This document shows positions 1-44,889 of a stretch of 44,889 bases of DNA, in pieces. The position numbers were made by a program, and so were the translations under genes. The DNA is from Escherichia phage RuthEpting_Bas85: sequence record PQ850624.1, one strand, 5' to 3'. How positions within the stretch are numbered: position 1 is the first letter of the stretch; the number at the start of each line of letters is the position of its first letter. The notes beneath the pieces are model-generated. The model made no database searches and was not told the DNA's origin. It saw nothing but the letters and a program-made list of their open reading frames with translations.

Positions 1-552
1 ATGGCAGAAATCAAAGTTAAAGGCCGTCGCGCTAAACTGGACGGACGAGTAGCAGTTACCCCGCGCCGTAAACCAGGCGAGCAAACAGAACACACCAATC
101 TTGGACCCGAGATCGAATACGGTAAGCGTCGTAAAGGCGGCAAATGCGGACGCCCGACCGACTACCGCACCGTGTATTGTGACCAGCTTCGTCGCTATTT
201 CGCCGATGCCGTAGCCTGGCAGATCAACTACTCCGACAAGGGCGCGGCGCAAGTCATCCCTCACAACAAGATGCCGACCCTCGGTCGCTTTGCTGCGGAT
301 ATTGGCGTTGGCATCGCTTGCCTGTACCGCTGGGCGCGTGCACATGAGGAGTTCGCCGAGGCGATGGCGGACGCTATGGAGTTGCAGAAAACTTTCCTGA
401 TGGAAGCTGGCGGCGTGACCATCGCGGCGGGCTTCGCTACGTTCCTGCTTAAAGCCAACCACGGCATCCGTGACGATGCGCCAGTGGATGACGAGGAAGA
501 TGATAACGGCGACGTCGTTGTGGAACCTACCGGCAAAGGCCAGGGTGAGTAA
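1..552 (+). CDS. terminase small subunit (putative)
   Basis: 183-aa ORF at window start; basic N-terminus, HTH-like stretch (TLGRFAADIGVGIACLYRWA), acidic C-tail; stop overlaps TerL start (TAATG). Confidence 0.65.
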   Translation: MAEIKVKGRRAKLDGRVAVTPRRKPGEQTEHTNLGPEIEYGKRRKGGKCGRPTDYRTVYCDQLRRYFADAVAWQINYSDKGAAQVIPHNKMPTLGRFAADIGVGIACLYRWARAHEEFAEAMADAMELQKTFLMEAGGVTIAAGFATFLLKANHGIRDDAPVDDEEDDNGDVVVEPTGKGQGE

Positions 553-1937
553 TGCGTAACTATGCGGCAGAACACCGCGCACTTGAACGCGCGATCGCAA
601 AGCGCAACCGACCGCCACGCCCAACGCGCGTTGCGCAGGCCGTCCGCCTGTATCAGCCTGATTGCCTACCGCACCAGGTGGAACTGCTGCGCGACACGAA
701 GACCAAAATCCTCGGCCTTTGCTCCGGCTTCGGTGGCGGAAAGTCGTGGGTCGCAGCGCGTAAGGTCATCCAGCTTCTCACACTTAACCCTGGTCATGAT
801 GGCATCGTTACAGAACCGACTATTCCACTCCTGGTTAAAATCATGTACCCGGAGCTTGAGAAGGCTTTCGACGAGGCTGGATTCCGGTGGAAGTTCAACA
901 AGCAAGATAAAATCTATAGCGTGCTGGTGAAAGGCAAATGGACCCGCGTTATTTGTGAGTCAATGGAGAACTACACCCGCCTGATCGGGGTTAACGCCGC
1001 GTGGATTGTTGCCGATGAGTTCGACACCACGAAGCAGGACGTCGCGATGGCGGCGTATCACAAATTGCTCGGTCGTCTGCGTGCGGGCCTGGTGCGCCAG
1101 TTCGTCATCGTGTCCACGCCTGAAGGCTTCCGGGCGATGTATCAGATTTTCGAAGTGGAGAAGGATAGCCAGAAGCGTTTAATCAGGGCGAAGACCACCG
1201 ATAACCACCACTTACCGGCGGACTTTATCGACACACTGCGAAGCCAGTACCCAGCAAACCTGATTGACGCGTACCTTAACGGCCTGTTTGTCAACCTCAC
1301 CTCGGGCGCTGTATACAAGATGTTTAACCGCGAAGAGAACGCCAGCACCGAGGAAGTGCAACCGGATGATACGCTGATTATCGGTATGGACTTTAACGTC
1401 ACGAAAATGGCGGCGGTTGTGTACGTCAGACGGCAGCGCACTACCGAGAACAAGGATTTCCGCGACGAGATTCACGCAGTGGATGAATTTGTGGACCTGT
1501 TTGATACCCCGGCTATGGTTGAGGCGATCGTGGAGCGCTACCCCGATCATTGTGCTGCCGGTCGGGTCGTCGTTTACCCGGATAGCAGTGGCAAGTCTCG
1601 TAAGACTGTTAACGCATCGTCATCCGATATCGCGCAACTGGAAGACGCTGGCTTCGAGGTGGAATATGACAGCGTTAACCCGCCGGTGAAAGACCGACTG
1701 ATCGCGATGAATACGATGATGTGCAACTCGAAGGGCGTGCGCCAGTATTTTGTCAACCTGGATAAATGCCCTACACTAGCGAAATGTCTGGAACAGCAGG
1801 TTTATGACCTGAAGAAAGGCGAGCCGGATAAAACCGCCGGTGTGGACCACATGAACGATGCCGCGGGCTATCCTGTTGCGCACCTGTTCCCAGTGATTCG
1901 TCCAATCGCCGTTGTTCCAACTGTAGACTTCTACTAA
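552..1937 (+). CDS. terminase large subunit
   Basis: 461 aa; Walker A-like CSGFGGGKS, Walker B WIVADEFD, C-terminal nuclease-type acidic motifs (GMDFNV, VDHMNDAAGY). Confidence 0.9.
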   Translation: MRNYAAEHRALERAIAKRNRPPRPTRVAQAVRLYQPDCLPHQVELLRDTKTKILGLCSGFGGGKSWVAARKVIQLLTLNPGHDGIVTEPTIPLLVKIMYPELEKAFDEAGFRWKFNKQDKIYSVLVKGKWTRVICESMENYTRLIGVNAAWIVADEFDTTKQDVAMAAYHKLLGRLRAGLVRQFVIVSTPEGFRAMYQIFEVEKDSQKRLIRAKTTDNHHLPADFIDTLRSQYPANLIDAYLNGLFVNLTSGAVYKMFNREENASTEEVQPDDTLIIGMDFNVTKMAAVVYVRRQRTTENKDFRDEIHAVDEFVDLFDTPAMVEAIVERYPDHCAAGRVVVYPDSSGKSRKTVNASSSDIAQLEDAGFEVEYDSVNPPVKDRLIAMNTMMCNSKGVRQYFVNLDKCPTLAKCLEQQVYDLKKGEPDKTAGVDHMNDAAGYPVAHLFPVIRPIAVVPTVDFY

Positions 1938-1947
1938 GGAAACGACC

Positions 1948-3468
1948 ATGACCGTTAACGTTGACAACCAGCACCCACTCTATGCGCGCATCGCGCAGGA
2001 GTGGAAAATGATCCGGGATTGTGTAGCAGGGGAGCGCGCCGTGAAGGCGTGCGGCCCTTTGTACCTCCCTCACCCCGCCAGCGGCGACAATACCGACCCG
2101 AAAGCACGGGCGCGATATAAGGCATATAAACAACGTGCTGTATTCCTGAACGCCACCGCGCGCACGCTTAACGCGCTGTTAGGCGTTGCCTTCGCTAAGC
2201 CGGTTAGCGTGGACCTTACCGGGGCGATGGCTGACCTGATTGATGACGTAGACGGCAGCGGGATGCCACTGGCGCAACTCCTGCGCGGTGCTATGTCTGA
2301 AGTGCTGCAATCGGGCCGCGCGGGCTTTATGGTGGACTACGACCGCCAGGCTAACTTTGATGAACTGGGTAACGTAGTGCCGCAGACCGCCGCCGAGATG
2401 GCGACGCATCGCCCGCTTATCCGCCTGTATACGGCAGAACAGATCATCAACTGGCGGCAGACCCACGGCGTTGATACGCTAATCGTGCTGAAGGAGACGG
2501 ACGAAATCAGCACTGAAGACCCGGACGACTTCGCAAACCACGAAGTAACGATCTGGACCGAGCTTCGCATGGTTGACGGCAAGGCGCACGCCCGCCGCTG
2601 GTTTTACAACGCGGACACGTCCGAGGTGCAAATGGACTTGCCGCGCGGATTCACCCGCACCGACCTTGTGCCGCTAGTGGATGCTGCCGGTCGTGCGCTT
2701 ACTCAACTGCCATTTTGCTGGTGCGGTGCGGTGGACAACAACGCCACGCCGGACGCCGCGCCGCTGGCGGATATTGCATCCATCAACATTAAGCACTACA
2801 ACGCTGAGGCGGACGTCGCCGAGATTGCGCACATCGTGGGCCAGCCTACCCTTGTTGCCACGGGACTGACGCAATCATGGGCGGACAAAAACCTGAAGGG
2901 CGGGATTGCTCTCGGCGCGACTAAGGGCGTTATCCTGGGCCAGAACATGGACGCTAAACTGATTCAGGCCGAGGAGCGCAACTTGTCTGTTGCACTTTGT
3001 GAGCGCCGCGAATTGCAAATGGCTAAACTGGGCGCGGCCCTGGTTGAGAAGGGGACCGCACCGAAGACGGCAACTGAAGCGGCCTACGATGCGCAGACTG
3101 ATAACAGTATCCTGTCACTTATTGCCGGTAACGTTGAGAAGGCTTTCAACCGTGCGCTGCAAATCGTCCAGCTATTCACGGGTGATACCGCGGACCAGCG
3201 CGTAACGTTGAACAAGTTCTACACCGAAATCACGGTTGATGCGCAGCTTATGACCGCAATGATGGCGGGTGTGCAGACCGGTACGGTCCGACTGGCTGAC
3301 TTTATCAAGTGGATGATGGCGCAGGGCGTTATCGACGACTCGCAAACCGTCGAGCAGGTGGAAGACGAATTGCGAAATCAGAATCCATTGCCTCAAATGT
3401 CCCCCGATGCGGTAGAATCTACCGAAGAAGACCCGGACAAGGTAACGGACAATGGCGAGAACAATTAA
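1948..3468 (+). CDS. portal protein
   Basis: 506 aa directly after TerL, RBS AAGGA; size, position and acidic C-terminus typical of portal proteins. Confidence 0.8.
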   Translation: MTVNVDNQHPLYARIAQEWKMIRDCVAGERAVKACGPLYLPHPASGDNTDPKARARYKAYKQRAVFLNATARTLNALLGVAFAKPVSVDLTGAMADLIDDVDGSGMPLAQLLRGAMSEVLQSGRAGFMVDYDRQANFDELGNVVPQTAAEMATHRPLIRLYTAEQIINWRQTHGVDTLIVLKETDEISTEDPDDFANHEVTIWTELRMVDGKAHARRWFYNADTSEVQMDLPRGFTRTDLVPLVDAAGRALTQLPFCWCGAVDNNATPDAAPLADIASINIKHYNAEADVAEIAHIVGQPTLVATGLTQSWADKNLKGGIALGATKGVILGQNMDAKLIQAEERNLSVALCERRELQMAKLGAALVEKGTAPKTATEAAYDAQTDNSILSLIAGNVEKAFNRALQIVQLFTGDTADQRVTLNKFYTEITVDAQLMTAMMAGVQTGTVRLADFIKWMMAQGVIDDSQTVEQVEDELRNQNPLPQMSPDAVESTEEDPDKVTDNGENN

Positions 3469-4555
3469 TCAACATATGGCGGATCGCATGATTCGCCGTC
3501 ACATCTTCACCCAGCGCCTGAGCAATGACCAGGCGCGGCGGGTGTTGGCTATGTGGGAGAAGTTCCGGCCCACGTTACTTGGTAAGCTGACCGAGTTACT
3601 TGATGGCAAAAAGTCCATGAATAACAAGGCACTGACCACTCTGTTAACGCAAATCGACAAGACCGTCAAAACGGAACTGCGCACCGAGTTTAAAGCGCTG
3701 GCTGAAAGCCTTCAGGAGTTCGCCGACACCGAGGCTGATTATCTTGCCGATACATTAACGGCAGCGATCCAGCCAGCGGTCGCCGTACCTGCGGTTGAGG
3801 TAGTTGGCGTTGTGACCGGCGCGCAGATCGCAGCGACGGCTATGAAAAACCCATTCCAGGGAAACACCATGATGCAATGGCCTGATTCACTTTCTGAGTG
3901 GACCAGGACGCAGATCGGTAATCAGGTGCGCGCTGGATTCATCCAGGGAAAGCCGACTATGGAAATTATCGCGGACGTAAGGCGCGCGCTCGGCGGTCGT
4001 AGTGCGCAGGCAATCTCAAGCGTTGTTAAGTCCGCAGTAAACCACTATGCGGCGACCGCCCGCGAATTAATGGTAAAAGCTAATGACGATATTCTCGAAG
4101 GTCGCCAATGGTTGGCTACATTGGATACACACACATCACCTATGTGCCAGCTACGCGATCGCCTGTTTTATCCAGTTGATGTTACTCCCGACACCAAAGG
4201 AAAGCGCGGCGGGAAAGTGGTGGCTGGGACACAATATGGCGCTGGTCCGGGCAAGCTGCATTATTGCTGCCGGTCTACGGAGACGTGGAAAGTCAAAGGC
4301 ATGGAAGATTGGCCCAGTGGTAAGCGTCCGGCACTGAAGGCTGACGCGGGTCGATTGCTGAGTGAGCAGGTCGACGCGCAGACTGATTTCTTCTCATGGG
4401 TACAGCGCCAGCCGCGCCATATTCTGGAGGAATTATATGGGGTGCAGCGCGCAGACCAGATTATGCGCGGCGTGAAAGTGCCGAAGATGTTCACCGATAC
4501 TGGCGAACTAATGACTATCGCACAGATTAAAAACCGGGGGTTATGGCGTGATTAA
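3452..4555 (+). CDS. head morphogenesis protein (Mu F / SPP1 gp7-like)
   Basis: 367 aa overlapping portal end; minor-head-protein-like motifs (WLATLDTHTSPMCQ, Cys-rich C-terminal half). Confidence 0.7.
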   Translation: MARTINQHMADRMIRRHIFTQRLSNDQARRVLAMWEKFRPTLLGKLTELLDGKKSMNNKALTTLLTQIDKTVKTELRTEFKALAESLQEFADTEADYLADTLTAAIQPAVAVPAVEVVGVVTGAQIAATAMKNPFQGNTMMQWPDSLSEWTRTQIGNQVRAGFIQGKPTMEIIADVRRALGGRSAQAISSVVKSAVNHYAATARELMVKANDDILEGRQWLATLDTHTSPMCQLRDRLFYPVDVTPDTKGKRGGKVVAGTQYGAGPGKLHYCCRSTETWKVKGMEDWPSGKRPALKADAGRLLSEQVDAQTDFFSWVQRQPRHILEELYGVQRADQIMRGVKVPKMFTDTGELMTIAQIKNRGLWRD

Positions 4556-4856
4556 ATATGCAGCGATTGGACTGGTTATCGGTCTGGCGGTTGGATTCTG
4601 GCAGGGTGATTCCTACCGCACTGGCGTTGTGGCGAAAGCGGCGCAAGAAGCGCAAGCCGAAGCCCAACGGCAGCAAACTAAGGTTGTAGAGGGGTCGGTG
4701 AAGGCTGAGCAAGCCCGCGACGTGGAATACCGGACTATCACGAAAGAGGTTGTAAAATATGTTACGCGTCCTAACCGTCCTGATTGTAGTTTTGATGCTG
4801 AGCGCGTGCGGATCAAGCAAAGCGCCATCGACGCCGCTAACCGAGTCGGTCTATAG
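4548..4856 (+). CDS. Rz-like inner-membrane spanin (putative)
   Basis: GTG start; N-terminal TM segment (IKYAAIGLVIGLAVGFW) followed by Ala/Gln/Glu-rich coiled-coil region; contains an embedded +1-frame lipoprotein ORF. Confidence 0.5.
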   Translation: MIKYAAIGLVIGLAVGFWQGDSYRTGVVAKAAQEAQAEAQRQQTKVVEGSVKAEQARDVEYRTITKEVVKYVTRPNRPDCSFDAERVRIKQSAIDAANRVGL

Positions 4857-4989
4857 ACCGCCTTGCACCTTTGAGAATGCCTCGGCAGATCCAGACGAGG
4901 ACTTGCTTGTTGATGTTAAAAATATGGAATGCGGGGCTAAGCTGAGGGCGCAAGTGCTGGAGTTGCAGAAAATAATTCGGGGGCCGTAA
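4759..4989 (+). CDS. Rz1-like outer-membrane lipoprotein spanin (putative)
   Basis: 76 aa, RBS AGAGG; signal peptide with lipobox LSAC; Pro-containing mature part; starts inside and extends past the preceding ORF (overlapped Rz/Rz1 architecture). Confidence 0.5.
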   Translation: MLRVLTVLIVVLMLSACGSSKAPSTPLTESVYRPPCTFENASADPDEDLLVDVKNMECGAKLRAQVLELQKIIRGP

Positions 4990-5002
4990 TGGCCCCCTTT
5001 TT
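4979..5002. terminator. bidirectional rho-independent terminator
   Basis: GGGGGCC-gtaat-GGCCCCC followed by TTTTT; sits between convergent genes (Rz1 stop 4989, minus gene stop 5004). Confidence 0.7.
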
Positions 5003-5003
5003 G

Positions 5004-5768
5004 TTAGCGCGGAATACCGCAAATCTCGTTTAACGTCTTCACGTCCAGCGCTACTGCCGTTGACTTCGGCTTGTCCGGGTATGGAATGAACTGTTCAACT
5101 TCAGGCCACGCCGCGATCAGCTTCTTGTCAGTATTGTGCATATCCAGCACGCCGGTAACAGTTAGTTTGAACGCGTCATACTTCGCACGCAATTCACGGC
5201 GGGCCTTGTCGTTGCGGTCCAGTCGCTTGCAGAAATCATGATCTGCCGGGTAGTCTGCGCGACCGCGCGGGAGATATATCGGCAGCGCTTTTCCATCTTC
5301 GTCCACTTCGCACACTGACGCGAGCATAATTTCCTCGTACCCCGGTACAATATCGCTGAGGTCCGGCGCGAGCTTATTCGTATATTTATCTTCCCAGTAT
5401 CCGCGATGAACGCGGTATTTACGACCGTCGCCGCTCAATGACAAGGTGCGAACGTTACCGCCTGCGTTGATTTCGAAAGTGGCGTCATAAACGCTGCCGA
5501 TACCTTTCGGGCGGTCGGTGTTATAGCTATATGTCGCCTTGTTGGTATATACGCTGACGCCGTACATCTGCGACTGGTCATCGCGGATTGATACAATATA
5601 TGCGCGTAGCTCGGCGAACGTGTGAATGCCTTTTGGCATACAGTGCAACGTGATGTCGTACGCCAGGTCGCGAGAGTCCATCATGATTTTTTTGGCTTCA
5701 GTCGCGATTTCGTGGTCGCGCAGGATGTTAGCCAGAATCTGGTTTTTAATGTCTTTTGTCAGTCTCAT
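5004..5768 (-). CDS. hypothetical protein (opposite-strand moron in head region)
   Basis: 254-aa ORF, ATG start with RBS GAGGA; no motif recognised; opposite orientation to the flanking structural genes. Confidence 0.5.
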   Translation of the reverse strand: MRLTKDIKNQILANILRDHEIATEAKKIMMDSRDLAYDITLHCMPKGIHTFAELRAYIVSIRDDQSQMYGVSVYTNKATYSYNTDRPKGIGSVYDATFEINAGGNVRTLSLSGDGRKYRVHRGYWEDKYTNKLAPDLSDIVPGYEEIMLASVCEVDEDGKALPIYLPRGRADYPADHDFCKRLDRNDKARRELRAKYDAFKLTVTGVLDMHNTDKKLIAAWPEVEQFIPYPDKPKSTAVALDVKTLNEICGIPR

Positions 5769-5807
5769 TTTTGTGTCCTCAAGGTTGGGGCTTCCGCCCC
5801 ATTTGGT

Positions 5808-6122
5808 TTAGTTAAACTTGATGTTTCCACCGGTGGAAGTTAAGCGAGCGCATACAGCTTCAACGGCATCGACGCACATGAAATCGTTAAAGGCTTCTAC
5901 CAGGGCGTTGATGAAAGATGCCGGAACCAGGCCACAAGCCGGATTTTCGAAGGTTGCGGAATTGATTGCAGCCTTTGCGGCTTCAGTAGCGTTCATGCTC
6001 TGGCACAGATTCAGCGCTTCCGCGTTACGCATTGCGTGAAAGGTAAAAGTATTGGCTACGGCAGCTTTATTGAAACGGGTCATTGCTGCGTCTACTGGAG
6101 TTGCTACGGTCATGTTATTCAT
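5808..6122 (-). CDS. hypothetical Ala-rich protein (moron)
   Basis: Start chosen at ATG 6122 (MNNMTV...) because of RBS AAGGA 8 nt upstream; ORF track extends to 6173 via TTG; no motif recognised. Confidence 0.4.
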   Translation of the reverse strand: MNNMTVATPVDAAMTRFNKAAVANTFTFHAMRNAEALNLCQSMNATEAAKAAINSATFENPACGLVPASFINALVEAFNDFMCVDAVEAVCARLTSTGGNIKFN

Positions 6123-6158
6123 TTTGTTTTCCTTCATATCTCTGTTGGTGTGCAACCA

Positions 6159-6187
6159 ATATAATGCAACCAATACCCGGATTGCAA
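6159..6187 (-). promoter_or_regulatory. sigma70-like promoter for minus-strand island, overlapped by two TGCAACCAAT motifs
   Basis: Minus-strand reading TTGCAA(6187-6182)-N17-TTATAT(6164-6159); plus strand carries TGCAACCAAT at 6151-6160 and 6165-6174 with a perfect TATAAT at 6160-6165. Confidence 0.4.
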
Positions 6188-6277
6188 GCGAATTTTGCGA
6201 TTATTTTTATCGCTGATAATATTAGAAGCGTGAAGTCGAGCGGGTGGCCCGCTCTGCCACAATCCCAGGGGGATAGC

Positions 6278-6982
6278 ATGAAACTTACTAAAGCAGAATA
6301 TGACGCGTTGCCGGAAAGCATGAAGGCGCTTTTTGTTGCCGACGGCGATGGGTATAAGTCAACATTTATGTCCGCTGACGAAGTACAGGCGGAAATCAAG
6401 GGTCTGAAAGACAACAACGCAAAGCTGGTGAGCGAGAAGAAAGCAGAAGCTGAACGCCGCGCCGAAGCCGAGCGCCTTGCGAAAGAGAAAGAGGACGCCG
6501 CCGCGCGCAAAAATGGCGACCTCGAAGCGATTGATAAGTCCTGGAAGGATAAGTTTGCAAAACACGAAGCAGACACATCGGGGAAAATCGAATCCTATCG
6601 CAAGCAGATCCACGACCTTACTATCGGCAGCGCTGCCAAAGACCTGGCCTCGAAGCTGTTCGGTAAGAATGCTGGCATCATGCAACGCCACGTAATGGAA
6701 CGCCTCGCGCTGGAAGACGGCGAAGACGGCAGCTTGAAAGTGCGCGTCTTGCAGGATGGCAAACCGTCCGCTCTGACTATGGACGAGCTTGAAAAAGAGT
6801 TCCGTAATAACGCCGATTTTGCATCCGTCCTAGCTGGCACGCCAGCCGGTGGCGCTCCGAGCAAACCGACACAGGTTATCGAAGATGCGAAGTCTAAAAT
6901 CACGATGGGCCATAGCTTCGGTATCACCGACCTGACGAAACAGGCAGGGGATATCATCGCTAAGATGGGCGACGACGAGTAA
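6278..6982 (+). CDS. head scaffolding protein (putative)
   Basis: Start at ATG 6278 (RBS AGGGGGA); 234 aa, charged, coiled-coil-like (AEAERRAEAERLAKEKEDAAARK); immediately upstream of major capsid gene. Confidence 0.6.
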   Translation: MKLTKAEYDALPESMKALFVADGDGYKSTFMSADEVQAEIKGLKDNNAKLVSEKKAEAERRAEAERLAKEKEDAAARKNGDLEAIDKSWKDKFAKHEADTSGKIESYRKQIHDLTIGSAAKDLASKLFGKNAGIMQRHVMERLALEDGEDGSLKVRVLQDGKPSALTMDELEKEFRNNADFASVLAGTPAGGAPSKPTQVIEDAKSKITMGHSFGITDLTKQAGDIIAKMGDDE

Positions 6983-7079
6983 GCAGATCGCCCGCGAAAG
7001 CGGGCGATTTTGCTAGCGCGTAAATCTAAGGTAACATTAACGTCACTGGGCGAATGCTCACAACTCAAAGGATTTCGAT

Positions 7080-8180
7080 ATGTCTTTAACAGTGTTCCAG
7101 CGTAAACTCGTTACCGCGGTTACGCAAATGATCCCCGACAACCTGAACGTGTTCAACGCTGCCGCTAATGGCGCTGTTGTTCTCGGTACAGGTGAAGTGC
7201 TGAAGGACGTTGTAGAAAAAATGTCCGTCGGCTTGATCGCCAACCTCGTTACTGACCGTAACGCATATGCGCCTGTAGGCACACCGGCAACCGCTAAAGT
7301 GCTGGCGCGTATGCTGACCAACTCGGTTAACCTCTCCGCGAAAGTGGGTCCGGTAGCAATCACTAAGGCTATGATGGCTAAGATCGAAACCAACGTTAAC
7401 AGCGTTGCGGCTGAGATTGCGGCACAGGCTACTCAAGCGATTATGCTGCATTACCTGAAGGCAGGTATTGGCGCAAGTAAAGCGGCGATCGAGAGCAACG
7501 CAGCGGCAGCATACACCCAACCGGCGCGCGTTGATGGCGTTGGCGGTCGTACCTTCCCTACCCTGGCAGACTTCCCGCTGGCGGCTTCTAAGTTCGGCGA
7601 TCAGGCGTCTTTGATTAAGTCCTGGTTTATGGACGGCGTTACCTGGGCTAACTTCATTGCGTACCAGGCGCTGCCTTCCGCTGAGCAGGTATTCGCGATC
7701 GGCGATCTGCAAGTAATGGGTGATGGCCTGGGCCGTCGTTTCATTATCTCCGATGCCGCTGCCGATGCTATGGGCGCGGGTAAGATGCTGGGTCTGGTCC
7801 CTGGCGCGGTTGCAGTTACCACTAACGGCCTCGATATGCTGGCGCAGGAAAAAGGCGGTAACGAGAACATCGAGCGCTGGTGGCAGGGTGAGTTCGACTT
7901 CAACGTGGCTGTTAAAGGCTACCGTCTGAAGGCGTCCGCTCGTACTCCGATCGAAGGCGTCCGCTCTTTTGCCCTGGGTGATATCACCACTAAGGACAAC
8001 TGGGAACTGGATCAGGGCCAAGTAGACAACGCTCCGGCAACCGTTCAGGATGTTGGCGCGGTGGGTGATGGCGATACTAAAGGCCGTCGCAAGACCCAAG
8101 CAGCACAGGCCGTGCCGACCCGTAACATCAAGGAAACGGCTGGCGTACTGGTTACGCTGACTGCTACCAGCGCGTCTTAA
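7080..8180 (+). CDS. major capsid protein
   Basis: 366 aa, RBS AAGGA, followed by strong terminator; position after scaffold; composition typical of capsid proteins. Antisense ORF 7086-8189 judged spurious. Confidence 0.8.
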   Translation: MSLTVFQRKLVTAVTQMIPDNLNVFNAAANGAVVLGTGEVLKDVVEKMSVGLIANLVTDRNAYAPVGTPATAKVLARMLTNSVNLSAKVGPVAITKAMMAKIETNVNSVAAEIAAQATQAIMLHYLKAGIGASKAAIESNAAAAYTQPARVDGVGGRTFPTLADFPLAASKFGDQASLIKSWFMDGVTWANFIAYQALPSAEQVFAIGDLQVMGDGLGRRFIISDAAADAMGAGKMLGLVPGAVAVTTNGLDMLAQEKGGNENIERWWQGEFDFNVAVKGYRLKASARTPIEGVRSFALGDITTKDNWELDQGQVDNAPATVQDVGAVGDGDTKGRRKTQAAQAVPTRNIKETAGVLVTLTATSAS

Positions 8181-8197
8181 TCGGCGCACATCCCAAA

Positions 8198-8223
8198 GGG
8201 GCGGGCTTATGCCCGCCTTTTTT
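8198..8223 (+). terminator. rho-independent terminator after capsid gene
   Basis: GGGGCGGGC-ttat-GCCCGCC followed by TTTTTT. Confidence 0.75.
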
Positions 8224-8238
8224 ATAGGAGCGAATAAA

Positions 8239-8739
8239 ATGTATGGCGACCCGCAAACCTTTACTGATTATGCCGCTGCGCGAGGCGTTGAAATTACGCT
8301 GGGCGATGCAACGCGACACCTTACCATCGTTAATGACTTCCTCAACGGCCTCAACTGGATCGGCGAACAAGCAGACCAGACCGGAATCGACGCATGGCCC
8401 CGCATTAATTACCCGTCAGACGGTAAGCCGGTGCGAGACACGCTCACTGAAGTTGTGGCGGTAGTGCCTGCCGGGCAAATCGTAGACTTCGCATCAATCC
8501 CCGTTGCCGTTGAGCAAGCCGTTTACCGGCTGGCGATGCTGGTGGCGGACGATATTGATATTTCGCCGATCGGCGGTGGCAAGGAGACTATCCGCGAAAC
8601 GGTTGGCCCGATTACGATGGAATATGACCCCGCTACAATTGGCGGATACGTGGCGTTCCCGTGGTGGGATGGCTTGCTGGGCTACTGGGTGAACGTAGAC
8701 GGCAACGCTTCAGGTAACTTTGACGTATACAGGGGCTAA
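8239..8739 (+). CDS. head-tail connector / adaptor-like protein (putative)
   Basis: Start at ATG 8239 (RBS AGGAG); 166 aa; placement between capsid and tail genes; function by position only. Confidence 0.45.
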   Translation: MYGDPQTFTDYAAARGVEITLGDATRHLTIVNDFLNGLNWIGEQADQTGIDAWPRINYPSDGKPVRDTLTEVVAVVPAGQIVDFASIPVAVEQAVYRLAMLVADDIDISPIGGGKETIRETVGPITMEYDPATIGGYVAFPWWDGLLGYWVNVDGNASGNFDVYRG

Positions 8740-8740
8740 T

Positions 8741-8854
8741 ATGAATCCGGCTGTTATTGCAGCGTTGCTGGCAGCGCTGGCGACGAAAGAGAAAGAGGAA
8801 GAACCAGTACCGCCGGAAGCACCGGCGCAGGAGGAAGACGATGGCGGGCTTTGA
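8741..8854 (+). CDS. small acidic ORF (37 aa), uncertain
   Basis: ATG with G-rich RBS; MNPAVIAALLAALATKEKEEEPVPPEAPAQEEDDGGL; overlaps the start of the next gene; may not be expressed. Confidence 0.25.
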   Translation: MNPAVIAALLAALATKEKEEEPVPPEAPAQEEDDGGL

Positions 8855-9194
8855 CTACGCGGGCTTAAAGCGGAAAGTAAATCCGCTGATTAAAAAATTC
8901 GGCATGACAGTTACCGTGACGCGTCCTGGATCTGTTGACCGCGTTAACGGCGACGAAGTGGTAATCCCGCCGACCTCGTTTGATATCATCGGACTGCGTG
9001 AGGAGTACAAGCCACGCGAGATCGACGGGACTCGGGTAATTGCCGGTGATGTTAAATTCTTATGCCGGGCGGTGGAGCAATTGCAGGTAGGCGATCTGGT
9101 TAACCTGAATAACACAGACTACCGGGTCGTTAATACTAACCCCCTGCAACCGGCGGGCACGACCATGCTGTTTCAATTACAGCTAAGGGGGTAA
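8841..9194 (+). CDS. head-tail joining / head closure protein (putative)
   Basis: Start at ATG 8841 (RBS AGGAGG 6 nt upstream); the ORF-track extension from 8757 gives an implausible poly-basic N-terminus. Confidence 0.45.
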   Translation: MAGFDYAGLKRKVNPLIKKFGMTVTVTRPGSVDRVNGDEVVIPPTSFDIIGLREEYKPREIDGTRVIAGDVKFLCRAVEQLQVGDLVNLNNTDYRVVNTNPLQPAGTTMLFQLQLRG

Positions 9195-9195
9195 C

Positions 9196-9789
9196 GTGGC
9201 TGAGGTCTACTCGTTCGCCGCTACCATTGCAACATGGGTAGATAAGACGAAGGAGAACAACGACAAGGCGGTGCGGGCGACCGGTATGCAAATACTCGGA
9301 CGCCTGATTGAGATCTCCCCGGTGGGCGACCCCCGCCGGTGGAAGATTAACAAGGCTTATGCGATGGCCCGCCAGCACGCGAACAAGGTGAACGCCGCAC
9401 AGCGCCGCAAGAATGGCGGCAAACTGAAGCGCGGGCAGAAGAAGCACGCCAGTGTGCTAGTATCGTTCAAGACTAAAAACGGCAACGTCACGTTCCGCCA
9501 GCGTGGCTGGGCCGCGAAGAATTACACCGGCGGGCGCTTCCGGGGAAACTGGCAGGTGTCTTTCGATCGTCCGGCTGTTGGCGCTGTTGACCGGGTGGAC
9601 AAGGCCGGAACGGCAACATTGGCGGCGGGGCGTGACGTGCTGGCGCATTACGATTCTGGCGAATACGGGTCGATCTGGTTTACTAACAATGTGCCATATG
9701 CGCAGCGGCTTGAGTATGGCTGGAGTAAACAAGCGCCCGCGGGGATTGTTCGCGTCGTAGCGGCAGAAATCAATTCGAAGGTGAAATAA
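9196..9789 (+). CDS. tail completion protein (HK97 gp10-like, putative)
   Basis: GTG start after RBS AGGGGG; 197 aa; C-terminal NNVPYAQRLEYG segment typical of gp10-family head-tail proteins. Confidence 0.55.
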   Translation: MAEVYSFAATIATWVDKTKENNDKAVRATGMQILGRLIEISPVGDPRRWKINKAYAMARQHANKVNAAQRRKNGGKLKRGQKKHASVLVSFKTKNGNVTFRQRGWAAKNYTGGRFRGNWQVSFDRPAVGAVDRVDKAGTATLAAGRDVLAHYDSGEYGSIWFTNNVPYAQRLEYGWSKQAPAGIVRVVAAEINSKVK

Positions 9790-10211
9790 TGAGCAATACT
9801 CTAATCCGCAAGGCGCTTAACAGCGTAGTTGAAGAATTATCGGTAAGCCTGAGCACTAACCAGCGCCCGATCAAGGTTAACTGGGAGAACGTGAAGGGCG
9901 ACCACGCTATCGGCAATGGCGTGTACCTGGAGCCGTACTTGCTTCCGGCACCGACCCAGTTTGTTGGCATTCAGCAGAAGGGCCGGATCTACGCAGGCGT
10001 GTATCAGGTTGCCGTAGTGTTCCCCGCGGGCACTGGCACACAGTATGCGAGCGAACTGGCGGACGCCATCGCGACGTCAGACAAATGGCAGGGCGTAAAG
10101 ATTACCGGCGCTACCTTCCAGCTTCAGGACGCGCCCTACACCAGTTCGGTGATTGAAGATATCGACCGCGCCCGCATCGTGGTATCGGTCCTGTATAACT
10201 GTTGCGCCTGA
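9789..10211 (+). CDS. tail terminator / tail completion protein (putative)
   Basis: 140 aa immediately upstream of major tail gene; assignment by position. Confidence 0.45.
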   Translation: MSNTLIRKALNSVVEELSVSLSTNQRPIKVNWENVKGDHAIGNGVYLEPYLLPAPTQFVGIQQKGRIYAGVYQVAVVFPAGTGTQYASELADAIATSDKWQGVKITGATFQLQDAPYTSSVIEDIDRARIVVSVLYNCCA

Positions 10212-10272
10212 TTTGGCGCAATTCTGCGCGTGCTGTATCATTAATCCGTATATCTAAACAGGAGCTTTCATT

Positions 10273-10998
10273 ATGGGTTATCAACTTCCTAACGGGTCTA
10301 GCGTCCAGATTGGGTCCGTACTGGGCGACGGCATCGCTGTTACGGCAGCTACCAACGCCACCGCGTCGATCTCTGACCTCGCTACCGGTTGCGTTATTAC
10401 CTGCGCGGAATCTCATGGTCTGGTTGTTGGTGATGTGGTTATGTTCACTAAAACCCCGTGGGTCCGTGCGCTAAACCGCGCGTTTATCGTTGGCGCAGTG
10501 TCTACCAACGATGTGACGCTGGCGCGCTTCGACTCCTCGGACGTCACCAAATATCCTACCGGTGCTTTTGCAGTAGGCACTCCGGGTGAAGTGGTGAAGG
10601 TGTCGAGCTTTATCGACTTCCCGTTTATCACCAACGTTGCCGTGTCGGGTGGCGACCAGCAGACGACTACCTTCCAGCCGTTGCAGGTTAACACCGCGAT
10701 CAGCCTGAACACCACGAAAAACCCGTTGGTCCAGACTTACACCTTCACCCACGACGAAGAAGACCCGATCCGCCCAATCCTGGAAGACCTGGACGACACG
10801 CAGAAGACCACCGTGATCAAGTTCACTAACCCAGCGGCAGCAAGCGGCAAAGGTGAAATTCGTATTTACCCGGCTAAGGTATCTTTCCAGAAGATTCCGT
10901 CCGCTGAAGTAAACAACGTTGAAACGGTACAATCCACTCTGACCATGCAGTCTGATATGGTTATCTACCGTAAGGATCTGGTCGAGGCATTGTCTTGA
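10273..10998 (+). CDS. major tail protein
   Basis: 241 aa, Thr/Val/Gly-rich beta-type composition, followed by terminator and G/GT chaperone genes (lambda V-G-T-H order). Confidence 0.7.
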   Translation: MGYQLPNGSSVQIGSVLGDGIAVTAATNATASISDLATGCVITCAESHGLVVGDVVMFTKTPWVRALNRAFIVGAVSTNDVTLARFDSSDVTKYPTGAFAVGTPGEVVKVSSFIDFPFITNVAVSGGDQQTTTFQPLQVNTAISLNTTKNPLVQTYTFTHDEEDPIRPILEDLDDTQKTTVIKFTNPAAASGKGEIRIYPAKVSFQKIPSAEVNNVETVQSTLTMQSDMVIYRKDLVEALS

Positions 10999-11028
10999 TT
11001 TGGTCGCTTAAATAGCGAGTGTTAATAT

Positions 11029-11051
11029 GGGGCCAGCACGGCCCCTTTTTT
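11029..11051 (+). terminator. rho-independent terminator after major tail gene
   Basis: GGGGCC-agcac-GGCCCC followed by TTTTTT. Confidence 0.75.
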
Positions 11052-11067
11052 ATTGGAGAATATTACA

Positions 11068-11430
11068 ATGGCTAAAGCACCACTCTTCACACTTGACCCT
11101 AAGCCGACCTTTAAGCTGCCGATTGAGATCCCGCGCCCTGGTGAGAACGAGCCGGGCAAGATGACCTTTACCGTCCGCCACCGCCCGATCGACGAGTTTT
11201 CGCAGACCATGCAGGACACCGAGCGCAAGCTGTCGGAATATGACGACAATGACCCGGACGGCTTTAACGTTATGGTTGAGGCCATCATGCACGTCGCTGA
11301 AGGCTGGAATCTGCCAGACCAATTTAACGCTGAGAACGTCCGCCGCCTGGTAGTCAACTACCCGCGCGCGTTCGGCGTGTTCCACACCTCGTACTATCTC
11401 GAATTGATGGGATTGCGTGAAAAAAACTAA
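11068..11430 (+). CDS. tail assembly chaperone (gpG-like)
   Basis: Start at ATG 11068 (RBS GGAGAA); 120 aa; ends in slippery run GAA-AAA-AAC-TAA. Confidence 0.8.
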   Translation: MAKAPLFTLDPKPTFKLPIEIPRPGENEPGKMTFTVRHRPIDEFSQTMQDTERKLSEYDDNDPDGFNVMVEAIMHVAEGWNLPDQFNAENVRRLVVNYPRAFGVFHTSYYLELMGLREKN

Positions 11431-11744
11431 TTGAGGCGGCGCGACGCTTTTATGGCCCGCCGCCACCCTCCGAAGATGTAGCCGCAAGTTTATGGGGCGC
11501 GGCCCCCGAAGATGTTTGTCCGTCTGTTGCGCTATGGCCCGACAACGCGAAGATAGTCGCAGTCTTCACAGATTGCTCTACGCAATGGCGCACCGGATTC
11601 GGTGGGGCATACGGCATCGACTACGGCGTGCTGGAATGGCTATTTAAGATGCACGGCATCGAAAACGAGCAACGTGCATTTAAAGATATCAAGCTAATGG
11701 AGCGAATCGCGCTTGATGAAATGGCGCAACAAAACCCCGCATAA
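11068..11744 (+). CDS. tail assembly chaperone GT fusion via programmed -1 frameshift
   Basis: The -1 frame is open from the slippery heptamer A-AAA-AAC (11421-11427) to TAA at 11742-11744 and encodes a gpT-like tail (GGAYGIDYGVLEWLFKMHGIENEQRAF). Confidence 0.6.
11421..11427 (+). other. -1 ribosomal frameshift slippery site (A AAA AAC)
   Basis: Heptamer of form X-XXY-YYZ at the end of the G-like ORF; downstream -1 frame open for ~105 codons. Confidence 0.55.
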
Positions 11745-11748
11745 TGAA

Positions 11749-12018
11749 GCGGGACGGATCGGGACGTCCCGCTTTGTCCCGTTTTGTCCCGCCACCTGCA
11801 AAACTGCATACCTACTCACTTTCATTGCATAAACTAAAAGCGGGACGAGCGGGACGTCCCGATCCGTCCCGCCCCCTAAATGTGCATACCTATTCAGATT
11901 TCGTGCATAAAATAAGCGGGACAGAAAGCGGGACAAACATGGGGCGGGACAAAGCGGGACAGCACCCCGTCCCCGTCAGTGCTGCCGCGGGTTTTAGCCG
12001 ATCGGGACAAGCGGGACA
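11749..12018. repeat. iteron array A (GCGGGACA / TGTCCCGC, both orientations)
   Basis: At least 5 exact GCGGGACA copies (11916, 11928, 11944, 11954, 12011) plus GGGAC-core variants; two identical 12-bp palindromes CGGGACGTCCCG (11760-11771, 11850-11861); two tandem ~80-bp units carrying TGCATA...GCATAAA. Confidence 0.8.
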
Positions 12019-12023
12019 AACCC

Positions 12024-12072
12024 CAGTCTTTCAGACTAGACGGGGGTCAATGGCCCCCCTCGTCTGAGACTG
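12024..12072 (+). other. long imperfect hairpin A (conserved copy at 39750-39799)
   Basis: CAGTCTTTCAGACTAGACGGGGG-tcaatg-GCCCCCCTCGTCTGAGACTG; arms identical in the second copy, loop differs. Confidence 0.6.
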
Positions 12073-12140
12073 AATAAGGTTTGTTTGAAATTCGCTGATA
12101 CAATGTCAATCGGCAACTGCATAAAAAAGGGGACTGCATA

Positions 12141-14786
12141 ATGGCAGATCAAGCAGCAGGCATCACGCTAAAGGCGGATGTTGCACAAATCAGAACGGCG
12201 AATACGGTGCTGGACTCATTCGCGCAGAAGTCCGAGAACACCGAAAACAAGGTTAAGAAATTAAACGACACACTCGGCAACACGAAAAAGGTGACGGGTG
12301 ACGCCGCGGGCGGAATGGGGAAGCTGGCAACTGAATCGCAGCGCGCCGCAGATGGCATGACGAAGCAGGAGCGACTTGCCAACCGCTTAGGCATGTCGAC
12401 TAAAAACCTGGGCTTTGCCTCACGTAACGCCGCATTTCAGTTACAGGATATTGCGGTCACGCTAGAGATGGGTATGCCGGTGCACCGCGTCATGATTCAG
12501 CAGTTACCGCAGTTAACCGGGGCATTCGGTGGGCTGGGTAATACGCTGCGTTATGTTGCTGGCTTTCTCGGTCCGGTAGGGATCGGCCTTGCTGCGGTAA
12601 CGGCGACGTTAGGCGTAGGCGTGGCGATTACGTCCCGTGCCGAAAACCAGGTAGCGGCGCTGAATAAGACGCTGGCGCTATCAGGTAATATCTCTGGCCT
12701 CACCGCTAACCAGATCCTGGTGCTGTCGGAGAACGCCGAACGCATGGGCGGGTCATTCAGCAAGACGCGTGACACAATTCAGGCACTGGCGGCAGCAGGT
12801 GTGAAAGCGGGTGCTGACTTCGGCGCACTGGCGAAAGTGGTGAACGACTTCGCGAAGGTGTCTAATCAGCCGATCGCTGACGTGGTGGAGTCCATCTCCA
12901 AATTGTCCAACGACCCGGTGGGCGGATTGCGCGCACTGGCGGACAAGTATCACGTCGTTACCGAGGCGCAGATCCAGCAGGTGCAGTCACTGGTTACGAC
13001 GGGTCGCGAAACTGAAGCGGTGGCGTTGGCTAACAAAACAGCCGCGGCGTCGTTCACCAGCATGACCAACGAGATCAAGTCCAACATGGGTACGCTTGAG
13101 CGATCGATGAACGTCGTCACATCGGCAGCTAAATCTATGTGGGATGCCATCCTGGATGTGGGCCGCGCGCAGTCCTCGAATGAGTCCGAGATGAAAGCGC
13201 GTGAGTCCTTGCAGCGCATGACAACGGCTTACTATGCCGAGATGAAAGCGGTAAACGCTGCCGGTGGGGTAATGACCGAGGCGCAGAAAGCACGAATTAA
13301 CATGCTTTATAGCGAACTGGTCGCCCAGGAGAAGGTCGTAGCGTCACTCACCCTGCGCAACCGTGCTGAGCGCGACAACGCCAGCGCCGCGGACAAATCA
13401 GCGAAGGCGAACGAGGAGGCCAACCGCACCGCCCGCGACCGCGCCGCGTTCGAGAAGGAATTTGCCACCAACGCGCAGAAGCGCGCCGACGAGATCGCCC
13501 GCCTCAATTTGCTGAATAAGCGCGGTGTGATTAACGAGAAAGAACTAGCCGAGGCGGTGAAGCAGGTCAACGAGCGCTACAAAGACCCCGCACCGAAGAA
13601 GGCGGCGGCTATTCGCGTGGATGCCGGTGTCAAAATGCTGGAGGTCGCACGGAGCGAACTGGCACAGCTTAAGGAGTCCGGCAAGCAGATCGAGGCCAAT
13701 GCAACAACGCAGACCCGCACGCAGCGCGCACAGGCCGCGTTGAATAAGCTGGTGGCGGATAATGAGCAGATGGTCGCCGCAAGCATGGAGCGCACTCTAA
13801 CGGCAGCAGAAAAGCAGCAAATGGCGGAGTTCGAGGCGGTTAAAGCGGTACGCGAGCAGATCGTCGAAGAAGCCAAATTGCTGGACGCGAAAGAGAAGCA
13901 GATCAAGGCACACGCCCAGGTCGAGGCATTCATCAAGAACCAGAACGCTGAGCTAAGGGCCACCGCTGCGGGCTATGCGCTTTCCACTCGCGAAGCGGCT
14001 AACCTGCGCGAAGAATTACAGCTAATTGACCGCCTTCAGCGTGTCGGCGCTAACGATACTGATATTGACAACGCGGTGTCTAAGCTGCGCGAAGTGCAGG
14101 AAGCACAGACCGGTGCTAACGCCTCGTTGTGGGATGGCTTCAGCCGCGGGCTTAAGGATAGCGTGGATGAAATGGGTAACGGCTACACGCAGATGACGTC
14201 ACTCACAAAATTCACGTTCGGCGCTATGCAGGACACGATGAACAAGTTTTTCGAGACGGGCAAGCTGAGCGCGAAGGATATGGTTAAGTCCATCCTGAGC
14301 GAATTAATCAAGCTGGCTACCTCGCAGGCGTTCAAATCCATCGTTAGCGCTTTCGGCGGTGACGGCGGCAAAAACGGATTGTTCGGCGCTATCTTCTCGG
14401 GCCTCACTAAGAACGCAGACGGCGGAGCGTACGCAGGAGGCAATCTAGCGGCCTATTCCGGGCAAGTGGTAAGCCAGCCTACCTTTTTCAGCTATGGCGT
14501 CCAGGAGTTCGCGAAGGGCGCAGGATTGATGGGTGAGGCTGGACCCGAGGCAATCATGCCACTGAAGCGCGGGCCGGATGGGAAACTGGGCGTTGCCGCT
14601 GCCGGTGTTGGTGGGGGTGGGATGATTGTAACGACCAACGTGAACATGGGGACCGGTAAAACGGACACCAGTGTGAGCGGACCGGACCCACGCACCGCGC
14701 AGGCGTTCGGCAAGCAAATCACCGAGTCGGTCAAGGCTGAGATCGTGAAAGCGACGAAACCGGGTGGAGTACTTTACAAACGATGA
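12141..14786 (+). CDS. tail tape measure protein
   Basis: 881 aa, long alpha-helical Ala/Gln/Glu-rich protein with hydrophobic segments and Gly-rich C-terminus; follows the G/GT chaperone. Confidence 0.9.
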   Translation: MADQAAGITLKADVAQIRTANTVLDSFAQKSENTENKVKKLNDTLGNTKKVTGDAAGGMGKLATESQRAADGMTKQERLANRLGMSTKNLGFASRNAAFQLQDIAVTLEMGMPVHRVMIQQLPQLTGAFGGLGNTLRYVAGFLGPVGIGLAAVTATLGVGVAITSRAENQVAALNKTLALSGNISGLTANQILVLSENAERMGGSFSKTRDTIQALAAAGVKAGADFGALAKVVNDFAKVSNQPIADVVESISKLSNDPVGGLRALADKYHVVTEAQIQQVQSLVTTGRETEAVALANKTAAASFTSMTNEIKSNMGTLERSMNVVTSAAKSMWDAILDVGRAQSSNESEMKARESLQRMTTAYYAEMKAVNAAGGVMTEAQKARINMLYSELVAQEKVVASLTLRNRAERDNASAADKSAKANEEANRTARDRAAFEKEFATNAQKRADEIARLNLLNKRGVINEKELAEAVKQVNERYKDPAPKKAAAIRVDAGVKMLEVARSELAQLKESGKQIEANATTQTRTQRAQAALNKLVADNEQMVAASMERTLTAAEKQQMAEFEAVKAVREQIVEEAKLLDAKEKQIKAHAQVEAFIKNQNAELRATAAGYALSTREAANLREELQLIDRLQRVGANDTDIDNAVSKLREVQEAQTGANASLWDGFSRGLKDSVDEMGNGYTQMTSLTKFTFGAMQDTMNKFFETGKLSAKDMVKSILSELIKLATSQAFKSIVSAFGGDGGKNGLFGAIFSGLTKNADGGAYAGGNLAAYSGQVVSQPTFFSYGVQEFAKGAGLMGEAGPEAIMPLKRGPDGKLGVAAAGVGGGGMIVTTNVNMGTGKTDTSVSGPDPRTAQAFGKQITESVKAEIVKATKPGGVLYKR

Positions 14787-14792
14787 TAAAAT

Positions 14793-14822
14793 GGCCCTCA
14801 CATACAACGTGGGGGCTTTTTT
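14793..14822 (+). terminator. rho-independent terminator after tape measure gene
   Basis: GGCCCTCAC-atacaac-GTGGGGGC followed by TTTTTT, directly before ATG 14823. Confidence 0.6.
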
Positions 14823-15422
14823 ATGGCGCAAGGTACAATCACACTAACGAACGGAAGTAAGACCGTCACGGGCGCGGGGACGGCGTTCCTGAGCGAGATC
14901 GGGAAGGTCCGCGTATTTGCCCGCATCGACGGCAACGACTACACCGGTAAAATCGCTGCATTCAACTCTGACACCGTCATCACCCTGGTGGATAACTGGG
15001 CCGGTCCGACAAAAGCCGGTGCAGCCTACGAGCTAATCGAAGCGCACGACCCGCGATCAAACGAATGGCCCTATTACTGGCACATGCAATTGCAGGGCGG
15101 CGGCGACGTGCAATTGGCTTTCCGGTCGGAGGAATTGCAATTCGGTAACGGCTATGGTCAGAACATCGCAGACGGCCCGAACGCCGAGACGAAACAGTTC
15201 CCCGTGCAATTCATCGGACTGACTACGGACAAGTGGTGTGACCCTAAACTGGTGTACAACTTCCTTCGCGGGCACTTCGTCAAGCCGTTTGTCGTCACCG
15301 CGCCGGATGGCGAAACAGGTTTATTCGTGGTCGAGCGTTCGAGCTTGTCGTACACTGACAACGGACACTACACGGCAACTGTATCAGCCACCCTTAAGAC
15401 TGCTATTGGATTCGTAAGATGA
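14823..15422 (+). CDS. minor tail protein (gpM-like) with fibre-type N-terminal domain
   Basis: C-terminal half resembles lambda gpM (LQFGNGYGQ..., YNFLRGHFVKPF). N-terminal ~80 aa (MAQGTITLTNGSKTVTGAGT...SDTVITLV...GPT) parallels the N-terminus of the side fibre at 22299. Confidence 0.7.
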   Translation: MAQGTITLTNGSKTVTGAGTAFLSEIGKVRVFARIDGNDYTGKIAAFNSDTVITLVDNWAGPTKAGAAYELIEAHDPRSNEWPYYWHMQLQGGGDVQLAFRSEELQFGNGYGQNIADGPNAETKQFPVQFIGLTTDKWCDPKLVYNFLRGHFVKPFVVTAPDGETGLFVVERSSLSYTDNGHYTATVSATLKTAIGFVR

Positions 15423-16207
15423 ATAAACTATATCGCGAGGCGACGCGCTTTGACCCATCGGGCCGCGTTCGCCTGATTCACATTGACGCGCAGGACGTGG
15501 AGCCGGGCGACGGCGCGATCGGCGCGGGCCACCACTATTTTCATTACTGCTTTATTCCGCATACTGCCGAAGATATTGCTGCCGCTGGTGGAGACGAGGA
15601 CAAGCTGAAGCCAAAATCTATCTTCTTTGGCGGGCAGGAGTTCGAATTTTGGCCCTTCGATTTGTCCGGCCTCAACTTCTCCACATCAACGGCAGCAGAA
15701 CCGCAGCTAACTATCGTCGATATTGGCGGGATTATTACCCGGCTATCGCTGAATCACGACCAGCTACTTGGCGCGAAGGTTGAAATCATAGACACGTTTG
15801 CTAAGTTCCTGGACAACGGGCCAGATCCAGACCCAACGCAAAAACGTGTACAGGAGTTTTACATCGACTCCCAGGTGGGCCGAAATCCGGGCAAACAAAT
15901 CACCTTCGCATTATCCTCGCCCGCGGATATGGAGGGGCAAGTAGTCCCGCGCCGCCAAATCATGAACATGTGCGAATGGGCGCTCAATGGGAAGTACGCC
16001 AGCGGGGACGGGTGCACGTGGAACCTTGCACAGCCAGGCATCAAGTATTATGACGAGCGCGGTAATGAAGTCATCGCGATGGATATGGACCGGTGCGGCG
16101 GCTGTTTGTCCGACTGTTATCTTCGATTTGGACAAGGGCTTGCAGATCCGAAAGCGGCGGTACTGGACTACGGCGGCTTTCCGGGGTCCAGATTAATTAA
16201 GGGGTAG
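15419..16207 (+). CDS. minor tail protein (gpL-like)
   Basis: 262 aa; C-terminal Cys cluster (CEW...CTW...CGGC...CYL) consistent with the Fe-S motif of lambda gpL; position M-L-K-I-J. Confidence 0.85.
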   Translation: MNKLYREATRFDPSGRVRLIHIDAQDVEPGDGAIGAGHHYFHYCFIPHTAEDIAAAGGDEDKLKPKSIFFGGQEFEFWPFDLSGLNFSTSTAAEPQLTIVDIGGIITRLSLNHDQLLGAKVEIIDTFAKFLDNGPDPDPTQKRVQEFYIDSQVGRNPGKQITFALSSPADMEGQVVPRRQIMNMCEWALNGKYASGDGCTWNLAQPGIKYYDERGNEVIAMDMDRCGGCLSDCYLRFGQGLADPKAAVLDYGGFPGSRLIKG

Positions 16208-16209
16208 TC

Positions 16210-16950
16210 ATGTTAACGAAAAAGGTTAAGAGCGATATCGCCGCACACGTTGCGGCATGTCTGCCTGAAGAAGCGTGCGGCCTGGTCGTCATGGTGGGCC
16301 GTAAGCAAGTATTTATCCCGTGCCTGAACGTGTTCGAAGACCCGACCGGCGCGCGATCGCGTAAGGACGCGTTTACAATTAGTGATATGGCATGGATGGG
16401 CGCCGAGGATATTGGCGACGTCGTGCGCGTAGTCCACTCACATCCAGGTCAGCGGGAGTTAACCCCATCATTGGGCGACGTTAACGGATGCAACGGCAGC
16501 GGCATAGTGTGGACCATTACTAACGAGTACGGCGACTTTATCGAGATCGACCCTGAAGACCCACCACTGGTAGGTCGCCGATTTGTTCTCGGAATTACGG
16601 ATTGCTATGGCCTCGTCATGGACTGGCACAAAAAGCAGGGCGTGAATCTGCCTGACTTCCGCGTGCCGTACAACTGGTGGGAGATGGGCGAAAGCCTGTA
16701 CATGGATAACTGGTATGATGCGGGATTCAGGGAGTGCGCGGAGAATACGCCGGGGGCAATGGTCATCATGCAGATTAGCGCACCAGTGCCAAACCATGCT
16801 GGGATCTTCCTTCCGGGCAACCAACTACTACACCATATCTACGGCAGCCTGTCGAGCGTGGTCCCCTTCCGGGCAGGATTTTTCCGCGACAATGTGGTTA
16901 AATGGGTACGTCATAAAGACTTACCTGGGGAAATCACAGAATGGCAATGA
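16210..16950 (+). CDS. tail assembly protein (gpK-like; MPN/JAMM + NlpC/P60 domains)
   Basis: JAMM-type motif VVHSHPGQ...SLGDV and a C-terminal Cys/His hydrolase-like region (ITDCYGLVMDWH). Confidence 0.85.
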   Translation: MLTKKVKSDIAAHVAACLPEEACGLVVMVGRKQVFIPCLNVFEDPTGARSRKDAFTISDMAWMGAEDIGDVVRVVHSHPGQRELTPSLGDVNGCNGSGIVWTITNEYGDFIEIDPEDPPLVGRRFVLGITDCYGLVMDWHKKQGVNLPDFRVPYNWWEMGESLYMDNWYDAGFRECAENTPGAMVIMQISAPVPNHAGIFLPGNQLLHHIYGSLSSVVPFRAGFFRDNVVKWVRHKDLPGEITEWQ

Positions 16951-17558
16951 CCACATTTAAATTGTACGGCGTCTTAGGACGTCGTTTTGGTAAAGTGCAT
17001 AAGCTGGACTGCTTCACACCTGGCGAGGGTATCACCGGCCTATGCGTGAAGTTGCCAGGCTTACAGGACTTTCTAATGTCGGCCCACCTGGAAAACATGA
17101 TGTTCAAGGTGCGCAAGGGTAATCACACAATGACCGGCTACGACGAGTTGGGTGAGTTCCACGGCGACCGCGTAGTTACCATCGCGCCGGTTATGACTGG
17201 TGCTAAAAGCGGACTTGGACAATTGCTGGCTGGCGTAGCTATCGTGGTGGCGTCGTTCTACACTGGCGGGCTTGCCGCTGCCGCTTTCGGGGCTTCCGCT
17301 GCGACCGCCGCCGCTATCGGAACGGCGACGTTTTCGTTCGGTATGTCGCTTGCGCTGGGCGGCGCTATGCAATTGCTGTCACCGCAACCGAAAGGATTGC
17401 AGACACGGCAGGACGTGGATAACAAGGCGTCGTATGCGTTCGGCGGGCCGGTAAACACGACCGCGCAAGGCACAGCACTTGGTGTATTATGGGGAGAGCG
17501 TGAGATCGGCGGCGCTATTATTTCAGCCGGAATTGTAACCGAGGATTTGAACGAATGA
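16941..17558 (+). CDS. tail assembly protein (gpI-like)
   Basis: 205 aa with Gly/Ala-rich hydrophobic C-terminal half; position between K-like and J-like genes. Confidence 0.7.
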   Translation: MAMTTFKLYGVLGRRFGKVHKLDCFTPGEGITGLCVKLPGLQDFLMSAHLENMMFKVRKGNHTMTGYDELGEFHGDRVVTIAPVMTGAKSGLGQLLAGVAIVVASFYTGGLAAAAFGASAATAAAIGTATFSFGMSLALGGAMQLLSPQPKGLQTRQDVDNKASYAFGGPVNTTAQGTALGVLWGEREIGGAIISAGIVTEDLNE

Positions 17559-20500
17559 CGATTATCTACGACGTCACGGGCCATAAAGGCGGCGGTGGCA
17601 AACAGCACACCCCACAGGAGACGCCTGATAGCCTGCATTCGCTGGCTAAAATCCGCATCTTGCTCGCACTGGGCGAGGGCGAATTTGAAGGCATTCCCGA
17701 CCCTAACGAATTACGGCAGCGTGTATACCTGGACGGCACACCGATCCAGAACGCCGACCTGTCGGATAACTTCCCCGGCGCGCGCGTGGAGTTCCGCCCC
17801 GGCACGCAGCACCAGGATGTGATTCACGGTTTTTCAGCGGTGGAAAGCGAGCAAACAGTAGGCGTAAAACTGGAACAGGGACAGCCGTGGGTCCGCCAGA
17901 TTTCGGACACCAGTCTGGACGCGGTGCGTATTCGAATCGGTATTCCGGCCCTGTACACTAACGAAGATAATGGCGACCTGGTGGGCGGGCGCATCGACTA
18001 TAAAATCGTTGTGTATACCGATAACGCCGATCCGCGCGAGTTTACATTCGCTGCCGTTGGTAAAACAATGTCGCTGTACGAGCGGGACCACCGCATCGAA
18101 TTACCGCCGAACGTTAACACCGGCTGGCGCGTGGAGGTGCACCGCACAACGACAGACTCCACATCGGCGAAAGTGGTCAACGATATCCAGGTACAATCCA
18201 TTACTGAGATTATCGACGCCCGCCTGCGTTACCCGCTAACCGCGCTGTTGTTCGTGGAGTTCGATGCTAAGGCGTTCCAGAACATCCCGCGTGTGTCCAT
18301 CAAGTGCAAAGGCCGCAAAGTGCTGATCCCGAACAACTACGACCCCGTGAACCATACCTATTCGGGCGATTGGGATGGCACATTTAAACGCGCCTGGACG
18401 GATAACCCGGCATGGCACTGGTACGATATTTGTATTACTGAGCGCTTCGGCCTCGGTCGTCGTGTCAAGCCACAAATGCTAAACCGTTACGCGCTCTACC
18501 AGATTGCGCAGCGCTGCGATCAGATGGTCAGTGACGGCAACGGCGGACAGGAAATCCGATTTAAGAATGATATGTACATTCAGTCGCAGACAGACGCCTG
18601 GACCGTGCTGAAGGATTTAGCGGCAATCTTTGCCGGTATGACTTGGTGGGGCAACCAGATGTTGAATATCGTCAGCGACCAGCCGGTCGCAGCGGTGTCG
18701 CACACTATCACCAACGCCTCGGTTATTGATGGTAGATTCGACTACGCATCAGGAAGCCAGAAAACTCGGTATTCCACGTTCTCGGTAGCCTACGGCAACC
18801 CGAAAAACCATTACGAGGACGCCATCGCAACGGGCCAGCGTGTCGAACTGGTGCGCCGCCATAAGATTAACCGCCTTGATATCACGGCGATCGGCTGTAC
18901 GCGAGAATCTGAAGCGCAACGCCGCGGGCACTGGGCGCTAATCTCCAACCAGCTTGACCAGCAAGTTAGCTTTAAGGTTGGCATGGAGGGGCTATTCTTT
19001 ATTCCGGGGAGCGTAGTTGCGATCGCGGATACTAACATTTCTGGCGGCTTCGAGACACGCGGCGGTCGCCTGTTGTCTGACCCCGGCACGCGCACCGTGC
19101 TGAACACAGACAGCGAAATCACGTTCCGCCCTGGTGATAAATTCCTGGTGCGCACCGATAGCGGTAATGTGGAGACTCGCGAGATTGCCAGCGTCAACGG
19201 CAACCAGGTCACGCTAAAAACCGCACTGGACGCCGACCCGATTCCTGATCAGCCGTTTTGCGTTGATGGCGATGATATCCAGTTGCAGAAGTTCCGCATC
19301 ACCGACCTGGAATATGACGACGCTACCAGCACTTTTTCGGTGCGCGGGATTGAGTACAACGATAGCAAATATGATGCCGTTGATAATGGCGCGCGTCTTG
19401 ATCCGGGTATATTCACGCAAGTGCCAGACGGCGTAATGAAGGGACCGGAATCCGTGACCATCACCACGTCGCAGATTTCATCACAAGGCCAGCTAATCAC
19501 TAACGTGGATATTGTATTCCCGCCGGTGAAGGATGCCGTTGTGTACGAAATCCAGTGGCGACGTACCAGCTTGCAGAATCTGGAAGTACAGTGGGGCAAC
19601 GACTGGGTGAACATCCCACGCACGGCATCGAACGGGGCGCACATCCCGAACGTGTTTTCTGGTAACTACCAGGCACGCGTCCGCGCGATCGGTATGGGCG
19701 AGATTTCATCCCCGTGGGTGTCATCCGCCATCACGCCGGTGGAGGGTCGTCTTGGTGGGCTTAACGCGCCTATCATCACCAACGCGATTTCGGGCCTTCA
19801 CCAAATTTTGTGGAAGTGGAACCACAACAACGCCGCGACGGATATTTCGTATACCGAGCTTGAAGTGCGCAAGCTGGGAGAAACGGAATGGAAATTCCTA
19901 ACCAACGTCCCATATCCGGGGTCGGACTATGCACAAACGTCGCTGGAGTTCGGGATCTATCAGCAGTTGCGCGCACGCGTAGCGGATAAAATCGGCAACC
20001 TGTCAGACTGGTCAGATCCGTTCGACGGGCAGGTGAGTGACAAAGTTGACGAGTACATGCAGGGGCTTGATGACGAGTTCTTGACTTCCGAGGACGGTAA
20101 ACACTTCCAGGAAGCAATCGACACCATTCCGCAAGGCATCTATGAGTCAATGCTTACGGACGCCCAGCAGTTATTCAACGCCCGCGCCGAGTATAAAGGG
20201 ATTTATGCGGAAATTACGGTGGCGTATAACGTGGCGGCGGATGCTCACGAAGCTGTAGCGCAACTGGAGACGTTGATCGGCACGCGCCTTGACGATGCGG
20301 AAGCGTCAATCCACACGTTGCAGACCGCGCAAAGCACGCATGAGCAAGCATTCGCCCAGTACCAACAAACTGTTGCCGCTAAGTTCGGGGAGCAGGAAGC
20401 TGCCATCCAGCAGGTACAAACGGCAACGGCAGACGTAGCTGGCGCGCTGGCGGAGTATAAGACCCAGGTCGCGGCACAGTTCGGACAGCAGTCCGCAGCT

Positions 20501-21001
20501 ATCGAGCAGAAGATGACGTCTTCGTTTAACCATGCTGGCGGTAGCGCCACCTACAGCCTAAAAGCTGGCGTGACGTATAACGGGACTTACTATGATGCCG
20601 GTATGCAGCTTTCAGTTGTGGCGGAAGGTGGCGCGGTTAAATCCCGCATCGCGTTCAAGGCGGACCAGTTCTACATCATGCACCCGTCAAATGGGTCGCT
20701 TTCGTCCGCGTTCATCGTTGACGGCGGGCAGGTGTATATCGACACGGCACGCATCAAGAACGCGTCCATTAACTTCGCGCAGATCACGGACACGCTGCAA
20801 TCCAATAACTGGAATCCGGGTAACAGCGGCTGGCGTATCGCGAAGGATGGCGGGGCAGAGTTCAACAACGTTACGGTACGCGGCAACCTGTACGCAAATA
20901 CGGGTAACTTCGGATTCTCCGGCGGGTCAGTGACTATTGACGCAACGGGCGTCAACGTGCCATTACCTGGAGGGGGCAGGGTGAAAGTCGGAACGTGGTA
21001 A
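17555..21001 (+). CDS. central tail fibre / host specificity protein (gpJ-like)
   Basis: 1148 aa; largest tail gene, follows I-like gene; ends at a strong terminator. Confidence 0.9.
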   Translation: MTIIYDVTGHKGGGGKQHTPQETPDSLHSLAKIRILLALGEGEFEGIPDPNELRQRVYLDGTPIQNADLSDNFPGARVEFRPGTQHQDVIHGFSAVESEQTVGVKLEQGQPWVRQISDTSLDAVRIRIGIPALYTNEDNGDLVGGRIDYKIVVYTDNADPREFTFAAVGKTMSLYERDHRIELPPNVNTGWRVEVHRTTTDSTSAKVVNDIQVQSITEIIDARLRYPLTALLFVEFDAKAFQNIPRVSIKCKGRKVLIPNNYDPVNHTYSGDWDGTFKRAWTDNPAWHWYDICITERFGLGRRVKPQMLNRYALYQIAQRCDQMVSDGNGGQEIRFKNDMYIQSQTDAWTVLKDLAAIFAGMTWWGNQMLNIVSDQPVAAVSHTITNASVIDGRFDYASGSQKTRYSTFSVAYGNPKNHYEDAIATGQRVELVRRHKINRLDITAIGCTRESEAQRRGHWALISNQLDQQVSFKVGMEGLFFIPGSVVAIADTNISGGFETRGGRLLSDPGTRTVLNTDSEITFRPGDKFLVRTDSGNVETREIASVNGNQVTLKTALDADPIPDQPFCVDGDDIQLQKFRITDLEYDDATSTFSVRGIEYNDSKYDAVDNGARLDPGIFTQVPDGVMKGPESVTITTSQISSQGQLITNVDIVFPPVKDAVVYEIQWRRTSLQNLEVQWGNDWVNIPRTASNGAHIPNVFSGNYQARVRAIGMGEISSPWVSSAITPVEGRLGGLNAPIITNAISGLHQILWKWNHNNAATDISYTELEVRKLGETEWKFLTNVPYPGSDYAQTSLEFGIYQQLRARVADKIGNLSDWSDPFDGQVSDKVDEYMQGLDDEFLTSEDGKHFQEAIDTIPQGIYESMLTDAQQLFNARAEYKGIYAEITVAYNVAADAHEAVAQLETLIGTRLDDAEASIHTLQTAQSTHEQAFAQYQQTVAAKFGEQEAAIQQVQTATADVAGALAEYKTQVAAQFGQQSAAIEQKMTSSFNHAGGSATYSLKAGVTYNGTYYDAGMQLSVVAEGGAVKSRIAFKADQFYIMHPSNGSLSSAFIVDGGQVYIDTARIKNASINFAQITDTLQSNNWNPGNSGWRIAKDGGAEFNNVTVRGNLYANTGNFGFSGGSVTIDATGVNVPLPGGGRVKVGTW

Positions 21002-21008
21002 ATGCGAA

Positions 21009-21030
21009 GGGGCCATCTGGCCCCTTTTTT
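21009..21030. terminator. bidirectional rho-independent terminator
   Basis: GGGGCC-atct-GGCCCC followed by TTTTTT; between convergent J-like gene and minus-strand gene. Confidence 0.75.
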
Positions 21031-21994
21031 AATAGATGTTAGGGATGACTAATAGCGGGGTGGGTACGGCAATATTTTTGCCCGGCATTTGGAATTGCTG
21101 CCGTGAGTAGTTGCCAATAACGCGGTTTTTAGCGATGCGCACATTATTACCCGCCATTCGTATCCCGTTCATGCGCACATGGTTATAGCCTCCGTTGTTC
21201 TCAATGAGCGCACCGGTATATGAAAGCTGGATCAGACTATTACCGATGTGCTGGTCGCCGCCACCGATATTAATCGTTCGGTCGTAGACAAACGGCTTGT
21301 TTACCGTCGAGAACGTGACCTGCCCCTGGTTGTTAGTCATGGTGATACCGGTCCCCGGTGAGGGCGGCGTATTGTTGAATATGACCAGGTCCATATCAAC
21401 GGCAGCGCCTACGTCGTCAATCCCGCCATAGGACGCATTACGGACAATGATACTTCCGCCATCGAAGCCAACCGATACGTTGCCGTCGTCCCAGCGCGCG
21501 AACGGGACACCGCCGACTGGTAGCGGCATACTTCCGTTTACATGCACGCGCTGCGCATATCGGCACGTCATTAGCCGTGATACGTTGGATATGGCGGTGA
21601 AGTCCGTTGAGTTAGCCACCAGTAAGCCCGCATTGCGTGACCCCACCGGCAGCACTTCCATAATCACCCCGCCCCATGTTGGAAGCCCGCTGTATGCGTT
21701 ATAGGCGTCCTCACCGCGCAAGGTGATTCCGCCATCCCCGTTACGTTGTATCGACGTCACATAAAACGGGTCTGGCAAGACCAGGGTCTGGTCGAATACC
21801 TCAATCACTTCAACCGGATTAGTTAGGGCAACGACCAGTTCGGACCCTGGTGTCAGCGGTGTGTTAATGGACAGCGTCTTGTCAGACTGACAGCGCTGAT
21901 TAAAGGTAGTGCAAAACGACGGAGCGCGAAGGCCCGCGGTTATCTCCATGACAGGTCTACCGTCGTTGTAGTCGATTAATATTCCGGCACCCAT
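21029..21994 (-). CDS. receptor-binding / tail tip protein (putative)
   Basis: ATG at 21994 with RBS GGGAG (ORF track extends to GTG 22003); ~321 aa, Gly/Asn/Val/Ile-rich beta-type composition, no signal peptide; co-oriented with the lipoprotein gene upstream. Function by context only. Confidence 0.4.
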   Translation of the reverse strand: MGAGILIDYNDGRPVMEITAGLRAPSFCTTFNQRCQSDKTLSINTPLTPGSELVVALTNPVEVIEVFDQTLVLPDPFYVTSIQRNGDGGITLRGEDAYNAYSGLPTWGGVIMEVLPVGSRNAGLLVANSTDFTAISNVSRLMTCRYAQRVHVNGSMPLPVGGVPFARWDDGNVSVGFDGGSIIVRNASYGGIDDVGAAVDMDLVIFNNTPPSPGTGITMTNNQGQVTFSTVNKPFVYDRTINIGGGDQHIGNSLIQLSYTGALIENNGGYNHVRMNGIRMAGNNVRIAKNRVIGNYSRQQFQMPGKNIAVPTPLLVIPNIY

Positions 21995-21996
21995 TA

Positions 21997-22218
21997 TTAC
22001 CACTCCCGTGATTTAACTGATACAGTACCGGAAAAATTGCCGTCGCTATCGGCAGACAGGCCAGTGAAGCGCATGTCAACATCTCCGGCAGGGACTTTTT
22101 GCCCGTCAACGTAACGCAACATGCAGCTTCCGTAAGCCACCGTAATGCAATCACCGTTGTTGCGTTCTACAGCACAACCGGACAAAAGGACCGCACAAAT
22201 CATAATTAAAGTTTTCAT
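21997..22218 (-). CDS. Cor/Llp-like superinfection-exclusion lipoprotein (putative)
   Basis: Start at ATG 22218 (RBS GGAGA); 73 aa; signal peptide MKTLIMICAVLLSGC with lipobox LSGC; small Cys-containing mature part; adjacent to tail fibre genes. Confidence 0.55.
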   Translation of the reverse strand: MKTLIMICAVLLSGCAVERNNGDCITVAYGSCMLRYVDGQKVPAGDVDMRFTGLSADSDGNFSGTVSVKSREW

Positions 22219-22235
22219 GTTATCATCTCCTATAT

Positions 22236-22269
22236 TTGGTTGAGTTTTAGTATTACACCGCTCAACCAA
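22236..22269. promoter_or_regulatory. operator-like inverted repeat upstream of the lipoprotein operon
   Basis: TTGGTTGAG-N16-CTCAACCAA (9-bp arms) enclosing TAGTATTAC; lies within the 5' extension of the minus-strand ORF track (ORF 21997-22281), upstream of the preferred ATG 22218. Confidence 0.4.
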
Positions 22270-22298
22270 GAATGCAACCAATTTATGAGGATTCAGCT

Positions 22299-24077
22299 AT
22301 GGCAGCGGGTACACTATCCGTAACGAATAACAGCAAGGCGGTTGTGGGCGTCGGCACAACGCTTACCGCGCTGAAGGCTGGCGACTTCCTGTCGCTGGTA
22401 GTGGGGCAAGTACCTTACACTGTCGCTATTGCATCCGTAGAAAGCGACACCGCGCTTACGCTGGTGCTGCCGTTCGATGGCCCAACGGCAACCGGCCTCG
22501 CATGGGATAGCGTGGCGCGCGATACCATGTCCCTTGCAACGATGGGTGTAACCGTCCAGGCGCAGAAAGCGCTCCGTATGCTTATCGCGGACGAAAACAA
22601 CTGGCGTGCAATCTTCGGCGACGCTGAGGAGATCACTGTCACGCTCCCGAACGGGCAAGTAATGCAGGGTATGTCATGGGGCTATCTGTCGCAATTGCTC
22701 AAGCAAGTTGACCCCGTAGAGATGCGCAACCTGCAACAACAAGCCGCCGCATCGGAAGCCGCCGCGCAGGGATACCGGAACGAGGCAGAAGGCTTCAAGA
22801 CTGATACGCAGGCGATCCACGACGCCACCGATCAGATTAAGACTGATACGCAGGCGATCCACGACGCCACCAACACCATCAAGACGCAGACCAACCAGAT
22901 TAAGACTGATACGCAGGCCATCAAGGACGAGACTGACCAGATTAAGACGGATACTGGCGCTATTCGCGATCAGGCCAATACAGCGAAGACGGACGCGCAA
23001 GCCGCCCGTGATGCCGCGCGGGGATACCGGAACGAGGCCGAACAATTCAAGAATGAGATCGACCCGTCGAAATTGCTGGCAAAGGCCAGCAACCTTAGCG
23101 ACGTTGCAGACGTTGCAGAAGCGCGCGACAACTTAGGTATCGGGCCGACGGATACACTTAATCTTGGTGGCCTGGTAACGTCCGGCGGTATCTCCGCGGG
23201 TCGAAACACGTGGGACGGGTCAAACTGGGGGAGCCAAGGGGTTATTGCATCATTAGCTATCCTAGCACCAGACGGAAACTCAACCCCCGGCTTATATGTG
23301 CGTAACAGCAACGGCAGCGGCGGATATGCGTCTGAATGGCTGTATTATGAGAACACGAACGCCTGGGCGACGAACGCGCGAGTTGTCGGCTATCAATTCC
23401 GTTCCCCGAAGGGGACTATGGGATATCATCAGTTGTGGTCTGAAGCTGCGGTACGAGTGGACCCGTACATCGGGCAGCTTAACGCGGAAAACTATCAGTC
23501 GTTAATCGCGGGGGCTGCTATGACGCAAGGCCACGGATTTGCGGGCGGTGTTTCGTTCGGGATTATGACAACCGGCAGTAACAACTGGCCTCGGGCGCAG
23601 ATCTCGATCGGCACACAGGACCGTGACGCCGCGGGGGATATGGGGCTTCAGATGCATTTCCGCTTCGATGATCAGGGGCGGATCTCTTACAGCGGACCAC
23701 AAGGCACGGGGTCATTCCAGCAAGTGCCCGCATCTGACCGCAACCTGAAGCATGATATTGCCGATGATGCCAGCAGCACCGCCTACGACAATATCAAGGC
23801 TATGCGATTCCGTACGTTCGTATTCAACAACGACGAGCAAGAACGGCAGCGCCGCGGTGTTATCGCGCAAGAACTGGAAGAAATCGACCCGCTGTATGTG
23901 AAACACCGAGAGTATAACAACCATGAGTTAAACGGGCCATTGATGCACCAGCTTGAACTGGACACAACGCCGCTGTTACTCGACACTATGCGGGCGTTGC
24001 AGGATACGATTAAGCAGGTGGAGGAGTTGAAGGCCGAGATCGCAGCTATGAAACAAGTGGAGGAGTTGAAGAAATAA
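22299..24077 (+). CDS. side tail fibre with C-terminal intramolecular chaperone domain
   Basis: Start at ATG 22299 (RBS GAGGA); N-terminal fibre domain, heptad-repeat array, C-terminal region (SDRNLKHDIADD...RFRTFVFNNDEQERQRRGVIAQELEEIDPLYV) typical of self-cleaving chaperone domains of T5 pb1/K1F-type fibres. Confidence 0.8.
   Translation: MAAGTLSVTNNSKAVVGVGTTLTALKAGDFLSLVVGQVPYTVAIASVESDTALTLVLPFDGPTATGLAWDSVARDTMSLATMGVTVQAQKALRMLIADENNWRAIFGDAEEITVTLPNGQVMQGMSWGYLSQLLKQVDPVEMRNLQQQAAASEAAAQGYRNEAEGFKTDTQAIHDATDQIKTDTQAIHDATNTIKTQTNQIKTDTQAIKDETDQIKTDTGAIRDQANTAKTDAQAARDAARGYRNEAEQFKNEIDPSKLLAKASNLSDVADVAEARDNLGIGPTDTLNLGGLVTSGGISAGRNTWDGSNWGSQGVIASLAILAPDGNSTPGLYVRNSNGSGGYASEWLYYENTNAWATNARVVGYQFRSPKGTMGYHQLWSEAAVRVDPYIGQLNAENYQSLIAGAAMTQGHGFAGGVSFGIMTTGSNNWPRAQISIGTQDRDAAGDMGLQMHFRFDDQGRISYSGPQGTGSFQQVPASDRNLKHDIADDASSTAYDNIKAMRFRTFVFNNDEQERQRRGVIAQELEEIDPLYVKHREYNNHELNGPLMHQLELDTTPLLLDTMRALQDTIKQVEELKAEIAAMKQVEELKK
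22794..23021 (+). repeat. in-frame heptad/42-bp tandem repeat array in fibre gene
   Basis: Protein repeats KTDTQAI-HDATDQI with Ile every 7th residue over ~75 aa; nucleotide unit AAGACTGATACGCAGGCGATCCACGACGCCACC repeated; flanked by 19-bp direct repeats GGGATACCGGAACGAGGC at 22769 and 23021. Confidence 0.7.
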
Positions 24078-24081
24078 GAGA

Positions 24082-24102
24082 GGGGCCATACGGCCCCTTT
24101 TT
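24082..24102. terminator. bidirectional rho-independent terminator
   Basis: GGGGCC-atac-GGCCCC followed by TTTTT; between fibre stop (24077) and convergent minus-strand gene (stop 24101). Confidence 0.75.
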
Positions 24103-24676
24103 AGTTTGAGTTTTCCCAGTCCATTTTTCGCCGCACCAGCGGACTCTCGTAATATTCCTTGCCTTCTACTGCCACCAACGGCCAATCGTTCACAATCACG
24201 TATGGCTCCGCAATATCCTCAATTACACCGTGCGCGCTATGTTGCCCGAACGATACGCCCACCAGGATAACACCGGCAACTCGACGGGTTAGATATTCGC
24301 GAGCGCAACGGGCTTCTACCAGTCCGCGACGGATGCCGCTGGTGGCTTTGACCTCGTAGGTCCAGACGGCATCAATCATGTGCTCACGGAAGTCGGGGCC
24401 AGACTTAACCTTGCGTTTGCCGACCATGATAATATCGCCGCGGTCGATAGTATTGGCGCTAAACAGGCCGGTACGCATAAGTAAGCCTTGCGGGATACAA
24501 CTACGCCCGCCTGCCTGCCCTTCAAGGTACATGCCTGCAAACATCTCGCCCAGCACACCGACAAGTCGGCTTTGCTTGCACGCGTCAGACTTTAAGCGCC
24601 ACTGGTCAAACTCGACGCTTGCTAACATTGCCGCGATGTGGAATTGTTTACCGGTTATTTCATATTCGCCATACAT
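24101..24676 (-). CDS. hypothetical protein (possible PD-(D/E)xK-like motif)
   Basis: 191 aa, ATG with RBS GAGGA; weak D...EVK pattern (GDIIMV...TYEVKA); no firm assignment. Confidence 0.5.
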   Translation of the reverse strand: MYGEYEITGKQFHIAAMLASVEFDQWRLKSDACKQSRLVGVLGEMFAGMYLEGQAGGRSCIPQGLLMRTGLFSANTIDRGDIIMVGKRKVKSGPDFREHMIDAVWTYEVKATSGIRRGLVEARCAREYLTRRVAGVILVGVSFGQHSAHGVIEDIAEPYVIVNDWPLVAVEGKEYYESPLVRRKMDWENSN

Positions 24677-24718
24677 TGTGAAGTCCTCATTGCTGCGGGC
24701 CGAAGCCCGCTATTAGAA

Positions 24719-25240
24719 TTATTTAAGTGCGCTAGTCACCAGTGTTTTTTCCATGTTGCGGAAGTCTTCCGGCGTCATGAGAATTTTGGACCCATCCTCG
24801 CCAGTGAGCACGACCATAGGCTGGACTTCTTGATCTACCACACCGAAATTGGCGGCGTTAACCATCTTGCCAGCAGATGACGAAGGATGCCACGCACCGG
24901 CAATGTCAAGGGGCCAACCCTTGAGGCTGTCGAATTGCGCTGCCGTTGTATCGATCTGAATCTCATCATGCACGGTCATGTGCGACTCACCCAGTAGTGC
25001 GGCATACGCAACCAGGTCAACAATATTGTCTTCCTGGTGCTTACGGTGCTGGCGCACCAGCTTCAGGCAGATCAGGAAGGTCCAGGCTTCTTGCTCTGTA
25101 AGGTCGCGACCGGTAAGCGCGTTAAACACGGCAGCGATTTGCTTCGCGCTGCGTTCTTCTTTCGCGTTATCATAGCCGTTCTCTTTCCCGCGCTGTTCCA
25201 TAGTGGTGGCGGCGTTCTTGCAGTATTCAAATGCTTTCAT
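24719..25240 (-). CDS. hypothetical protein
   Basis: Start at ATG 25240 (MKAFEY..., RBS AAGGA); ~173 aa; helical N-terminal region with acidic motifs; no firm assignment. Confidence 0.5.
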   Translation of the reverse strand: MKAFEYCKNAATTMEQRGKENGYDNAKEERSAKQIAAVFNALTGRDLTEQEAWTFLICLKLVRQHRKHQEDNIVDLVAYAALLGESHMTVHDEIQIDTTAAQFDSLKGWPLDIAGAWHPSSSAGKMVNAANFGVVDQEVQPMVVLTGEDGSKILMTPEDFRNMEKTLVTSALK

Positions 25241-25292
25241 GATGTTTTCCTTTTTAGTGGGGGCCGGATTGCCCCCGACGAGATAACTATAG

Positions 25293-25314
25293 TGCAACCA
25301 ACCTATTGGTTGCA
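25293..25314. promoter_or_regulatory. palindromic TGCAACCAA-N4-TTGGTTGCA site
   Basis: Perfect 9-bp inverted arms; overlaps the stop of the HAD gene and precedes the 24719-25240 gene. Confidence 0.45.
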
Positions 25315-25773
25315 AGTAAATTTTGCTACGTTTATAGAATAAATTTTAGGGACCAGATCGCTGCACGCCCGACGGATGGCGTCAATATTCTTAGCGCAGT
25401 CTTCAATGATGACCAGTTCGGACACGTTCGCATAGCATACAAGGTTGAATACGGCGCTCGCCTTAAACACCGGCGGCGGGGTGTCGTCCAACATTTCGCG
25501 CAAGAACAGCCGACCAGACGGGAATATTTTCAACTGTTCGGCGGTAGTCTCCCAGCACGCATAATGCCGGTTAGACAGATACGCGATCTCGAAGCCTTGC
25601 TCTTTGTACATGCGCAGCAACGGCAGCATGTCCATGTTAAGGTCTTCGCGTACGTGTGCTTTGTGCCACTTCGCCCAAAAGGTTGATTTGGTTTTTATGC
25701 CAGGCACCAGGTCAGCACGCGCATCACTTGAACCATTAATAACGCCATCCAGATCACAAATCAGTAGTTTCAT
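25303..25773 (-). CDS. HAD-family phosphatase-like protein
   Basis: N-terminal DLDGV (DxDx[TV]) motif, later LSNR and IIED motifs consistent with HAD hydrolase motifs I-IV. Confidence 0.55.
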   Translation of the reverse strand: MKLLICDLDGVINGSSDARADLVPGIKTKSTFWAKWHKAHVREDLNMDMLPLLRMYKEQGFEIAYLSNRHYACWETTAEQLKIFPSGRLFLREMLDDTPPPVFKASAVFNLVCYANVSELVIIEDCAKNIDAIRRACSDLVPKIYSINVAKFTCNQ

Positions 25774-25994
25774 TTTAAGCTCTCAATAAGGGTGTAACGG
25801 GCGCTTCGCGCAGTAAAGGAGTTGCACACGAAATGGCAACGCTGAGTCATGACAAGCCAACCGGTGAGGTCAAGGCCCAGGATGTATTCGGGGCGAGACG
25901 CGCGCACCACACGATTGCGTCGCGGATCAATACCGTAGTCTTTTTGCATTTGGTCTACTACCGCGGGGTCGCGGTCAACGATTAAGATATTCAA
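25770..25994 (-). CDS. hypothetical protein
   Basis: 74-aa ORF in operon context (overlapping stops/starts); no motif recognised. Confidence 0.35.
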   Translation of the reverse strand: MNILIVDRDPAVVDQMQKDYGIDPRRNRVVRASRPEYILGLDLTGWLVMTQRCHFVCNSFTARSARYTLIESLK

Positions 25995-26460
25995 GGAGTT
26001 CTCCTTCGCTCATTATTTCAATTTGTGCGCTGCCGATGGGTGGCGCTTCGTCAAATATTATCAATTGCTGGCACTTGTTATTGCTCGGCCCAACTTCGCC
26101 GGTCACAGCATGGATGAATCGCACACGCCAGTCCAGAAGAATTATCATGTTGGCAGTCTTCCGGGCCAGCCTCGCCCACTTCGTCGACGTGTCCTGATTC
26201 AGTAGCATGACCGTATGGCGACCGTGCGCAGCGCACTCGACCCACGGCAGCGGATCGGAATACGGCGGATTGCACCACTTCCACCCTTTCAACTCTGACC
26301 AGTCCGCCTCAAGCGCGCTATGCTCTGCCGTGAAGTAGCGCGGTAACAGGTGATTGGTGTCGCTTGCCGCCATATCGTAACGAAATCGGTACTTACGGCG
26401 CAGCGGTTTAAATAATGCTGGCGGCGTGCGCCAGCTATCCTTTTGCTCACTCTTCTGCAT
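25975..26460 (-). CDS. DNA N6-adenine methyltransferase (phage Dam-like)
   Basis: 161 aa with catalytic NPPY motif (WCNPPYSD) and a phage Dam-like N-terminus (SWRTPP). Confidence 0.8.
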   Translation of the reverse strand: MQKSEQKDSWRTPPALFKPLRRKYRFRYDMAASDTNHLLPRYFTAEHSALEADWSELKGWKWCNPPYSDPLPWVECAAHGRHTVMLLNQDTSTKWARLARKTANMIILLDWRVRFIHAVTGEVGPSNNKCQQLIIFDEAPPIGSAQIEIMSEGELLEYLNR

Positions 26461-26911
26461 GGTCGGTGTCTATCGCGTAAAGGGCAATCTTGTCCCCTTT
26501 CTTTAGGATTCGCTGCAATCGCTGCGTCTCCGACACCCCCAAAGGGCGCGCGTCCGGGTAGAAGTTGCCGTTTGTTGGGTGTCTCCACGCGACCAGCACC
26601 AGGTCTTTACGGGCGACCGCAGACTGGCGGCCCTTCGGACGCACGTACGCCTCGGCACGTTTGCAATGCTCACGCAGACCTTCAGCCGTCATGCGATTAA
26701 GCACCGCGGTGGTTTTGTATCCGGTGCGCTGCATAATCCCCATCAGTTCGAACAGCAGTTCGAAGCGCTCCTCTAACTCCTTGCGCACCTTCTCCTCACC
26801 TTCATAGCTCGCAAGGTAGGTGTCTGCCAGCGCGTTCGCGCGTTCGGCCTGTTCGCGGGCTTCGAGGCACTGCGCGGCCCAGTAATTTTTCTCTTCTTGT
26901 AAAATTTTCAT
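26447..26911 (-). CDS. hypothetical protein
   Basis: 154 aa; coiled-coil-like N-terminus; no motif recognised. Confidence 0.45.
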   Translation of the reverse strand: MKILQEEKNYWAAQCLEAREQAERANALADTYLASYEGEEKVRKELEERFELLFELMGIMQRTGYKTTAVLNRMTAEGLREHCKRAEAYVRPKGRQSAVARKDLVLVAWRHPTNGNFYPDARPLGVSETQRLQRILKKGDKIALYAIDTDHAEE

Positions 26912-27154
26912 TTATTTAAGCTCCGTAGTGCGGATTTCATCGCGTGGGATAAATTTGCCGTCCATCTCTACCCAGCAAACACCGTAGCGCCATTGGGTAT
27001 TACGGCCTGTTTGCTCGGCGTACACGGTCTGGCATTCGTAGCGGTCGACGTAGTAAATAGCCGTAGAAGGGATACCAATACAACCGGCAAACATGAGGGT
27101 TAGTATTACCCAAAATCGAAGGTCGCCATCGTAGTCGAAAAACAATGATTTCAT
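26912..27154 (-). CDS. small membrane protein (putative)
   Basis: Start at ATG 27154 (RBS GGAGA); 80 aa with one strong TM segment (FWVILTLMFAGCIGIPSTAIYYV). Confidence 0.4.
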   Translation of the reverse strand: MKSLFFDYDGDLRFWVILTLMFAGCIGIPSTAIYYVDRYECQTVYAEQTGRNTQWRYGVCWVEMDGKFIPRDEIRTTELK

Positions 27155-27234
27155 CGTAATGTCTCCAGGTATTAAAAAGGGCGTCCAACCGGACACCCTT
27201 AAGATAATGCAACCAATCTAATTACGCAACCAAT

Positions 27235-27558
27235 TTATTCATAAAAATTTGGGTCGCGCGCTACGTCTACCAGATACAAGTTGCTCATGCGGTTGCCGTA
27301 GTGCCCTGGCGTGCGCTGGCGGCACACAACGGCGAAGCCTGGAGGGATTGTATTGCCAGTCTCGATAATCCACGCCACGCGCGCGCCAGACAGCGTCTTG
27401 CCGTTGCATTCGATACGAGTACCGCCATCAGCGGTGTTAAGGTTGCCAATCTTGCAGCCGGTGGACTTCAGACGGATGACGCCGGTTTTGCTGTCGTAGG
27501 TGAATAACTGGTTAGTCATTGCAACCGAGAAGTCGATGGCTTCGAATGTAGTATTCAT
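27235..27558 (-). CDS. HNH_3/AP2-like domain protein with non-canonical catalytic positions
   Basis: 107 aa; pattern ARVAWIIETGNTIPPGFAVVCRQ...GNRMSNLYL parallels the HRLVW...G.IP.G..VDHID.N..NL scaffold of phage HNH_3 endonucleases, but the two His positions are Ala and Cys/Arg. Confidence 0.4.
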   Translation of the reverse strand: MNTTFEAIDFSVAMTNQLFTYDSKTGVIRLKSTGCKIGNLNTADGGTRIECNGKTLSGARVAWIIETGNTIPPGFAVVCRQRTPGHYGNRMSNLYLVDVARDPNFYE

Positions 27559-28250
27559 TTTAAATTTTCCTCATTGACTGCTATTGCGAAGCCGCGCGGA
27601 GTGAGCGACCGGATTAATTTGGTGCGGGCAGATTTGCCACCGAGGCGACTATACTGCTTCGAGTACCCTTTTTCAACGAATACCGGCTTTTTCTCCGGCA
27701 TACGAAAGCCATTGCCGGTCCATAAACAGGTCAGCTTTGGATATGAATCGCGGTCGTTGATGTATTCCGGGAACAACGGATGTACGTCATCCTCCGGCAG
27801 ATAGCCGCCATACTCCCACGGATCAAACGAGTGGTCTGGCTTGCGCCACTGGGTGGATAGCACACTGCGCGGATTCTCAATCATATATGGCACTTCAAAG
27901 AAGTCACCCAGGTAAGCGGCAATCTTCGCGGTGCGCACTGCCTTAAGCTGAAAGGCGGGGTCTTTCGCACGCTTGCACGGGAAAGCTGTCGCACCGCTCA
28001 CCGCCAGATCCGTACACGGCGGAAACGCGTAGATAATATCCGGCGTGCCGAAATCGCCATTCATCGCGCGGTCCACGAAGTCCAGATCGATAAACTCGTT
28101 ACGATAGCGGATACCGCGACCATAAATACGGTAGTCAAGGTAAGACCCGTGATCGGCTTCCGAGTAGTTGAAACAGTAGCATTTATGCCCCATCTCGGCA
28201 GCGCGCTCTATCATCAAGCCGCTGCCGTCAAATAATGACCAGATAATCAC
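27555..28250 (-). CDS. C5-cytosine DNA methyltransferase-like protein (short form)
   Basis: GTG start; 231 aa; motif I LFDGSG, motif IV FPPC...SGA, motif VI-like IENP; too short for a standard target-recognition domain. Confidence 0.55.
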   Translation of the reverse strand: MIIWSLFDGSGLMIERAAEMGHKCYCFNYSEADHGSYLDYRIYGRGIRYRNEFIDLDFVDRAMNGDFGTPDIIYAFPPCTDLAVSGATAFPCKRAKDPAFQLKAVRTAKIAAYLGDFFEVPYMIENPRSVLSTQWRKPDHSFDPWEYGGYLPEDDVHPLFPEYINDRDSYPKLTCLWTGNGFRMPEKKPVFVEKGYSKQYSRLGGKSARTKLIRSLTPRGFAIAVNEENLK

Positions 28251-29671
28251 TTGCGCACCTTCTTAGCTTTCATGTATTCCATCAAGTCGTCCTGGATGTC
28301 GCGCTTACCATCGCGGCGGTCCGCCACCAGTTCGTCCAGTGTCCCGCGTGCCTGGATAATATAGACGAATACCGGTCGAGGGTGCCCGGCTTGCATCTGG
28401 CGAACTGGCCCGATACGCTCCACGATCTGCGCAAAGTGCTCATAGTTCCACGTATCCGAGAAGATAGCCAGGTGATGACCGCCGTCCTGCAAGTTGAGGC
28501 CATGACCAGCCGATGCCGGGTGTGCGAACATGATGGGAATCTCGCCCCTGTTCCACGCTTCCATATCCTTATTGCCCTGCTTACCCTTACCCATCGCAAC
28601 GCCGTGGGGAAACTTCTTCTTCAGACGTGCCAGGTCGTGCTTATACTGGTACGCAACGAGCAACGGCGCACCGTTCAACTCCTCTACGATACTTTCCAGC
28701 GCGTCCAGCTTGGCGTCGTGAATCTTCTCCCACTCGTCGGTCCGTTCGCCATCCTCGTCCACCTTATACACGGCCCCTGAAGCAAGCTGGAGGCACTTGA
28801 TGGTCTTCGCCGCAGCGTTCGCCGCCTCAACTGTTCCGCTTTCCAGTTCGGCAAATAGCTCGCTTTCAAACTGGTCGTAAATCTTGCGGGCTTTCTTCGG
28901 CAGGTCCACAACAACCGGCGTATAGATTGGCTTGTCACATCCGAAGTATTCAGCCGCATCAACGGTAAGGGATACGTCGGACAGGCGTTGTTGGATCTCT
29001 TTCTCGGAGTTCTTAAGCGGGGCGTGCTGCATAGTGAAGCTGCCAGGCTTAACAGGCTTGCTAATAAACCAGCGATCGGTGAATGCCTTATAGCTACTGC
29101 CGAGCCGTTCGCCACCGTCGACAAACCACGTCTGACCCCATAGGTCTTTCAGCCCGTTTGGTGCTGGTGTGCCGGTCAGGTTAATCCAGCGCTTGACGTG
29201 CTTATGTGCGATCGCCGCCAGTGCGCGTGCGCGCTTACTGCCCTGCTTACTGCGGTAGCCTTTCAGCTTAGTGGATTCATCGGCAACAACGACCGTAAAA
29301 GGCCACTCGTCGCCGCAATACTCGACAAGCCACTCAACCACATCGTAGTTGACGCACACAACGTTAGCGTTGCTTTCAAGCGCCGCAATGCGGTCCTTCT
29401 CCGGCCCGGTGCCGTCTACTACCAGCAGGGCGGGGAATCTCCATTTTTCTTGTTCCGGGGGCCATGTGCCGGAGGCAACGCGTAGCGGGGCCAGCACCAG
29501 TACGCGGTCCTCCTGGTTGGACAGGATGCCAGTCTGGAACATTTTGTTTAGCGCCCACATAGTCGCGCCGGTTTTACCGGACCCCATTGTCGCCCAAATA
29601 TTGCAGCGCTCATGCTTGAGAATAAACGCGGTTATCAATTTCTGATATTCGCGACGTCGGAATCGTGCCAT
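28247..29671 (-). CDS. SNF2-family helicase
   Basis: Start at ATG 29671 (MARFRRREYQ); motifs GSGKTG, DESTKL, LTGTPAPN, AGHGLNLQ. Confidence 0.8.
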   Translation of the reverse strand: MARFRRREYQKLITAFILKHERCNIWATMGSGKTGATMWALNKMFQTGILSNQEDRVLVLAPLRVASGTWPPEQEKWRFPALLVVDGTGPEKDRIAALESNANVVCVNYDVVEWLVEYCGDEWPFTVVVADESTKLKGYRSKQGSKRARALAAIAHKHVKRWINLTGTPAPNGLKDLWGQTWFVDGGERLGSSYKAFTDRWFISKPVKPGSFTMQHAPLKNSEKEIQQRLSDVSLTVDAAEYFGCDKPIYTPVVVDLPKKARKIYDQFESELFAELESGTVEAANAAAKTIKCLQLASGAVYKVDEDGERTDEWEKIHDAKLDALESIVEELNGAPLLVAYQYKHDLARLKKKFPHGVAMGKGKQGNKDMEAWNRGEIPIMFAHPASAGHGLNLQDGGHHLAIFSDTWNYEHFAQIVERIGPVRQMQAGHPRPVFVYIIQARGTLDELVADRRDGKRDIQDDLMEYMKAKKVRK

Positions 29672-29675
29672 ATCT

Positions 29676-29894
29676 TTATTCCGCCTTTTTCCAGACTTCG
29701 GTTTCACTGTTCCAATTCCTCTTTGTGGCGTCGTAGTTGGTGGCGTGTCCAATGTGCACACCGGTCGCGCGGAAGCTCTTAAACTTCTGCCAGCACACTG
29801 TCAACGGCAGCGGGTAATTCATGCCTGCGATAAACCATACGCGATCGCCAGGTTTGCACTCGCCCAGCTTGGTGAGTCGGTAATGTTCTTTCAT
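29676..29894 (-). CDS. hypothetical protein
   Basis: Start at ATG 29894 (MKEHY..., RBS GGAGG); 72 aa; preceded on the transcript by a GC hairpin (29913-29929). Confidence 0.4.
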   Translation of the reverse strand: MKEHYRLTKLGECKPGDRVWFIAGMNYPLPLTVCWQKFKSFRATGVHIGHATNYDATKRNWNSETEVWKKAE

Positions 29895-29936
29895 CGTCAT
29901 GCCTCCAAAAATGGCGGGACAAGCCCGCCGTATTGA

Positions 29937-30110
29937 TTATTCTTGTTCTGCGCGATAGCGGCGCTGCCGTTCACGTTCTTTCTTATTGCGGCACGATTTG
30001 CACTCGGCCCGATGCCCGTCTGGACTGCGCGCAGTCTTTCCGGTGTATTTGTGGAACTGGGATAGCGGCTTGATGCATCCACAATTACTACAACGTTTTT
30101 CTTCAATCAT
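29937..30110 (-). CDS. small zinc-ribbon protein (putative)
   Basis: Start at ATG 30110 (MIEEKRCSNCGC..., RBS GAGGA); 57 aa with CxxCxC...CxxC pattern and basic C-tail. Confidence 0.4.
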   Translation of the reverse strand: MIEEKRCSNCGCIKPLSQFHKYTGKTARSPDGHRAECKSCRNKKERERQRRYRAEQE

Positions 30111-30150
30111 TTCTAAAATCCTCGATAGGGCTAACCGGCACACTATACCG

Positions 30151-30429
30151 CTACGCGACCAATTCAGCAACCAATAAATCGCAGTCGGCTATGTTGTCAA
30201 TAACGCGAACGTCAGCACCGCGGCGGGCCATTCGCTCATGTTCTCGCACCTGGTGCGGCTTCGGTTTTCCTCCGGGGCGCTTCACTTCGACGAATACTAT
30301 GATGCCGTTGATGATAATAATCAGGTCGGGCGCACCTGCGCGCCCCTCCCATGCCAGCTTGCGGCAGAATCCGCCAACCTCTTTCACCCGTCGCATCAGG
30401 TGACTTTGAATCTTGCCTTCTGGTGTCAT
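30151..30429 (-). CDS. VRR-NUC domain nuclease
   Basis: 92 aa; PD-(D/E)xK signature GAPDLIII...VFVEVKRPGGKP...Q typical of VRR-NUC domains. Confidence 0.8.
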   Translation of the reverse strand: MTPEGKIQSHLMRRVKEVGGFCRKLAWEGRAGAPDLIIIINGIIVFVEVKRPGGKPKPHQVREHERMARRGADVRVIDNIADCDLLVAELVA

Positions 30430-30617
30430 TTGGTTTGCAACTCCACGTTACGCAGGCGTAGATCTACCGGTATGTCAGATCTACCGGTTAGCGCCAGCGC
30501 CAGGTTTTCAGGCGTGACAAGTGCCGTGATGGTCTTGCCACGTTCCAGTCTAAGGACGATGCGAATCTCGTCATCGTCCGTCGCGCCAGCGCGCATTATG
30601 CTTAATTCTGCTTTCAT
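30426..30617 (-). CDS. hypothetical small protein
   Basis: Start at ATG 30617 (MKAELSIM..., RBS AGGA); 63 aa; operon context. Confidence 0.35.
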   Translation of the reverse strand: MKAELSIMRAGATDDDEIRIVLRLERGKTITALVTPENLALALTGRSDIPVDLRLRNVELQTK

Positions 30618-30621
30618 AATC

Positions 30622-32913
30622 TTACTTCCTATACCGATACATGATGTCGCCTTCGGCGGCAAGTGGGAAACCTTTCGCCCATATAGGCAGGTCACACATC
30701 AGCGCGCAAAGCTCCTCGGTCGTGTAATCGTCGGTGTCTGGCACTTCCGTGATCAATTCATCGTGCACTGACAGGACGATTTCATATCCCGCAGCTTCAA
30801 CACCAGGCATGGACCATGCGAGAATATCGCGACACAACGCCTGCACGATGTTCTCCGTCAGTTTGCCGCCGTAGGTATACTGGAATCCCCACTGGCGCGT
30901 CGTCTGATTCTCGCCCTGGTATTTGATGCGGGTGCTGGTGCGCTTCTTGCCGGTGTCTTCGTCAATCTCGGTCGTGACAGACAGCGCGATTCCCGGATAG
31001 CTCATGATACGACCCGATGGCAACTCCACCTTCAGCCACCACCCCGCCGCGTTCGGGTCGTCGCGCTCCTCGTCGAAGGTCGGGTCATGCTTCGCCTTCG
31101 TGCGCACAATCTTGAGCGCTTTCTTGCCATCCGGGCGAACGTTCGCGCCAGCCCAGTATGCCTTACCCGGATTGCGTATTGCACATAACACCGCTTCCTC
31201 AAGCTCGGCCCAAAAGGCTACGGTCTTCGGGTGAGACTCGCGCCACATCCTTTTGATCGCGTCGCAGGTCAACCACACGTTTTTAGGCAGTATGTAAGTC
31301 GGGCGCTCGTCTTTCTTGCCAGGCTTCGGCGGGCGCTTCGCTTCGTTGATGCGGGCAAACTCATAACCGCGTTTAGCCGCCGCCCAAATGTGATCGGGGA
31401 ATGTTCCCTTCATGACGTCAGCCATCGCGTACAGGTCGAGGCCCAGGTTTTTAGCGAACTGCAAGAACGCCGCGACGCCGCCACCATAGCCCAGTCCCAA
31501 TTCACACGCCTTACCAATCTGGCGTAGGTCTTTGCGGTTGGCTTTGATATAGTCCGGGTCGAGGCCGAACATCTTACCGGCAGTTTCACAATAAATATCG
31601 CGTCCGGCCTTAAACACCATTAGCGCTGTTTTCTCGCCAGCGATCCAGGCAAGTCCACGCCCTTCCACGTTGGAGTAGTCCGCTACGACAAACTTCTTGC
31701 CCTTAGCCGGGATAATGCACCCGCGAACGGTCGAGGCGGTTAGCTTCGATATGTCATACGCCCAGTGCGCGGTCCCGCGTAGCAGGGAGTTGATGCCGTT
31801 GGTGAGCATGTGCGACCGGACCCAAAACGAGACGTCGCTCTCGCCTTCGCGGCGCTTAATCTTCCCTTCGTGGTCATCACTGTACTCGCCACGTGCCAGG
31901 TTTTGAGGCTGAAAGCTTTTACCGGCCCAGCGTAGTGTACGCTTTGCCCCACCATACTGAAGACAACCACGGCGGCGACCATCGGCAGAAAGGCCGTTGA
32001 CGAGCGGATTGTATTTAGTCGATGCCGTTGATGACGCACCGAGGCGCATCTCAATAAGCACTTTGCCCTCGTCGGGGAAGTCTGGATCTTCCAGCAAGTC
32101 ATTCAGTGTGGATTTCTGCGCGTTGTGAATGGTGAACGCCGGGGCGATATCGCGCAGGATTGGCAGGAAGTCATTGCCGGTCAGCTTACCGCCGAACAGT
32201 TCCCAGGCTTCTTCCTTCAATTCTTCCTTATGCACCTGCACCGCCTTGATCGCGGCGTTCGCCAGGTCAACATCCACATAGAAACCGCGGTCGTTAATCA
32301 ACTGGTCGATAAGCAGGATTTCGTCTTCCTTCGGGGAGTTGCCCCAGTCCGGTATGCGACAGTAGACTTCACGCATTGCGATAATATCCAGCGCGGCATA
32401 GCGCAGGAATTTAGCCCATTCTTCCGGGTGAGTCTCGCGAGTGTAGCGGCGGATTTTGTATGTCTTAGGGGTAGGCTTACAGAATCGCTTAATCAGCGCC
32501 TTGCCCGCCTTATCCTTCGCGTGCTCGGCGTCAACGCCGAGCACCTGGCATTGCATATCAAGACTACCAGGCAGCGCATGTCTGAAGGCCATAATCATCG
32601 TATCTTCGATCTGGCTTACCGGCAGGTCGATACCCCACTTTTCACGGATAACCAGGCGGTCAAACAGGAGGCCGTTAGCCATCACTATTTTTGCTTTCTT
32701 GCGGGTTACCTGGCGTAGCGCCTTGCGCAGTTCACGCGGCATCGTGGGGGATTCAGTGGCGTCCCATGTCTGCACGCGGCCCTCGTCGATGGCGTAGGTG
32801 CAAATCATAATCTCGGTGGATGGGTGTTCTGCATAGGCATACGCACCTGCTTTCTTCAGGTCCACCCCGCTATATGTCTCGGTGTCAAGAAACAGGCGTT
32901 CGAAGTCTTTCAT
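30622..32913 (-). CDS. DNA polymerase, family A (Pol I-like) with 3'-5' exonuclease domain
   Basis: 763 aa; exo motif LDTETYSG; Pol A motif A DYSNVEGRGLA, motif B RQIGKACELGLGYGGG, motif C LSVHDELI. Confidence 0.9.
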   Translation of the reverse strand: MKDFERLFLDTETYSGVDLKKAGAYAYAEHPSTEIMICTYAIDEGRVQTWDATESPTMPRELRKALRQVTRKKAKIVMANGLLFDRLVIREKWGIDLPVSQIEDTMIMAFRHALPGSLDMQCQVLGVDAEHAKDKAGKALIKRFCKPTPKTYKIRRYTRETHPEEWAKFLRYAALDIIAMREVYCRIPDWGNSPKEDEILLIDQLINDRGFYVDVDLANAAIKAVQVHKEELKEEAWELFGGKLTGNDFLPILRDIAPAFTIHNAQKSTLNDLLEDPDFPDEGKVLIEMRLGASSTASTKYNPLVNGLSADGRRRGCLQYGGAKRTLRWAGKSFQPQNLARGEYSDDHEGKIKRREGESDVSFWVRSHMLTNGINSLLRGTAHWAYDISKLTASTVRGCIIPAKGKKFVVADYSNVEGRGLAWIAGEKTALMVFKAGRDIYCETAGKMFGLDPDYIKANRKDLRQIGKACELGLGYGGGVAAFLQFAKNLGLDLYAMADVMKGTFPDHIWAAAKRGYEFARINEAKRPPKPGKKDERPTYILPKNVWLTCDAIKRMWRESHPKTVAFWAELEEAVLCAIRNPGKAYWAGANVRPDGKKALKIVRTKAKHDPTFDEERDDPNAAGWWLKVELPSGRIMSYPGIALSVTTEIDEDTGKKRTSTRIKYQGENQTTRQWGFQYTYGGKLTENIVQALCRDILAWSMPGVEAAGYEIVLSVHDELITEVPDTDDYTTEELCALMCDLPIWAKGFPLAAEGDIMYRYRK

Positions 32914-33080
32914 TGCTTTATCCTCACTACTGCGTCAGCGCTGCCGATCATGGAGAAGATACCATCCGACAAGGCAATCTCTTCGCCGTTGTTGCGAATC
33001 TCGGCAACGGTAAAATACTCGCCCAGCAATTTGGACCATACACGCATTCCGACTTTTACTTCACTGGCTTTAATACGCAT
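32910..33080 (-). CDS. small hypothetical ORF (56 aa), uncertain
   Basis: ATG 33080 with AGGA; stop overlaps polymerase start (ATGA); below ORF-track size cut-off. Confidence 0.3.
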   Translation of the reverse strand: MRIKASEVKVGMRVWSKLLGEYFTVAEIRNNGEEIALSDGIFSMIGSADAVVRIKQ

Positions 33081-33096
33081 TTTTCATTGTCCTAAT

Positions 33097-33120
33097 AAAA
33101 AGCCCGCAATAAGCGGGCTT
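33097..33120 (-). terminator. rho-independent terminator (minus strand) after SSB gene
   Basis: Minus-strand reading AAGCCCGC-ttat-TGCGGGCT followed by TTTT. Confidence 0.6.
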
Positions 33121-33138
33121 GAATAGTGGGCTTTGCCC

Positions 33139-33930
33139 TTAACGGCGGCGACGTTTACGTGGTGCTTCGTCTTCGTCGTCGTCGTCGTCCTCATCTTCGT
33201 CATCGCGGGACTTGCGACGCTTGCGAGGTTTTTCGTCTTCCTCGTCTTCGTCATCGTCATCACGACGCTTGGATTTCTTGGACTTGCGCGGCTTATCATC
33301 TTCGTCATCGTCATCACGACGTTTGGACTTCTTAGCCTTGCGCGGTGCTTCATCTTCGTCATCGTCGCCCAGGTCGTCATCGGAACAAGAAGACCCGCCG
33401 CCACCGAAGGAATCACCATCACCACGGAATCGAAGACCCATCAAACCCGCACCTAGACCTTTGCCGTTGGTGTTGTTCCACGCCCAAATATCCAGGGACA
33501 CGTTGCAATAACAACCGGAATAGATTTCCTGGCCTTCGATCTCGTCGCCGTCGATAGTCAGACCCTGTTCGGTCTGCTTCTCGCCCAGTGACGTTTGGAT
33601 GTTAGGCTGTTTGAACGATTTGGCGTTGATGTACAGCATGCCTTCAAACTCTTCGGTTACTTCGTCGCGCTCATCACCGTCGCGAACTGCGCATTCCTTA
33701 GAATCCTGGGCGTAGTGGCGGTCCATCCACTTATCGGCGTTCTTCTCGGATTTCAGCTTGTCGGTGAGCACTGCGCGCGCTGCCGCTTCCACTTTGTCCA
33801 CCTGCGGATCTTCTTTATCAAGAAGAATCACGGCACGGTATGCCGGTTTTTGTCCATCCTGTTTAGGGGTATCACGTTCCCAAATTTTCAGGAAGCATAC
33901 GCGCACGTTTTTCAGGTTGACTTTAGCCAT
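33139..33930 (-). CDS. ssDNA-binding protein, DUF2815-like, with alternating acidic/basic repeat tail
   Basis: N-terminus MAKVNLKNVRVCFLKIWE...KPAYRAVILL resembles DUF2815 phage SSBs; C-terminal ~85 aa are repeats of DDDEDE-APRK-KKSKRR blocks. Confidence 0.6.
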   Translation of the reverse strand: MAKVNLKNVRVCFLKIWERDTPKQDGQKPAYRAVILLDKEDPQVDKVEAAARAVLTDKLKSEKNADKWMDRHYAQDSKECAVRDGDERDEVTEEFEGMLYINAKSFKQPNIQTSLGEKQTEQGLTIDGDEIEGQEIYSGCYCNVSLDIWAWNNTNGKGLGAGLMGLRFRGDGDSFGGGGSSCSDDDLGDDDEDEAPRKAKKSKRRDDDDEDDKPRKSKKSKRRDDDDEDEEDEKPRKRRKSRDDEDEDDDDDEDEAPRKRRRR

Positions 33931-34019
33931 TTTTCATTTCCTCATTTCGCATGTATCGGGGTTATTGTGAGCCACCCCGTTCGGCTTGGTTGCTAATTTA
34001 CTTGGTTGCGCCTAAGCGG

Positions 34020-34262
34020 TCAAGCACTTTTATTAAAAAGATTTCGGGTCACGTAGTCGGAGGCGTTCTCGATCCAGCTTAACGGCGGGCGGTCTTTATG
34101 CTTTAACACCCAGCCTACGGCAACGTCACTGTAGCCATCGTCCAGCCAGCGGGATGGATGGCGAATCATCCAGGCCACCATTAACACGCCCTGCACGCAA
34201 TGCAGGATAAAGCCCAGCGCACCGAGCATAATCATCAATACGAATGCAAACACCTTATTCAT
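34020..34262 (-). CDS. small membrane protein (putative)
   Basis: 80 aa; two hydrophobic segments (VFAFVLMIMLGALGFIL, GVLMVAWMI). Confidence 0.35.
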   Translation of the reverse strand: MNKVFAFVLMIMLGALGFILHCVQGVLMVAWMIRHPSRWLDDGYSDVAVGWVLKHKDRPPLSWIENASDYVTRNLFNKSA

Positions 34263-35664
34263 TACTTAAGTCCTCATCAGTAGCTTCAGACCACGCGGGG
34301 CGCGGGTCGTCGATTGGTGCCAATACCGGTTTAGCTGGGGCGCGCGTGATTTTATCACACAACTTCGCCCACACTTTCGGTTTCTCGTCCTTCAATACCT
34401 TCTCGGCATCGGTAGGACTGAGCAATGTTTCTTTGTACATCACATCGCGCTTGATCCGGGCCTTCGTGAAGACTTCAATCACTTCGCTTTCGTCCGCCCA
34501 CTTGCGATTACCTTCCTTACCGGCAACCATCTTGAGGCCCAGCGATTCGCCATCGCCCGCCATTACGGCCTTGAATACCGCGGACTCGATAGCCTTGATG
34601 TGCTGGCGCATTGCGTCAAGACCTTCATATGCCTTGCGCAGTTCCGCCGCGCTCATAGCGCCTGGTGCTTCTTCTTCTTCTTCTTCTTTCTTGCCACGCT
34701 TCGCACGTCGTGCCGCTTTCCGGGCTTCGCGATCGGTAGCCTTCGGTGCTTCGTCCGCCAGGTCGTCGTCTGTTGCCGTTGGTGGGGTCATCGTGTCGAT
34801 GGCGGCCTTAGCGCGGGCACTACACTGATCCGCAAATCTACACCACTGACAGGCATCAACGCTCGGTCGGAAGTCGGCACGGGTAAGTCCCTTCTTGCCG
34901 CGGGAATACGCGTCCAGTGCGTCAATAGCACGCTTGGATGCAAACTTCGCGAATATCTCCAGCGCTTCCACGGTAATATCCCACTCCGACGCCCCGCCGC
35001 AATAAGGCTGGAAGATTACCAGGCGAACGGTTGTAATGTCGTACATGGTTTGCAGCTTGCGCAGCAGGCCCAGCGCGTACAACATAAGCTGTTTGTTTTC
35101 TTTCGCCTCGACCTTATGTCGCCCGGTCTTCAGGTCGCCAACAATCAGCATGTACGTGCCGTCGGTCTTCTTCATGACCATTACCATATCGGCAGTTCCG
35201 AACGTCTTCACCTTGTTGCCGTCTATCTCGAAGCCAGGGTGCAAGATGCGGGTGAGATCGGCGCGCATTTCAAGCTGAACAAACTCCGCCACTTCAAGGA
35301 GTGGTCGCCAGTGGTCGATGTACGCGTCGCACTGTTTCACCATGTCGTCGTTAACCAGCACGCCGCCTTTCGGTGCTTTCGGGTGGGCCTTTACCGGTCC
35401 CTTACCTTCGTTCTCGACGTAACACCCTTTGTACGTCTTCGCGGATAGCTTCTTCTCACCGGCAATAATACGGTTTAGCACGACCTCTGATACAGTGTGC
35501 ATACTCGTACCGTTAATCGCAGCTTGCCCGGATTCGTTCGGGATACCTTTTTCGACTACCAGGGCGGCGGGACACCCCATCCATTTTTTAGATCCTGATG
35601 GTCCGAGTAATGAGTGTTCCGTATTACTACCGGATTGCGTTTTGCGCTTTGGTTTAATAGCCAT
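34255..35664 (-). CDS. PD-(D/E)XK nuclease, DUF2800/Cas4-like, with C-terminal Cys cluster
   Basis: 469 aa; N-terminal LGPSGSKKWMGCPA; internal GDLKTG and DxK-type motifs; CQWCRFADQC cluster; Lys/Glu-rich tail; sits beside the DUF2815 and Pol A genes. Confidence 0.7.
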   Translation of the reverse strand: MAIKPKRKTQSGSNTEHSLLGPSGSKKWMGCPAALVVEKGIPNESGQAAINGTSMHTVSEVVLNRIIAGEKKLSAKTYKGCYVENEGKGPVKAHPKAPKGGVLVNDDMVKQCDAYIDHWRPLLEVAEFVQLEMRADLTRILHPGFEIDGNKVKTFGTADMVMVMKKTDGTYMLIVGDLKTGRHKVEAKENKQLMLYALGLLRKLQTMYDITTVRLVIFQPYCGGASEWDITVEALEIFAKFASKRAIDALDAYSRGKKGLTRADFRPSVDACQWCRFADQCSARAKAAIDTMTPPTATDDDLADEAPKATDREARKAARRAKRGKKEEEEEEAPGAMSAAELRKAYEGLDAMRQHIKAIESAVFKAVMAGDGESLGLKMVAGKEGNRKWADESEVIEVFTKARIKRDVMYKETLLSPTDAEKVLKDEKPKVWAKLCDKITRAPAKPVLAPIDDPRPAWSEATDEDLSNE

Positions 35665-35843
35665 TATTCAACCCTTGTAAACTGGACAATTACATATTTC
35701 ACATTAGCCAGACCTGCTTTTTCTACGCGGCGTTTAACTTCATTTTGTGCGTCCACGAAGCAATTGCTCGCGTTAGTGTTTTCCACAATAAAAGAAGTGT
35801 GGTCGTCTAAGTCGTGGCATGTTGCCAGCACGAAGAATTTCAT
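35664..35843 (-). CDS. hypothetical small protein
   Basis: Start at ATG 35843 (MKFFVLATC..., RBS GGGAGA); 59 aa. Confidence 0.3.
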   Translation of the reverse strand: MKFFVLATCHDLDDHTSFIVENTNASNCFVDAQNEVKRRVEKAGLANVKYVIVQFTRVE

Positions 35844-36094
35844 TATTTCGTCTCCCAACGGTCAATTACTTTTTCCTCCGACGATACTGCAAAGCGAACA
35901 TATTCTAGATTGGAGTCCGCCCAAATATAAAAGTCGGGATTAGTAAAGGTGGTGCGCTTAATTTGCGCGGGGTTATCGCGGCGTTTATCTATCACGGCAA
36001 CGCGTGATTTAAAGTTGCCGATACGTTCGAATAGCCAATAATAAGGGCGCTGGTCGCGTGAATCCACCGCCTCGATTAGCGTGAAACGTGCCAT
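35843..36094 (-). CDS. hypothetical protein
   Basis: 83-aa ORF with ATG start, second gene of the leftward early operon. Confidence 0.4.
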   Translation of the reverse strand: MARFTLIEAVDSRDQRPYYWLFERIGNFKSRVAVIDKRRDNPAQIKRTTFTNPDFYIWADSNLEYVRFAVSSEEKVIDRWETK

Positions 36095-36142
36095 TGTCTC
36101 GTCCTCTAAAAATAGGCCCGCAGATTAGCGGGCCGGATAATA

Positions 36143-36661
36143 TTAATCTTCTAATTCGAAATACGTTTCTACTATTTCTTTTAAATCTTTATGGAAGTCT
36201 TCGACGTCGTCATCTTCCAGCTTGGCGACGGATTTAATTTCGAACGCTTCCAGCAGATCATCAAATTCGTCGTTTGCGTCGTCGTCATCGCCGCCTGCGA
36301 TAATCGCGGCATACTGCTTGATTTCGTCGCGCATCTCTTTCAGAGGATCGGCTTCTTTCTTGCCTTTACCTTTCGCCGGTGCTTTTTTAGACTTCGCAGG
36401 TGCTTCTTCCTCGTCCGCGTCGTCGTCATCTTCTACGGCTTCTTTCTTAGCCTTGCCCTTTGCAGGCGCTTTTTTGGACTTCGCCGGTGCTTCATCTTCA
36501 GCGTCGTCATCTTCGACTACTTCTTCTTTTGCCTTGCTCTTAGCCGGGGCTTTCTTCGCTTCCTGTTTACCAACGGCAGCGCCAGCAGTTTCGTAATGCT
36601 TAGCGATGGTTTCCAGTGCTACTACGCCGCGAGTGATCAGGTTTACGATTTGCTCAAACAT
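36143..36661 (-). CDS. highly charged repeat protein (first gene of leftward early operon)
   Basis: 172 aa; ATG 36661 with RBS GGAGA; two ~29-aa tandem repeats (EDDDAEDEAPAKSKKAPAKGKAKKEAV) and an acidic C-terminal half. Confidence 0.5.
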   Translation of the reverse strand: MFEQIVNLITRGVVALETIAKHYETAGAAVGKQEAKKAPAKSKAKEEVVEDDDAEDEAPAKSKKAPAKGKAKKEAVEDDDDADEEEAPAKSKKAPAKGKGKKEADPLKEMRDEIKQYAAIIAGGDDDDANDEFDDLLEAFEIKSVAKLEDDDVEDFHKDLKEIVETYFELED

Positions 36662-36721
36662 GGTATATCTCCGATTGGTTAATTTAAGTATTCGGTGCGG
36701 TATGCCCCGTCAACGAGGTGG

Positions 36722-36751
36722 ATAATAGATTGGTTGCAGGCGGGGTGTCAA
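36722..36751 (-). promoter_or_regulatory. leftward early promoter (sigma70-like) with embedded ATTGGTTGCA motif
   Basis: Minus-strand reading TTGACA(36751-36746)-N18-TATTAT(36727-36722); motif at 36729-36738 lies in the spacer; -35 is part of a 13-bp inverted repeat shared with the rightward promoter. Confidence 0.5.
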
Positions 36752-36870
36752 CAACTAATTTCAAAAAAAAAGCGCCGAGGCAAAATGCGACGGCGCTAAC
36801 CAATAAGAGACAATGAGACGTGATTATTATTATTACACGCGTGCGCGCCCGTTTCAATATACAAAAGGAG

Positions 36871-36899
36871 TTGACACCCCGCATTTTTAGGTGTAGTTT
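36871..36899 (+). promoter_or_regulatory. rightward promoter (sigma70-like)
   Basis: TTGACA(36871-36876)-N17-TAGTTT(36894-36899); followed by palindromic TTGGTCATTAACCAAT (36902-36917) and RBS AGGAGA before ATG 36931. Confidence 0.45.
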
Positions 36900-36930
36900 C
36901 GTTGGTCATTAACCAATAGGAGACAGAACA

Positions 36931-37260
36931 ATGCATATCCACGACGCTATCGAAATGTTAACTACGGCTGTTAGTGGCGAGACAAGCCGGTCCTGGGCTT
37001 ATACCGATGCCGTTGGCGCGGCGTTATTTGAGATCGAACGCCTGCGCAGTGCCGAAAAAGAATTGCGCGCCAAGCTGGAATTACTCAACGGTACGGCAGC
37101 AAGCAAGTTGCAAAAGCACAATGAAGAAATGGAAGAATACAAAAAGCAGGTTATCCGTTTGCGCGACGAGGGCAAGTCCTGGGCGATGATTGCCGAGTTG
37201 ACCGGAATTAATCAAAGCACCGTGCGCTCCTGGGTACGCAATAATAAAACTTCTAAGTAA
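36931..37260 (+). CDS. HTH-containing regulatory protein (putative)
   Basis: 109 aa; C-terminal HTH-like segment KSWAMIAELTGINQSTVRSWVRN; first gene of the rightward operon. Confidence 0.55.
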   Translation: MHIHDAIEMLTTAVSGETSRSWAYTDAVGAALFEIERLRSAEKELRAKLELLNGTAASKLQKHNEEMEEYKKQVIRLRDEGKSWAMIAELTGINQSTVRSWVRNNKTSK

Positions 37261-37270
37261 GGCATCGGCA

Positions 37271-39535
37271 ATGAGCTTAATTAAATTCGCAGTAACAAGA
37301 CCCGCTAAAAAAGGCGAAAAAGCCAGGGCGGAAAACTTCGAGATGACCACTGATGAATTTTTCGAATTTATCAATGATGCAAAAGAAATCTCCTCGGTGC
37401 ACATCAACAAGACTGAAGATAAAGCCGAGTATGCGCGCCGCAAGCGTAAGGCCGATGGCATCGTGGCCTATACCAATGATGGGTTACGCCGCAAGACCAG
37501 TGCGGTCGACCGCTCGATCCTGTTCTTCGATATTGACCGCACCGACACCCGCACATTACGCCGCTGCCGTAAAGCGTTCACCGACGCTGGTCTGGAGCAT
37601 GTATTCCACACCACGACCGGCGACCGTCACCCACTGAAAGGCGGCACACGTTGTGCCCGTTTCCTGGTGCTCACTGACAAGCCTGTACCGGCTGAAGACC
37701 TGGGCCGCGTCCAGTATGCGCTATTAGACCAACTGGGCCTGTCAGATGTGGACTTCGACGACTGCACGAAAGACACCAACCGCCTTATGTACCTGCCTCA
37801 CCAGCAGTCAGTCATTAAGTGCCACTACGGCAAGCGCGCCCGTGTCCGTCGTCTGCTTCGCCTGGCTGACAAGCTGGGAGTTGAGAAAGAGGAAGTGCGC
37901 CGCGAACTGACCCAGGGCGACGATGGCGTGGCGGACGGGATTCTGGATTGGTGCTTCCAGGCTGGCTTTGAGCCGCTGTCATCCGGTCGCGGTTATGAAG
38001 TGCCGTGCCCGAACGAGCACCTACACAGTGGTGAAGGGTCGACGGCTATCATGGTTAAGGATGGAGAGATCCGTTTCAAGTGTATGCACACCGGTAACGA
38101 GTGCTGTTCCGAACTGAACAAACACCAGCACCTGGCGCTGCGTCTGATCGGCATTCCGGACCACCTGAACGTCGAACCACACAATATGTCACGCAAGCAA
38201 ATCGCCGCCATCCTTCCGGGACTGGACGACGAGGAAGTGGAATCGTGCTATGAGCATATTGTTGATGCGGTCGGAGACGGCGACGAGTACGGCGAATGCA
38301 CCGACGCTGACCTGGACAACGAGCCGGTCGCACTATTCAGTAAGCACGACCCGATCATCGAAGGCCTGGTCAACTTCAAATCGACCTGGTATATGGCTGG
38401 TGAGTCGAACATTGGTAAGTCGTTCTACGTGCTGGGCCAGATGGGTGCTGTTGCCGCAGGTATTCCGTTCGGCGGTGCGAAGGTTGTCCAGTCGCATTGC
38501 TTCTATTTCGATGCGGAAGGCGGCGAAGCCTCAAACCAGCGTAAGGAAGCATTGCAGATTAAATATGAGCACGACCTCGACAAGCTGCACATTATCGATC
38601 TGCAATCACGCGGCTGGGATATCACCAGCAAGTCCGGCTTGCGCGAAGTTATCAGCTTTATCAACCGCACCGCTAACGGGGAGCCGGTTGGCCTGGTGGC
38701 CTTCGACTCACTAAACCAGACTGTAGCGCTGCGGTCCGCTGATGCCAAACCGTTCGACGAGAACAACGCAAGCGATATGGGTGAAGTGGTCAAAGCGCTG
38801 AAGTCCATTGCGGAAAATACAGGCGGCAGTGCGGGCGTCATCCATCACCCGGCTAAGGGCGCAAACGGCAGCAGATCGCCACGCGGGTCCGGCGCGCTTC
38901 ATGGTGCTGTTGATTCTGCGTTCTTCCTGGAACAGCCGGACGATAATCAGCCAGGCCAACTCAACCTGTATCACGAAAAATCCCGTAACGGCATCAAGCA
39001 AGCGCCGCGTGGCTTCGTCCTGCTCAAGTGCAAAGTTAAGGTGGATCTCCGTAAGTCTGATGCGTTCGAAGCCCACCAGTCCACCAGCACCGGGCCAGAC
39101 TTTGGTGATGTTGTTGCCGGTTGGGACGTCAAGCCGATCGCATCCACGCCGCGCGACGAGACTCTCTACCTCGTACCGGTCGCCCTGGCACCGTTCGCTA
39201 TAGAACAGGCGAAGGCAGCAGGCAAGGCAGCAGTTAAGGAAGAGAACACCGCCGGACCGCGCAACGAAAAAGAGAAGGTGCTTTATGCGGCACTGGAAAA
39301 ACTGATGGAAGATAACCCGGACCATACTGGATTCAGTAAATCGGCAATCGTCCGCCAGGCTGGACTTGCGAAAGGTGGCACATCGACGAAGGCAATCGAC
39401 GATATGGTGGAGCGCGGCGTGCTCGGATTTTATACAGATCCACACACCGGGGCCATCTATGGGTCGTCGAATCTGGTCATAAAATCGGATATACCCATCA
39501 CGCTTTCAGCGACCGATGATGACCTGAAAGATTAA
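37271..39535 (+). CDS. bifunctional primase-polymerase / helicase
   Basis: 754 aa; N-terminal AEP-primase-like motifs (ILFFDIDRTD, TTGDRHPLKGG), Cys/His zinc-binding segment, C-terminal RecA/DnaB-like ATPase (MAGESNIGKSF Walker A, LVAFDSLNQ Walker B). Confidence 0.8.
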   Translation: MSLIKFAVTRPAKKGEKARAENFEMTTDEFFEFINDAKEISSVHINKTEDKAEYARRKRKADGIVAYTNDGLRRKTSAVDRSILFFDIDRTDTRTLRRCRKAFTDAGLEHVFHTTTGDRHPLKGGTRCARFLVLTDKPVPAEDLGRVQYALLDQLGLSDVDFDDCTKDTNRLMYLPHQQSVIKCHYGKRARVRRLLRLADKLGVEKEEVRRELTQGDDGVADGILDWCFQAGFEPLSSGRGYEVPCPNEHLHSGEGSTAIMVKDGEIRFKCMHTGNECCSELNKHQHLALRLIGIPDHLNVEPHNMSRKQIAAILPGLDDEEVESCYEHIVDAVGDGDEYGECTDADLDNEPVALFSKHDPIIEGLVNFKSTWYMAGESNIGKSFYVLGQMGAVAAGIPFGGAKVVQSHCFYFDAEGGEASNQRKEALQIKYEHDLDKLHIIDLQSRGWDITSKSGLREVISFINRTANGEPVGLVAFDSLNQTVALRSADAKPFDENNASDMGEVVKALKSIAENTGGSAGVIHHPAKGANGSRSPRGSGALHGAVDSAFFLEQPDDNQPGQLNLYHEKSRNGIKQAPRGFVLLKCKVKVDLRKSDAFEAHQSTSTGPDFGDVVAGWDVKPIASTPRDETLYLVPVALAPFAIEQAKAAGKAAVKEENTAGPRNEKEKVLYAALEKLMEDNPDHTGFSKSAIVRQAGLAKGGTSTKAIDDMVERGVLGFYTDPHTGAIYGSSNLVIKSDIPITLSATDDDLKD

Positions 39536-39626
39536 ATTTTGCGCGCATTGGTTGCCAAATTGAGTGTTTTTAGCTGGTCGCATTGGTTGCCGTGTAGTGT
39601 AAATATAGTGAATAGTTATGCAGTTT

Positions 39627-39745
39627 TATTGCATAAAATAAGCGGGACAAAAAGCGGGACAGACAGGGGGCGGGACAAAGCGGGACAGCACCCCTTGTCC
39701 CGCCCGGATGGCGCGGCTTTCAGAGGAGCGGGACAGGCGGGACAA
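39627..39745. repeat. iteron array B (second copy)
   Basis: TTGCATAAAAT followed by six exact GCGGGACA copies (39642, 39654, 39670, 39680, 39728, 39737) and one inverted TGTCCCGC; ~85% identical to 11895-12018. Confidence 0.8.
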
Positions 39746-39749
39746 ACCC

Positions 39750-39799
39750 CAGTCTTTCAGACTAGACGGGGGTCAGTCGGCCCCCCTCGTCTGAGACTG
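39750..39799 (+). other. long imperfect hairpin B
   Basis: CAGTCTTTCAGACTAGACGGGGG-tcagtcg-GCCCCCCTCGTCTGAGACTG; arms identical to hairpin A, loop one nt longer. Confidence 0.6.
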
Positions 39800-40017
39800 C
39801 ATAAAATCCGGGATTGCATAATGTACGGCAGCATGACGTGAATTGCGGTCGTCGACGAACTAGGCAACCAATGCGAGTTGTATTATGGGTGGTGAAAAAT
39901 GCAGTTTGCAGTTACAGCAGATAGCGATCAACTTTTTCATACGCATGATTAATATTGGTTGCATTCAGCCTGGCACCCTGCTAGATTGGTTGCACCCCAA
40001 CGAGAGGACCAAACAAA

Positions 40018-40188
40018 ATGAAATTTCCAGTAACCATCAAAGACGGTAAATCAACTATCACCTTCACAAGCAACGACCAGGGCACCTATGAAAGCGGGGC
40101 GACTTGCATGTCTACCCTGGACGATGTGATGATTCGTGTTAATTCCGGTAAAGCCTCGATTGTTGACGACAACACTAAGAAGGACTGA
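40018..40188 (+). CDS. small hypothetical protein (56 aa)
   Basis: ATG with RBS AGAGG; MKFPVTIKDGKSTITFTSNDQ...; below ORF-track size cut-off; first ORF after element B. Confidence 0.4.
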   Translation: MKFPVTIKDGKSTITFTSNDQGTYESGATCMSTLDDVMIRVNSGKASIVDDNTKKD

Positions 40189-40191
40189 ACA

Positions 40192-40497
40192 ATGAGAGCA
40201 TTAATCTGGAAATACTCACGGGCCATAGCGAAGCTGGACGAAGCGAAAAACACAAACGGCAACGTAGACTATGCGCGCCAGTTTGCGGCACGGGCACACC
40301 AACACATCATGAGTGCGCTCGACGATATGGACGCCAGCATGGATGACCTGGGTCCGCTGCGTAAGGCTATCCATGAATACGCGCTGGCATTCTCCCGTGA
40401 GCGCCTGGCCTATCGCTTCGGTATCGGGGATAAGGCAGTGTCAAACGTCGCCCGGATTAAAGCACAGCGCGAACTATTCGCCCAGCTTGCGAAATAA
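40192..40497 (+). CDS. hypothetical protein
   Basis: 101-aa ORF, helical, ATG 3 nt after preceding stop. Confidence 0.45.
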   Translation: MRALIWKYSRAIAKLDEAKNTNGNVDYARQFAARAHQHIMSALDDMDASMDDLGPLRKAIHEYALAFSRERLAYRFGIGDKAVSNVARIKAQRELFAQLAK

Positions 40498-40506
40498 GGG
40501 GCCAAA

Positions 40507-40776
40507 ATGGGCCGTAGCCGAGCTAAACAGCTTTCTTGGCATATTCCCCTGCATTGCATACGAATATGGGCTAAGAACGCGATTGAGGGCGATTACGTGT
40601 ACTGGTGCTATCGCGATGACGTGAAGCCACTTACGCAGACCCGCTACTTGCACCAGTTCGCAGCACAACACGATTTCAGGGTGCGGACTTCCTTGCAACC
40701 AATGGGGATACGTATTACATTACGCCGGAAGCCCGCCGTTGAGCGGGTAGGCAAACACTGGAGACTGAGCAAATGA
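40507..40776 (+). CDS. hypothetical protein
   Basis: 89-aa ORF; contains one in-coding TGCAACCAAT copy (40694-40703). Confidence 0.4.
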   Translation: MGRSRAKQLSWHIPLHCIRIWAKNAIEGDYVYWCYRDDVKPLTQTRYLHQFAAQHDFRVRTSLQPMGIRITLRRKPAVERVGKHWRLSK

Positions 40777-40907
40777 TGATAGGCGGATTCTCGCAGGAGT
40801 TTATCTACCTGCATATGTGCGTACTTGACTACGAACAACACGGCATCGCTACGGTATGCGATGGCGACTATAAGACTGTTGACGAGATTGAGGAGACTGA
40901 GCAATGA
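40773..40907 (+). CDS. small hypothetical ORF (44 aa), uncertain
   Basis: ATGA overlaps at both ends (translational coupling pattern). Confidence 0.25.
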   Translation: MMIGGFSQEFIYLHMCVLDYEQHGIATVCDGDYKTVDEIEETEQ

Positions 40908-41431
40908 AATTACTATTCCGCCGTAAGCGCGATGGATACATCATGAAGCCGATCCAGACCATGGCTAAATACGTGCGATTGCGCCACGTTCACAGCGGCA
41001 TTGAGTGTATGACGACTAAGGCAAATCTGCCGGAGGGGTACGACGTACTCACACATGATATTGAGCGCGGCGATGTGCTGCGTGATATTCGCCACGGCAC
41101 TTGCTGGGTCGTCGAGTATGTCGGTCGGCACGGCTTGCGTATGCAATCCCGCGCGGATGGCGTAGTCGGGATGACTTACTTCGGGCTAATCCACTATGAG
41201 CGCGTGGGGCGCAAGTACAGCCTCCTCAAGTCGCAGCCGCATGAGCGCGCTACTTACGACGCGACCCAGGTGCAATCTAAAATACGCCGTGCTGCGCACG
41301 AAATCGTCAATCGCTTCGATGCCGTGGCGAATGCACAGCGCCATGCGCAGGAATTCGGTGTGGGATTTATCCGTGTCGAACCAGACGGCAGCATGAAGGC
41401 CATCGACCCGCGCTCGGTGATTCTGAAATGA
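40904..41431 (+). CDS. hypothetical protein
   Basis: 175 aa, RBS GAGGAG; no motif recognised. Confidence 0.45.
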   Translation: MKLLFRRKRDGYIMKPIQTMAKYVRLRHVHSGIECMTTKANLPEGYDVLTHDIERGDVLRDIRHGTCWVVEYVGRHGLRMQSRADGVVGMTYFGLIHYERVGRKYSLLKSQPHERATYDATQVQSKIRRAAHEIVNRFDAVANAQRHAQEFGVGFIRVEPDGSMKAIDPRSVILK

Positions 41432-41552
41432 GCGCGACTATCCGTGATATGCTCATGCATAACCGCTTTGAGATAGGCGGGCGAGTGTTCTGCAATTACT
41501 TCGTGGCGCGTGCTTGGGCGCGCCATATTGGACAACCAGAGGGGGCAATACA

Positions 41553-41654
41553 ATGCTATACATCCTCGCGATAATGTGCGGCGGCAGTCTTGCGGCCCTG
41601 GTCTTGTTGGCTGGGATTATCGGCCTGATTAAATACTTATGGTGCAAATTATGA
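41553..41654 (+). CDS. hydrophobic micro-protein (33 aa), uncertain
   Basis: RBS GAGGGGG; MLYILAIMCGGSLAALVLLAGIIGLIKYLWCKL is a single predicted TM helix; stop overlaps next start (ATGA). Confidence 0.3.
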   Translation: MLYILAIMCGGSLAALVLLAGIIGLIKYLWCKL

Positions 41655-41938
41655 TACACGATCTGATATTTTGGTTTGGTTTGGGGTGTGCGTCGCTCTT
41701 TGCTATGGTGCTGGCGCTGCTGATTTGGATATTCCTGGTATGGCCCGCGGTGGAAGCAGCCAGCATTACCCGCATGACGTTCAAGATATACAAGCGCCGC
41801 GGCATATCTGAACACCCGACCAGGTTGCGCATGTGGTGGCTTTGGTATCTGGATATGATTGGCGGTCGAAGGTTTGAGGCCATCCGGTCATCCGGGTGGG
41901 AATGGAAAGGCGTCGGCAAGTGGTCCATTTTCGATTAA
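41651..41938 (+). CDS. membrane protein (putative lysis-associated)
   Basis: Start at ATG 41651; ~95 aa with one TM segment and a Trp/Arg-rich C-terminus; followed by terminator, then holin genes. Confidence 0.4.
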   Translation: MIHDLIFWFGLGCASLFAMVLALLIWIFLVWPAVEAASITRMTFKIYKRRGISEHPTRLRMWWLWYLDMIGGRRFEAIRSSGWEWKGVGKWSIFD

Positions 41939-41955
41939 ATATGCAGTCGTGATAT

Positions 41956-41990
41956 AGTCCCAGTGAGCTAAAACTTACTGGGACTTTTTT
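41956..41990 (+). terminator. rho-independent terminator
   Basis: AGTCCCAGT-gagctaaaactt-ACTGGGACT (perfect 9-bp stem) followed by TTTTTT; ends 1 nt before ATG 41991. Confidence 0.7.
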
Positions 41991-42281
41991 ATGGATAAGC
42001 TAAACGAGTGGTTATTCGCCCTCGCGTGTCTTGCAGGTGGCTTCGTTGGCGCTCGCATTCACGGTGAGGCAACGAAAGGGCCGCTAAATTTTGTATTGTT
42101 TATCGTGGTCGGCTTCTTGTGCGCCGTGTTTGGGGCACCAGCTATTGCCGAGTGGTTTAATCTAACCGGACCGAGAACTGTCGCCGGTCTTGGCTTCGTA
42201 ACGGCAATCTTCTGGATGCCGGTCGCCGCCAGAATCCGTGAAGCAATCTCCTCGTTCCGTCTGCCGGGGAATGCAAAATGA
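41991..42281 (+). CDS. holin (putative, three hydrophobic segments)
   Basis: 96 aa; hydrophobic stretches (WLFALACLAGGFVGA, NFVLFIVVGFLCAVFGAPAI, VAGLGFVTAIFWMPVAA), charged C-terminus; upstream of endolysin. Confidence 0.55.
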   Translation: MDKLNEWLFALACLAGGFVGARIHGEATKGPLNFVLFIVVGFLCAVFGAPAIAEWFNLTGPRTVAGLGFVTAIFWMPVAARIREAISSFRLPGNAK

Positions 42282-42517
42282 TTATCGCCATCCTGTTATT
42301 AGTGATCGGGGCTTCGTCGCTGTATAACGTATACGCGCCATCCGTCCAGGATGGCATTTGCGGACGGGTGCTCTACCTGCTTACAGCAATGACCTGTATT
42401 ATTGGCCTGATGCAAACGGGGAACGTATCGAATACAGTCTGGTCCGTGCTAATCTGGCTATTCGCATTACGCACACTGCGTAATGCTGTTTTAAATGGGG
42501 TAAAACATGCGATTTAG
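42278..42517 (+). CDS. second holin-like membrane protein
   Basis: 79 aa, two or three hydrophobic segments; overlaps holin stop and endolysin start. Confidence 0.45.
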   Translation: MIIAILLLVIGASSLYNVYAPSVQDGICGRVLYLLTAMTCIIGLMQTGNVSNTVWSVLIWLFALRTLRNAVLNGVKHAI

Positions 42518-42998
42518 TGACAACGGTCTAAGATTTACGGCAGCGTGGGAGTCGTTCAGCCCAGTGCCGTATTTCGCGACTAAGAAGGAGCAGGCCCGCG
42601 GCTTGTACACCTGGGGCTACGGTCATACTGGCACTAATCCGCCACAGAGCATTACCCGCGCGGAAGCGCTGGAGCTACTCAAGCGTGATGTGGCGTATGC
42701 CGAGAACTGGGTGAACAAGTACGCACACCCGAGCATCAATCAGGCGCAATTCGACGCGCTGGTGGATCTGGTAATCAATGCCGGTCAAGGTCCGATCGTA
42801 CCGGATAACATTGCCAATGACTTCGATGACGCGGTGCGCCTGGGTGATTGGGCCAAAGTCCGTGCTACGCTGCCGCAGTTCCGCAAGCAAGGCGGTGAAG
42901 TGCTCAAGGGCCTGGTACGTCGTGCAATCGGCAGACAGGCGCTATTCGATGGTAAGCAGTGGGACGTTGCCGAGAAAATCGGTCGTAACGCGGCATAA
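42507..42998 (+). CDS. endolysin (lysozyme-type, putative)
   Basis: 163 aa; N-terminal GLRFTAAWESFSPVPY...GLYTWGYGHTG resembles catalytic Glu-containing region of phage lysozymes; downstream of holins. Confidence 0.8.
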   Translation: MRFSDNGLRFTAAWESFSPVPYFATKKEQARGLYTWGYGHTGTNPPQSITRAEALELLKRDVAYAENWVNKYAHPSINQAQFDALVDLVINAGQGPIVPDNIANDFDDAVRLGDWAKVRATLPQFRKQGGEVLKGLVRRAIGRQALFDGKQWDVAEKIGRNAA

Positions 42999-43014
42999 TA
43001 AGAGGAAACACAGT

Positions 43015-43182
43015 ATGTTAAAAAGTATTCTTGATCATAACGCGGACGCGCTTGCCGCACTGGCTAAAACGGAAGACCCAGGCGCGCGCGCCATTATCGC
43101 GGACACTATCAGTCATGCGGGTGTCTTTGACGCGAAGCTGCCAAGCCCGCCACCGCCGGAAGAACCAGGCCCAGCGGCATAA
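43015..43182 (+). CDS. small hypothetical protein (55 aa)
   Basis: RBS AAGAGGA; Pro-rich C-terminus (PSPPPPEEPGPAA); followed by terminator. Confidence 0.35.
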   Translation: MLKSILDHNADALAALAKTEDPGARAIIADTISHAGVFDAKLPSPPPPEEPGPAA

Positions 43183-43187
43183 ACACG

Positions 43188-43212
43188 AAGCCCGGTTAAT
43201 TCCGGGCTTTTT
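43188..43212 (+). terminator. rho-independent terminator
   Basis: GCCCGG-ttaatt-CCGGGC followed by TTTTT. Confidence 0.7.
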
Positions 43213-43217
43213 ATTGC

Positions 43218-43256
43218 TTGACTTGCAACCAACATAGGGGCCATACTGCAACCAAT
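43218..43256 (+). promoter_or_regulatory. sigma70-like promoter overlapped by two TGCAACCAA(C/T) motifs
   Basis: TTGACT(43218-43223)-N18-CATACT(43242-43247); motifs at 43224-43233 and 43247-43256. Confidence 0.45.
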
Positions 43257-43278
43257 CAACGAGAAGGAGTAAAACACT

Positions 43279-43359
43279 ATGACACGTAATGATATTTATG
43301 TACTGGCGATCTGGTCCGCCGCCGCATTCATCGGTATGGTTATTTGCGAATTGCTATAG
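43279..43359 (+). CDS. hydrophobic micro-protein (26 aa), uncertain
   Basis: Strong RBS AAGGAG 9 nt upstream of ATG; MTRNDIYVLAIWSAAAFIGMVICELL is a single TM helix. Confidence 0.3.
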   Translation: MTRNDIYVLAIWSAAAFIGMVICELL

Positions 43360-43420
43360 CCCGCCGCCATAGGGACCGTGGTATATTGTCCACGGACCCA
43401 TAATCAGGAAGTAAATTAAT

Positions 43421-44563
43421 ATGCACCCTCAAACTAAAATTACCGACGAGCAATTGATCGCTGAATTGCAATCTGGCACTACCTCGAAAGATATTGCGAA
43501 GAAATACGGCATTGCCCTACGCAATGTCTATATGCGCAAAGCCCGCCTGTCGAAGAAAGGCATTGGTCACGGTAACGATGCCGTAATCCGTAAGCGCGTT
43601 GCCGATGGCTTCGGCGTTAAGCGCGTATCCGCCCTGGTGCGTGGCAATGGCGAAGAGGTCATGTCCTGGGTCATCACCGAGCAAGACAAGGAGCGCCAGC
43701 TTGAAGCAATGCGCGCCGTTGTCGAGGGCATGAATAGCGAAATCACACCGGCAGCACCAGTGAGCGCTCCGCCAGTCCCGATCCAGGCGCTTGACCTGCT
43801 TAACCTGTATACCGTGTCGGACTTCCACCTGGGAATGTTGGCGTGGGGCGAGGAGACTGGCGAGGACTGGGATATGGCAATCGCTGAAGACCTGTTCTAC
43901 CGCTGGTTTGTCGAAGCCTTCGCCCGCGCACCGGACGCTGGCACTGCCGTAATCAATATTCTCGGTGATATGGCGCATTTTGACAGCCTCGACGCCGTCA
44001 CGCCAGCCAGTGGTCACGTACTGGACGCAGATACCCGCTACCAGAAACTGGTCCGCTACATGATTCGCATGGTGCGCAACGTGGTTGAACTGGCGCTGCA
44101 AAAACACCATAAGGTCAAACTGTTAATCGTCCAGGGTAATCATGATGAGTCCGGTATGATTTGGCTGGCTGAGATGTTCAATACCCTGTACGAGAACGAG
44201 CCGCGCGTTGATGTGGACACGTCCCCGGACGTTTACAAAATGGTGCAGCACGGTAAAACAACGCTGTTCTTCCACCACGGACACAAAGCACGCTTTGACG
44301 CCATCGAACCGGTCATGATTTCTAAATTCAGACAGGCTTTCGGGTCCAGTGAGTACAGCTACGCGCACGTGGGCCACTTGCACCACCAGAAGATTGTTGA
44401 ATCCCGCAACATGATTGTTGAACAGCACCGGACCCTTGCCGCGAAAGACGCATACGCAAGCCGCGGCGGTTGGATGTCTGGTCGCAGTGCTAACGTCATC
44501 ACCTATAGCGCCAACTACGGCGAAGTAGCGCGCTTAACCATTAGCCCGGAAATGTTGAAATGA
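43421..44563 (+). CDS. metallophosphoesterase (calcineurin-like) with N-terminal HTH-like domain
   Basis: 380 aa; phosphoesterase motifs VSDFHLG, GDMAHFD, GNHDE, HHGH, GHLHH; N-terminal TSKDIAKKYGIALRNVY resembles an HTH. Confidence 0.7.
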   Translation: MHPQTKITDEQLIAELQSGTTSKDIAKKYGIALRNVYMRKARLSKKGIGHGNDAVIRKRVADGFGVKRVSALVRGNGEEVMSWVITEQDKERQLEAMRAVVEGMNSEITPAAPVSAPPVPIQALDLLNLYTVSDFHLGMLAWGEETGEDWDMAIAEDLFYRWFVEAFARAPDAGTAVINILGDMAHFDSLDAVTPASGHVLDADTRYQKLVRYMIRMVRNVVELALQKHHKVKLLIVQGNHDESGMIWLAEMFNTLYENEPRVDVDTSPDVYKMVQHGKTTLFFHHGHKARFDAIEPVMISKFRQAFGSSEYSYAHVGHLHHQKIVESRNMIVEQHRTLAAKDAYASRGGWMSGRSANVITYSANYGEVARLTISPEMLK

Positions 44564-44772
44564 TTAGACAAGTATTCATGAGCACGCAGGCCACCCGCCT
44601 GAAAGAGCTACGCAAGCAACTCGAAGGATTGCGCCGATTCGAACGAACGGCAGCGGCAATAGGCATGTCTATCAGTGAGCGGATCGAGATACTATCGCAA
44701 ATACGCTACACAGAAGGCGCTATAAGCGAAGTAGAAAGCATGTTGACCAGATACTACGGTCGCGCCGTTTAA
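44560..44772 (+). CDS. hypothetical protein
   Basis: 70-aa ORF overlapping the phosphoesterase stop; helical, basic. Confidence 0.4.
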   Translation: MIRQVFMSTQATRLKELRKQLEGLRRFERTAAAIGMSISERIEILSQIRYTEGAISEVESMLTRYYGRAV

Positions 44773-44889
44773 CCCTCCCAGCCCGCCGATTTGGTGGGCT
44801 TTTTTGTGCCTGTTATAATCCCCCTTAGATGGCTGGGCCGTCTCCTATGTTGCCGATGGTCGGCGCATATGCATAAAAGGGCTTATATC

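Follow-up and report, generated by a model that had tools for sequence, protein, structure and literature searches.

A predicted LptD-type receptor-binding and superinfection exclusion gene pair in the Escherichia phage RuthEpting_Bas85

Introduction

The closest described relative of the locus considered here is that of Oekolampad (Bas18), a phage of the same genus, Dhillonvirus, which has the same gene order, a receptor-binding protein (RBP) of the same length and a J protein 94.9% identical to the present one. The LptD dependence of Oekolampad is known from experiment, as are the structures and binding of its RBP and of Rtp45, the superinfection exclusion (SE) lipoprotein of phage Rtp (PMC12685063). 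In the cryo-EM complexes of the Oekolampad RBP with LptDE (9RPT, 9RPW and 9RQI), Gln299 of the RBP contacts Ser350 of LptD, and in the Rtp45–LptDE structure the lipoprotein is bound to the periplasmic face of LptDE and extracellular loop 4 is displaced (Dunbar 2025, PMC12685063); expression of Oekolampad's own SE protein failed (PMC12685063). Resistance mutations in lptD have been tied to this type of locus (Maffei 2021, PMC8594841). Oekolampad is blocked by the lptD mutations D352Y and Y671N and by deletion of Y658-Y678. Since LptD is essential, it is invisible to transposon screens.

More distant members of the same kind are the Rtp44/Rtp45 pair of Rtp and its near-identical counterpart in AugustePiccard (Bas01), which belong to the same protein families as the present pair (DUF6453 and PF24052), occupy the same position in the same orientation downstream of J, and accompany the same type of J tail. 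These phages belong to another family, Drexlerviridae; their RBPs (311 vs 321 aa) are about 33-34% and their SE proteins about 35-39% identical to the present ones, and the lipoproteins carry a different signal peptide.

T5 combines pb5 (gene oad), a monomeric RBP located at the central fibre tip, with Llp, a periplasm-facing lipoprotein that disables the receptor; the two genes are adjacent, and the receptor is FhuA, not LptD. The T5 oad and llp genes are divergent and differently timed, llp being an early gene. Cor of T1, phi80, N15 and the FhuA-type Dhillonviruses is likewise a small outer-membrane lipoprotein that excludes by receptor inactivation; it acts on FhuA, and FhuA-type cassettes place the candidate RBP genes on the same strand as J, with only cor on the opposite one. 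Llp acts through long-range allostery, whereas Rtp45 acts by steric loop displacement (PMC12685063).

Results

Layout of the locus

The window analysed is the whole 44,889-nt stretch of RuthEpting_Bas85 DNA (PQ850624.1). An earlier note, made from the sequence alone, had placed a lipoprotein gene and an RBP-like gene on the minus strand, against the tail operon, and this layout holds: the pair lies between a J-like gene (17555-21001, plus strand, 1148 aa) and a plus-strand fibre gene with a probable start at 22299. The features of the locus are as follows.

20811-21001, plus strand: 3'-terminal ~63 codons of the gene for the J-like central fibre protein, receptor-cassette-specific (homology break, C-terminal alignment)
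21006-21033, plus strand: intrinsic terminator after J, hairpin (21006-21027) and T-run (fold energy)
21029-21994, minus strand: predicted RBP, 321 aa, DUF6453 family (Pfam, PDB, identity to Oekolampad gp25)
21997-22218, minus strand: predicted SE lipoprotein precursor, 73 aa (Pfam PF24052, Rtp45 match, identity to the Oekolampad SE protein)
22172-22218, minus strand: signal-peptide and lipobox codons, right-hand cassette junction (homology to Cor-type loci)
22236-22269, no strand assigned: conserved palindrome TTGGTTGAG-N16-CTCAACCAA between the divergent genes (conservation in relatives)
22274-22282, plus strand: copy of the GCAACCAAT motif between the palindrome and the ribosome-binding site of the fibre gene (invariant)
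22299-24077, plus strand: lateral tail fibre gene, adjacent to the module but outside it (PHROG 1980, Peptidase_S74)

Over the locus, the DNA is 99.9% identical to that of Escherichia phage Haito_Bas83, a Dhillonvirus, and judged by this comparison the phage is essentially the BASEL phage Bas83, an E. coli Dhillonvirus. The order J-like gene (+), RBP and lipoprotein genes (−), lateral tail fibre gene (+) is shared with Oekolampad, TheodorHerzl and AugustePiccard. The Bas83 locus has been assigned to LptD by locus comparison (Humolli 2025, PMC11990801), and a 2026 bioRxiv preprint made the same assignment from locus structure (10.64898/2026.04.02.716166); both assignments thus rest on comparison of loci. 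The gene pair is the published LptD-type host-recognition module of a Dhillonvirus. The first reading of an RBP accompanied by a receptor-blocking SE lipoprotein, with LptD among the receptors named, was right but brings no novelty because the module had already been published.

The neighbouring lateral fibre matches PHROG 1980 (tail fibre, E=2e-137) and carries a Peptidase_S74 chaperone domain. Its probable start is the ATG at 22299, preceded by GAGGA, to which the GenBank start also corresponds. The Oekolampad lateral fibre diverges from the present one after ~840 nt, and the Bas83 lateral fibre is reported to recognise the O16 O-antigen (PMC11990801).

The 321-aa protein

The 321-aa protein, correctly described in the earlier note as Gly/Asn-rich (11.8% Gly, 9.0% Asn), matches PF20051 (DUF6453) with 397.6 bits (cut-off 25; E=4e-119), the alignment spanning 290 of the model's 291 positions. 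In a PDB-wide phmmer search, its residues 1-321 aligned without gaps to residues 1-321 of 9RPT chain C (E=1e-192), the Oekolampad RBP in its LptDE complex. Identity to Oekolampad gp25 is 89.1% end to end, the 35 differing residues being spread along the length, and Gln299 is kept. On this homology, we assign the 321-aa protein as the terminal RBP, which caps the central tail fibre and binds LptD. A single-sequence AlphaFold2 model of the protein was unusable (mean pLDDT 29).

The 73-aa lipoprotein

The lipoprotein begins with MKTLIMICAVLLSGC, followed by AVERNNGDC, and bears out the previous description in having an LSGC lipobox (Cys15) and further cysteines, Cys24 and Cys32, in the mature part. 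It comprises a signal peptide (residues 1-14), the lipidated Cys15 and 58 mature residues; the lipobox context is MKTLIMICAVLLSG-C15-A16, so that position +2 is Ala, not Asp. Both lipobox recognition and the +2 sorting rule are established.

The protein matches the Pfam family PF24052 (Phage_lipoprotein; 75.4 bits, cut-off 27, E=3.6e-21) and PHROG 4281 (E=4e-33), and a PDB-wide phmmer search retrieved Rtp45 (9RPS chain D, E=2e-8). The cysteines at 24 and 32 fall opposite Cys30 and Cys38 of Rtp45, which form a disulfide there, and the pair is kept in all five aligned homologues; Rtp45, the Bas01 SE protein and the present one also share a VPAGEVD(M/V)R motif and a C-terminal (R/K)EW. With the Oekolampad SE lipoprotein (bas18_0026), 72 of 73 residues are identical. 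By homology to Rtp45, the one lipoprotein of this kind with demonstrated LptDE binding (PMC12685063), the 73-aa lipoprotein would be expected to confer exclusion.

The parallel drawn earlier to T5 oad-llp and to cor stands as to function but not as to sequence. Membership in the Cor family was rejected, as PHROG 1119 matches residues 1-30 only (E=6e-4) and the mature part bears no relation to its Cor-type counterparts in KarlBarth, SSL-2009a and PaulFeyerabend; the Cor match is one of the signal peptide only. Membership in the T5 pb5/Llp families was also rejected on sequence: PDB-wide phmmer searches returned no pb5 or Llp chain, the RBP query (E up to 1) giving 9rpt_C only and the lipoprotein query (E up to 10) giving Rtp45 plus weak matches under unrelated names. 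By family assignment, then, the pair belongs to the Rtp44/Rtp45 families and not to Cor or T5 pb5/Llp.

Borders of the exchangeable cassette

In nucleotide comparison, homology to FhuA-type or long-J Dhillonviruses ends at 20798-20810, ahead of the last ~63 codons of the J-like gene. The J C-terminus beyond this break, GNFGFSG...GVNVPLPGGGRVKVGTW, is common to the LptD-type phages Oekolampad, TheodorHerzl and AugustePiccard (the last in Drexlerviridae) and absent from the FhuA-type KarlBarth and SSL-2009a, so that the C-terminal ~60 aa of J co-vary with the RBP family across two phage families. We infer that these last ~63 codons likely encode the docking site of the RBP.

On the other side, the cor genes of the Dhillonviruses KarlBarth and SSL-2009a lie in the same slot, on the same strand and behind the same upstream region. 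KarlBarth, SSL-2009a and PaulFeyerabend become homologous again at 22172-22174, one codon after the Cys15 codon (22174-22176); the 15-residue N-terminus MKTLIMICAVLLSGC is identical or one residue off (V9 in KarlBarth) in the Cor-type lipoproteins, whose mature sequences are then unrelated. The exchangeable cassette extends from the last ~63 codons of J to the lipobox cysteine codon.

Operon structure and terminators

The lipoprotein gene ends in TAA, and the ATG of the 321-aa reading frame (21994) follows two bases later, with a Shine-Dalgarno sequence, GGGAG, 8 nt upstream, inside the lipoprotein gene. Most likely the pair is a single minus-strand operon whose translation is coupled; the 2-nt spacing suggests co-transcription. 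This tandem arrangement is unlike the T5 pair, and it would have an exclusion factor expressed together with a late structural protein, again unlike T5.

Bidirectional terminators had been proposed on both flanks of the pair. One strong hairpin (21006-21027) indeed touches it, with a fold energy of -16.9 kcal/mol on the plus strand (z=-3.0) followed by UUUUUU; on the minus strand the same hairpin, also the 3' stem-loop of the convergent RBP gene, folds with -15.7 kcal/mol and has no U-tract, CGCAUUUACC following the stem. The T-tract thus serves J (plus strand) only, and there is no terminator upstream of the pair; a truly two-sided terminator lies at 24077-24102, beyond the fibre gene. Scanning 20700-24800 for sigma-70 promoters and terminators gave counts at chance level, and no promoter for the pair stood out above chance (5 sigma-70-like matches vs 3.9 expected). 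Weak matches inside the SE gene on the minus strand, terminator-like at 22054-22038 and promoter-like at 22226-22199, are left without interpretation because the scan counts are at chance. A literature search for Dhillonvirus transcription data gave nothing relevant, and the paper on FhuA Dhillonviruses (PMC10373560) contains nothing on the lipoprotein signal peptide or promoters.

The palindrome and an over-represented motif

The palindromic site reported upstream of the pair is real, a perfect 9+9 bp inverted repeat (22236-22244 and 22261-22269). As a bare inverted repeat it is at chance expectation, four repeats of 8-9 nt occurring in 1.4 kb, two of them within coding sequence, and significance attaches to it solely through its conservation among relatives: 18 of 19 distinct Dhillonvirus sequences have it, irrespective of cassette type. 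Judged by this distribution, the palindrome belongs to the conserved backbone and not to the receptor cassette. The GCAACCAAT copy at 22274-22282 is invariant in all relatives (alignment A1 columns 48-56), and the palindrome itself holds degenerate copies of the motif. In the window, GCAACCAAT has 15 exact copies vs 0.49 expected, a ~30-fold excess, and 15 copies were reached in none of 100 shuffles. A perfect 20-bp palindrome occurs at 25294-25313. At gathering thresholds, Rfam gave no match anywhere in the window, and a literature search for the motif string returned primer sequences only.

Discussion

The whole of the evidence is very probably best explained by an LptD-type module consisting of a terminal RBP and an LptD-blocking prolipoprotein, and the present phage would accordingly depend on LptD. 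The RBP probably attaches by non-covalent contacts to the final ~60 residues of the J-like central fibre protein. The 73-aa prolipoprotein would be lipidated at Cys15 and, with Ala at +2, be directed to the inner leaflet of the outer membrane, where, by homology to Rtp45, it is predicted to bind the periplasmic side of LptD between LptE and LptM. Once bound, it would push a hairpin up the LptD lumen and displace extracellular loop 4, leaving the RBP of another phage, or of progeny that encounter cell debris, unable to bind. Weighing against this explanation are the 35 residues by which the RBP differs from that of Oekolampad, the derivation of the exclusion mechanism from Rtp45, which is only about 35-39% identical to the 73-aa lipoprotein, the promoter matches at chance level, and the expression of an exclusion factor together with a late structural protein, unlike T5.

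Two other readings of the pair were weighed. GenBank labels the 321-aa gene "membrane protein / moron", a description taken over from PHROG 1265, and the gene is oriented against the tail operon; on these grounds the protein could be a non-structural membrane protein and the pair an accessory host-takeover cassette. The label, however, is an inherited family description and not a test result; we find this reading scarcely credible and the label misleading for an RBP gene. Alternatively, the module could be of the same kind but directed to another terminal receptor, its RBP having switched, through its 11% divergence, to a different outer-membrane protein. The RBP differs from the solved Oekolampad RBP by 35 substitutions, the Bas83 receptor has been assigned by locus-based prediction (PMC11990801; 10.64898/2026.04.02.716166), and Bas01 combines an LptD-type locus with a second requirement, NupG, via a J domain (10.64898/2026.04.02.716166). 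However, RBPs as little as about 33-34% identical (Rtp44, Bas01, Bas14) still use LptD (PMC8594841, PMC12685063), the cognate SE lipoprotein is one residue off that of Oekolampad, and the J tail is of the LptD type, which makes retargeting very improbable.

The palindrome admits several readings. The earlier note had called it operator-like, and a phage DNA-binding protein acting on GCAACCAAT-type repeats could regulate two divergent promoters, one for the SE-RBP pair and one for the lateral fibre gene. Each arm is a degenerate copy (TCAACCAA) of the over-represented motif, and the invariant exact copy lies 4 nt downstream; elsewhere, motif pairs occur in or beside sigma-70-like promoters (TTGACC..GCAACCAAgTAAATTaGCAACCAA, 33986-34009; TTGACTtGCAACCAA..CATACTGCAACCAAT, 43225-43256), the motif sites are syntenic in relatives, a possible minus-strand promoter read by eye (TTGCAT, 17 nt, TGtAATACT) overlaps the repeats, and a small HTH protein is encoded at 36931-37260. 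Yet both arms differ from relative to relative, the third motif copy alone being invariant, LM40P1 has two direct copies in place of the palindrome, and the minus-strand promoter reading falls below the scan threshold, so that an operator appears doubtful. The palindrome might instead act at the RNA level, as a hairpin in the 5' leader of the lateral fibre transcript, serving stability or translational control and unrelated to the SE-RBP pair. The 42-nt segment folds with -12.2 kcal/mol (z=-4.1), and in 15 distinct sequences 17 one-sided changes stay paired as G-U on the plus strand, with one double change from U-A to C-G. Paired cells in the alignment amount to 97% on the plus strand vs 85% on the minus strand, six variable sites are tolerated on the plus strand only against one on the minus strand only, and the plus strand has a promoter-like site upstream (CGGACA, 16 nt, CATAAT, 22179-22206). 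Against this, the covariation is not significant, column shuffles matching the observed values in about half of trials; the 6-to-1 strand asymmetry has p ~0.06 (one-sided, binomial count); the 92-nt context folds no better than shuffled sequence (z=-0.25); and the promoter match is at chance level. We consider the hairpin reading somewhat unlikely. Tentatively, and short of an even chance, the palindrome and the invariant GCAACCAAT copy may form an uncharacterised genus-wide control element, belonging to the over-represented motif set found at promoters throughout the genome, that times the SE-RBP genes and the lateral fibre and, with the signal-peptide codons, provides a fixed right-hand homology arm for swapping LptD, FhuA and other cassettes.

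To the published picture, this analysis makes small additions: the exact cassette junctions, a correction of the moron label and the placing of the palindrome in a genome-wide motif family. Homologues of both the RBP and the lipoprotein are also found, unlinked, in phiEco32-like podoviruses (Kuravirus), the lipoprotein there being gp110-like, and because both are present these phages may use LptD too. The essential protein LptD is of interest to phage steering and to antibiotic design, and it is the module described here that decides which outer-membrane protein the phage needs.

Identity of the gene pair

Between the genes for the J-like central tail fibre protein (J) and the lateral tail fibre, and antiparallel to both, we found the minus-strand gene pair described in the earlier note, together with its LSGC lipobox and the Gly/Asn-rich composition of the 321-aa protein (11.8% Gly, 9.0% Asn). 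The features of the locus are as follows.

17555-21001, plus strand: J-like gene, 1148 aa
21029-21994, minus strand: gene of the receptor-binding protein (RBP), 321 aa, ATG at 21994 and end at 21029
21997-22218, minus strand: lipoprotein gene, 73 aa, product beginning MKTLIMICAVLLSGCAVERNNGDC..., with the LSGC lipobox and two more cysteines
22299, plus strand: probable (GenBank) start of the lateral tail fibre gene; ORF-finder start at 22272

The segment 20900-22400 matches Escherichia phage Haito_Bas83 (PQ850604.1), a Dhillonvirus of the second BASEL collection, at 99.9% identity, and dozens of further Dhillonviruses carry the same locus at 84-99% identity.

The 321-aa protein passes Pfam DUF6453 (E=4e-119) and aligns end to end and without gaps with PDB 9RPT chain C (E=1e-192), the RBP of the Dhillonvirus Oekolampad (Bas18) solved on LptDE. 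Gln299, which contacts LptD Ser350 (PMC12685063), is conserved in this alignment, and identity to the translated Oekolampad locus is 89.1% for the RBP, 94.9% for J and 72/73 residues for the lipoprotein. A single-sequence structure model (mean pLDDT 29) was unusable for fold-level comparison. The lipoprotein passes Pfam PF24052 (E=3.6e-21) and matches PDB 9RPS chain D, the superinfection-exclusion protein Rtp45 of phage Rtp, at about 35% identity (E=2e-8), with Cys24 and Cys32 aligned to the Rtp45 disulfide pair Cys30 and Cys38. Rtp45 was solved on the periplasmic side of LptDE, where extracellular loop 4 (EL4) is displaced by up to 20 Å and RBP binding is precluded; expression of Oekolampad's own superinfection-exclusion protein was not achieved (PMC12685063). 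By these matches, the two proteins are members of the Rtp44/Rtp45 families, and the proposed reading as a receptor-binding protein with a receptor-blocking lipoprotein is supported by close homologues with solved LptDE complexes.

The parallel drawn earlier with T5 oad-llp and with cor holds in function only. In PDB-wide phmmer searches neither protein showed sequence similarity to a chain named pb5 or Llp of T5, and membership of the lipoprotein in the Cor family was rejected: PHROG 1119 matches residues 1-30 only, and no relationship links the mature part to the Cor-type proteins that FhuA-type Dhillonviruses (KarlBarth, SSL-2009a, PaulFeyerabend) encode.

Transcription of the pair

The RBP ATG lies two bases past the TAA stop of the lipoprotein gene, within which GGGAG occurs 8 nt ahead of this start codon. 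Given a spacing of 2 nt and the lack of any signal between the genes, we infer that they are co-transcribed; a sigma-70 promoter scan for the pair gave nothing above chance level. Of the bidirectional terminators said to flank the pair, a single strong hairpin was recovered at 21006-21027, 3' of J, with a T-run on the plus strand only; the stem forms on the minus strand too, but there CGCAUUUACC comes after it. J has a good terminator in this hairpin, and the RBP gene at most a 3' stem-loop. The terminator scan found none upstream of the pair, and the two-sided terminator that it returned (24077-24102) lies past the fibre gene.

An exchangeable cassette with a junction inside the signal peptide

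Cassette boundaries were placed where homology of the window to Dhillonviruses with other cassettes ends and restarts. On the left, homology ends at 20798-20810, around J codon 1085. On the right, it restarts at 22172-22174 against FhuA-type phages, one codon beyond the lipobox Cys codon, and at 22205 against the long-J type and the Rtp-type allele of TheodorHerzl. The exchangeable unit spans ~1.36 kb and comprises the last ~63 codons of J, the RBP gene and the part of the lipoprotein gene that encodes the mature protein. Because the right junction falls one codon past the lipobox Cys codon, the otherwise unrelated Cor-type (FhuA) and Rtp45-type (LptD) Dhillonvirus lipoproteins have the signal peptide MKTLIMICAVLLSGC in common, identical or with a one-residue difference, and this sharing accounts for the spurious Cor match. 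The lipoprotein gene keeps its slot and strand in all three cassette types, whereas only in the LptD type is it followed on that strand by the RBP gene. The J tail co-varies with the RBP family, across phage families too, which fits a docking role, in line with the figure legends of a 2026 preprint (10.64898/2026.04.02.716166). A weak promoter-like site on the plus strand (22179-22206) lies inside the signal-peptide stretch 22172-22218.

A repeated motif at the adjoining palindrome

The palindromic site that the earlier note had considered operator-like was confirmed as a 9+9 bp inverted repeat. By itself it is unremarkable, since this 1.4 kb contains three more inverted repeats of 8-9 nt, two of which lie within coding sequence. 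Of 19 distinct Dhillonvirus sequences, 18 carry the palindrome irrespective of cassette type, and it is a backbone element outside the receptor cassette. Its arms (TCAACCAA) are degenerate copies of a 9-mer, GCAACCAAT.

22236-22269: inverted repeat
22274-22282: exact GCAACCAAT copy, 4 nt downstream of the palindrome, invariant in all relatives
25294-25313: perfect 20-bp palindrome GCAACCAAcctaTTGGTTGC, formed by one motif pair
Motif copies: 6152, 6166, 22274, 25294/25305, 27209, 27226, 30167, 33986/34002, 36729, 39547, 39582, 39864, 39954, 39985, 40695, 43225/43248

The 9-mer has 15 exact copies in the window against 0.49 expected (none of 100 shuffles reached 15), and the 8-mer GCAACCAA has 20. 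An operator-like role for the palindrome draws some support from this motif set, whose copies are mostly intergenic, stand in direct or inverted pairs, in several cases overlap or adjoin sigma-70-like promoters (-35/-10 elements), and are syntenic in other Dhillonviruses. The arms, however, vary among relatives while mostly keeping plus-strand G-U pairing, and the one relative without the palindrome has two direct motif copies instead. There are hints that the repeat acts as an RNA hairpin in the fibre mRNA leader, as pairing is kept at 97% on the plus strand versus 85% on the minus strand and one pair has a compensatory change, but column shuffles do equally well and the pairing is not significant. 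GCAACCAAT itself looks like a regulator binding site or a promoter element specific to the phage.

A cluster of five GCAACCAAT copies, in both orientations, occupies ~450 bp (39539-40000) where GenBank places the small hypothetical genes Bas83_0056 and Bas83_0057; the 100-aa ORF in this stretch matches no PHROG, and the stretch could be a replication origin or a non-coding control region. Additionally, the 109-aa product of 36931-37260 (plus strand), annotated "transposase", is a small helix-turn-helix protein (HTH_23 and Sigma70_r4_2-like, residues 65-105). Its gene adjoins a motif-bearing promoter region, and its candidacy as the GCAACCAAT-binding factor is pure speculation.

Other annotations in the window

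Bas83_0052 (36191-36682, plus strand) has no PHROG match, whereas the overlapping ORF 36143-36661 (minus strand) aligns along its entire length with phrog_3127 (E=8e-50). Ahead of that ORF, on the same strand as it, come a T-run and then TTGACA, 17 nt and TATTAT. The strand chosen in the GenBank record is probably the wrong one. The "hypothetical protein" at 5004-5768 (minus strand), which runs against the head genes, is a full-length match to Nmad5 (nucleotide modification associated domain 5; E=7e-56).

Homologues in other phages

In the phiEco32-like podoviruses (Kuravirus / Gordonclarkvirinae, Bas88 and Bas89 among them), genes for a DUF6453 protein and a PF24052 lipoprotein lie unlinked, ~45 kb apart, as in Escherichia phage Paul (MN045231.1).

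L024:2159-3193, plus strand: DUF6453 gene immediately downstream of the tail needle gene (Pfam E=1.5e-25; 9rpt_C E=3e-9)
L025:1468-1749, plus strand: PF24052 lipoprotein gene in the early region (Pfam E=5.5e-36; Rtp45 E=3e-15)

For these podoviruses, O-antigen and LPS are the only receptors given in the BASEL paper, and our literature search found no paper tying the phages to LptD; judging from the homologues, LptD may be their terminal receptor. Klebsiella phages such as TAH8 (MH633484.1 / NC_048042.1), NJS1 and the RCIP isolates carry homologues of the RBP (~32% identity) and the lipoprotein (~43% identity), which are non-adjacent, roughly 10 kb apart. DUF6453 homologues also occur in the temperate phages mEp515, phiES15 and SPN3UB.

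Proposed mechanism and significance

The RBP would most likely cap the central fibre via the extreme C-terminus of J, recognise LptD loops EL3-5 and EL11, and insert into the barrel. For the lipoprotein, lipidation at Cys15 would be followed by sorting to the outer membrane, because residue +2 is Ala; by homology, the protein would sit in the periplasmic mouth of LptD and keep EL4 where the RBP cannot bind, so that the infected cell would be shielded from superinfection and progeny would not be wasted on debris. The case for transferring these steps from the solved complexes is strong for the RBP (89% identity) and less so for the lipoprotein, which shares about 35% identity with Rtp45.

This module has been described before, for this phage as well, and for close homologues the description extends to atomic structures. 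Maffei et al. tied the allele to lptD resistance mutations, Oekolampad being among the cases (PMC8594841), Humolli et al. (2025) predicted that the module of Bas83-85 encodes LptD specificity (PMC11990801), and the 2026 preprint assigned Bas83 to LptD by locus structure and described the C-terminal domains of GpJ as receptor-specific; we likewise infer that LptD is the Bas83 receptor. What is left as new is the regulatory motif, the junction within the signal peptide, and the finding that phiEco32-like podoviruses have members of both protein families at unlinked loci.

Follow-up and report, generated by a model that had tools for sequence, protein, structure and literature searches.

The lateral tail fibre gene and its domains

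The 44,889-nucleotide stretch of DNA that we analysed, hereafter the window, is the complete genome of the Dhillonvirus RuthEpting_Bas85; in a whole-stretch comparison it was 98.5% identical to, and colinear with, the genome of Escherichia phage Haito_Bas83. Its plus strand carries at 22299..24077 the gene for a lateral (side) tail fibre of 592 amino acids plus stop, as identified from the program-made list of open reading frames (ORFs), the PHROGs family phrog_1980 and the Haito_Bas83 annotation. The whole fibre protein matched phrog_1980, 'tail fiber protein', with E = 3e-137, and the gene shares 96.6% nucleotide identity with Bas83_0030, rising to 100% across the heptad array described below. 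The ORF in the list opens at ATG 22272 and spans 601 amino acids. The true start is nevertheless likely to be ATG 22299 (MAAGT...), judging from three features of the sequences: the Haito_Bas83 fibre is annotated from the equivalent of 22299, a stop codon precedes MAAGT in the fibre genes of relatives, and GAGGA lies 7 nt upstream of ATG 22299.

The ORF list and a domain search placed three genes before the fibre gene, encoding a J-like tip protein (17555-21001) and, on the minus strand, a DUF6453 protein (21029-22003) and a Cor-like phage lipoprotein (21997-22281). The order J-like protein, DUF6453, lipoprotein, fibre is the same in Haito_Bas83, in phages NJ01 and CHD5UKE2 and in three metagenome genomes, L030, L031 and L032. 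The marks of a Dhillonvirus lateral fibre are thus all present, namely a conserved N-terminal anchor, a position downstream of the J-like/lipoprotein locus and a genome of about 44-45 kb. The published account gives the O16 O-antigen as the target of the Bas83-85 lateral fibres, and describes the Bas85 fibre as one in which 'elongated N-terminal coiled coils' lead into a T5-like tip that includes a chaperone domain (PMC11990801).

Identity to relatives, PHROGs matches and an AlphaFold2 (AF2) model together delimit an N-terminal anchor domain at amino acids 1-137 (22299..22709, plus strand). Its identity to the query was 87-94% in the N-domains of 14 metagenome loci, on contigs of Dhillonvirus size, and identity to the window was 56-91% among six aligned sequences. 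Residues 1-144 alone matched phrog_1980 with E = 3e-70, and the AF2 pLDDT was about 76-86 at residues 1-70. Dhillonvirus fibres in general conserve this domain, which is presumably their point of attachment to the tail.

The shaft follows at 22710..23066 on the plus strand, and was delimited by heptad columns, the AF2 helix and comparison with relatives. Column analysis revealed 17 uninterrupted heptads (DPVEMRN ... QFKNEIDP), a register of 119 amino acids without a stutter. Ile, Phe or Tyr recurs in one column, with Thr or Ala four residues on, Lys, Arg or His immediately after the Ile/Phe/Tyr and Asp, Glu, Gln or Ala before the Thr/Ala, so that the core positions are Ile/Phe/Tyr and Thr/Ala. 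The AF2 monomer was a single helix from amino acid 139 to 253, with block-mean pLDDT of 71-96 over residues 151-250. The segment therefore displays the canonical traits of a coiled coil: unbroken heptads with apolar or small a and d positions and, by prediction, a continuous alpha-helix. The sequence-only reading of this DNA had described a heptad array of about 75 residues; an array does lie where it was placed, but it is longer, with 77 residues between the flanking motifs and the full register extending well beyond them. When searched alone, the coil segment belonged to no PHROGs or Pfam family and gave only sub-threshold matches to Laminin_II and COG6_N, as expected of low-complexity helices. 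We conclude that the array encodes an alpha-helical coiled-coil shaft between the tail anchor and the distal domain. The shaft is presumably trimeric, as suggested by the family of the C-terminal chaperone and by the AF-multimer description of the Bas85 fibre in PMC11990801.

The distal, receptor-binding part (23067..23732, plus strand) opens with an NLSDVADxxxARxNLG motif that matches repeats of the short tail fibre gp92 (PDB 9zd7). Differences from Haito_Bas83 are concentrated towards this end of the gene: 61 of the 62 mismatches fall at gene positions 800-1806, and the distal half is 6-7% diverged. A Foldseek comparison of the AF2 model, a monomer, with the PDB returned nothing significant (best E = 0.18). 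Because the model is monomeric and poor in the distal half, with pLDDT below 50, we leave the tip without a fold assignment. The protein ends in an intramolecular chaperone domain of the Peptidase_S74 family (23733..24074, plus strand), delimited by Pfam and phmmer. The Pfam match to PF13884 covered residues 488-543 of the 601-amino-acid ORF (E = 6e-12; 46.1 bits against a cut-off of 22), and phmmer matched the C-terminus to PDB 8hqz_d, 'L-shaped tail fiber assembly' (E = 3e-11). The domain opens at nt 23733 with SDRNLK, a Ser-Asp-x-x-x-Lys motif, making this a putative site of autoproteolytic release of the chaperone.

Repeats in the shaft-coding DNA

Two exact copies of an 18-nt sequence, GGGATACCGGAACGAGGC, lie on the plus strand at 22769..22786 and 23021..23038, exactly 252 nt or 12 heptads apart. 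They form the cores of a pair of 44-nt imperfect repeats (22761-22804 and 23013-23056) that are 86% identical, and both encode GYRNEAE, at amino acids 167 and 251 of the 601-amino-acid ORF. The earlier reading had the positions and the encoded peptide of these flanking repeats right and their length too great by one nucleotide, at 19. About 0.015 exact 18-mer repeat pairs would be expected by chance in the whole window, and repeated 10-mers in the coil region number 52, where shuffled sequences average 0.135. The repeats in the coil region are not due to chance.

Between the flanking copies, Tandem Repeats Finder, a repeat search and the list of exact repeats all pointed to two 42-nt tandem units at 22797..22880 (plus strand), each encoding the 14 amino acids KTDTQAIHDAT(D/N)(Q/T)I and sharing a 33-nt exact repeat (22797-22829 = 22839-22871). 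A 23-nt exact repeat, CAGATTAAGACTGATACGCAGGC, spans 22833..22918 on the same strand, with copies at 22833 and 22896 and a spacing of 63 nt, or 3 heptads. The array had been described as built of tandem repeats of about 42 bp. A 42-nt period was indeed found by Tandem Repeats Finder, although with only 2.2 copies (22795-22885, 88% matches); the remainder is diverged, and the base period of the array is 21 nt. The repeat search recovered five in-register copies spaced by 42, 42, 21 and 42 nt, with only 63-72% identity. All exact direct repeats of at least 11 nt in the shaft DNA are spaced by multiples of 21 nt; those of 33, 23, 18, 17, 13 and 11 nt have spacings of 42, 63, 252, 105, 42 and 105 nt, respectively.

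Codon usage separates old from recent repetition. Over all heptad pairs, identical codons were observed in 71 of 146 cases, barely above the 63.3 expected from codon usage, which means that the array is for the most part old and diverged, and that much of its periodicity comes from constraint on the protein. This result rejects a recent tandem origin for the array as a whole, although not for the 33-nt and 23-nt repeats, whose identity at synonymous sites indicates recent duplication or gene conversion. These two internal repeats are also better substrates for slippage than the flanking 18-nt pair, which is a weak substrate for homologous recombination.

Variation of shaft length among relatives

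We compared the array with its counterparts in 15 viral contigs, 14 metagenome loci, 49 clustered proteins and 10 phage records, and with alignment spans from a phage database. The 42 distinct arrays of relatives come in 10 lengths from 35 to 140 amino acids, that is, 5 to 20 heptads, and every one of them (42/42) is a multiple of 7 amino acids. Several coil lengths occur within each distal-linker class. Gapped alignments from the phage database differed only by -63, -42, -21, +21, +42 or +63 nt. Repeat number is thus not identical across relatives, the comparison that had been proposed as a check. The claim that the repeats permit gain or loss of whole heptads in frame is borne out by these lengths and by near-identical pairs that differ by 63 nt.

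The closest comparisons are the most instructive. The cultured isolates CHD5UKE2 and 101114BS4 are 99.5% identical, with 20 mismatches in 3.7 kb, and CHD5UKE2 contains a perfect tandem duplication of 63 nt that 101114BS4 lacks. L030, L031 and L032, which are 99.6-99.8% identical, carry three, two and one copies of a 63-nt unit, respectively, although this series was obtained from short-read metagenome assemblies, in which the number of tandem repeats can be wrong. Aligned with the relative L039, phage mckay has a single 252-nt gap, lacking exactly the stretch between the two G[FY]R[ND]EAE motifs; the crossover lies inside the motif, in the GCCGAAG common to both motif copies, and the gap is just the product that recombination between the flanking motifs would be expected to leave. 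Each of these length differences may reflect either a deletion or an insertion. In-frame copy-number differences among close relatives are one trait that the array has in common with variable-number tandem repeats or contingency-type loci.

RuthEpting_Bas85 and Haito_Bas83, at 98.5% genome identity, do not differ at all within the array, which speaks against a hypermutable locus or frequent change on that timescale. Moreover, 17 heptads is the modal length, found in 21 of the 42 distinct arrays and in 33/40 among the phage-database matches listed. This dominance points to stabilising selection rather than free variation.

We consider it likely that the array is the coiled-coil shaft of a Dhillonvirus lateral fibre whose length varies by whole heptads through DNA repeats of 21-nt periodicity. 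Replication slippage or unequal recombination between the shaft repeats would add or remove whole heptads, since all repeat spacings are multiples of 21 nt. Such a change would preserve both the reading frame and the coiled-coil register, and each heptad gained or lost would alter the shaft by about 1 nm. A single recombination event joining the proximal and distal GYRNEAE-coding copies would excise 12 heptads, reducing the shaft to a stub of five. The route may be slippage or annealing by phage proteins; the Haito_Bas83 annotation includes a Gp2.5-like ssDNA-binding/annealing protein and an exonuclease that would be candidates for the latter. The rate in RuthEpting_Bas85 itself may be low, to go by the identical arrays, and a change in shaft length might bear on host recognition.

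Possible module exchange, known parallels and significance

The strongest competing explanation holds that G[YF]R[ND][EQ]AE motifs are mainly conserved linkers for module exchange, hot spots of homologous recombination at which whole arrays or distal domains are swapped between fibre genes, with length change as a by-product. Homology to other Dhillonvirus fibres ends at a small set of fixed positions: the VDP junction (query 155-164), NLQQQA (186), the start (214-218) and end (232-241) of motif 1, and motif 2 (482-489). In another phage-database search the alignments ended at query 775, or nt 23046. Since homology to many relatives stops just past the distal 18-nt copy, that copy is also a module junction. 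At least three unrelated linker/distal families follow motif 2, beginning with QFKNEIDPSKLL, EWAQSVNADNLLTKSGNL and GFANSADASQK, and array 'flavours' KTDTQAI, TAKTGAETARDQAN and TAKTAAETAKSQAV alternate between the same anchors. One relative, SP1, is 94.8% identical overall and yet has another linker type, and the KTDTQAI array with its GYRNEAEQFKN linker is also found behind an unrelated N-terminus (P0048 and P0049), with database matches including Drexlerviridae-type phages.

Such exchange, however, leaves unexplained both the perfect unit duplications on near-identical backgrounds and the whole-heptad rule that every length obeys. In addition, the motif is short (7 amino acids), and its two copies differ in DNA in most relatives, for example GGATTTCGCAATGAG versus GGGTATCGGGATGAA in L039. 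As the principal account, module exchange therefore seems to us a reasonable possibility somewhat short of an even chance, and one that largely complements heptad-wise length variation: the same conserved GYRNEAE motifs at which the shaft could recombine also serve as junctions joining different distal modules.

It is improbable that the array is a static structural repeat, its periodicity a requirement of the coiled coil and its DNA repeats without a role in variation in this phage. The identity of the array in RuthEpting_Bas85 and Haito_Bas83, the near-expected sharing of codons among heptads and the strong mode at 17 heptads would all fit such an origin. They are countered by the ten lengths among relatives, with recent perfect duplications in cultured isolates, and by the synonymous-site identity of the 33-nt and 23-nt exact repeats in this very array.

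Still less credible is that the relatives' length differences are artefacts, produced when sequencing or assembly collapsed or expanded tandem repeats. The most clear-cut series of copy numbers, L030-L032, does come from MEGAHIT-style metagenome contigs (k119_/k141_ names). Like differences were nonetheless seen in cultured isolates that had been sequenced independently (CHD5UKE2, 101114BS4, mckay, EE09, NJ01, SECphi18 and Shigella phage 1b), units of at most 63 nt and arrays below 400 nt are within ordinary read lengths, and the L031 copies differ in sequence from those of L030, so that L031 is no simple collapse of L030. Given that cultured isolates display the same kinds of differences, we reject this explanation. 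Programmed diversification, in which a dedicated system such as a diversity-generating retroelement, invertase/shufflon or site-specific recombinase would target the flanking repeats, has as its sole lead the position of these repeats on either side of a variable part of a receptor-binding fibre, and is effectively refuted. Among the genes annotated in Haito_Bas83, whose genome is 98.5% identical, there is no reverse transcriptase, invertase or integrase, and so nothing that points to programmed variation. The repeats are direct rather than inverted, a repeat search found no significant inverted repeats flanking the array, and relatives vary in copy number, not by the adenine-specific substitutions typical of retroelements.

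The BASEL papers name Haito_Bas83 gp30, RuthEpting_Bas85 Gp29 and JakobBernoulli Bas07 Gp36 as lateral tail fibres, whose described role is O-antigen binding (O16 for Bas83-85), by which the phage crosses the layer before its central fibre binds a porin (PMC11990801, PMC8594841). Gene and layout are the same as here: anchor, elongated coiled coil, T5-like tip and C-terminal chaperone. The parts of the two papers covered here do not describe heptad-quantised coil length or flanking motif repeats (PMC11990801, PMC8594841). A literature search on tail-fibre heptads, coiled coils and recombination likewise found no paper on this variation in Dhillonvirus within the collection it covered, which is no proof of novelty.

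The T5-like L-shaped fibre (T5 pb1; DT57C LtfA, PDB 8hqz) has a homologous Peptidase_S74 chaperone (the E = 3e-11 match), and both it and the Bas85 fibre are O-antigen-binding side fibres of siphophages. The N-proximal Ala/Gln/Thr-rich region of LtfA begins with SEGFRDSAE, which is related to the motif of our fibre. LtfA differs in its N-terminal anchor and in size (1076 versus 592 amino acids), and its shaft gave no significant match to that of Bas85 (-8.9 bits).

Other systems offer parallels as well. The size of streptococcal M protein reportedly varies as repeats within its gene recombine (Hollingshead, Fischetti and Scott, 1987). M proteins resemble the present case in being fibrous coiled-coil surface proteins with whole-heptad repeat blocks and in-frame size variants; they are, however, dimeric, bacterial, under immune selection and not homologous to the fibre, and their variation within populations was shown experimentally, whereas that of the fibre is known from comparison among relatives. 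Distal fibres of T-even phages are said to exchange modules at the His boxes of gp37 and glycine islands of gp38 (Tetart, Krisch and colleagues, 1996-1998), and in the fibres of Streptococcus thermophilus phages the host-range region is reportedly flanked by collagen-like repeats (Duplessis and Moineau, 2001). There, as here, short conserved motifs are recombination points that swap or resize receptor-binding modules, but the motifs, folds and phage groups are different, and the segment studied here is a variable-length spacer rather than an adhesin. The adenovirus fibre shaft and the YadA/BadA stalks are trimeric, with a reach set by the number of shaft repeats, which varies among serotypes or strains; their repeats differ in fold (a triple beta-spiral in adenovirus, other coiled-coil variants in YadA/BadA), and there is no homology to the fibre.

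It is tempting to go further and view the coil as an evolvable molecular ruler, by which a phage population keeps a standing pool of fibres in steps of about 1 nm, from 0 to about 21 nm, and selection matches their reach to the thickness of the O-antigen or capsule, with the Gp2.5-like protein and the exonuclease driving slippage at a useful frequency. We regard this as speculative and rather unlikely; if it were true, shaft length would be a second axis of host range, independent of receptor specificity.

In conclusion, the array is a thoroughly documented case of length variation driven by repeats, of a kind already known; neither the system nor the mechanism is new. Natural fibres range from no coil to 20 heptads, always in whole heptads and with several distal domains, and, to judge from these natural variants, they show that the shaft can act as a dispensable, freely resizable spacer. 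Because side fibres decide the passage of these common coliphages through the O-antigen layer, this is relevant to host-range prediction and phage engineering. The G[YF]R[ND][EQ]AE motifs mark natural splice points and provide a design rule for chimeric or length-tuned fibres. Furthermore, these phages, among them the experimentally characterised BASEL phages Bas83-85, offer a simple natural system in which to ask whether the reach of a fibre affects adsorption.

The lateral tail fibre and its coiled-coil shaft

The nearest relative, Haito_Bas83 (PQ850604, 44,876 nt), aligned with the 44,889-nt window end to end and colinearly from base 1 at 98.5% identity, which identifies the window as the whole genome of a small E. 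coli siphophage of the Dhillonvirus group. The array-bearing gene is that of the lateral tail fibre. Its mechanical reading frame (22272..24077, plus strand, 601 aa) starts 27 nt further upstream than the gene as we adopted it (22299..24077, 592 aa, from the second Met). The ATG at 22299 is likely the true start, because the Haito_Bas83 annotation begins the fibre there, several relatives carry a stop codon in the stretch equivalent to 22272-22298, and GAGGA lies 7 nt 5' of this ATG. The gene for a J-like tip protein (17555..21001) lies upstream, and between the two are a DUF6453 protein and a Cor-like lipoprotein (opposite strand). This order, from J-like protein to fibre, recurred in all relatives examined, including the metagenomic genomes L030-L032, Haito_Bas83, NJ01 and CHD5UKE2.

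When the protein was set out in seven-residue rows from DPVEM, the heptad register of the array (22710-23066) ran unbroken over 17 heptads (119 residues), well beyond the ~75 residues for which the sequence-only reading had claimed a strict pattern. One column reads L, S, Y, F, eight I, A, A, Y, F, and the column four residues past it M, A, A, A, eight T, A, A, A, A, I; that following I/F/Y is basic (K/R/H), and that before T/A mostly acidic or polar (D/E/Q, some Ala). Such a pattern is the canonical 3-4 one of a coiled coil. AlphaFold2, run on the monomer with a 22-sequence alignment, modelled one continuous helix over aa 139-253 (block-mean pLDDT up to 96), with a moderately good N-terminal domain and a poor distal half. 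As an alpha-helix rises ~0.148 nm per residue, 119 residues compute to a shaft of ~17-18 nm, roughly 1 nm per heptad. At the C-terminal end of the fibre stands an intramolecular chaperone of the Peptidase_S74 family, which scored 46.1 bits where the cut-off is 22; the DT57C L-shaped fibre protein has a homologous C-terminus (PDB 8hqz, E = 3e-11). According to the BASEL completion paper (PMC11990801), Bas83-85 have lateral fibres that recognise the O16 O-antigen. Pattern, predicted helix, chaperone and this report together establish the array as the fibre shaft, which we infer to be trimeric.

Two further matches concern the flanking domains. Fibre aa 1-72 (22299-22514) weakly matched PDB 23gd_B, 'Distal tail protein gp20' (E = 8e-4), a hint that the anchor and a baseplate hub protein have a small beta domain in common. 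The motif of the post-coil linker NLSDVADVAEARDNLGIG (23085-23140) is present five times in tandem in the short tail fibre gp92 (PDB 9zd7, E = 1.7e-5); this type of linker motif is a connector element common to many fibres.

Shaft length among relatives

We gathered 15 viral contigs, 14 metagenome loci, 49 clustered proteins and 10 phage records (including mckay), and counted array length between two conserved landmarks, starting at the D of DPVE(M/L) and ending at the P/A of the F-K-N-x-I-D-P-type linker. The sequence-only reading had proposed a comparison of repeat number among relatives, and it revealed ten lengths in 42 distinct arrays (35, 77, 84, 91, 98, 105, 112, 119, 133 and 140 aa), all of them multiples of seven. 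Half of the distinct arrays (21/42) have the modal 17 heptads, the length found in the window, Haito_Bas83, SP1, Bas84, Gluttony and many others; mckay and PNS1 have 5, SECphi18 14, Shigella phage 1b 15, EE09 16, NJ01 19 and CHD5UKE2 20. Phage-database alignments across the array were offset from the window by only -63, -42, -21, +21, +42 or +63 nt, and of the 40 records listed when the database ranking was sampled in even steps, 33 share the window's length. Each distal-linker class includes several lengths. The strong 17-heptad mode suggests stabilising selection.

Gain or loss of whole heptads in frame, as had been predicted, was supported by close relatives. Between vB_EcoS-CHD5UKE2 and vB_EcoS-101114BS4 there are 20 mismatches in 3,706 aligned positions and a single perfect 63-nt tandem duplication within the array. 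L030, L031 and L032, short-read assemblies to which we gave less weight than to isolates, contain a 63-nt unit three times, twice and once, respectively, and are 99.6-99.8% identical over 5.2-5.4 kb; copies 1 and 2 in L030 are one base apart. Finally, the alignment of mckay (MN850629) with the related locus L039 has one gap, of 252 nt. Left of the junction mckay agrees with the first motif copy of L039, GGATTTCGCAATGAG, and right of it with what follows the second copy, GCCGAAGACTTCAAAAACGCG; the crossover is within the shared GCCGAAG. Thus, mckay has the structure predicted for a product of recombination between the flanking repeats, an insertion in the opposite direction being possible. These length changes appear to be recent and to have arisen within the gene.

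Some fibres have no coil at all, and the shaft is thus dispensable. The N-domain of jat and of the relative proteins P0017-P0020 is joined to what follows at VDP|SKFLAK, and that of P0021 at RNL|LTKSGNL, both junctions falling at short shared residues. Severely truncated fibres also occur in relatives: P0014 (Teewinot, 246 aa), P0015 (Maverick, 171 aa) and P0016 (266 aa) consist of the N-terminal anchor, with or without one GFRDQAE motif, joined straight to the chaperone domain or a short helix. Since they have no receptor-binding part, their phages may lack fibres or rely on a second subunit. E. coli-type Dhillonvirus fibres were also found under unlikely host labels (L037, Acinetobacter phage NJ01; H151, Campylobacter phage A144; 'Sodalis' records), which may reflect contamination or mislabelling.

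The repeat lattice and the mode of length change

The array and its flanking repeats are as the sequence-only reading described them, small corrections aside. The flanking string, given there as 19 bp, is exact over 18 nt (22769-22786 and 23021-23038, spacing 252 nt); both copies do encode GYRNEAE at the places named, and they are nested in a 44-nt repeat of 86% identity. Exact 18-mer pairs are expected by chance at ~0.015 in the whole window. Tandem Repeats Finder confirmed the proposed 42-nt period at 22795-22885 (88% matches), but for only 2.2 copies; a repeat search found five in-register copies, spaced 42, 42, 21 and 42 nt, at only 63-72% identity. Between heptad pairs, identical codons numbered 71 of 146, barely above the 63.3 expected from codon usage, so the greater part of the array is old and diverged. 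Two exact repeats make up its recent portion, one of 33 nt (22797/22839) and one of 23 nt (22833/22896). All exact repeats of at least 11 nt in 22700-23080 are spaced by multiples of 21 nt (42, 63, 252, 105, 42 and 105). Such a 21-nt lattice in the DNA would enforce length steps of whole heptads.

The fibre genes of the window and Haito_Bas83 differ at 62 positions, 61 of them in the distal half, which is ~6-7% diverged against a genome average of 1.5%. Their arrays are identical, so that over the time in which the genomes diverged by 1.5% the locus was not hypervariable. Programmed diversification of the array is unsupported, because none of the genes annotated in the near-identical Haito_Bas83 genome is a reverse transcriptase, invertase or integrase. 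That annotation does include an exonuclease and a Gp2.5-like protein for ssDNA binding and annealing; these could aid annealing at short repeats.

Other repeats lie elsewhere in the window. A direct repeat of ~196 nt (11882-12077 and 39608-39804, 86% identity, copies 27.7 kb apart) is a possible substrate for large deletion or rearrangement; the two small hypothetical ORFs that it overlaps correspond to Bas83_0021 and Bas83_0056 and are probably paralogues. Tandem arrays occupy 33245-33366 (54 nt, 2.3 copies), in the minus-strand gene corresponding to the Gp2.5-like protein, and 36352-36553 (81 nt, 2.4 copies), around the equivalent of hypothetical gene Bas83_0052.

Module junctions and shaft function

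Homology of the window to other Dhillonvirus fibres stops at a small number of fixed points, namely the VDP junction, NLQQQA, either end of motif 1 (the proximal GYRNEAE-coding copy) and motif 2 (the distal one). Motif 2 is followed by no fewer than three unrelated families of linker and distal part, three array 'flavours' fill one slot between anchors, and KTDTQAI heptads with the GYRNEAEQFKN linker also stand behind an unrelated N-terminus (P0048, P0049), whose database matches include Drexlerviridae-type phages. Thus, the motifs appear to act as module junctions too, a role that complements length variation rather than competing with it.

The fibre gene was already known, and its coiled coil had been described in a sister phage. 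Streptococcal M proteins are a well-known case of coiled-coil fibres that vary in size through repeats while keeping register; T-even fibres are known for module exchange via motifs, and adenovirus fibres and trimeric autotransporter adhesins for variable shaft-repeat number. In the literature searched we found no description of heptad-quantised shaft variation in Dhillonvirus. Documented here for this genus are the ten whole-heptad lengths, a DNA repeat lattice that would enforce them, the recent duplications and the putative motif-to-motif deletion. It seems rather unlikely to us that shaft length is matched to how thick the O-antigen or capsule layer of the host is; the BASEL phages are a suitable system in which to test this idea.

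Follow-up and report, generated by a model that had tools for sequence, protein, structure and literature searches.

What is a 231-residue protein that carries the hallmark motifs of cytosine-C5 DNA methyltransferases (C5-MTases), but that seems too short to hold a conventional target-recognition domain? The window analysed here, which is the whole 44,889-nucleotide sequence of Escherichia phage RuthEpting_Bas85 (PQ850624.1), encodes just such a protein close to a Dam-like adenine methylase. A sequence-only reading of this locus had proposed three answers: a minimal cytosine methyltransferase, an enzyme dependent on a partner, or a methyltransferase fold repurposed for another substrate. The locus as a whole is very probably best explained as combining a Dam-like enzyme with a minimal, stand-alone cytosine-C5 methylase.

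Both methyltransferase-type genes, along with an HNH-like open reading frame, lie on the minus strand where they had first been placed (Table 1), and the 'three genes' by which the two methylases were said to be separated correspond to the three open reading frames listed between them. The HNH-like frame does sit immediately beside the 231-residue gene: its ATG shares bases with the stop codon of the methylase (ATGA), and the GTG start of the methylase in turn overlaps the stop codon of the upstream SNF2 helicase (GTGA). Over the queried 2.4 kb, the sequence matches PQ850604.1 (Escherichia phage Haito_Bas83, Dhillonvirus) at 100% identity, and in that record both the Dam-like and the 231-residue genes are labelled 'DNA methyltransferase'; matching phage records number 157 in all, mostly Escherichia phages (Dhillonvirus). 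As for the other intervening products, the 154-residue protein matches nothing in Pfam, NCBIfam or PADLOC, and the small protein matches no family besides phrog_18961. In a related record, the remark on the 154-residue gene reads 'Possible DNA ligase but no evidence'.

Table 1. Genes of the locus and segments of the 231-residue protein (positions are those of the window; residues are those of the 231-residue protein)
Feature	Position	Strand	Basis
Dam-like N6-adenine DNA methyltransferase, 161 aa	25975-26460	(-)	PF05869, phrog_111, NPPY
154-aa product, function uncharacterised, 'DNA ligase' label via phrog_10530	26447-26911	(-)	phrog_10530 E=1.4e-91
Small protein, one hydrophobic segment	26912-27196	(-)	phrog_18961 E=1.7e-51; annotated start gives 26912-27154 (80 aa)
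HNH-like protein, 107 aa	27235-27558	(-)	phrog_99 'HNH endonuclease' E=3.7e-15
Candidate minimal cytosine-C5 DNA methyltransferase, 231 aa, PHROG 757 'phage Dcm'	27555-28250	(-)	
SNF2-family DNA helicase, upstream (context)	28247-29671	(-)	PF00176 E=1.1e-10; phrog_62 E=2.9e-156; annotation
FDGSG of motif I (residues 7-11), the AdoMet-binding loop that follows strand 1	28218-28232	(-)	hhalign: F7-G11 on M.HhaI F18-G22
Motif IV PPC, residues 77-79, predicted catalytic cysteine C79	28014-28022	(-)	hhalign: P78-C79 on M.HhaI P80-C81
Motif VI ENP, residues 125-127	27870-27878	(-)	hhalign: on M.HhaI ENV 119-121
Conserved insert specific to the family, residues 143-173, between strands 6 and 7	27732-27824	(-)	ends at K172; secondary structure
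Target-recognition-like segment of only 28 aa, residues 180-207	27630-27713	(-)	between strand 7 (174-179) and C-terminal helices
Motif-IX-like RSLTPRGFAIAV near the C-terminus, residues 214-225	27576-27611	(-)	weak hhalign

The 161-residue protein, an orphan enzyme, belongs to the phage Dam family of N6-adenine methyltransferases, as its NPPY motif (residues 64-67; nucleotides 26260-26271) had suggested: it matches Pfam PF05869 (phage Dam) with E=1.5e-35 and 122.8 bits (cut-off 28.1), phrog_111 with E=2.8e-54, and the PADLOC orphan methyltransferase profile with E=3.8e-11. PF05869 includes the T1, HP1 and VT2-Sa Dam proteins, likewise very small orphan adenine methylases; compared with these, the 161-residue protein passes the Pfam threshold and possesses NPPY, yet falls below the NCBIfam TIGR01712 equivalog cut-off (84.9 vs 97.05 bits). 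Its target is probably GATC, of which the genome has 155 copies (observed/expected 0.73).

The 231-residue protein is harder to place by conventional searches. It matches phrog_757 ('DNA methyltransferase') with E=5e-82, its homologues form 2,881 clusters, and tblastn finds it in 1,510 of 50,697 phage records; because of these numbers, together with the identical stretch in PQ850604.1 and the 157 matching records, the genes lie far beyond chance. Searches of the protein itself against Pfam, NCBIfam, PADLOC and PDB sequences gave no match, and against PF00145--the family of such classical C5-MTases as M.HhaI, M.HaeIII and E. coli Dcm--nothing was found even at E<=10, so that the gathering threshold was not reached, whereas 28 of 45 close relatives match PF00145 weakly (best E=1.3e-6). 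Profiles of the PHROG 757 family likewise found no significant match among PDB sequences; the non-significant matches were to M.HaeIII (E=0.26) and DNMT2 (E=0.51), with the motif I-IV register correct. With E. coli Dcm as the sole target, profile-profile alignment by hhalign failed for a shallow alignment (A1; probability 0.3%); against canonical enzymes it succeeded only once both profiles had been broadened (E=1.4e-5). Motifs I, IV and VI, which had been recognised in the protein from its sequence, are aligned by these broadened profiles, and a fold comparison finds the three-dimensional C5-MTase fold. A natural fusion (P0269) joins a domain of the 231-residue type to a classical Dam, which sets the domain in a context of DNA methylation.

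Within this fold, the catalytic half is kept. In distant relatives, motif I keeps its F, its D and its last G, the first glycine being unconserved; C79 of motif IV and all three residues of motif VI (E125, N126 and P127) are invariant in an alignment of 78 diverse relatives; and within the family-specific insert P144, D168, Y170 and K172 vary little or not at all. Other parts of the protein are reduced. PHROG 757-type proteins span about 205-260 residues as against 303-490 residues for the ten canonical C5-MTases aligned, which justifies the earlier description of the protein as unusually short: it is half as long as E. coli Dcm (472 aa) and about 70-100 residues below the shortest of the canonical enzymes (303-327 aa). 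Between motif VI and the motif-IX-like segment lie about 87 residues, versus about 150 between motifs VI and IX of M.HhaI, and only some 28 residues (180-207) are available for target recognition, too few for a conventional domain; these comprise a variable core (~186-202) bounded by conserved P185 and an LGG-K/S motif. Unlike in classical C5-MTases, neither the QxRxR of motif VIII (sought with full-length and C-terminal halves) nor the GN of motif X was found by hhalign, the protein ending 6 residues after the motif-IX-like segment. That segment comes from the best local alignment of C-terminal halves, RSLTPRGFAIAV on RKLTPRECARLQ, which is weak (E=0.009, probability 4%) and which sets R214-S-L-T-P-R219 on the motif IX sequence RKLTPRE, with Gly in place of the conserved Glu. 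The strand Y170-x-K172-x-T174 is a possible functional stand-in for motif VIII. Among related enzymes, the catalytic domains of DNMT3A and DNMT3B (~280 aa; 13-16% identity to the 231-residue protein) act on CpG as a dimer or tetramer; DNMT3 enzymes keep motifs VIII-X.

The biochemical evidence comes from a homologue, the Dcm protein of phage KarlJaspers (Bas06), to which the 231-residue protein is 53% identical along its entire length (E=6e-85; 231 of 236 residues aligned). Both are of the same family and architecture (236 vs 231 aa), both are encoded by orphan genes within a siphovirus early/replication region, and both possess the catalytic Cys and Glu, the first Lys and the C-terminal RSLTPRGFA; the phage lineages differ, Drexlerviridae for KarlJaspers and Dhillonvirus here. 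For K42, a KarlJaspers strain, a preprint (10.1101/2023.08.16.553469) reports that Dcm triggers the retron Ec86 defence, that escaper phages lose dcm, that expression of K42 Dcm by itself from pBAD increases 5mC in Ec86 msDNA (by LC-MS), that K42 Dcm is toxic only in the presence of the retron, and that a C82A/E128A/K175A/K176A mutant, in which the four residues were changed together rather than singly, is inert. Bas06 Dcm has the same four residues (C82, E128, K175 and K176), which correspond to C79, E125, K172 and L173 in the 231-residue protein, K176 thus being replaced by Leu. By analogy with this homologue, the 231-residue protein would form 5mC and would be active alone.

Which sequence it methylates is less readily deduced. 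CCWGG was assumed for K42 Dcm from the host Dcm, and its support consists of msDNA site mutants only (10.1101/2023.08.16.553469); MG1655, the host in that work, carries an intact dcm. The variable segment (~186-202) differs from that of KarlJaspers Dcm, and identical specificity is therefore not guaranteed. CCWGG is not depleted in the genome (153 observed vs 156 expected), which fits CCWGG specificity without being diagnostic of it; several 6-bp palindromes are depleted, and motif statistics do not discriminate between candidate specificities. Literature searches for methylomes or restriction digests that bear directly on Dhillonvirus, or on PHROG 757 specificity, brought up nothing but the K42 preprint. 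In BASEL phenotyping of Drexlerviridae, resistance to restriction was not linked in any simple way to methyltransferase genes.

Among the alternatives to a minimal methylase, a C5-MTase fold repurposed to transfer another group (carboxymethyl from Cx-SAM, as by CmoX) or to act on another substrate (tRNA, as for DNMT2) is improbable, though marginally the best placed. CmoX, a phage DNA cytosine C5-carboxymethyltransferase (PDB 8yf3), resembles the 231-residue protein in being phage-encoded and in having a C5-MTase fold with PPC, but it is longer (372 residues in the crystallised chain), and such enzymes are recognised by an SPPC motif, by an Arg where motif X would have Asn, and by an adjacent cmoA or amide ligase (PMC12783734). 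The 231-residue protein instead has FPPC; it has no aligned motif X; its R219 is variable in distant relatives; and the annotation shows no homologue of cmoA or of the ligase near its gene. A CmoX-like carboxymethyltransferase is accordingly rejected.

Slightly less probable still is that the 231-residue protein is merely a catalytic core and leaves DNA recognition to another protein of the phage, for example the HNH-like neighbour, in the manner of the two-polypeptide C5-MTases M.AquI and M.EcoHK31I. The tiny recognition segment and the undetectable motif X would be expected of such a core, and the HNH-like gene is both translationally coupled to the methylase and retained across 161 phage records; almost all of these are Dhillonvirus at >=90% identity, the rest including four Edwardsiella phages. 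Against this, the K42 homologue functions on its own when expressed in E. coli (10.1101/2023.08.16.553469), the methylase occurs in 1,510 records versus 161 for the HNH-like protein, and seven loci from six phage lineages share no neighbouring gene, the methylase alone being common to them. In a set of 5.8 billion proteins, moreover, the HNH-like protein has only 5 clusters, and on its distribution it is rejected as an obligate partner. The HNH-like protein, earlier described as degenerate and HNH_3-like, may or may not be so: its phrog_99 match covers 91 of 383 profile positions (about a quarter), Pfam and PDB searches gave no match, its AF2 model is of low confidence (pLDDT 56.9), and by eye it has C-R where a catalytic 'DH' is expected. 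A partner encoded by the host could still be involved. Least probable of all is a catalytically inactive relic retained as a DNA-binding or regulatory protein, to which the undetectable motifs VIII and X and the loss of the catalytic Cys in some distant relatives (P0238 and P0245) might point, but against which stand the invariance of C79 and ENP, the activity of K42 Dcm and inertness of its catalytic mutant (10.1101/2023.08.16.553469), and the 97-98% identity (tblastn) of the protein in other Dhillonvirus genomes among the matches listed.

Only the first of the three proposed answers thus survives, because a 53%-identical homologue is active alone, because no neighbour is shared among loci, and because CmoX-type signatures are absent; the dependence on a partner and the repurposed fold are unsupported. 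The reading of the 231-residue protein as a minimal, stand-alone cytosine methylase is supported. As such, it would be an AdoMet-dependent enzyme that keeps the catalytic half of the fold--the motif I loop, C79 as the nucleophile and E125 to protonate N3--and in which the target-recognition region has presumably shrunk to about 28 residues plus the family-specific conserved insert, followed by a putative motif-IX-like helix and no recognisable motif X. Produced from the replication/early module by apparent translational coupling to the SNF2 helicase, the enzyme would methylate C5 of cytosine in both phage and host DNA, probably at a CCWGG-like target. Such methylation would shield the phage from EcoRII-type restriction in Dcm-less hosts, and the same anti-restriction logic may apply to the Dam-like enzyme. 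This protection would carry a known cost: phage Dcm enzymes of this kind methylate the msDNA of retron Eco1/Ec86, leading to abortive infection.

Much of this is already known: both genes are annotated in the deposited genome, relatives are annotated as 'Dcm-like', and the activity of the homologue and its role as a trigger of retron Eco1 have been described. The practical importance is small. Nevertheless, Pfam, NCBIfam and PADLOC models miss the 231-residue protein, and pipelines that rely on them may therefore miss it in some genomes. Among sequenced phages, the PHROG 757 family has roughly the same frequency as classical C5-MTases (1,510 vs 1,730 phage records). A naturally minimised C5-MTase could reveal which parts of the fold are dispensable, and the enzyme could be of use as a compact tool for methylation. 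A more speculative proposal, unlikely though it is as matters stand, is that PHROG 757-type proteins of about 230 residues represent the smallest working architecture for a DNA cytosine-C5 methyltransferase and read DNA unlike the classical monomers. Were this true, the enzyme would dispense with a recognisable motif X and make do with about 28 residues for recognition, whether by forming a DNMT3-like dimer, by using the 143-173 insert, or by recognising a shorter or degenerate site instead of CCWGG; in that event, how the triggering of retron Eco1 is to be read would change as well.

Both methylase genes noticed in the sequence-only reading, together with their motifs, were found at the positions it had given (see table); its observation is thus confirmed, and its main interpretation--a Dam-like methylase accompanied by an unusually short C5-MTase-like protein--is supported. 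In substance this was already known: the genome had been annotated and the family named, and both the activity of a homologue and its biological consequence have been described. Escherichia phage Haito_Bas83 (PQ850604.1, BASEL collection), placed in Dhillonvirus by the BASEL paper, is 100% identical across the queried stretch 25900-28300, which matches 157 phage records (143 along 80% or more of its length, most at 80-90% identity). Sister genomes label the two products 'Dcm-like C5 cytosine methyltransferase' and 'Dam-like N6-adenine methyltransferase'. The GTG start of the short methylase gene overlaps the helicase stop (as GTGA) and the start of the HNH-like gene overlaps the methylase stop (as ATGA), so that the three genes are translationally coupled inside the replication module.

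Features of the methylase locus, with gene order and labels as annotated in PQ850604.1
Feature	Coordinates	Strand	Gene and label in PQ850604.1	Motifs (residues) or position
Lar-like restriction-alleviation protein and small endonuclease (deposited record)	~29937-30429	-		just upstream of helicase
Helicase		-	1, DNA helicase	
Short C5-MTase-like protein, 231 aa	27555-28250	-	2, DNA methyltransferase	FDGSG (7-11), PPC (77-79), ENP (125-127)
HNH-like protein, 107 aa	27235-27558	-	3, HNH endonuclease	
Hypothetical protein		-	4, hypothetical protein	
154-aa protein	26447-26911	-	5, 'DNA ligase'	
Dam-like protein, 161 aa	25975-26460	-	6, DNA methyltransferase	NPPY (64-67)
Hypothetical protein, 74 aa	25770-25994	-		adjoins Dam-like gene

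Three neighboring features deserve mention in their own right. By the Lar-like annotation, a further anti-restriction function lies no more than about 5 kb from both methylases. The 'DNA ligase' label, which comes from phrog_10530, is without support from Pfam, NCBIfam or PADLOC, the protein is far smaller than a ligase, and a related record reads 'Possible DNA ligase but no evidence'; this looks like a propagated annotation. A homologue of the 74-aa protein, gp75 (37% identity; L018 1763-1975), lies close to the methylase in Salmonella phage 9NA.

The adenine methylase, called clear from its NPPY motif, is an ordinary small phage enzyme of the Dam family: it passes the Pfam PF05869 threshold widely (E=1.5e-35; 122.8 bits, cut-off 28.1) and also matches phrog_111 and the PADLOC orphan-methyltransferase models, while scoring below the NCBIfam equivalog cut-off (84.9 versus 97.05); sequence search found no solved-structure relative. 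Characterised members of this family are specific for GATC, which would by analogy be its target.

The 231-aa protein belongs to PHROG 757 (E=5e-82), nearly all members of which are 205-260 aa long. Searches of Pfam, NCBIfam, PADLOC and PDB sequences gave no hit for it, those with family profiles included; weak PF00145 matches occur among its close relatives (28 of 45; best E=1.3e-6), though not in the protein itself. Its homologues nevertheless form 2,881 clusters in a set of 5.8 billion proteins (1,962 representatives at 50% identity), and tblastn finds matches in 1,510 phage records--among them Dhillonvirus, Drexlerviridae (including Klebsiella Webervirus), Vequintavirinae, Krischvirus, Nonanavirus and Vibrio phages--as compared with 1,730 for classical C5-MTases. 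Nine residues (C79, G86, E125, N126, P127, P144, Y170, W177 and P185) are invariant in all 78 diverse members aligned. Among relatives, P0238 and P0245, both distant, have long N-terminal low-complexity regions and no longer possess the catalytic cysteine (PPSR or PPGR replacing PPC), and may be inactive derivatives; P0129, P0180, P0259 and P0264 carry N- or C-terminal extensions.

With 45 relatives as input, AlphaFold2 gives a confident model (pLDDT 91.3, pTM 0.90). Foldseek ranks DNMT3A/3B methyltransferase domains first in the PDB (E about 3e-6) and, in BFVD, the protein's own family followed by other viral cytosine methylases. When ten canonical enzymes (M.HhaI, E. coli Dcm and eight from phages) are aligned as a profile with the 78-member family (probability 80%, E=1.4e-5), M.HhaI 10-128 falls on residues 1-134, pairing F18 with F7, FPC81 with PPC79, and ENV with ENP; the proposed motifs I, IV and VI are thereby borne out. 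The C-terminal half has no significant alignment to these enzymes: the top local match sets 'RSLTPRGFAIAV' against motif IX 'RKLTPRECARLQ' (E=0.009, probability only 4%), with only six residues remaining to the C-terminus, and neither QxRxR (motif VIII) nor GN (motif X) was found by sequence or profile comparison. Only about 28 residues separate strand 7 (174-179) from the terminal helices, and a family-specific conserved insert (143-173) lies between strands 6 and 7. The enzyme thus retains the catalytic half, whereas the bulk of the classical recognition domain, along with any recognisable motif X segment, has been pared away.

Experimental evidence of activity comes from one preprint, on a homologue (bioRxiv 10.1101/2023.08.16.553469). 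There the trigger of retron Ec86/Eco1 is a 711-bp 'dcm' of phage K42, a KarlJaspers (Bas06) strain (95.4% pairwise genome identity to Bas06); expressed alone from pBAD, K42 Dcm is toxic only with the retron present and raises msDNA 5mC by LC-MS, and the mutant C82A/E128A/K175A/K176A is inert. Later retron papers repeat the same trigger. The product of bas06_0055 (711 bp) has all four residues and is 53% identical to the 231-aa protein over its full length (E=6e-85), in which they correspond to C79, E125, K172 and L173. The family thus counts among its members one for which DNA C5-methylation is directly evidenced, and which acts with no other phage protein.

A CCWGG site for K42 Dcm was assumed from host Dcm and is supported by msDNA mutants only, and msDNA 5mC is low without the phage enzyme despite the MG1655 host (10.1101/2023.08.16.553469), whose dcm is intact. 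Either the msDNA site is inaccessible to host Dcm, or the specificity of the phage enzyme is other than CCWGG. Across the whole window CCWGG occurs 153 times (156 expected), a count compatible with, without proving, protection there; CCGG is at expectation, GATC mildly low (0.73) and CTAG low (17 versus 59), and EcoRI GAATTC (1 versus 8.8 expected), PstI CTGCAG (0 versus 9.3), KpnI GGTACC (0 versus 5.2) and StyI-type CCWWGG (2 versus 11.7) are strongly avoided.

Dependence on a partner, which the sequence-only reading had entertained, finds little footing, also with the HNH-like neighbor in that role: among seven loci from six lineages the methylase is the sole common gene, and the HNH-like protein forms only 5 clusters in the set of 5.8 billion proteins and matches just 161 phage records, 151 of them at ≥90% identity and nearly all Dhillonvirus, plus a few Edwardsiella phages. 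This distribution fits a fixed core gene of Dhillonvirus, and such near-universality and conservation argue against a mobile homing endonuclease. The match of the HNH-like protein to PHROG 99 spans about a quarter of the profile, it has neither a Pfam nor a PDB match, and its structure model is poor (pLDDT 56.9). Judged by eye, the position where the catalytic 'DH' would stand reads C-R, which makes 'degenerate' a plausible description without proving it. The other suggestion, a repurposed fold, was rejected for CmoX-type carboxymethyltransferases, whose hallmarks are SPPC, an Arg where motif X normally has its Asn, and an adjacent cmoA (PMC12783734), whereas the 231-aa protein has FPPC, no alignable motif X, a candidate R219 that many residues replace in distant relatives, and no CmoX-type neighbors in the annotated record. 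A natural fusion (P0269, 563 aa, metagenomic) of an N-terminal short C5-MTase domain to a C-terminal classical Dam-type adenine methylase (DPPY) supports a DNA-methylation context for this domain. For so compact a C5-MTase, DNA recognition and closure of the cofactor pocket pose a modest yet genuine problem of structural enzymology.

Follow-up and report, generated by a model that had tools for sequence, protein, structure and literature searches.

Three promoters and a predicted small RNA in the divergent early control region of a Dhillonvirus

How are the two oppositely transcribed arms of a phage genome set in motion, and possibly kept in check, from the one spacer that separates them? The question is raised by positions 36662 to 36930 of Escherichia phage RuthEpting_Bas85, whose sequence record (44,889 nt, hereafter the window) is that of a near-complete Dhillonvirus, an HK578-like coliphage. 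Coliphages of this genus are common and easy to work with; the BASEL collection includes several, and many are under study for therapy. A map of gene orientations identified this spacer as the sole point in the genome where leftward and rightward genes diverge: minus-strand genes run from 36661 down to 24101, and plus-strand genes from 36931 to the end of the window and on from position 1 to 24077. The first gene of the leftward arm (36143 to 36661, minus strand) encodes a 172-amino-acid acidic Lys/Ala/Pro-repeat protein (phrog_3127) for which a Pfam search gave no match. The first gene of the rightward arm (36931 to 37260, plus strand) encodes a 109-amino-acid protein with a C-terminal helix-turn-helix (HTH_23 / sigma-70 region 4-like), a candidate regulator whose HTH part is also present in the otherwise different gene of HK578 (48% over 67 amino acids); it is followed by the gene for a replicative primase-helicase (37271 to 39535, plus strand; phrog_3228, AAA_25). 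An earlier sequence-only reading of the window had placed a divergent control region here, between a leftward operon and a rightward regulator/primase operon. Gene orientations agree with that placement, as does the gene order on the right, with the small HTH gene first and the primase-helicase gene next, and all of the sequence strings listed in that reading were found in place when the sequence was reread. As developed below, the spacer is best viewed as a putative early transcription hub with three host-type (sigma-70) promoters rather than two. Across 154 records, the spacer was either unannotated, or filled with spurious “hypothetical protein” open reading frames (ORFs), or marked with isolated promoter or terminator features only. 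The literature searched contained no Dhillonvirus transcript map and no report of a small RNA or of promoter work in this genus. Most relatives carry an extra segment of about 135 nt that several records annotate as extending the acidic protein at its N terminus; we rejected this annotation because 6 of the 23 unique versions have an interrupted frame and because the substitutions were distributed 5:3:6 over the codon positions, with radical replacements.

Two of the promoters face outward. P_L (36722 to 36751, minus strand) has a -35 TTGACA (36751 to 36746) and a -10 TATTAT (36727 to 36722) separated by 18 nt; with 11 of 12 consensus matches, it ranked first among the promoter-like sites of a 20-kb scan, and its hexamers read TTGAC(A/T) and TATTAT, TAATAT, or TATCAT in relatives. 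P_R (36871 to 36899, plus strand) has a -35 TTGACA (36871 to 36876), a 17-nt spacer, and a -10 TAGTTT (36894 to 36899); the latter keeps T1, A2, and T6 but, with 3 of 6 matches, lies under the -10 threshold of the promoter scan and was read from the sequence. Among 39 unique relatives, the P_R -35 was invariant and its -10 was 99% conserved. Transcription is predicted to start near 36714 from P_L and near 36905 from P_R. These two, together with a third promoter treated below (P_s), have the sequence features sought for sigma-70 recognition, i.e., hexamers near TTGACA and TATAAT at a spacing of 16 to 18 nt and, within the -10, the key bases T1, A2, and T6, and the HK578 annotation independently marks promoters at all three positions. 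The outward-facing TTGACA boxes that had been noticed on each strand are thus supported as parts of sigma-70-type promoters. A further leftward candidate (TTGACG-17-TACTTA, at about 36714 to 36686) was rejected as unconserved, relatives having TCGACA there.

Each outward -35 box, together with 7 further nucleotides, forms one arm of an inverted repeat (GCGGGGTGTCAAC at 36740 to 36752 and GTTGACACCCCGC at 36870 to 36882). The repeat is perfect over 13 nt, and its arms are the sole two exact copies in the window. That much of the original description stands, but the perfection is confined to RuthEpting_Bas85 and its near-twin SP1: arm-to-arm identity was 8 to 13 of 13 positions, mostly 9 or 10, among the 39 unique relatives, leaving the two -35 boxes and CC as the only part in common. 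Nonconservation of the repeat, which had been named as a ground for dropping the idea of a control region, was therefore found in part. Nor is the region “symmetric,” as it had been called, since a GCAACCAAT box lies in the spacer of P_L and none in that of P_R, and since the third promoter and a terminator, both situated between P_L and P_R, both face left.

That third promoter, P_s (36829 to 36857, minus strand), has a -35 TTGAAA (36857 to 36852), a 17-nt spacer, and a -10 AATAAT (36834 to 36829), for 10 of 12 consensus matches plus an extended -10 TG; its hexamers were almost invariant in relatives, and what had been recorded as an AT-rich stretch falls within it, as its -10. Downstream on the same strand is an intrinsic terminator (36762 to 36797) composed of a hairpin (36797 to 36771) with a GC-rich 7-bp outer stem and a 3-bp inner stem (fold, -16.7 kcal/mol), then T9 (36770 to 36762). 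The A9 tract on the plus strand (36762 to 36770) is this same T9, lying directly 3' of the hairpin on the minus strand, and no T-run was found beside the hairpin on the plus strand. Within an alignment of relatives, the T-run was 8 to 13 nt long and the hairpin pairing was kept in 100% of 120 cells, including 2 compensatory pairs and 1 G-U pair that all belong to one lineage and so amount effectively to a single event. With its GC-rich stem-loop, its U-run, and a structure maintained in evolution, the element has what is sought in an intrinsic terminator, and the annotators of WF5505 independently marked a terminator at the same hairpin and T-run. Hairpin and A9 tract are thus present as first reported, but as a minus-strand terminator rather than as features of an origin.

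The terminator is located 10 bp upstream of the P_L -35, with its T-run at the position of an upstream element, and the T-run probably also serves P_L as an A/T-rich upstream element. This placement, and the tandem arrangement of P_s and P_L in the same direction, would suit an explanation in which P_s and the terminator produce no functional regulator: the transcript would be a by-product whose terminator shields P_L, or else a leader like that of lambda pR'-tR' (6S RNA), through which a phage antiterminator would read, raising transcription of the leftward arm at a later stage of infection. We consider this explanation improbable. P_L is already near consensus, so that a supply by read-through seems needless, and no Q- or N-like antiterminator was found adjoining the region by domain and PHROG annotation; two further observations, on folding and on conservation, also count against it.

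P_s and the terminator bracket what looks like a small-RNA unit, from about 36822 to 36762 on the minus strand, which should release an RNA of about 60 bases with the form 5'-(CAC)GUCUCAUUGUCUCUUAUUGGUUA-hairpin-U9, both ends being predicted. We infer that this RNA is produced and that its ends lie about there. Its 5' part, hereafter the seed (36798 to 36822, minus strand), reads on the plus strand as a third copy, TAACCAATAAGAGACAATG, of a motif found in the leaders of the two flanking genes. The 5' 27 nt were unpaired in both the minimum free energy (MFE) and centroid structures, and no alternative anti-terminator fold was evident, contrary to what a 6S-like leader would lead one to expect. 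The by-product explanation likewise fails to account for the constancy of the seed, in which 21 of 25 alignment columns were invariant. The corresponding count was 1 of 14 for the actual right-hand initiation region and 12 of 100 for adjacent coding sequence, and drift is seen in neighboring spacers as well as in genuine initiation regions. The unit was full length in all 154 Dhillonvirus-type records. Searches farther afield returned no match in other phage records or in E. coli genomes, a covariance-model search of the loci of distant relatives found none, and Rfam searches (E up to 10) gave best scores of 18 to 21 bits against thresholds of 43 to 72 for the window region and likewise sub-threshold noise alone for a long-leader relative. 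Scans of IMG/VR and metagenomes added few variants, and the matches of a 15-mer scan were mostly due to chance. Distant relatives have the same gene pair and back-to-back promoters without the small-RNA module, which would therefore be a genus-specific addition. The unit thus appears to be conserved genus-wide and, as such, previously unannotated.

Coding and antisense explanations of the same stretch were also considered. No conserved ORF was found across the unit on either strand: a 66-amino-acid minus-strand ORF, like similar ORFs annotated in some records, is broken by the T-run indels (8 to 13 nt), and a plus-strand mini-ORF of 25 codons that follows the third copy of the motif is read in frames that differ between phages. 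A cis-antisense RNA of the sar or OOP type was rejected as well, given that the opposite strand encodes nothing conserved and that the mini-ORF there is without a promoter.

What the predicted RNA might act on is suggested by the leaders themselves. The left copy of the shared motif (ATTAACCAAT-C-GGAGA; 36668 to 36683, minus strand) places its Shine-Dalgarno GGAGA 6 nt before the ATG, and the right copy (ATTAACCAATAGGAGACA; 36908 to 36925, plus strand) places its own 8 nt before the ATG. The motif ATTAACCAAT-(C/A)-GGAGA thus recurs on both strands (23 nt, 83% complementary), its plus-strand occurrence spanning 36908 to 36922, and each copy begins 22 to 23 nt ahead of its start codon, close to the distance of about 20 nt given when the shared leader was first pointed out. 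The third copy (TAACCAATAAGAGACA, 36797 to 36812) is 94% identical to the right-hand one. All three TAACCAAT copies of the window lie within the 250-bp spacer, a clustering that exceeds chance.

Because its unpaired GUCUCAUUGUCUCUUAUUGGUUA is the reverse complement of the third, inverted leader copy, the RNA could pair with UAACCAAU-N-GGAGA(CA) in both mRNAs. With the right leader, the seed forms a continuous 16-bp helix (-22.1 kcal/mol) that ranked 1st among 91 initiation-like sites, this leader being the best non-self partner window of the seed in the whole genome; with the left leader, it forms a duplex of -16.9 kcal/mol that ranked 6th of 91. Full-length cofolding gave ddG values of -17.8 (right) and -15.0 kcal/mol (left), and 0 of 300 shuffled seeds did as well, although these statistics are partly post hoc in that the similarity itself first drew attention to the region. 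According to these models, the RNA would offer an accessible seed complementary to ribosome-binding sites, as is sought in a regulatory small RNA. Pairing over the Shine-Dalgarno sequence was kept in relatives, at about -17 on the left and between -13 and -24 on the right. The left leader was invariant except in the LM40P1 lineage, where the seed has lost one base and the left leader has changed independently, leaving a left pairing of about -12.6. On the right, TAACCAA was invariant in the relatives that carry this leader, save for an A-to-G change that pairs as G-U, and the Shine-Dalgarno part varied; most relatives read TAACCAAC... there, for a helix of 7 + 7 bp around 1 or 2 mismatches. 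HK578-type phages keep the RNA unit with a different right leader and weak pairing (-13 to -15.5). Compensatory change between seed and targets was looked for among relatives and none was found, the change in the LM40P1 lineage being noncompensatory, a result that speaks for a by-product transcript.

The explanation that we favor, tentatively and at a little short of an even chance, is that the predicted small RNA pairs with the leaders of both first genes and regulates their translation. The sequence and its comparison among relatives show the signals for promoters and terminator, how well these are conserved, and the complementarity of seed and leaders; the course of events that they suggest is as follows. 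P_L (36751 to 36722) would start the leftward arm, and P_R (36871 to 36899) the rightward arm with its HTH-protein and primase-helicase genes, while P_s (36857 to 36829), facing left, would drive a transcript that meets the terminator after about 60 nt and is released as the small RNA. Its pairing would cover the Shine-Dalgarno sequences of both first genes, and we infer that such pairing occurs in vivo and represses. The effect would be an RNA-level damping or timing of first-gene translation, strongest on the right-hand HTH gene. The GCAACCAAT box in the P_L spacer, one of a genome-wide set and probably protein binding, could supply a second layer. A fuller version, in which a dedicated trans-acting RNA derived from an inverted pseudo-ribosome-binding copy throttles translation of the first gene of both arms as a timer, atop a system of GCAACCAAT protein boxes that connects the early promoters with the replication origin, strikes us as rather doubtful. 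On that version, the invariant 23-nt seed might also target a host mRNA.

The same leader motif can be read as DNA. A fourth AACCAAT in the spacer, at 36729 to 36735 and missed at first, is part of the GCAACCAAT box (36729 to 36737, minus strand) that ends 1 nt before the P_L -10 and that relatives have unchanged and in the same place. The genome holds 18 AACCAAT versus 5.7 expected (0 of 100 shuffles), and 15 of the 18 are GCAACCAAT, nearly all intergenic and often paired, with several copies, including that of P_L, lying 1 nt ahead of a -10-like hexamer. When the family is defined as the exact 9-mer GCAACCAAT in noncoding sequence, the P_L box belongs to it; the three TAACCAAT copies, two of them in the leaders and one in the small-RNA region, lack the GC prefix and fall outside. 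The P_L box is a likely site of a phage DNA-binding protein. In addition, a palindrome, TTGGT-N5-ACCAA (36902 to 36916), spans the predicted P_R start as a possible dimeric operator; it occurs twice in the genome versus 0.00 expected, the other occurrence adjoining a GCAACCAAT pair at 6145.

These sequences raise a serious rival to the small RNA, even if one that we hold to be somewhat unlikely, namely, that a DNA-binding protein of the phage uses AACCAAT-type sequences as its operators. This could be the HTH protein or the origin-binding replication protein. Bound to the P_L box and the P_R palindrome, and possibly to the TAACCAAT copies as weaker sites, that protein would silence the early promoters or adjust their activity, and seed and leaders would be complementary only because they have boxes in common. 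Such a reading is compatible with the small RNA being made. The excess of AACCAAT, the mostly intergenic GCAACCAAT copies abutting -10-like hexamers, the box positions kept in relatives, and the two palindromes, one over the P_R start and one beside a box pair, would all follow from it, as would an HTH protein encoded at the locus whose HTH part is retained in the variant gene of HK578. Distant relatives point the same way: their lineage-specific boxes (GCAACCAAC and CAGCCAAC) cluster beside the primase-helicase gene, one of them abutting a Shine-Dalgarno sequence, and L117 carries a TAACCAAC left leader without the small-RNA module. An AACCAA core that belongs to a protein-box-like family, and a leader of this kind in a distant relative that lacks the module, count against a purely RNA-based account; the leader motif therefore has some RNA-independent function. 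Operators alone, however, would not explain why the leader and middle copies are the only AACCAAT sequences without the GC prefix of all 15 family members, or why they share an N-RGAGA(CA) extension absent from the family. The middle copy is antisense to its own transcript and the leader copies are sense, an orientation needed for RNA pairing but irrelevant to a protein, and the invariant promoter and terminator that bracket the middle copy would go unexplained.

The favored small-RNA explanation has partial precedents. The sar RNA of P22, about 69 nt long and encoded in the immI region, has its own sigma-70 promoter and intrinsic terminator and pairs over the ant ribosome-binding site to lower translation. 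The RNA predicted here would share with it the short length, the dedicated promoter and terminator, and the pairing over a ribosome-binding site in an early regulatory mRNA; unlike sar, which is cis-antisense and fully complementary, its gene is separate from both proposed targets, and the complementarity spans 14 to 16 nt. P22 is also temperate, whereas Dhillonviruses are virulent. The c4 RNA of P1/P7 and the CI RNA of P4 act in trans on short leader boxes, one of which overlaps a ribosome-binding site, and there, too, boxes and complementary RNA segments are repeats within one control region, as are the three TAACCAAT-N-RGAGA copies here. Those RNAs differ in being processed from longer transcripts and in serving lysogenic immunity, and no sequence or Rfam relationship to them was found. 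Hfq-type enterobacterial small RNAs, including the prophage-borne DicF, are about 50 to 100 nt long, with their own promoter, an unstructured 5' seed, and a U tail; the predicted RNA resembles them in its GC-rich terminator hairpin, long U tail, and imperfect pairing near Shine-Dalgarno sequences, and differs in that it is proposed to act on the two phage operons that flank it. Lambda OOP, cis-antisense to cII, and the lambda pR'-tR' 6S transcript, a substrate of Q antitermination, are short, constitutive, terminated phage transcripts beside replication or late genes, comparable to a predicted RNA in a control region, but neither has a seed matching two flanking leaders. Strictly lytic phages have hardly been surveyed for regulatory RNAs. 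If borne out, the locus would be a compact case of one small RNA governing both early operons of a phage, and the current annotations of the spacer across the 154 records would need correction; otherwise, it is a divergent early promoter spacer of the usual kind.

The spacer had also been proposed as a candidate second origin of replication on the strength of a DnaA box, the A-tract, the hairpin, and the AT-rich stretch, a proposal that now appears highly improbable. The DnaA-box look-alike GGTGGATAA (36717 to 36725, plus strand), which had been taken to mark the origin, overlaps the P_L -10 and is unique to RuthEpting_Bas85, the 40 other versions tabulated reading GGTGAATAA, AGTGAATAT, AGTGAATGA, and similar; we judge it a chance match. 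A DnaA-dependent origin was accordingly rejected, there being one 8/9 box only, and the other elements are those of the terminator and of the P_s -10. The location beside the primase-helicase operon, the single and possibly iteron-type GCAACCAAT box within the spacer, and a cumulative GC-skew minimum near 36 to 38 kb would be in keeping with an origin, but the skew is uninformative because it turns where the coding strand switches, which needs no origin. Dense repeat arrays are found instead in the noncoding stretch from 39536 to 40018, directly 3' of the primase-helicase gene, with 5 GCAACCAAT and 7 GCGGGACA, and distant relatives have box arrays of their own at the same position after that gene. 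By its sequence, this iteron-like region at 39.54 to 40.0 kb seems a far better candidate origin than the spacer, and the search for an origin is redirected there; the 15-copy GCAACCAAT family probably organizes the transcription or replication program of the phage. The iteron-type origin of P4 (ori/crr), bound by the alpha protein and lying beside a primase-helicase gene, is similar in having boxes arrayed beside a replication gene with extra copies elsewhere, a likeness that is limited to the 39.5- to 40.0-kb region and the single P_L box rather than the whole spacer, with binding and origin function here being predicted. Across Dhillonvirus and its distant relatives, the sequence of the boxes varies by lineage and their position is constant.

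The 44.9-kb DNA covers almost the whole genome of a virulent siphophage of E. coli, an HK578-like member of Dhillonvirus. Its plus-strand genes run from 36931 to the window end and on from 1 to ~24077 and minus-strand genes from 36661 down to ~24101; the spacer at 36662-36930 is therefore the sole point at which the two transcription arms diverge. To its left lies the gene for an acidic 172-aa protein of unknown function, and to its right (36931-37260) that for a 109-aa protein with a C-terminal helix-turn-helix (HTH), followed on the rightward arm by the replicative primase-helicase gene. Escherichia phage Haito_Bas83 shares 97.5% identity with the 1.3 kb round the spacer, for which 154 phage records give matches, essentially all from Dhillonvirus. 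An early regulatory hub, symmetric about an inverted repeat and with origin elements, had been proposed here from sequence alone. The hub holds in outline (divergence point and promoters), but its symmetric-repeat and origin elements are not supported; the most interesting content of the spacer is instead an unannotated, genus-wide promoter-seed-terminator unit whose parts had been taken for origin elements.

All strings listed in that sequence-only reading are present where it placed them. In a scan of 20 kb for sigma-70-like sites, the leftward promoter P_L (TTGACA-18-TATTAT, 36751->36722) came first, followed by an overlooked promoter-like site on the minus strand, P_s (TTGAAA-17-AATAAT with TG before the -10, 36857->36829). 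The rightward P_R (TTGACA-17-TAGTTT, 36871->36899) keeps the three key -10 positions yet falls under the scan's -10 threshold. Across 39 unique relatives, P_R has an invariant -35 and a 99% conserved -10, the P_s hexamers are nearly invariant, and those of P_L vary within functional forms only: TTGAC(A/T) and TATTAT/TAATAT/TATCAT. The GenBank record of HK578 independently annotates exactly three promoters, two leftward and one rightward, matching P_L, P_s and P_R. The 13-nt inverted repeat is perfect, and its two exact copies are the only ones in the window, but elsewhere it is perfect only in the near-identical phage SP1. Among the 39 unique versions its arms agree at 8 to 13 of 13 positions, mostly 9 to 10. 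Because the core common to relatives is TTGAC(A/T)C(C), two -35 boxes and little more, the apparent symmetry is mostly that of two good -35 hexamers facing outward; the expectation that relatives conserve the repeat was borne out only in part.

In minus-strand orientation the A9 tract becomes a previously overlooked T9 run directly after the hairpin (AGCGCCG-UC-GCA-UUU-UGC-CU-CGGCGCU, then U9), which folds at -16.7 kcal/mol and leaves the 27 nt upstream of it unpaired. In 12 distinct variants, all 120 of 120 pair cells are standard. Two outer-stem pairs are changed on both sides (G-C to U-A and G-C to C-G) and one to G-U; since all these changes fall in the LM40P1 lineage, the covariation is good but single-event support. 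The U-run is 8 to 13 long in relatives, the WF5505 annotation independently places a minus-strand terminator here, and the plus strand has neither a T-run at the hairpin nor any transcription rightward into it. Hairpin and A-tract are thus a predicted terminator. With P_s placed 7 nt before ~36822 and 36762 as the end of the terminator, a leftward RNA of ~60 nt is expected from the two, and we think it probable that this RNA is actually made. The unit is full-length in 154/154 Dhillonvirus-type records (at least 90% identical in 150), was not found in any other phage record, had no match in 5,426 E. coli genomes and is absent from Rfam; its covariance model found no match in the loci of distant relatives. 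In those phages, whose primase-helicase is 37-45% identical, the divergent gene pair is the same, but the spacer is only ~170 bp long, with back-to-back promoters and neither hairpin nor T-run, so that the small-RNA module is, on this comparison, an addition specific to this genus.

Other readings of the unit were rejected. T-run indels disrupt every ORF crossing the run, a 25-codon plus-strand mini-ORF behind the third motif copy reads one conserved stretch in a frame that differs from phage to phage, and the test for a cis-antisense RNA failed, with nothing conserved on the opposite strand. Small "hypothetical proteins" are annotated over the spacer in several records (window 36684-36884, minus strand; bas15_0049, P9602_gp50, P9604_gp39, Bas83_0053); these are almost certainly spurious, because they cross promoters, terminator and the variable-length T-run.

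The motif reported as common to both leaders was confirmed as ATTAACCAAT-(C/A)-GGAGA (left, 36668-36683, minus strand; right, 36908-36922, plus strand), and all three genomic copies of the octamer TAACCAAT lie inside the spacer. The overlooked third copy, TAACCAATAAGAGACA (36797-36812), equals the right leader at 15/16 positions. As the unpaired seed of the RNA (36798-36822, minus strand) is the reverse complement of this copy, it could pair with both real leaders over the Shine-Dalgarno sequence, and the ~60-nt RNA is predicted to do so at the ribosome-binding sites on both flanks. When every 30-nt window of both strands was scanned, the right leader came out as the top partner once the RNA's own gene was set aside, with 16 bp of uninterrupted helix that includes one G-U (-22.1 kcal/mol); a few interrupted duplexes elsewhere reach -21.8. 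Among 91 initiation-like sites the right leader ranked 1 and the left 6; full-length cofolding left the terminator intact, with net values of -17.8 (right) and -15.0 (left) kcal/mol that 0/300 shuffled seeds equaled, although these pairing statistics are partly post hoc. In relatives the pairing is about -17 on the left and -13 to -24 on the right. Invariant columns number 21/25 in the seed versus 1/14 in the proposed right-hand target; a seed more conserved than its target is usual when it has several targets. Compensatory seed/target changes were looked for in relatives and none was found: in the LM40P1 lineage, seed and left leader changed independently, most relatives have the right leader TAACCAAC, which interrupts the helix, and the right leader of HK578-type phages is of another kind and pairs weakly. 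We hold the full small-RNA mechanism only tentatively, at a little short of an even chance.

In P22, the small terminated RNA sar blocks an early regulator at its ribosome-binding site; the P1 c4 and P4 CI RNAs act in trans on short repeated boxes. The proposed RNA would be closest to these in function and like Hfq-type small RNAs in form. No description of Dhillonvirus transcripts, promoters or small RNAs was found in the literature searched. If made, the ~60-nt RNA would belong to the known kind of phage-encoded base-pairing RNAs.

A protein could account for the repeated motif on its own. AACCAAT, a fourth spacer copy of which (36729-36735) had been missed, is not private to the spacer (18 copies versus 5.7 expected; 0/100 shuffles), and 15/18 copies extend to the 9-mer GCAACCAAT (~0.3 expected at that length), starting at 6152, 6166, 22274, 25305, 27209, 27226, 30167, 36729, 39547, 39582, 39864, 39954, 39985, 40695 and 43248, with 1-mismatch copies at 25294, 30155, 33985, 34001 and 43225. 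Nearly all are intergenic, often as inverted pairs or as pairs 12-35 bp apart; in several cases, such as the P_L spacer (GCAACCAAT-c-TATTAT), a -10-like hexamer follows after 1 nt, and relatives keep the positions. Against 0.00 expected, the palindrome TTGGT-N5-ACCAA has two copies, one over the predicted P_R start and one beside the box pair at 6145. A phage DNA-binding protein that organizes transcription and/or replication probably recognizes GCAACCAAT. Two distant relatives have lineage-specific boxes, GCAACCAAC (nine copies, L117) and CAGCCAAC (six, L118), clustered immediately downstream of the primase-helicase gene, the matching place to the window's five-copy cluster at 39547-39993; one L118 box abuts a Shine-Dalgarno sequence, and L117, despite lacking the small-RNA module, has the left leader CTAACCAAC-TGAGGA. 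The excess outside the spacer, the conserved positions and this leader all strengthen the protein reading, as does retention of the HTH part in HK578's otherwise different gene. That a phage protein recognizing AACCAA-type boxes exists is very likely, as is its action on P_L; P_R may be a further target, and one candidate is the HTH protein encoded next door. Boxes alone, however, do not account for the invariance of the promoter and terminator that enclose the middle copy, or for its being the one copy in antisense orientation to the transcript it lies in; moreover, the GC prefix is missing from the three leader/RNA-region copies and from no others, and these three have in common an N-RGAGA(CA) extension not present in the box family. 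The two layers are compatible; a small RNA together with protein boxes is our first choice, ahead of protein boxes alone.

GenBank calls the HTH protein a transposase, a resolvase or "DNA recombination nuclease inhibitor gamma," names that look like propagated mislabels, because only the C-terminal HTH (HTH_23 / sigma-70 region 4-like) is detectable. In HK578 (L004 1590-2054) and CHD5UKE2 (L147), a mosaic joint lies immediately downstream of the P_R -10: the right leader and the N-terminal half of the HTH protein (142 aa) differ, whereas the HTH part is shared with the window (48% identity over 67 aa), which places a recombination point inside the control region.

As for a second origin, the DnaA-box-like GGTGGATAA, which overlaps the P_L -10, occurs in this phage alone: every relative departs from it at the fifth base or at more positions. 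The hairpin and A-tract are accounted for by the terminator, and the AT-rich stretch by the P_s -10. No origin is needed for the minimum of cumulative GC skew near 36-38 kb, since it coincides with the change of coding strand. A better candidate, and the best in the genome, is the 483-bp non-coding stretch at 39536-40018, right after the primase-helicase gene, with five GCAACCAAT boxes and, between them, seven GCGGGACA repeats (39642-39744) and internal inverted repeats. GCGGGACA occurs 16 times genome-wide (2.05 expected); a second tight array of six (11785-12018) occupies a gap in the arm of structural genes, just ahead of an 881-aa ORF at 12141, and could be bound by the same factor as the 39.6-kb array.

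In most Dhillonviruses the leftward operon has a 5' leader longer by ~135 nt of very high conservation (e.g., CS16, L006 640-800), a segment absent from the window between 36684 and 36700 and without a match in Rfam. Several GenBank records treat it as coding for extra N-terminal residues of the acidic protein, a reading we rejected; with the frame broken in 6/23 unique versions and substitutions distributed 5:3:6 over codon positions, it behaves as a conserved non-coding leader element. In distant relatives (L109-L116, ~2340-2500), a strong terminator-like hairpin with A/T runs on both flanks, followed by the conserved words GCAGAGGTAGG and AAAAATGCAACCGCTCA, lies between the HTH and primase-helicase genes, which in Dhillonviruses are just 10 bp apart.

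Follow-up and report, generated by a model that had tools for sequence, protein, structure and literature searches.

Directly 3' of the helicase-primase gene of Escherichia phage RuthEpting_Bas85 lies a short array of G-rich repeats followed by a hairpin, and nearly the same segment stands a second time just before the tape-measure gene. What does such an element do, and why is it present twice? We addressed this question in the whole 44,889-nucleotide stretch of record PQ850624.1 (referred to here as the window), which is a complete Dhillonvirus genome (98.7% identity to Escherichia phage Haito_Bas83, 3 kb tested) with a gene order collinear with the 71-gene annotation of Haito_Bas83. The structural genes occupy the + strand from 1 to ~24 kb, and the - strand carries a T7-like replication set between 24 and 36 kb (i.e., a family A polymerase, a Gp2.5-like SSB, an exonuclease, and a second helicase). 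Beyond 36 kb, coding returns to the + strand, where the gene for the 754-aa helicase-primase (37271-39535) is preceded by that for a 109-aa HTH protein and followed by small genes and the lysis genes. The GC skew of the window (minimum near 36.5 kb) tracks gene and transcription direction only.

The original prediction described the segment after the helicase-primase gene as a second copy, ~85% identical and in direct orientation, of an element ~27.7 kb away. Self-comparison bore this out: copy B (39627-39800) and copy A (11900-12072) share 86.4% identity over 198 nt in BLAST and 87% in MAFFT, and the direct orientation and the distance of 27.7 kb can be read from the positions. The lead TGCATAAAATAAGCGGGACA is found at 39630-39649 in copy B and at 11904-11923 in copy A. 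The repeated unit reads (G/A)CGGGACA. Copy B holds the six exact GCGGGACA units that had been predicted, all on the + strand (iterons 1 to 4 at 39642, 39654, 39670, and 39680, spanning 39642-39687; iterons 5 and 6 at 39728 and 39737, spanning 39728-39744), and their spacing (i.e., 12, 16, 10, 48, and 9 nt) is the same in copy A. The single inverted unit, TGTCCCGC (39696-39703), pairs with iteron 3 in a predicted hairpin that holds iteron 4 in its loop (39668-39705; -15.4 kcal/mol, z = -3.2). This hairpin is labelled "terminator" in the record of phage CS16, yet it has no T-tract. A conserved irregular hairpin of 50 nt, CAGTCTTTCAGACTAGACGGGGG...CCCCCCTCGTCTGAGACTG, closes the element (39750-39799; -13.3 kcal/mol, z = -3.2; called the main hairpin below), and its loop differs by 1 nt between the two copies, as had been noted. 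The element segment is G+C-rich.

The interval between the helicase-primase stop codon and copy B contains two ATTGGTTGCC motifs (39547-39590, + strand), which belong to a family that recurs in intergenic regions across the whole genome. An AT-rich leader with GTGAATAGTTAT and TGCATAA motifs inside it (39596-39641) is a candidate unwinding region; it is short (~46 bp), with only a modestly raised A+T content (~70%). The sequence GTGAATAGTTAT(TC) is also found directly left of the iterons in phage GRNsp27. Across the window there are no perfect DnaA boxes, and one-mismatch sites are not enriched (30 vs. 27 expected); copy A has two of these, and copy B has none. A reading of TGCATAA as a DnaA box was dropped on these grounds.

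Copy A lies between the tail-chaperone and tape-measure genes, and its locus is larger than first described. Copy A proper (11900-12073, + strand) comprises the lead TGCATAAAATAA, iterons at 11916, 11928, 11944, 11954, 12002, and 12011, and the hairpin at 12024-12072. It is preceded by modules 0 and 1 (11744-11876; i.e., 11744-11795 and 11838-11876), which are two palindromic hairpins with nine CGGGAC/GTCCCG units and fold z scores of -4.0 and -4.6. In all, 17 units are set at 11749-12017. Sodalis phage SO-1 has a 34-nt perfect palindrome here. The hairpins of both loci fold better than shuffled sequence (z = -3.2 to -4.6). The homology between A and B extends beyond the hairpin through CTGCATAAAA-N8-TGCATAATG as far as the start codon of the tape-measure gene, interrupted only by a 45-nt insertion on the A side; next to copy B, CTGCATAAAATCCGGGATTGCATAATG (39797-39822, + strand) is homologous to the locus A segment that ends in this start codon. 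The insertion carries an extended -10-like sequence, TGATACAAT (12096-12104), which is followed by CTGCATAAAAAAGGGGACTGCATAATG (together 12096-12143, + strand; tape-measure start at 12141) and is kept in SO-1 and Ioannina. GCGGGAC is the most clustered 7-mer of the genome: it occurs 25 times in the window (8.3 expected; none of 100 shuffles reached 25), and 18 of these occurrences are inside the two loci.

The persistence of the second copy among relatives was a check that the original prediction had set for itself. The element is present in all 158 Dhillonvirus records, at 330 places in total, with two copies in nearly all of them. Two repeat regions are marked in the SO-1 record, "region A" ahead of the tape-measure gene and "region B" behind the helicase-primase; region B is described there as having direct, inverted, and palindromic repeats and similarity to region A. 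Thus, the two-copy element itself had already been flagged in one database record and is not a new observation. Our literature search found no paper that deals with these repeats, with the origin of a Dhillonvirus, or with CGGGACA iterons.

Since single-nucleotide spacing changes and frame-breaking 1-nt indels occur among the copies of relatives, so that they have no reading frame in common, neither of the two ORFs that overlap the elements had a match in a Pfam search, and most annotators leave the element blank, it is non-coding, in line with the proposal of a DNA or RNA element rather than a protein. Several records call hypothetical proteins there, and the CDS calls over the elements in Bas83 are probably spurious. 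We aligned 32 copies taken from 16 genomes. Of the 36 columns in CGGGAC cores, 31 were invariant, compared with 19 of 67 spacer columns; the contrast between invariant cores and variable spacers argues for selection on the CGGGAC motif. In the same alignment, 38 of the 58 columns after the array were invariant, and the 5' arm of the main hairpin showed no variation. Iterons 4 and 5 are separated by 40 nt whose sequence is position-specific (i.e., of A type or B type). The earlier statement that substitutions preserve both the cores and the stem held for the cores, most of which are invariant; the stem is conserved only, with no compensatory pair changes seen in these 32 copies. Covariation therefore speaks neither for nor against an RNA role.

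The distance between A and B was smaller within a genome than between genomes (0.188 vs. 0.211; permutation p = 0.0002), and Ioannina and LM40P1 carry the CGGGACGTCCCG fourth unit and the CCTCCGTC 3' arm in both copies. The copies therefore co-evolve or now and then exchange sequence. Could the repeat, then, be a selfish or neutral duplication, spread by recombination and kept as harmless or as a recombination substrate? Homology running into the tape-measure start codon shows a segmental duplication, and the copies undergo occasional gene conversion. However, neutrality accords poorly with an element found in 158 of 158 records, nearly always at both positions, and in other lineages too; invariant cores amid variable spacers point to selection on the motif, and recombination between A and B would delete essential genes. 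We consider this the least probable of all the explanations, with hardly any weight.

A structured RNA read from the + strand at both sites (i.e., a processing site, an antitermination signal, or a protein sponge, comparable to paired put/nut sites) would account for the orientation of both copies along the surrounding genes and for their stable hairpins, and a G-rich repeat with A-rich spacers could act as single-stranded protein-binding RNA. Rfam 15 gave no family match at the gathering threshold anywhere in the window, no stem shows a compensatory change, locus A and the metagenomic arrays described below have units on either strand, and the full 7- to 8-mer is conserved in double-strand palindromes such as CGGGACGTCCCG; an RNA function is thus very unlikely. 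We also set aside the ideas of a G-quadruplex and a CsrA sponge, given that the whole 7- to 8-mer, rather than only GGG or GGA, is conserved and that both orientations occur.

The position of copy B next to a putative replication initiator gene was central to the original prediction, and comparisons with relatives of the helicase-primase strengthened this tie. The 3' side of the orthologous gene always holds a non-coding gap of 0.4 to 0.9 kb with lineage-specific short repeats; in GRNsp27, the gap appears as a run of very short ORF calls separated by gaps. The most similar relative (L134; 68% helicase-primase identity) has CGGGAC units and the same hairpin. The others have TCGCCCCG and many GCAACCAAC (eiAU; ~45% over the whole protein in our alignment), ACTCGCAA (L135; 49%), GCTGCCAAC (L136; 46%), or GGGGAGA (GRNsp27; 43%). 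The authors of the eiAU genome reported 58% identity, for the part of the helicase-primase that they had called. The repeat thus changes with the initiator lineage, with five different repeats at one position in five lineages. Such a lineage-specific swap would also fit another co-evolving phage protein.

Dhillonvirus, L134/L138 (76% A-B identity), and eiAU have a second site before the tape-measure gene, and in eiAU the changed motif appears at both sites; only a weak or doubtful one can be seen in L136/L139, and GRNsp27 has none. The core of the main hairpin, GACGGGGG..CCCCTCGTC, likewise occurs upstream of the eiAU tape-measure gene and in L134/L138. The patchy distribution of the second site, set against the constant presence of repeats 3' of the helicase gene, shows that the repeats stood at site B ancestrally and that site A was added later.

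The association with the helicase gene extends to unrelated phages. We scanned IMG/VR with GCGGGACANNGCGGGACA, blind to gene content, and obtained 120 loci. An array was defined as at least seven CGGGAC/GTCCCG units in 400 bp, which yielded 55 loci in a first tally and, once one (L045) was dropped as a Dhillonvirus locus A, 54 non-Dhillonvirus loci on unrelated contigs; 41 loci that matched the pattern but had no array served as controls. A helicase-family ORF was located within 3 kb in 45 of the 54 array loci and in 4 of the 41 controls (odds ratio, 46; p = 2e-13; HMM recount; 41 of 55 in the first tally). The proteins of the linked family join a primase to an AAA_25 (RepA-like) helicase; their primase module varies (i.e., Prim-Pol, or Toprim_3 plus zinc ribbon) and AAA_25 is constant. 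The helicase-primase of the window matches the family over the helicase domain only (E = 1e-29). The arrays start at the helicase stop codon or up to ~300 bp before it, with some units inside the 3' coding end, and 70% of the units have the same direction relative to the helicase gene as in the window. The array contigs include both G+C-rich and A+T-rich ones, and the genes upstream of the array-linked helicases are diverse (SSB, polymerase, nuclease), with no consistent small regulator. The element of the window is thus one case of a far wider association between CGGGACA arrays and AAA_25 primase-helicases, which has apparently been undescribed so far.

The same survey bears on the possibility that copy B is part of a packaging site. 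Its units and hairpin would then be small-terminase sites beside a pac cleavage site, and copy A would be a non-functional or regulatory relic. Known pac sites (e.g., those of P1 and SPP1) consist of clustered short repeats. At least six GenBank records, which are independent and come from different laboratories (101114B2, WFI, BMA1, Zar3M, PTXU06, and PEC9), are cut at exactly the position equivalent to 39914|39915 of the window, beyond the copy B hairpin (~115 bp to its right). PhageTerm studies call headful packaging for Opt-212, BF9, and UDS3lw, in the last case "with a preferred pac site," and give no position. The record of BF9 (headful/pac by PhageTerm) nevertheless ends elsewhere, and the COS end of one study maps to 27196-27205. 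Several metagenomic loci have the helicase gene on one side of the array and terS/terL on the other. Nevertheless, a terminase large-subunit gene was found within 3 kb in 13 of 55 array loci, far below the helicase linkage (41 of 55, or 45 of 54 after the recount), and in most cases the helicase gene was the nearer of the two to the array. The arrays abut or overlap the 3' end of the helicase gene, while terminase genes are 60 to 2,900 bp off or, in many loci with ample flanking sequence, absent. We rated packaging below a role in replication because the motif tracks helicase rather than terminase genes, because terS of the window phage is 5 kb from copy B, and because the second copy, in the tail operon, is kept in three lineages; a packaging role is improbable on this evidence.

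Transcriptional punctuation would give the hairpins the part of terminators or attenuators and the CGGGACA units that of operators (e.g., for the 109-aa HTH protein), in an early-late switch or in setting the level of tape-measure and tail expression. Both copies do stand between co-directional gene blocks and are followed by promoter-like sequences (i.e., TGATACAAT at 12096-12104 and TTGCAT-N17-TAGATT at 39958-39986), which, however, scored below the sigma-70 threshold of our scan. A terminator was called inside copy B by another annotator (in CS16), and an HTH gene is directly upstream of the helicase-primase in four lineages. Scans for intrinsic terminators and sigma-70 promoters gave nothing at the copy B hairpins, whose tails read GAGACTGCATAAAA and GGATGGCG with no T-tract; the main hairpin in particular was not picked up. 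At locus A, five terminator-like hairpins were called among the CGGGAC modules (11734-11861), together with one 9-of-12 promoter-like site (11716-11745); the only T-runs there are in module 0, inside its 3' arm. The metagenomic arrays run into the helicase 3' coding end and have no consistent small-regulator neighbour, and a transcriptional role does not explain why the arrays are so tightly linked to AAA_25 helicases. A primarily transcriptional function is therefore unlikely, if somewhat less so than packaging.

Which protein would recognize the units? The helicase-primase (37271-39535, + strand) has a primase-like N terminus with a zinc motif and an AAA_25 domain at residues 357 to 531 (E = 3e-19), the only Pfam domain found; it belongs to PHROG 3228 ("replicative helicase-primase") and carries the same annotation in Bas83. 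An AF2 model of its last 135 aa (18-sequence alignment) predicts a winged helix at about residues 666 to 737 (coding region 39266-39481, + strand), with a core pLDDT of 78 to 89 and the topology H-b-H-H-b-wing-b, and this is a candidate iteron-binding module. Foldseek searches of the PDB with the C-terminal model placed MarR, ArsR, and ORC winged helices at the top, as weak matches (best E = 4.6e-3). The C-terminal ~100 residues are the least conserved part of the protein relative to eiAU (16 to 20% identity, compared with 50 to 70% in the helicase domain), and only three matches came back when the C-terminal fragment by itself was used as the query of a protein search. The alternative candidate is the 109-aa HTH protein encoded just upstream (36931-37260, + strand; Pfam HTH_23/Sigma70_r4_2); a small HTH gene has the same position in L134, L135, and L136. 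We take the predicted winged helix at the C terminus of the helicase-primase as the likeliest binder, and the upstream HTH protein as a less likely one. Comparisons of the Dhillonvirus C-terminal domain with those of the metagenomic array-linked helicases gave nothing in phmmer and no significant similarity in hhalign (probability, 1 to 11%); one binding module common to all CGGGAC-linked helicases thus finds no support in these comparisons.

Several known replication systems resemble parts of this arrangement. The original prediction named phage P4 ori/crr as the analogue, and the layout, though not the protein family, agrees with it. In the P4 record, the alpha gene (4636-6969) is followed by a terminator and then by crr (4291-4590). 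Ten 8-bp repeats, pointing either way, make up crr, and six copies of the crr repeats are found in ori, 4.5 kb from crr. Both genomes thus have a repeat array directly 3' of a primase-helicase gene (in the window, stop codon at 39535 and units from 39642) and a second, distant array (27.7 kb away here, compared with 4.5 kb in P4), and the crr repeats, too, are irregularly spaced as well as in both orientations. The alpha protein binds ori and crr via a C-terminal winged-helix domain. The 8-bp "ori type 1" repeats of P4 read TGTTCACC, unlike the (G/A)CGGGACA units of the window. Since alpha combines Zn_Ribbon_Prim, Toprim_3, D5_N/SF3, and Pox_D5 domains, while the window protein has only the RepA-like AAA_25 and shows no BLASTP similarity to it (E > 5), the window system is best described as an analogue of P4 in layout and not as a relative.

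In the pri-rep-ori modules of SaPI/PICI elements, the origin reportedly lies immediately 3' of rep, with 6- to 8-bp iterons flanking an AT-rich segment and with island-specific iteron/Rep pairs. These descriptions recall the short iterons 3' of the helicase gene, the candidate AT-rich unwinding region, and the lineage-specific repeats seen here; the differences are another helicase family, one site instead of two, and a satellite rather than a virulent phage. Phage SPP1 is said to have two homologous repeat sites, oriL and oriR, ~30 kb apart, in the replication region and the late region, both bound by G38P. It shares with the window two homologous repeat-bearing sites, one by the replication genes and one in the late region, but uses a separate origin-binding protein and a DnaB-type helicase with a loader, and its repeats are unrelated. 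RSF1010 RepA is the archetype of AAA_25, and oriV of this plasmid combines iterons, GC-rich and AT-rich segments, and hairpins (ssiA/ssiB) that serve as primase start signals. An iterons-plus-hairpin anatomy with an AAA_25 helicase is thus common to both systems; the RSF1010 iterons, however, are 20 bp long and bound by a separate RepC, its primase is a separate protein, and we found no sequence relation between the DNA elements. Finally, the lambda ori lies inside gene O, and the incA iterons of P1 lie 3' of repA as a second iteron set that acts in negative control. Repeats in or just after the gene of a known or putative initiator are therefore a shared feature, including the metagenomic units in the 3' coding end, although the proteins and repeat sequences are unrelated.

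Taken together, our analyses favor the reading that copy B is a cis-acting replication element (i.e., an origin or an auxiliary site) for the adjacent helicase-primase and that copy A is its diverged duplicate, which we hold to be probable with a fair margin of doubt. We prefer this reading because of the conservation of the cores, the genus-wide retention of the element, the helicase association recovered blind to gene content, and the swap of repeats alongside a divergent predicted winged helix. The joint motif change at both eiAU sites, the within-genome similarity of A and B, and the P4-like layout support it as well. In the mechanism that we propose, the replication initiator would bind the CGGGACA units as independent short sites, and the bound protein would assemble or load the hexameric helicase at the adjoining AT-rich leader. 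More speculatively, the conserved hairpin may be extruded as a single strand and offer a defined start for the primase domain. By analogy, the second copy may serve as another origin (compare SPP1 oriL/oriR) or as a co-bound distant partner (compare P4 ori/crr).

A broader proposal can be offered only tentatively, and we would sooner doubt it than accept it as a whole: CGGGACA arrays may represent a widespread origin type of phage primase/AAA_25 fusions, irrespective of the primase module and the host G+C content and located partly inside the C-terminal coding sequence of the initiator. The second copy in Dhillonvirus and its sister lineages might then be a crr-like partner acting over 27.7 kb or might couple replication to tail expression. 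If so, how the same short motif is used by proteins with seemingly unrelated C-terminal domains becomes a question in its own right. Dhillonviruses are common E. coli phages that are used in therapy and in host-range collections. If the origin and its cognate binding domain were defined, cleaner annotation and engineered replicons would become possible, as would tests of how a T7-like replisome starts on a circularly permuted genome. Beyond this genus, a CGGGACA array placed where an AAA_25 primase-helicase gene ends is a recognizable signature that could flag origins in many uncultured phages.

Hypothetical-protein ORFs cover both iteron-plus-hairpin elements (39539-39841 over copy B, downstream of the helicase-primase gene, and 11744-12067 over copy A, upstream of the tape-measure gene) in the Dhillonvirus relative Haito_Bas83 (i.e., Bas83_0056, 0020, and 0021) and in some other records. 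Since no family match was found for these ORFs and relatives show frame-breaking indels in them, they are probably not genes.

The flanks of the two elements carry further motifs. At 12096-12104, an extended -10-like sequence, TGATACAAT, follows the copy A hairpin and precedes the start of the tape-measure gene, and it is kept in the relatives SO-1 and Ioannina; a separate promoter may serve the tape-measure gene and the distal tail genes. The motif GTGAATAGTTAT occurs at 39608-39619, immediately left of the copy B iterons, and Salmonella phage GRNsp27 carries GTGAATAGTTATTC twice (18064-18098 of the compared locus L129) immediately left of its GGGGAGA iterons, which are unrelated to those of copy B. 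This flanking motif is common to the two phages.

The window also contains 22 sites of a second motif family, ATTGGTTGC(A/C), at ≤1 mismatch (12.8 expected; 0 of 100 shuffles reach the observed number). The sites are intergenic almost without exception and frequently paired (6152-6174, 22274-22282, 25294-25313, 27209-27234, 30155-30175, 33985-34009, 36729-36737, 39547-39590, 39864-39872, 39954-39993, 40695-40703, and 43225-43256), and five of them flank copy B. Phage eiAU contains 23 occurrences of GCAACCAA, concentrated in regions A and B, its counterparts of the two elements. The family may represent a phage-specific promoter or operator element, and the TTGCAT portion of the motif is only a weak -35. 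Separately, an internal repeat of ~87 nt (36349-36556; 77% identity over 128 nt) sits in the divergent early promoter region, within a minus-strand ORF (36143-36661) encoding a low-complexity charged protein.

In GenBank, at least six Dhillonvirus records (101114B2, WFI, BMA1, Zar3M, PTXU06, and PEC9) that come from different laboratories start and end exactly at 39914|39915, ~115 bp to the right of copy B. This shared cut suggests a physical end, conceivably generated by pac cleavage. For phage EE09, PhageTerm called a 10-nt "COS 5' end" (ATCTTAAGGG), which maps to 27196-27205 (minus strand) beside a ATTGGTTGC pair, a hairpin, and an HNH endonuclease gene (27235-27558); this position may be a site-specific nick instead of a cos site. 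The linear eiAU record (KF772233) is broken within region A, inside a run of CAACAATGCAACCAAC repeats that are found at both of its ends, and the break is probably an assembly break at a repeat rather than a physical end.

In metagenomic primase-helicase genes, some of the CGGGAC units fall within the 3' end of the coding sequence (e.g., L102, 1174-1415; L063, 2891-3155; L015, 2461-2723), where tgg-CGG-GAC encodes a conserved W-R-D of the C-terminal domain. In these loci, the array overlaps the gene of its putative binding domain, a likeness to lambda, in which ori lies inside gene O. Another viral contig (L086, 5471-5833) carries two mutually inverted CGGGAC arrays enclosing ~330 bp of very A+T-rich DNA, with no helicase nearby; this arrangement is textbook origin-like.
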